Shown here piece after piece: positions 1 to 64,000 of a stretch of 64,000 nucleotides of DNA. Source of the DNA: Octopus vulgaris (taxonomy: Eukaryota); contig OX597817.1 in the NCBI GenBank assembly GCA_951406725.2, positions 176,328,001-176,392,000 of the forward strand. Direction: 5' to 3'. A model generated the notes under the pieces. It saw only the letters and a program-made list of their open reading frames with translations. It was not told where the DNA came from and searched no databases. Made by a program: the position numbers and the translations under genes. The stretch's first letter is position 1; the number at the start of each line of letters is the position of its first letter.

Positions 1-23213: not shown

Positions 23214-23984
23214 CCGGAAGATTTTTACTTTCATCTCATTTCAAGATATAAAAGCTCCAAAACGAACAAAGATACACATTTTAGTCTGCTCTTCTATTTG
23301 TCCATGTCTGTTTATCCATCCAGTCCTCTCTTTTCCTCTATATCTACTTCTATACATTTATTTATCGACCTGTGTATCCCTTTACTTACAAATCGATTGA
23401 TTGATGGAGACAGAGAGTGAGAAAGTAGATAGAGACAAATAGACAGGCGAACCGGTTAACAAAAGGGAATATCAGATGTGCCCAGTGGTTCTTGTGAGAA
23501 ATGGCTAATGCAACGAGTGAAAGTCTGACGTTGTTATCATAATTATCAAAAAGTAAAAACCAGTCAAGTGCTGAAGGTCGATATAATCGACTTGCCCCTC
23601 CCTTCAAAAAACTGCTGGTCCTCTGCCAAAATTTGAAACCATTATATTTGTTATTAGAATCGTTAGCACACCAGACAAAAATGCTTCGTGGCATTTCGTC
23701 CGTCTTTATGTTCTGAGTTCAAATTCCGCCGAGATTGACTTTGCCTTTCATCCTTTTGGGAACGATAAAATAAGTGCCAGTGATACACTGGGGTCGATGT
23801 AATCGACTAGCCCCTCCTCCCCTAAAATGTCAAACCGTATGCCTACAGTCGAAAGTATTATTTTGCAGAATCCTAATCTATGAAGCTAAAAACAGAGATT
23901 TGAAGAAACAATGGGTTTTAGTGCTACGCGAAAATAATGGCCGCTCTAAGTGTTGTGTTTTCAAACACAATTTCATCCTAAGAA

Positions 23985-24270
23985 CTAGAAGTATCGCTCG
24001 GCGTTGCTCGGGTTTGTTTTGACCCTTTAGAATTGGAATTTTTGAAAAGTAAAAACTTTGCATTATGTAGCTTGTTATTCTCTTTAAGTGAATATTTTTC
24101 TGGTTGAAATACACCAAAAAATGGCGACACAGCAGTCAAAAAATCGTAAAAGATAGGGATTTTCATAGAAAAAAAGCACCTTTTTGATGTAAATAATTTT
24201 TGGTGTTAACATGGTCCAATTTGAATTTTTCTTCTACGGAAGGAAGAGCAAGCCTTCTTCTATCATACAA
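23985..24270 (-). mobile_element. Possible non-autonomous Helitron-like fragment (3' terminus)
   Basis: The minus strand ends CCCGAGCAACGCCGAGCGATACTT-CTAG|T: an imperfect GC-rich hairpin shortly before CTAG followed by T, the Helitron 3' signature. Confidence 0.4.
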
Positions 24271-25000
24271 ATATATTTGTTAGTGTTAACACCATTGTAG
24301 GATAGAAAAAGAATATGTTTTAATTGATTATAGGTCCTAGATTAGCATTTAAGATGTTTTGGAAAGAAATTTTTGTCTGTATGAAAAATAACTTGTATTT
24401 CTTGTACAAAAAGTACTGTAGAATCAATCAGCTGAGTAGAGAAATGGCAGTTTATTAGCTGATAGTTTTATTTTTTTATTTTTACATTCTACTTTTTAAA
24501 AAACAAAAAGACATCAAAGTCCAATACTTGGGTTTCTGTCGGATTCAAATTTACAAAAGTGTAGACATTGATGACGGGGATGAAAATAGCAAATTTCAAT
24601 TAATATGTCTGTGTAAATTTGGTATTGATTTGTGTATGTATGTATGTATGTGTGTGTGTGTGTGTGTGTGTGTGCATACATATAGTTTCCATATAAAAAC
24701 ATACACCTATATGCAGAAATATACAATCTTACATTTATAATGTTAAATAATGTCTGTGTGCGTGTGTGTGTGTGTGTATAATGTATGTATATACATTCAA
24801 ATTCACATTAAAAAAAACACCTACATATACAATATAATCTAATGAATCTAAATCTGGATTGTTTAAAATCTTTAATAGTGTTTTGAAAATAAGTTTTAGA
24901 TTCATTATCTGAATGATATGCAGATGGTTGTAACCAGAATCTTCTGAGCACATCTGTATTATAAAGATGAATGTTAACCAGTGATTATGATGTGAATGGT

Positions 25001-25174
25001 TCAAGAAATAGTGATGACTACTTTGTTGGGCCGTTTCAGCTGGCTTTCTCGTACCAATGCTGCTAACATGCTGTTTTCATTCATTAATAATTCAGAAGCT
25101 TTATCAAATTCCACAATTCTACCTTGATCTAATACCATAACACGGTCATAATCATTTAGATGAGTCAGATGATG
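25001..25174 (-). CDS. ABCC (SUR/ABCC8-9-like) gene, terminal coding exon: HHLTHLNDYDRVMVLDQGRIVEFDKASELL...VITIS*
   Basis: Acceptor tttactttccag, 58 codons including TGA, and the typical ABCC C-terminal pattern (DRVMVLDQGRIVEFD). Confidence 0.9.
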   Translation of the reverse strand, partial: HHLTHLNDYDRVMVLDQGRIVEFDKASELLMNENSMLAALVRESQLKRPNKVVITIS

Positions 25175-25439
25175 CTGGAAAGTAAAGAAAACATCACATA
25201 TAATGACAGAATTAAGAATCAAAAGGCATCTCCAATACCATAATACACCACACACACTTAGTGTTCCCACAATGCAATACTACACATCACCTTACGCAAT
25301 ATAACTCTATCCACAATGTTGCCACAACATGTGTGCATGCACACATATCACCTTTTATAATATATCTTAAAGGACCAAGATGCTTGACACCTCACTGTAC
25401 TCAAGAAGGCCCATACCCCACAGCAGAAGCAATAAGGCT

Positions 25440-25660
25440 GCTCCCTCTGGTGAAGATGATTTACCTGCAAGAGTCTTGTGCAGTACCACATAAAAACACC
25501 CAGCATATTCTGTAAAGTGGTTGGTGTTAGGAAGGTCATCCAGCTGTAGAAACCATAGCAAGTCAGACTGCAGTCTGGTGCAGTTCTCCAACTTGCCAGC
25601 TCTGGTCAAACCATCCAATTCATGCCAGCAGGGAAAACAGACGTTAAATAACAATGATGA
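25440..25660 (+). mobile_element. Old, degraded RTE-type 3' end in ABCC intron
   Basis: GTGGTTGGTGTTAGGAAGGTCATCCAGCTGTAGAAAC ... GACGTTAAATAACAATGATGA matches the RTE tail at 10400-10545. Confidence 0.65.
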
Positions 25661-26076
25661 TCTTAACCCTACATAATACCCAGATTATTTGAAATTATCA
25701 CGCTGTCCCTAAACTTTGTGTCCCACCAGTAAATGATGGTCTCAGGTTAATGTTTCCATCTGTGAATCATTCCTTACCATTTTAGGAGCAACCTTCAGTT
25801 CTAAAGAGCTGCCTACACACAATTGAGTCTTTCAACTTGGAAGACAACATGGCTTCTGTTTGTTAACACTTAAGAATGAACAAGCTAATTTATCAACAAG
25901 GTACAGGAATTACTATAATTAATGGGAGTGTGGAGAAGCAAAGGATAATTTAAGAATTGAATTAGAATTTAATAACAATTGGTTAGTAAGAGGACTTAGT
26001 CTAAAATTCATTTGAAGGAGGAGAGATATAGTAAAATGTTTTTTTTTATGAAGGAATAACATTTTAAAGAGTATTG

Positions 26077-26183
26077 TGGACTCATCAATAAGGGATTGGA
26101 TTCACAAATAAGGGGTTGGACTCACCAGTAAGGGGTTGGACTCACCAGTAAGGGGTTAGATGCATCAGTAAGGGGTTTGACTA
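26077..26183. repeat. 20-bp intronic minisatellite (~5 copies)
   Basis: AAGGGGTTGGACTCACCAGT and variants in tandem. Confidence 0.8.
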
Positions 26184-26536
26184 AAACTACAAGTCAATGG
26201 ACTGGACACTTTTGCCAGCACAAATCCTTCTGCCCTGGATCAGCTGACATTCTGCATATTTGACAGCATTGTTGATTTACATTGCTGTGTTCAAATCTTA
26301 CCTTTGCTGTGGTTTGAAGAAATACTTGTCAAGCTATACACAATGCCTCCAAATCTACACACACACACACACACTCACACACACATACACATGCACAATG
26401 TAGGAGGCACTTACATATGTGCTAAGGAAATTTGAGTTATTTCAATGAATATATGTTTAAATAATTGGTTTTAAAATAAATTTAAGTTAATACAATCCTT
26501 TAATATATTCAGGATTTGAAAATAAAGTTCACTCAC

Positions 26537-26683
26537 CAAAGTCACAAGAACGGTGGAATCCCTGAACACAGTGTGGATGAGGTCCTGAATGGTTTCCTCC
26601 ATCAAGGCATCATCGTTGGTGTGTTCCTGCTCCACAATAACTATTTTACTGTCTCTCATATAAGCTTGAGCAAAACAGAAAAG
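26537..26683 (-). CDS. ABCC gene exon (Walker B region): LFCFAQAYMRDSKIVIVEQEHTNDD...FRDSTVLVTL
   Basis: tttacag acceptor, gtgagt donor, 147 nt, phase 0/0. Aligns to the SUR pattern QLFCLARAF...IMDEATASID...FADRTVVTIAH. Confidence 0.9.
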
Positions 26684-26877
26684 CTGTAAAAGAAACAAGG
26701 ATTACATATATTTAAGTCACACACATAATGAGGAAACTTTCCCAGGGAGTCAAACACAATGACTGTACAAGGTTGGTTTTGAACATACGATCTTGTGGTC
26801 AATTATTTAATCTAATACCTTCATGTAATAAACATCGGCTAAAGGAAATGAACAATTAAAACATTTGAAAATCTCAC

Positions 26878-26927
26878 CTGTCTTTGGCCAATAGTAAATT
26901 CCTTGCCTTCATGGAGGACAACAGTTT
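26878..26927 (-). CDS. ABCC gene exon (ABC signature region): (E)TVVLHEGKEFTIGQRQ
   Basis: ctctccacag acceptor, gtgaga donor, 50 nt. The phases fit both neighbours. Not in the ORF track. Confidence 0.9.
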
Positions 26928-28835
26928 CTGTGGAGAGAAATATCACTGGTAAAAATAACCATATAAACGATAATTTCAACTGTTTGGGCACAAATTACAA
27001 GCTACATCTGACAGTGTTTAGGGTAACACAGATTAGAGGCTAGAGGTAAGTGTTTGAGATAACACAGATTATGGGATATCTAGCTTACAACATTTGGGGT
27101 AACACAGATTACAGAATTCAGACAAAATAGTGTTCAATATTAAGGGCAACTTCGACTGTGTACTTCTGAGTGTCTCTTTGAAATGTTAAGCAGTTATACA
27201 GGAAATCCTAATTAACCACATTGAAGGGGTCTCATGGTTATAGCTGCTAAAAGAGAGTACCCAGATATAATATAAAGTGCTGACAGGGGCAGCCTTAACC
27301 TTGCAGAAACTCTGTGTGTGTGTCTGCATGCGCGCGCACACACACAATAAACACAGATAGGTTATTGTTTATTCTTCACCTAACTTGGAACCTTCCATGC
27401 ATTTGGATCTGGAGTTTGTGCAGTGAGTGTACCCCCGTGTGACTTTGAATGCATACTGTGTATTCTGTAAGTACTTGTGTGTGTGTGCATAACTGGAAGG
27501 ACAAATCCATATTTACTTTAGTAAGTATGTACATGTCAATATCCCCAACTCTACCTTGCTGCTTTTGCTATCTAAATACTCTGATTCCACCAAATCCTGA
27601 AAATTTTAATTCTATATAAATATATATATACAGATAGATGGGTGTGTTGTGATCGTGAGATAAATATTAGTATGGAATACCAAAAAAAGAAAAAAAAAGT
27701 CTTTCTAATGACTACAACTTGCACTTGTTTTCGACACAATGATAGGTGCACCATATACCCCATTCCATCATCCATTAGTGTTCTAAGTTCTTCATCAATC
27801 ATAGCAGCATTGCATTTCATTAGTTTTGACCATGGTCTTGGAAGGACACTCCACAGTTCATCATGCCATGTGTCAATTTGGCTGGTGAGCAACCCTGGCT
27901 GCCTCAAACAATGACTTTATTAAACAGCAACTATTGTCTTATTTGTCAACTGAAATAAGGTTGCTACAGAGTTATTTACTGGTCATTTTCTGCAATTTGA
28001 GTGAGCTTCAAGAGATGCTAGGGACTTAGTGAGGGTCCAGGTTTCTCATCCATAAAAAAAGATTGCTGCAACTATGAAAATTCACTGGCTGTAAGTCCAG
28101 ATAGGCTTCATTTCATTGAATTTACTTTCTAGCTAAGGCCTCTGTGTATTTTGCTGTCCATTTATGTTCTTGCTACTAGTGAACTGTGGTCAGTTAATTA
28201 TCAGGACACAAAAACCAATTGAATGGTTTCAACAGAGAGAAAATTGACCTACATTCATAAGGCAACTATGTTCACCAAACCCATTTCTTCTCCATAAGTA
28301 GAACCAGTTACCAATGAGTTCTGCAATGGCTTTTTAAGACCAATGAGGGAATTCTACCTGCTAGAAATAACAGCCAAATCTCCCCTCCAATTACACCCTA
28401 ACATGTGAACAAAAGAAAAGTACATTAATATTATAACAGACCTCTCTATGAAGATCATGATTTGAACAACTAAGATAAAGGTTGACCTGGGGCTAAACAA
28501 CAACAGCAGATGTAAGCTTCCCTGTCTACCTTTGGTTTAATGTCCAAATTAATGAAATTCCTCCGAGTAACGAACTGCTGACTGAGAATAATAACAGGAA
28601 ACCCTTCAGAATGTGTTACATTCAATCAACATATTTAAGTGTCAAAGTAGTTTAAAATGTCTTCTCAGAGATCTTAATCAGGTTAATCAGCTGTTGAAAG
28701 TATATGTAAGATCAGTTTGGAGTTTACCTATGAGGGTCAGTTTGACATTATATATAACAAAAGGAAGGTGTGTGTGTGATTATTGATGTGTCAAGCAATG
28801 GCAATCCTAAAAATACAACATCTCTATCAACATAC

Positions 28836-28918
28836 CCAGTTTATGGGGAAGCTCTTGAACTGTGCTTTTCATTTGAACTGCATTCAAAGCTTCCCAAATC
28901 TCTGGATCGAGATTGAAC
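28836..28918 (-). CDS. ABCC gene exon: (R)FNLDPEIWEALNAVQMKSTVQELPHKL(E)
   Basis: gtttttcag acceptor, gtatg donor, 83 nt, phase 2/1. Contains the NLDP and IWEAL motifs. Confidence 0.9.
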
Positions 28919-29520
28919 CTGAAAAACAAAACATTTCTGACATCGGCATTAACTGACTCTCTTTATGTTTGCTTGGTTTTAGTTTAATACAGGTTTACTT
29001 AATATACAAATTCATAGATTTACACAAGTTGTTCAAACTGTTATTTTAATAAAATTTGATAATGCTTCATTTGAGTAGAAGCTTAACTGTGTCTTAAGTT
29101 TAAAGTGACAGGCTAGATGTATCTGGCATATTTGAGCTATGACATTTGGCCAGTTATTTCTGTATCTACTTCAACACAGTTTCAAATTCCAGAATCTATT
29201 CATACCTCAACCCTGAACCTCAGTGGTTTTATACTCACCTCTGATAAAGTATGTATTTCTACAGCAACAAATCAATCAGTTAGTAATCTGCCACTCTATC
29301 CAATTTAGCAGTTCGTCTCTTTAGCTAATTTACTATTTACTCCTAAAGTATTACTCAAAGAAGATTAAAATTTTTGTGAAAAGCTGAACAACTGCAAATG
29401 TAAACACAGATTCCATTTGGTCCACATCACAGTTTTACAATGATAGATACAATTTATAGAGACAGACAACATGTTGAGTTTGGAATAATGTAGATTTGAA
29501 ATGATGAATGAGAAACTCAC

Positions 29521-29708
29521 CTGACTGTTCTGTCAAACATGATTGGGTCGTGGGGTACAATGGAAAGACGAGATCTCAGAACTTGGGACGGCACAACTGA
29601 TATGTCCTGATAGTTTATCAAGATCTTTCCTTCATGTACATGGATCATCTTGAATAAGGATAAGATGAGAGATGATCGCCCACTCCCAGCATGTCCACAG
29701 AAGGCCAC
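29521..29708 (-). CDS. ABCC gene exon (Walker A to Q-loop): VAFCGHAGSGRSSL...LRSRLSIVPHDPIMFDRTV(R)
   Basis: tatttcaag acceptor, gtgagt donor, 188 nt, phase 0/2. The LRSRLSI motif is typical of SUR/MRP NBD2. Confidence 0.92.
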
Positions 29709-30516
29709 CTTGAAATATAGAAAAACAACAAACTGCTGTGTAACTGGCAGCAATAGAAGGAACACACACAACCACTGTCACCATGACTAACCACCTCTAG
29801 ACTAGTCATCATCCCAGCACTAACATTACTAAATATAACCATCAACATCTTCAGCATCACTCCACCTTTGCATAACATACACAAACCAACAAAAGAGCTG
29901 ATGTGTGGTCACGTGACCAGCTAGATAGGGGTAATGTCACATGACCAGCTAGATAGGGTAATGTCACATGATCATGTGATTGACCAAACTACTGAATGTT
30001 ATACATCACTGGTCACAATGCACCTTGCATTGTTTTAGCTTTCGAATTATGATCGGAAGGCTTGTCCATCATGGGGTTATTCATTTACAATTGTATAGAC
30101 TAGAGCAATATGAAATGAAGTGTTCCTAATCTGGGAATTCAACCCACTACCTAGCAATTGTAAGTGCAACACCCTAACCACTAGCTCACATACCCTCACA
30201 GATATAGTAATATAATCTTCCTGAAATAACACACTACCATCAAGACATACATTATTTCTGAAAAAAAAAAATGACAGGTGGAACATCTTTGATCAAAAGT
30301 TTGTTTGATCAGGGTTATATATATATCGCATATCCCACAATATTACCAGACAAAGCTTTAAGCTATCCACCATCTTTACAGTAAGTCCTTCTCTACCAGT
30401 TCTTGCTAGTTGTATGGAGAGGAATCACTCCCAAAGAAATGATCAGTTATTACCACAGCGTAAGTCTGTAATTAACCACCTCTACCATCACCATCACAAA
30501 CAACAAGATTTGTTAC

Positions 30517-30647
30517 CTTTTCCGCATCTTTTATAGTAAAAGTGGCATCCATAACAGCGGGGCTCTGTTCAGGATCATAGTTTAAGGCAATATGTTGAAA
30601 TTCAATGTCACCAACATCTGGCCAAGACTCAGGTACCTCAATGCAAT
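30517..30647 (-). CDS. ABCC gene exon (start of NBD2): CIEVPESWPDVGDIEFQHIALNYDPEQSPAVMDATFTIKDAEK
   Basis: tatattacag acceptor, gtaaca donor, 131 nt, phase 1/0. Matches the WPxxGxIEF...Y...EK pattern that opens ABCC NBD2. Confidence 0.9.
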
Positions 30648-31219
30648 CTGTAATATAAAGACAAAAGCGAAATAACATTTTAGAATAAAGGCAAGTTAGA
30701 TACTAAACTCTAATTTTAAAAAATACATAATTAATCTATTTGACTAAAATAGCATTTCTACTTTGCAAACAATAATTTAGGGAGGGAGTTTTGTAGGAGT
30801 ATTGCTACATTCCATTGACAATATATAATTTGCTTCACAAATCCCTACAAATAACCGACCTTCCCTAATTATCCAATTTATATTCGATTTAAAGAAATGG
30901 ACTGAAGAAAATCTATGTCCACCTGATGAAACTCTTCAAGTAGAAGAGTATCAATAGTTGGCTCTTCTGATACTATTAAATTCTCAAACAAAATTTCTTT
31001 TTAGAAGCTATTTAATCCTACCAACTTGCACAGCACATACAACTGTATTGCCTTCTGATGATAAGACAGTCAAATGTTTCAACTCAAATGTCTTAGTTTT
31101 GCTCTTACAAATAATGTTGCATGTTTCCAACATGGATAATCTTATTTATGTGATGTGAAATGTGGTGTCATCACATCAGCATCATTTTTTTTGTTTTTTT
31201 TGTTTCCCATGTTGACATA

Positions 31220-32150
31220 AATTGCGCAAGATACCCAAATCCTACCAATTGTCAGTGGGTGATATATGGGGACTTTTAAGATGGTTAATTTTCTCTGGAG
31301 CAACAAAGTGGATACACCAAATATCCATGCTTTTTATGTAGGTGGAACGGCAGAGGGAAAAACATTGGCTGATCAAAGAATGACCACAGTGAAGATTAGT
31401 TCCAGGATCTTTTAATGTCGTTGAAAAGCCTTTTTAGTTCAACTGGGAAAAATCATCCTACCTCCACTCCATATCAAACTTGGCATTTGTTAGAATTCAG
31501 GATAAAGATGGAACTTTCACTATTTATGCAGCAGATTTCCGAATCTGAGAAGTGAAAGATAAAAGCTGACATATTTTGATGGATCTCAAATCAGAAAATT
31601 AGTGAAAGATGGGAACTTTGTAAATTCAATGAATTGCACTGAAGCATCAATATGGAATTCATTTGTAATAGCTGTAAAAGAATTTCTGGGCAACAAGTAA
31701 GCAGCCAACTGTACCGAAATAGTCAACAACAAGCTAGAGAACTTGCAAAAGTTAGGAGCAAAATATGATCATAAGGCTGCACTATCTCCACAGTGACTTT
31801 GATGAATTCCCTGAAAATCTTGGTGACACAAATAGGGAAGATATTCCTATCAGGACATAAAAATCAATGGAATAATGGTGGATGGCACTTGCATATGATG
31901 GTGGACTATTGCTGGAACTTAGTTCAAGATCTCCCTCAAGTTCAGCACTCAAGAAAATCATCCAAACTACAAATTCATGGGTAATTAGACATAAACAATG
32001 ATGTAATTTGTCTATATGGATTTAAAGACTTTTACTAGATTTTCAACTGAATTTTAAGAAAGCATTCTGGTTTTGATGTGATGGTAATAAATGGATATAA
32101 TTATCAGATTCCATATCTCAAAAAACCCCTAGTTCAGGTCCAAAATTTTT
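31220..32150 (+). mobile_element. Decayed DNA transposon, Chapaev3 (CMC)-like transposase remnant
   Basis: Frameshifted pieces read GYTKYPCFLC, IILPPLHIKLG, FDGSQIRKL, KEFLGNK, LHYLHS, FPENLGD and MMVDYCW. The order and the C2C / LH / H-x-H motifs fit Chapaev3-type transposases. Confidence 0.7.
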
Positions 32151-32194
32151 GACAAGAGATAAAAATATTTTGTTGGCTTGTGTTATGTGTGTAT

Positions 32195-32271
<77 letters not shown>

Positions 32272-32317
32272 CATACATACATACATACATACATACATAC
32301 ATACATACATACATACA

Positions 32318-32350
<33 letters not shown>

Positions 32351-32835
32351 GTATGTGTGTGCATGTATCTGTGCACACACACATATTTTTAAAACTTTCC
32401 AACTGATTAGTATATATTCCAGTTGTTTACATTCTGAATTCAAATCCTGTCTTGAGCCTTAACCTGTCATTCAGTTTAATGCCACCACTTTAGGGGAGTC
32501 AACTCAGTTCAGGCTAGCCCGTCCCCCAGTTTGGAAACCCCGGCCCATGATTCTCAGAGGCCTTGTAAAAGATCATGGACACTGCTTTCCTCCTATTAAA
32601 GAAGTTAAAAAGAAACACACACACACACACACTTTTGAATTTACAATTAAATTTTTTTTCAAAAAGTACTCAAAACAAAATTAGAGTGTGTATATTTAAA
32701 TCGTCCTTTCGTTGTTGCAGATTTTTAATGCACATAACTATCATGATACTGACAACAATGTTGTGATTGTTACATAATAAATACTTTAAAAAAGAAATTT
32801 AATTTAGATTCGATGAGAAATATATTCTAAATGTA

Positions 32836-33005
32836 GGCACAGGAGTGGCTGTGTGGTAAGTATCTTGCTTACCAACCACATGGTTCCGGGTTCAGTCCCA
32901 CTGCGTGATACCTTGGGCAAGTGTCTTCTACTATAGCCTCGGGCCGACCAAAGCCTTGTGAGTGGATTTGGTAGACGGAAACTGAAAGAAACCCGTCGTA
33001 TATAT
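32836..33005 (+). mobile_element. SINE family A 5' half (its 3' half is at 34901-35130)
   Basis: The head matches 4501-4665, and the element resumes after the RTE insertion. Confidence 0.85.
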
Positions 33006-33027
33006 GCATATATGTATATATATATAT

Positions 33028-34900
33028 ATCATCATCATCGTTTAACGTCCGTTCTCCGCGCTAGCACGGGTTGGACGGTTCGACGGGGGTCTGGGAAGCC
33101 AGGGGCTGCACCAGGCTCCAGTCTGATCTGGCAGTGTTTCTACAGCTGGATGCCCTTCCTAACGCCAACCACTCCGCGAGTGTAGTGGGTGCTTTTTACG
33201 TGCCACCGGCACAGGTGCCAGGGGAGTCTGGCATCATCCACGATCGGTTGGTGCTTTTAACGTGCCACCGGCACGGAAGCCAGTCAAGGTGGCGCTGGCA
33301 TCGGCCACGTTCGGATGGTGCTTTTTATGTGCCACCGGCACGGAAGCCAGTCAAGGTGGCGCTGGCATCGGCCACGTTCGGATGGTGCTTTTTATGTGCC
33401 ACCGACACAGGTATCACAATTACTATTTCCATTGATATTTATTTCGATGTTCATGTACTTGAATCAATAGGTCTCCTCAAGCACAGCGGGATGTTCTGGT
33501 ATCCAAGGTACTTTGAATGGGCAGGGGCTATGCGGGACTGGTGCAGGAAGCAGCCCGGGTCTTTGCAGTCACAGCATATCTCCAGAGATCTCGGTCCTTT
33601 GTCATTGCCTCTGTGAGGCCCAACGCTCTGAGGTCATGCTTGACTACCTCATCCCATGTCTTCCTGGGTCTTCCTCTCCCCCTAATACCTTCAACTGTTT
33701 GGGAGCGGCACTTCTTCACACATCTCTCCTCATCCATCTGCAGTACATGACCATACCATCACAAGCGTTGCTCTTGCACACCACATTTGATGCTTCTTAT
33801 GTCCAGCATTTCTCTCAGGGTGCTTACCCTCTGTCGTGCACGCACACTGACATTACACAACCAGCGGATCATGCTAGCTTCATTCTTTTCAAGTCTACGC
33901 ATGTCCTCTGCAGTCACAGCCCATGTTTCACTACCGTGAAACATGGCAGTTTGCACACATGCATCATACAATCTACCTTTCACTCTGAGCGAGAGACCCT
34001 TTGTCGCCAGTAGGGGTAGGAGCTTTCTAAACTTTGCCCAGGCTATTCGTATTCTAGTGGTGACACTCTCTGAGCATCCACCTCCACTACTAACTTGGTC
34101 ACCCAGGTAGCGGAAACTATCAACTACTTCTAGTTTCTCCTCTTGGAGTGTGATGGAATCTGTTTTCTGAGTATCTGTGGTGTCTATTGTCCCTGTGCAT
34201 CTGCCGCACATGAAAGCTATCTTATCAGTTAATTTCCCTTTGATGTTGCTGCACCTCTTATGCGTCCATAGCTTACACTGGGTACATCTTATGGAGTTTC
34301 TACCTACGACTTTCCTACAGATCGAGCAGGGCCACCTGCCCGAGGGGGTGTGTGCTGAGTTCGCCTTTCTGCTCACTATAACTTTGGTCTTTGCTACATT
34401 TACTCTAAGGCCCTTTGATTCTAACCCTTGCTTCCACACCCGCAATTTCTTTTCTAGTTCCGGTAGTGATTCTGCTATGAGAGCCAGGTCATCAGCATAG
34501 AGGAGCTCCCAGGGGCAACCTGCTTTGAATTCCTCTGTTATTGCCTGGAGGACTATGATGAATAAAAGGGGACTGAGGGCTGAGCCTTGGTGTACACCTA
34601 CTTCTACCCGGAATTCTTCACTATATTCGTTGCCAATTCTAACCTTGCTAACAGCCTCTCTATATAGGGCCTGTACAGCCCTTATTAGCCATTCATCAAT
34701 CTCCAGTTTCCACATCGACCACCAGATAAGGGATCGGGGGACCCTGTCAAAGGCTTTCTCCAAGTCCACAAAAGCTATGTAGAGGGGTTTATCTTTAGCT
34801 AGGTATTTCTCCTGCAGTTGTCGGACCAGGAATATAGCATCAGTGGTGCTTCTACCTGGCACAAAACCGAACTGCATCTCATCTAAGCAAATTCTCTCCC
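33028..34900 (-). mobile_element. RTE-clade LINE copy 3, 5'-truncated (RT + PHD-like finger + 3' UTR), nested in a SINE
   Basis: ORFs 33759..34877(-) and 33528..33737(-) are highly similar to copy 2 (YADD, FRYLG). The 3' UTR has four GTGCCGGTGGCAC-type modules and a (GAT)n tail. It is a distinct subfamily, since the proximal UTR differs. Confidence 0.95.
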
Positions 34901-34931
<31 letters not shown>

Positions 34932-35130
34932 TCTGTGTTTGTCCCCCTAGCATTGCTTGACAACCGATGCTGGTGTGTTTATGTCCCCGTCACTTAGCGG
35001 TTTGGCAAAAGAGACCGATAGAATAGGTACTGGGCTTACAAAGAATGAGTCCCGGGGTCGAGTTACTCGATTAAAGGCGGTGCTCCAGCATGGCCGCAGT
35101 CAAATGACTGAAACAAGTAAAAGAGTAGAG
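34901..35130 (+). mobile_element. SINE family A 3' half
   Basis: Matches 4685-4898. Confidence 0.85.
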
Positions 35131-35607
35131 AGTATCATATTGTAGTTTTCTCGTCACTGTAGCAAAGAATGAATTGCTGACAGGTGGAAGGTCATCTCAC
35201 GTTTTTACTAAATCACAGAAATTGGTTTATTATAATAAAAGAGTCGACAAAGACATGGGTGCATGCATAAAGGCATTCGTTATGCTTGCACAAAATACAT
35301 GCAAACACAAGGAAACATTCACAGGTGATTGTGTTCATGCAAATACCGAAATTGGAATAAACATGCATGTAGTCCCATACACACAGACACAGAACACATG
35401 TATATACAAACCTACATACAGCCATACAAACAAACATACAAGCATACATCTGAAATTGTCAAAAAAACACTTAGCGTTTCTACATCAGACTTAAAACATT
35501 AAACTGTTTTCTACAGAAAATACACAAAAATCAAATAAAATCATATTCTAAAAATATATAGTCCTTTGTCTCCATGAAGTATGTGTGAGGTGTATGGTAG
35601 TACCATA

Positions 35608-35911
35608 TTTCTTCAAATAAGTAGCTTCCTTTGGTCATGAATGACCATGGGATGACACCTAGTAAGTTCTCCTCCGAGGCACAAGTCCAGGCAAGGTTGT
35701 TTATGGAAGACCAGCAGTCAAACATGTATACCAGCCTCCCCTCTCTACACCACCAATGTTATCCAAGGGAACGACAAAGGCCGATACAGCTTGGCACCAG
35801 TGACATTGCAATTCATATCTACAGCTCAATGAACTGGAGCAACGTGAAATAAAGTGTCTTGCTCAAGAACACAACATGCAACCCGGTCTAGGAATTGAAC
35901 TCACTACCTCA
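35608..35911 (-). mobile_element. tRNA-derived SINE (family D), diverged
   Basis: The minus strand has GAGTTCAATTCC (B box), then CTTGAGCAAGACACTTTATTTCACGTTGCTCCAG, a typical SINE post-tRNA conserved domain. Confidence 0.6.
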
Positions 35912-60260: not shown

Positions 60261-60688
60261 TGTTTCTTTATTAGCCACACAGGGCTGCACACAGATAGAA
60301 CAAATTACAAGGTAGAGCTTTTCTTTTGAAGGTTTTAAGAAAAAAAAAAAAAGAAAAGGAAGGGGGAGTTTCGATCAAAAGGGATCGTAAAAGGAGAGAA
60401 AGAGGACAAAAAGAAGGGGGTTAAAAGAAAGGGGAGAGGAAAAAAATTGATCAATAGGGATCGTTATCACAGAAATGTCAATATGAAGTGTAAAGGGGAG
60501 GACAGGTGAGGTTTACCCGTGGAAAGAAAAAACTACGGAAAAGACCACGGTAACCTCGGACAATGAAGTCACATTTTATATTTCTTTTTTTTTTTTTTTT
60601 TTTTTTGCAAATAAGCAACTCTCTGTTTTCGATTTCTGGGTTCATAGGACAATGCTCAAGGTGGCTTCGTCATTCATACGTGCCATTA
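60261..60688 (-). mobile_element. 3' terminal fragment of a non-LTR retrotransposon (possibly L1/Tx1-like) inserted in the microsatellite
   Basis: The minus strand gives an apparent ORF end (...ARMNDEATLSIVL*, stop at 60642), a pyrimidine-rich 3' UTR and AATAAA (60267-60272) next to the (TAA)n flank. The clade is a guess. Confidence 0.55.
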
Positions 60689-60698
60689 TTAATAATAA

Positions 60699-60751
<53 letters not shown>

Positions 60752-60752
60752 C

Positions 60753-60806
<54 letters not shown>

Positions 60807-61077
60807 GTGTAGGAGTAGTAGTAGTAGTAATATTAATAGTAATAATAATAATAAAAATAATAATATTAATGATAATGATAATGATAATGAAAATAATAAT
60901 ATTAACAATAATGATAAAATTAATAATAATAATAATGATAAAAACATTATTAGTAATAGTTGTAGTAGTAGTAGTAGTAATAGTAATAGTAATTGTAATA
61001 ATAATATTAATAATAATTATAGTAGTAGTAGTTGTAGTTGTTGTAGTAGTAGTAATATTAATAGTAATATTAGTAGT

Positions 61078-61108
<31 letters not shown>

Positions 61109-61548
61109 GTAGTAGTATTGTTGTAACAGAAGTAGTAGTAGTAGTAGAAGTAGTGGTAGTAGCAGTAGTAGTAGAATTAGTATTAGTAATAATATTAATA
61201 ATAATAATAATAATAGTAGTAATAATAATAAGAATTAGAATAATATTAATAATAATAGTAGAAGTAGTAGTAATAGTAGTAGTTGTAATAGTAATAGTAG
61301 TATTAGTAGTAGTAGTAGTCGTAGTAATAATAATAATAATGATAATAAAAATAATAATGATAAAAATAATAATAAGATGAATAATGGCAGTAGTAGTAGT
61401 TGTAGTAATTGTAGTAGAAGTAATAGTAATTGTAATAATACTAATAATAATAAGAATAAGAATAAGAATGATATTAATAATAGTACTTGTATAGTATTAA
61501 TAGTAGTAGTAGTAGCATTAGTAGTAGTAGTAATATTAATGATAATAT

Positions 61549-61580
<32 letters not shown>

Positions 61581-62713
61581 TAATAATAATGATAATAATA
61601 ATAAGAATAGTAGTAGTAGTAGTAGTAGTAGTAAAAATAATAATAATATTAATAATAATAATAATAATGTTAATATTAATATTAATAATGATAATAATAA
61701 TAGTAGTAGTAGTAGTAGGTGTAGTGGTAGTTGTAGTAGTAATAGTAATATTAATGCTAATAGTAATAATAATAGTAATAGTAATTTTAATAATAATAAT
61801 AATAATAATATTTGTAGTAGTAGTAGTAGTAGTAGAAATAATAGTAATAAATATAATCATCATAATAATATTAATAATTATAATAATAATAATATTAATA
61901 ATAATAATAATAGCAGTAGTAGTAGTAGTAGTAGTAGTTGTAGTTTTATTGGTTGTAATAGAAATAATAATAATAATAATAATGATAATAGTAGTAGTAG
62001 TAGTAGAAGAAGTAGTAGTAATAGTAGTAGTAGTATTAGTCGTAGTAACAGTAGTAGTAATAGTGGTAGTAGTAGTACTACTGCTAGTAGTAGTATTTAA
62101 GGTAATAGTTATATTAATAATAAAAATAATAATAACAATAATAATAATATCATGAATAATATTAGTTGTAGTAGTAGTAGTAGTAGTGTTATTATTATTA
62201 TTATTATTATTATCATTATTATATTATCTATCATTATCATTTTCATTATCTTTATCATTATTATTACTATTACTACTACTACTATTACTACCACTACTAC
62301 TACTACCACTACTACTACTACTACTACTAATAATAATAATAATAATAATGATAATAATAATAATAATATTAATAATAATAATAATAATAATAGTAGTAGT
62401 AGTAATAGTAATTGTAATAATAATAAGTATGGTAGTAGTAGTAGTAGTTATAATAATAATAATATTAATAATAATATTAAGGATAATAATAATAATATTA
62501 AAAATGATTATAATAACATTAACAGGAGTAGTAGTAGTAGTAATAGTATTTTAATAGTATATTATTAATAACTATAATAATAATAGTAACAATAACAATA
62601 CGAATAATAGTAGTAGTAGTAGTTGTAGTAGAAGTAGTACTTTTATTATTGCTATTAATATTTCAATTATTATTACGGGTACTATTACTACTACTATTAT
62701 TATTAATATTATT

Positions 62714-62757
<44 letters not shown>

Positions 62758-63057
62758 TACAATTACTACTACTACTACTAATACTTCTACAAGTACAACT
62801 ACTACTACTACTACTACTACTACTACTGTTATCATTATTATTATTACTATGACAAATACTATTACTATTATTATTATTAATATAATGATTATTGTTATTA
62901 TCATAATCATTATCAATATTATTATTATTATTATTATCATTATTGCTATTACCATTATTATAAAAATTATTAATACCATTACAATTACTACTATTACTAC
63001 TAATACTATTACTAATATTATTATTGTTATTATAAATATTGTTATTTCTATATTATT

Positions 63058-63100
<43 letters not shown>

Positions 63101-63492
63101 GTAGTAATAGCAGTAGAAGTATTAGATGTAACAGTAGTAGTAGTAGTCATAGTAGTAATATTATTATCATTAGTAGTAGTAGTCGTCCTAATAGTAGTGC
63201 TAGTAGTATTAGTAGGATTAGTAATGGTAATAATAGTAAAATTAATAGTAATAGTAATAGTAATAATAATAATAATAATAATAATGGTAATGATAATTAT
63301 GGGAGTAGAAGTAGTAGTAGTACTGTTACTAATACTATTACTATTAATATTTCAACTACTACTCCTACTACTACTACTACTACTAATACTACTACTAATA
63401 TTATTCTTATTATTATCATTATTATTATTACTATTACTACGACAACTACTACTACTACAATGAAACTACTACTAGTACTGTTGTTATTATTA

Positions 63493-63527
<35 letters not shown>

Positions 63528-64000
63528 ATCACTATTATTATTATTATTATTATCTTTATTACTATTACTGCTGCCACTAAAACTACTAATGCTACTACTA
63601 TTACTATAATTATTATTATTATAATTATTATCATAATAATAATAATTATTTTTATTATTACTAATATTACTATTACTATTATTACTACTACTACTACTTT
63701 TCCTTCTGCTAATACTACTACTGCTACTACTACTACTACTACTAATATTGATATCATTATAATTATGATTATAATTATTATTATTAGTATTATTATTATC
63801 ATTATCATTATTAGTATTATTAATATTATTATTATTACAATTAATATTACTATTACAATTACTATTACTAATTCTACTATTATTACTATTACTACTACTA
63901 ATACTACTACTACTACTATTATTATTATTATTATAATTATTAATATTTATATTAATTATAATAATAATAATATTAATAATAATATGAAGAAGAAGAATAG

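Follow-up and report, generated by a model that had tools for sequence, protein, structure and literature searches.

An Octopus vulgaris genomic stretch of 64,000 nucleotides (hereafter, the window) carries part of an ABC protein gene with an unusual NBD2. Is this locus a working gene for a pseudo-ATPase of the ABCC family, or is it a decaying duplicate? An earlier note on this DNA described a SUR-like ABCC protein with a dead NBD2, and named a decaying duplicate as the opposing case. Our analysis assigns these two descriptions to different loci: a conserved full-length coleoid gene is the one with an apparently dead NBD2, and the opposing case applies to this locus.

Six Open Exons Encode an Altered NBD2

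When joined, the six minus-strand NBD2 exons in the window (Table 1) yield one open frame of 256 amino acids that ends in TAA, with AG acceptors at 6/6 exons and GT donors at 5/5 introns between them, in agreement with the earlier description of open, phase-compatible exons. The frame is identical to the Octopus sinensis protein at 253 of 257 aligned residues. The resemblance to NBD2 is not a matter of chance, because exon 2 alone matches SUR2 (E 1.6e-16) and scores above the cut-off of the Pfam ABC_tran model.

The residue changes reported previously are also present. Walker A (GHAGSGRS) carries Arg in place of Lys through a CGA codon (29678-29676), the Q-loop Gln is replaced by His (CAC, 29552-29550), and in Walker B the Asp is Glu (GAG, 26632-26630) and the catalytic Glu is Gln (CAG, 26629-26627), while the A-loop Tyr and the switch His are retained. 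The signature FTIGQ is likewise found, but it does not mark site 2 as dead: it is close to the FSVGQ of SUR2, a form that decapodiforms keep, and it serves the already degenerate site 1.

Table 1. Features of the SUR-like locus, in window coordinates
Feature	Position	Strand	Remarks
NBD2 exon 1	30517..30647	-	WP motif; A-loop Tyr 30579-30577
NBD2 exon 2	29521..29708	-	Walker A GHAGSGRS, Q-loop PHDP; Arg and His both coleoid-wide
NBD2 exon 3	28836..28918	-	Bears the window-only in-frame 7-residue loss
NBD2 exon 4	26878..26927	-	Signature FTIGQ, part of site 1
NBD2 exon 5	26537..26683	-	Walker B/D-loop IVIVEQEHTNDD, coleoid-wide; TNED in Argonauta
Last exon	25000..25174	-	Switch His 25174-25172, C-terminus, stop; same sequence in O. 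sinensis and O. vulgaris
Upstream non-coding stretch	31023..31133	-	Translation equals the first 37 aa of XP_029654666 (37/37 identical)
Gap where TMD2 exons are expected	30648..36586	-	5.9 kb, no TMD2 exon
LINE-like reverse-transcriptase remnant	33762-34946		Within the 5.9-kb gap; PF00078
Orphan NBD1-TMD2 linker exon	36587..36674	-	aa ~1132-1160 of the intact protein

The Window Very Probably Holds a Truncated Pseudogene

The exon structure was said to be intact, which holds within the NBD2 exons only; directly upstream, the gene is broken. The whole 64 kb contains only seven exons of an Octopus ABCC9-like gene of ~1,800 aa. Searches of the entire window by tblastn and by a 10-aa tile scan found none of the TMD2 exons (~370 residues, aa ~1162-1533), and the SUR-type TMD0 and L0 of the parent are absent from the window copy. 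The linker exon, whose end was set by comparing exon-skipping with exon-including isoforms, is interrupted by a premature TAG (36638-36636) at a codon for Gln in 24/24 coleoid records covering that position, and it is followed by ATAAGT, with the GT donor missing.

Further lesions lie within the NBD2 exons, all read from one assembly. The roughly seven residues noted as missing number exactly seven relative to O. sinensis XP_036369028. This in-frame deletion sits between two Asp-Pro-Glu repeats and is absent from all 52 aligned proteins and all 25 coleoid records; it is a lesion of the window copy rather than a pseudo-ATPase trait. A cryptic micro-exon encoding the seven residues was rejected, as the gap is intra-exonic, lies six codons from the exon start, and has flanks without splice sites. 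Four missense changes are also unique to the window: Gly to Arg (G1637R, 29531-29529) and Arg to Gln (R1697Q, 26668-26666), each at a column invariant in 52/52 rows, Val to Ala in exon 1 (30558-30556), and Arg to His in exon 5 (26575-26573). There are several independent lesions that a single transition explains in each case, plus the deletion between repeats, with no scattered indels.

The copy retains introns, carries disabling lesions, and has an intact parent elsewhere, as an unprocessed pseudogene does. We conclude with considerable confidence that the window carries a truncated pseudogene of the unprocessed kind, which arose by segmental duplication of the 3′ portion of the Octopus SUR (ABCC8/9-like) gene, has lost TMD2, and is accumulating lesions. 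The proposal that this locus is a working pseudo-ATPase gene does not survive the stop codon, the lost donor, the absent TMD2 exons, and the window-only deletion and missense changes.

The region is satellite-rich, a setting where assemblies fail. Part of the segment 24900-31200 is contained in 20 of 24 listed sequencing runs and at least half of it in 9, with copy and parent indistinguishable in these counts; no RNA run containing it was among those listed.

It is quite improbable that the locus is a real gene that has been mis-assembled, or a functional short gene for a free NBD2. The open exons, canonical splice sites, and near-identity to O. sinensis are what such a gene would display, and assembly failure is plausible in satellite-rich DNA. 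However, O. sinensis, O. vulgaris, and O. bimaculoides have full-length models, which reside on sequences of 29-46 Mb, and the independent single-transition lesions, two at universally invariant residues, together with the repeat-flanked deletion, argue against both versions. For a short gene, there is a RefSeq model of 301 aa (XP_029654666) from a similar, additional 3′-only copy annotated in O. sinensis on a 238,963-base scaffold. Against it, this model begins in foreign sequence: its N-terminal 37 aa are unrelated to the ABCC family and correspond to a non-coding stretch in the window. The same Val codon has changed in both copies, to Thr in O. sinensis and to Ala in the window. The window locus thus serves only as a warning that partial duplicates of the SUR gene yield false short gene models.

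The Altered Motifs Are Shared by Coleoids

GHAGSGRS, PHDP, and EQEH recur unchanged in full-length proteins from Octopus, Argonauta, and decapodiforms, and the dead NBD2 motifs are common to O. sinensis, O. vulgaris, O. bimaculoides, Argonauta, Sepia pharaonis, and two decapodiform-like clusters. Site 2 in 6/6 aligned coleoid rows comprises Arg, His, and Glu-Gln from NBD2 and LTEGQ from NBD1, and does not match the SUR consensus. Outside coleoids, these positions are canonical: Lys, Gln, Asp, and Glu are all kept in 46/46 SUR/MRP rows, and the NBD1 signature, which partners site 2 and has changed from LSGGQ to LTEGQ in coleoids, has its Ser and Gly in 45/45 ungapped rows. No coleoid orthologue among those analyzed has canonical motifs. 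A regex screen of 445 proteins found the dead-motif residues in 29/29 coleoid records with an NBD2, and also matched 55 non-coleoid records, where the contexts shown resemble non-motif sites. The motifs also occur in full-length coleoid ORFs on contigs of 5.5-7.6 kb, which are therefore probably spliced sequence.

Other elements are retained or altered selectively. Coleoid NBD2 still has the A-loop Tyr, the switch His, and the P-loop glycines. Site 1 is degenerate, as in SUR (NBD1 IIMDDP, NBD2 FTIGQ/FSVGQ), and additionally lacks the A-loop Trp and the switch His, with the Walker A Lys, Q-loop Gln, and Walker B Asp kept. Changes extend to the NBD1 D-loop Asp and to Phe, Gly, and Arg of the TMD2 coupling helix (1316, 1323, 1328). 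Thus, neither site is canonical, and the single hydrolysis-competent site of an MRP-type exporter seems to be lacking.

Judged from these sequences, the dead motifs of the parent are not decay. That they reflect mere decay of a duplicate is hardly conceivable, as all 29 coleoid NBD2 records carry the same residues, and rescue by A-to-I editing can be dismissed with equal assurance, as A-to-G changes in CGA, CAC, GAG, and CAG never yield Lys, Gln, Asp, or Glu under the genetic code. The state of the window locus, itself a decaying duplicate, is the sole point for a decay-only reading.

Relationship to Other SUR Proteins

The SUR-like assignment is borne out by phylogeny. The coleoid gene falls inside the SUR clade (0.98), apart from MRP1/2-type ABCC proteins, and its sister group is the SUR of gastropods and bivalves together (FastTree 1.00, SH-aLRT 100). 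Its stem is long (0.84), and trees of single NBDs do not recover a resolved sister group. The parent also has a SUR-type TMD0/L0, with TMD0 identical to Bufo SUR1 at 66-69 of 174 positions, compared with 9-30 in MRP rows, for which fewer columns are aligned.

No canonical cephalopod SUR was found among the named matches listed (best 120 of 122 and best 120 of 1,435), and the latter is a weak negative, since that search missed the family members P0005, P0006, and a Lingula protein; coleoids may have a second, canonical SUR. From 149 other representatives, 29 were shown for a mollusc-like best match or odd motifs, and the six of these that were named are a bivalve, a limpet, and four echinoderms. 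P0157, a high-scoring non-cephalopod match considered as a dead orthologue, was rejected because this Lingula model contains NBD2 twice, both times in canonical form. Nautilus was not represented among the matches, and a metagenome scan with exon 2 gave 596 pattern matches, of which 0 were confirmed.

Conservation Differs Among Domains

Between O. sinensis and two decapodiform-like proteins, NBD2 is 86-87% identical, more than any other domain, and its stem of 0.90 compares with a crown distance of 0.17. Of the near-invariant sites, those at which every one of the six coleoid rows departs number 20/68 in NBD2, 11/56 in NBD1, 7/25 in TMD1, and 6/31 in TMD2, but 0/7 in TMD0 and 0/2 in L0, where only nine such sites exist. 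Identity to outgroups is level for TMD0 (41.0 versus 40.2%) and L0, and lower by 5-12 points for the ABC core. TMD0/L0, the Kir-docking part of SUR, has kept to the usual molluscan pace. AlphaFold predicts an intact NBD fold (1.3 Å to SUR2B NBD2), in a model biased toward the canonical fold because the alignment consists mostly of canonical homologues.

Candidate Functions of the Intact Protein

The parent gene encodes the coleoid orthologue of molluscan SUR, one that in all likelihood has no meaningful ATP turnover. The earlier note suggested a nucleotide-sensing or scaffolding partner of a channel, which stays a hypothesis. We infer loss of hydrolysis, the partner, and the role from sequence, as follows. 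On the coleoid stem, site 2 hydrolysis would have been lost, and the resulting state then frozen by purifying selection. TMD0-L0 would still dock on the pore of a channel, with a Kir as the likeliest candidate, and set its trafficking and gating, and site 1 may still bind ATP, though less tightly. Site 2 has lost the Lys that binds phosphate, the Asp that binds Mg, the catalytic Glu, the Gln of the Q-loop, and, on the opposing side, the SG of LSGGQ; because these residues are lost, MgADP-driven NBD closure and channel activation would be gone. Residue roles and the TMD0-Kir contact in SUR are described in PMC5940251, and K1384A impairs Mg-nucleotide activation (10.1101/402206).

The combined reading, a pseudogene in the window and a parent that is a non-hydrolysing SUR kept as an MgADP-uncoupled, channel-docking subunit, is the one we favor, as somewhat probable. 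The chances are about even that this subunit retains NBD2 as an unchanging surface with a structural or binding role. TMD0 conservation could serve a partner other than Kir. We advance more tentatively that coleoids have only one SUR and that it is a full-length ABC protein without any working ATPase site, in which site 2 and membrane coupling were dismantled on the stem while NBD2 became set as a binding surface of a new kind. If true, MgADP-activated KATP channels would be missing from octopus, squid, and cuttlefish, whose SUR would be a nucleotide-uncoupled channel subunit, perhaps controlled by phosphorylation or by a partner.

Perhaps, though we consider it rather unlikely, the protein is instead a nucleotide sensor by binding alone, with site 2 retuned for Mg-free ATP or another ligand and NBD dimer closure gating the channel. 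SUR1 switching needs no hydrolysis, and the E1506Q change by itself makes MgATP bind more tightly (KT 0.9 uM versus ~200 uM; PMC4397924). NBS2 binding is Mg-independent and is shifted by K1384A only with Mg present (10.1101/402206). On these grounds, coleoid site 2 may still bind nucleotide. ABCG5/G8 likewise has a natural Walker A Lys to Arg change in its degenerate site (PMC7756269). The retained A-loop Tyr, switch His, and glycine P-loop, the invariance of the new residues, and the standing of NBD2 as the best-conserved domain all fit a binding sensor. However, the opposing signature offers Thr-Glu in place of the phosphate-packing Ser-Gly. Moreover, NBD1 has changed at its D-loop Asp, its A-loop Trp, and its switch His, as has the TMD2 coupling helix, which suggests that the coupling path itself has been dismantled.

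A departure from Kir duty, whether as a CFTR-like passive conduit or as a scaffold or chaperone of another membrane protein, is improbable. Its appeal is that the coleoid stem is fastest in TMD1 (0.97) and TMD2 (1.14), with changed cavity-lining positions that include a TM17 Trp retained by all but one (MRP2) of the nine non-coleoid rows displayed, and that the linkers carry several RRxS/T sites. Those sites, however, are common to gastropods and most bivalves, and coleoid TMD0 is as SUR1-like as that of canonical molluscs (59-73 of the same 174 positions), also in its first helix and at the Glu of YHNxE, both of which matter for Kir6.2 in SUR1.

The KATP field has long asked whether it is hydrolysis or just the binding of nucleotide that counts at SUR site 2 (PMC5940251 and PMC4397924). 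A natural SUR that has shed every catalytic residue of site 2, yet with a highly conserved NBD2, is a ready-made test of it, and could be used with Kir6.2 or its own partner in co-expression, or for NBD swaps. Octopods and decapodiforms split ~270 million years ago. If our favored reading holds, the heart, muscle, and nerve of cephalopods should differ from those of other molluscs in how metabolism controls their excitability. The database name "ABCC9-like" conceals the dead site 2.

Comparison with Known Systems

The closest vertebrate counterparts are SUR1 and SUR2 (ABCC8 and ABCC9), the KATP regulatory subunits, with which the coleoid protein shares the order TMD0-L0-TMD1-NBD1-TMD2-NBD2, a SUR-type N-terminus, a clade, a degenerate site 1 with an FSVGQ-like signature, and an acidic NBD1-TMD2 linker. 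They differ in keeping a canonical, slowly hydrolysing, MgADP-sensing site 2, where the coleoid protein lacks Lys, Gln, Asp, Glu, and LSGGQ, and in retaining the A-loop Trp and switch His in site 1. The gastropod and bivalve ABCC9-like proteins of the sister clade (Haliotis XP_046564179, Pomacea PVD32870) have long linkers in common with it and a TMD0 that is 55-57% identical in the two pairs measured, but their NBD2 motifs are canonical in 24/24 rows and their signature is LSGGQ or MSGGQ in 23/23 ungapped rows.

"Mini-KATP" channels, which pair Kir6.2 with just TMD0 or TMD0/L0 (PMC5940251), are likewise TMD0-shaped channels without working nucleotide sites. However, these are laboratory truncations, whereas the coleoid protein retains the entire ABC core under strong constraint. 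In ABCG5/G8, yeast Pdr5, and ABCC NBS1, changes of the Walker A Lys to Arg or Cys and in Walker B, the switch, and the signature similarly fix a non-hydrolysing site, but, as described in PMC7756269, their second site is canonical and drives transport, and in the coleoid protein neither site is canonical. CFTR (ABCC7) is also an ABCC protein that departed from active transport; unlike the coleoid SUR, it lacks a TMD0 and has kept a hydrolysing site 2, which ends bursts.

The SUR-like locus in the window

The assignment of this locus to a SUR-like family, made in the earlier note, is borne out by searches with NBD2 exon 2: the top match among solved structures is SUR2 (E 1.6e-16), and five full-length or partial relatives were recovered, the best being P0005, a 1,797-aa "ABCC9-like" protein from Octopus sinensis. 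The six minus-strand exons have AG acceptors and GT donors, agree in phase, and join into a frame that is open for 256 residues. The substituted Walker A, Q-loop, and Walker B residues are present as first described, as are the A-loop Tyr and switch His (Table). However, the FTIGQ signature offered as a further sign of a dead NBD2 is no evidence for one, because it serves site 1 (NBD1 Walker motifs plus NBD2 signature) and because decapodiforms and SUR2 have FSVGQ. The C-terminus agrees with those of O. sinensis and O. vulgaris, not O. bimaculoides, so the window probably belongs to the O. vulgaris group.

The claim of an intact exon structure stands for the six NBD2 exons but fails beyond them. 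A search of the 64 kb by tblastn with P0005 and by scanning 10-residue tiles of the longest O. sinensis isoform located seven exons only of the SUR gene; the remaining tile-scan matches were rejected as low-complexity sequence in microsatellites. The seventh exon carries a TAG at a codon that specifies Gln in all 24 coleoid (octopod and decapodiform) records spanning it, and isoform comparison places its end 1 or 2 bases past Leu-Glu-Glu, with GT following neither position. TMD2 exons (residues ~1162-1533) are absent from the 5.9 kb between this linker exon and the first NBD2 exon, where a LINE remnant sits, and neither method detected any trace of TMD0, TMD1, or NBD1 in the 27 kb upstream of the linker exon.

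The NBD2 exons carry four window-only substitutions and a gap. Gly1637 and Arg1697 (numbered as in the intact Octopus protein), both substituted here, occur without exception in the 52 aligned proteins. The reported absence of about 7 residues is confirmed, but as a lesion of this copy, shared by 0 of the 52. Because the gap is flanked by two Asp-Pro-Glu repeats, slippage would fit, and each substitution could have arisen by one transition, as judged from the copy's DNA. On the evidence of this assembly, we conclude that the locus is very probably a pseudogene fragment, a broken duplicate of an intact SUR gene.

A related fragment may exist in O. sinensis. Residues 1-37 of P0023 (XP_029654666), a 301-aa "ABCC8-like" model on a 239-kb scaffold, equal the translation of window positions 31133-31023 (minus strand) and are unrelated to the SUR family; one codon specifies Thr in P0023, Ala in the window copy, and Val in the parent. 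This pattern suggests that the two are related partial copies, and P0023 is probably a false gene model on another 3′-only copy. The 19-base satellite, which may border the duplicated segment, starts 430 bases upstream of the orphan linker exon. The LINE-like elements of the window comprise reverse-transcriptase ORFs (80% alike over 1.3 kb, with a weak match of PHD type) as well as pieces of endonuclease, and the triplet-repeat tracts generate many spurious long ORFs.

Table. Features of the window, in window positions
Feature	Position	Strand	Source
LINE-like element	91-828	-	
LINE-like element	6900-7376	+	
LINE-like element	8304-9737	+	
Degenerate (TAA)n/(TAG)n/(ATT)n tract, kilobase-long	11837-16398		
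Switch His	25174-25172	-	
Walker B Gln, CAG	26629-26627	-	
Walker B Glu, GAG	26632-26630	-	
Q-loop His, CAC	29552-29550	-	
Walker A Arg, CGA	29678-29676	-	
A-loop Tyr	30579-30577	-	
LINE-like element, inside missing-TMD2 gap	33762-34946	-	
Seventh exon, part of NBD1-TMD2 linker	36674-36587	-	tblastn/tile scan
19-base satellite, about 257 copies	37104-41853		
Local duplications, 0.7-1.1 kb, 82-92% identity	43500-50850		
22-base satellite, about 176 copies	52830-56774		
Degenerate (TAA)n/(TAG)n/(ATT)n tract, kilobase-long	57076-63959		

The intact coleoid gene

The earlier note had held that canonical motifs in orthologues would mark a decaying duplicate. The coleoid orthologues recovered all share the noncanonical NBD2 motifs, so these are not decay of the window copy alone. 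GHAGSGRS, PHDP, and VEQEHT occur unaltered in O. sinensis, O. vulgaris, O. bimaculoides, Argonauta hians, and Sepia pharaonis, and in two clusters grouping apart from octopods, one of which includes a Sepia member. Among 445 proteins fetched, all 29 coleoid records having NBD2 carry the dead motifs; many are isoforms or near-identical transcripts, leaving about six or seven independent taxa. Some full-length coleoid ORFs lie on 5.5-7.6 kb contigs, which implies spliced sequence and hence a gene transcribed in those animals. In contrast, the NBD2 Lys, Gln, Asp, and Glu are retained by all 46 rows from outside the coleoids (24 other molluscs, an annelid, a brachiopod, arthropods, deuterostomes, and six MRP outgroups).

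The NBD1 signature is LTEGQ in coleoids, compared to Ser-Gly in 45 of 45 ungapped non-coleoid rows. Coleoid NBD1 retains the Walker A Lys, Q-loop Gln, and Walker B Asp, and has lost the A-loop Trp, D-loop Asp, and switch His. These alignments indicate that the dead NBD2 motifs belong to the intact parent gene and are mirrored by the window fragment, and that a coleoid-wide SUR with neither nucleotide site canonical is real.

FastTree (52 proteins) and IQ-TREE (25 proteins) both place the coleoid clade inside the SUR clade, as sister to gastropod plus bivalve SUR with full support. Single-domain trees of TMD0-L0, TMD1, and TMD2 agree (0.83-0.98), and NBD trees leave the sister group unresolved. 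Among 120 of 1,435 matches listed, there is one cluster per named mollusc species, the exceptions being Biomphalaria and the genus Mytilus, which have two apiece. No canonical cephalopod SUR appears among the named matches listed (120 of 122, and 120 of 1,435, the latter missing P0005 itself). Because these searches are incomplete, we consider it likely, rather than certain, that the dead-site protein is the only coleoid SUR.

Several annotations and relatives deserve mention. Molluscan SUR linkers (P0005 aa 691-855 and 1086-1200) are about twice the vertebrate length, and RRxS/T kinase-type sites occur in the linkers of 9 of 10 molluscan rows and in none of human SUR2, toad SUR1, and Owenia; the acidic linker of Octopus SUR includes a small alternatively spliced exon. 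In decapod crustacean SUR-like proteins P0067, P0068, P0071, P0072, and P0080, the second Asp of NBD1 Walker B is Ala or Ser and the NBD2 switch is HG, with site-2 Lys, Gln, Asp, and Glu intact. The twofold NBD2 of P0157 (Lingula cluster) and the Kir Pfam domains fused to ABCC9 in P0056 (Kryptolebias) are probable annotation artefacts.

Domain-specific change and constraint

Among sites with an invariance of at least 93% in the non-coleoid rows, we counted those at which all six coleoid rows differ. Such changes affect 20/68 sites in NBD2, 11/56 in NBD1, 7/25 in TMD1, and 6/31 in TMD2, and none in TMD0 (0/7) or L0 (0/2). Mean identity to six outgroups, for four coleoids versus 23 other molluscs (Ylistrum excluded), is equal in TMD0 (41.0% versus 40.2%) and L0 (35.6 versus 36.8), and lower in coleoids for TMD1 (30.9 versus 36.1), NBD1 (41.1 versus 51.9), TMD2 (31.5 versus 39.3), and NBD2 (41.8 versus 53.7). 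Within coleoids, no domain is as conserved as NBD2: its identity between O. sinensis and two decapodiform-like proteins is 86-87%, compared with 81% for TMD0. In three gastropod pairs, NBD2 identity is 56-76%. The coleoid NBD2 has a stem of 0.90 and a crown distance of 0.17. This pattern points to a burst of change followed by a freeze, confined to the ABC core, and to strong constraint on the altered NBD2.

An AlphaFold model of O. sinensis NBD2 has a mean pLDDT of 87. Over 245 columns, it superimposes on SUR2B NBD2 at 1.3 A; MRP5 is the top-ranked match, and other ABCCs come close. Given that the model leans on canonical homologues, it makes the fold plausible and no more.

Possible function

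According to one account of SUR channels (PMC5940251), site 2 combines the NBD2 Walker motifs with the NBD1 LSGGQ signature; phosphates are bound by the Walker A Lys and Mg by the first of the two Walker B acids, and the other acid activates water. The same source places the main Kir6.2 contact in the first TMD0 helix and reports that TMD0 alone alters gating. MgADP at NBD2 is described as driving NBD dimerization and activation, and K1384A is reported to impair Mg-nucleotide activation of SUR1 channels (10.1101/402206).

In coleoids, all of the named site-2 residues and the opposing signature are changed, while the presumed docking module (TMD0) is untouched. With these changes, ATP hydrolysis at site 2 is very unlikely, and MgADP-driven NBD closure is probably lost. 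Taken with an intact docking module, these predicted losses lead us to favor a non-hydrolyzing, nucleotide-uncoupled subunit of a putative channel partner. The main rival is a sensor acting by nucleotide binding only: SUR1 is reported to switch without hydrolysis, with E1506Q binding MgATP far more tightly (PMC4397924), and coleoid NBD2 still has its A-loop Tyr and switch His. Third, behind both the uncoupled subunit and the binding-only sensor, comes a new function unconnected with Kir.

Comparison with known systems

A coleoid-wide SUR with both sites noncanonical is apparently undescribed so far. Among the literature matches listed, with few subscription journals covered, no report of a cephalopod SUR was found by title or abstract start and no title concerns ABC proteins dead at both sites; genome-paper tables might mention the gene. 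Crab ganglia are reported to contain transcripts of SUR, Kir, and TRPM4 (PMC11577616). ABCG5/G8 is described as having a single degenerate site with Lys to Arg beside a canonical site, and Pdr5 as having one site with all motifs altered, again beside a canonical one (PMC7756269). Those transporters keep one canonical site, whereas neither site of the coleoid SUR is canonical.
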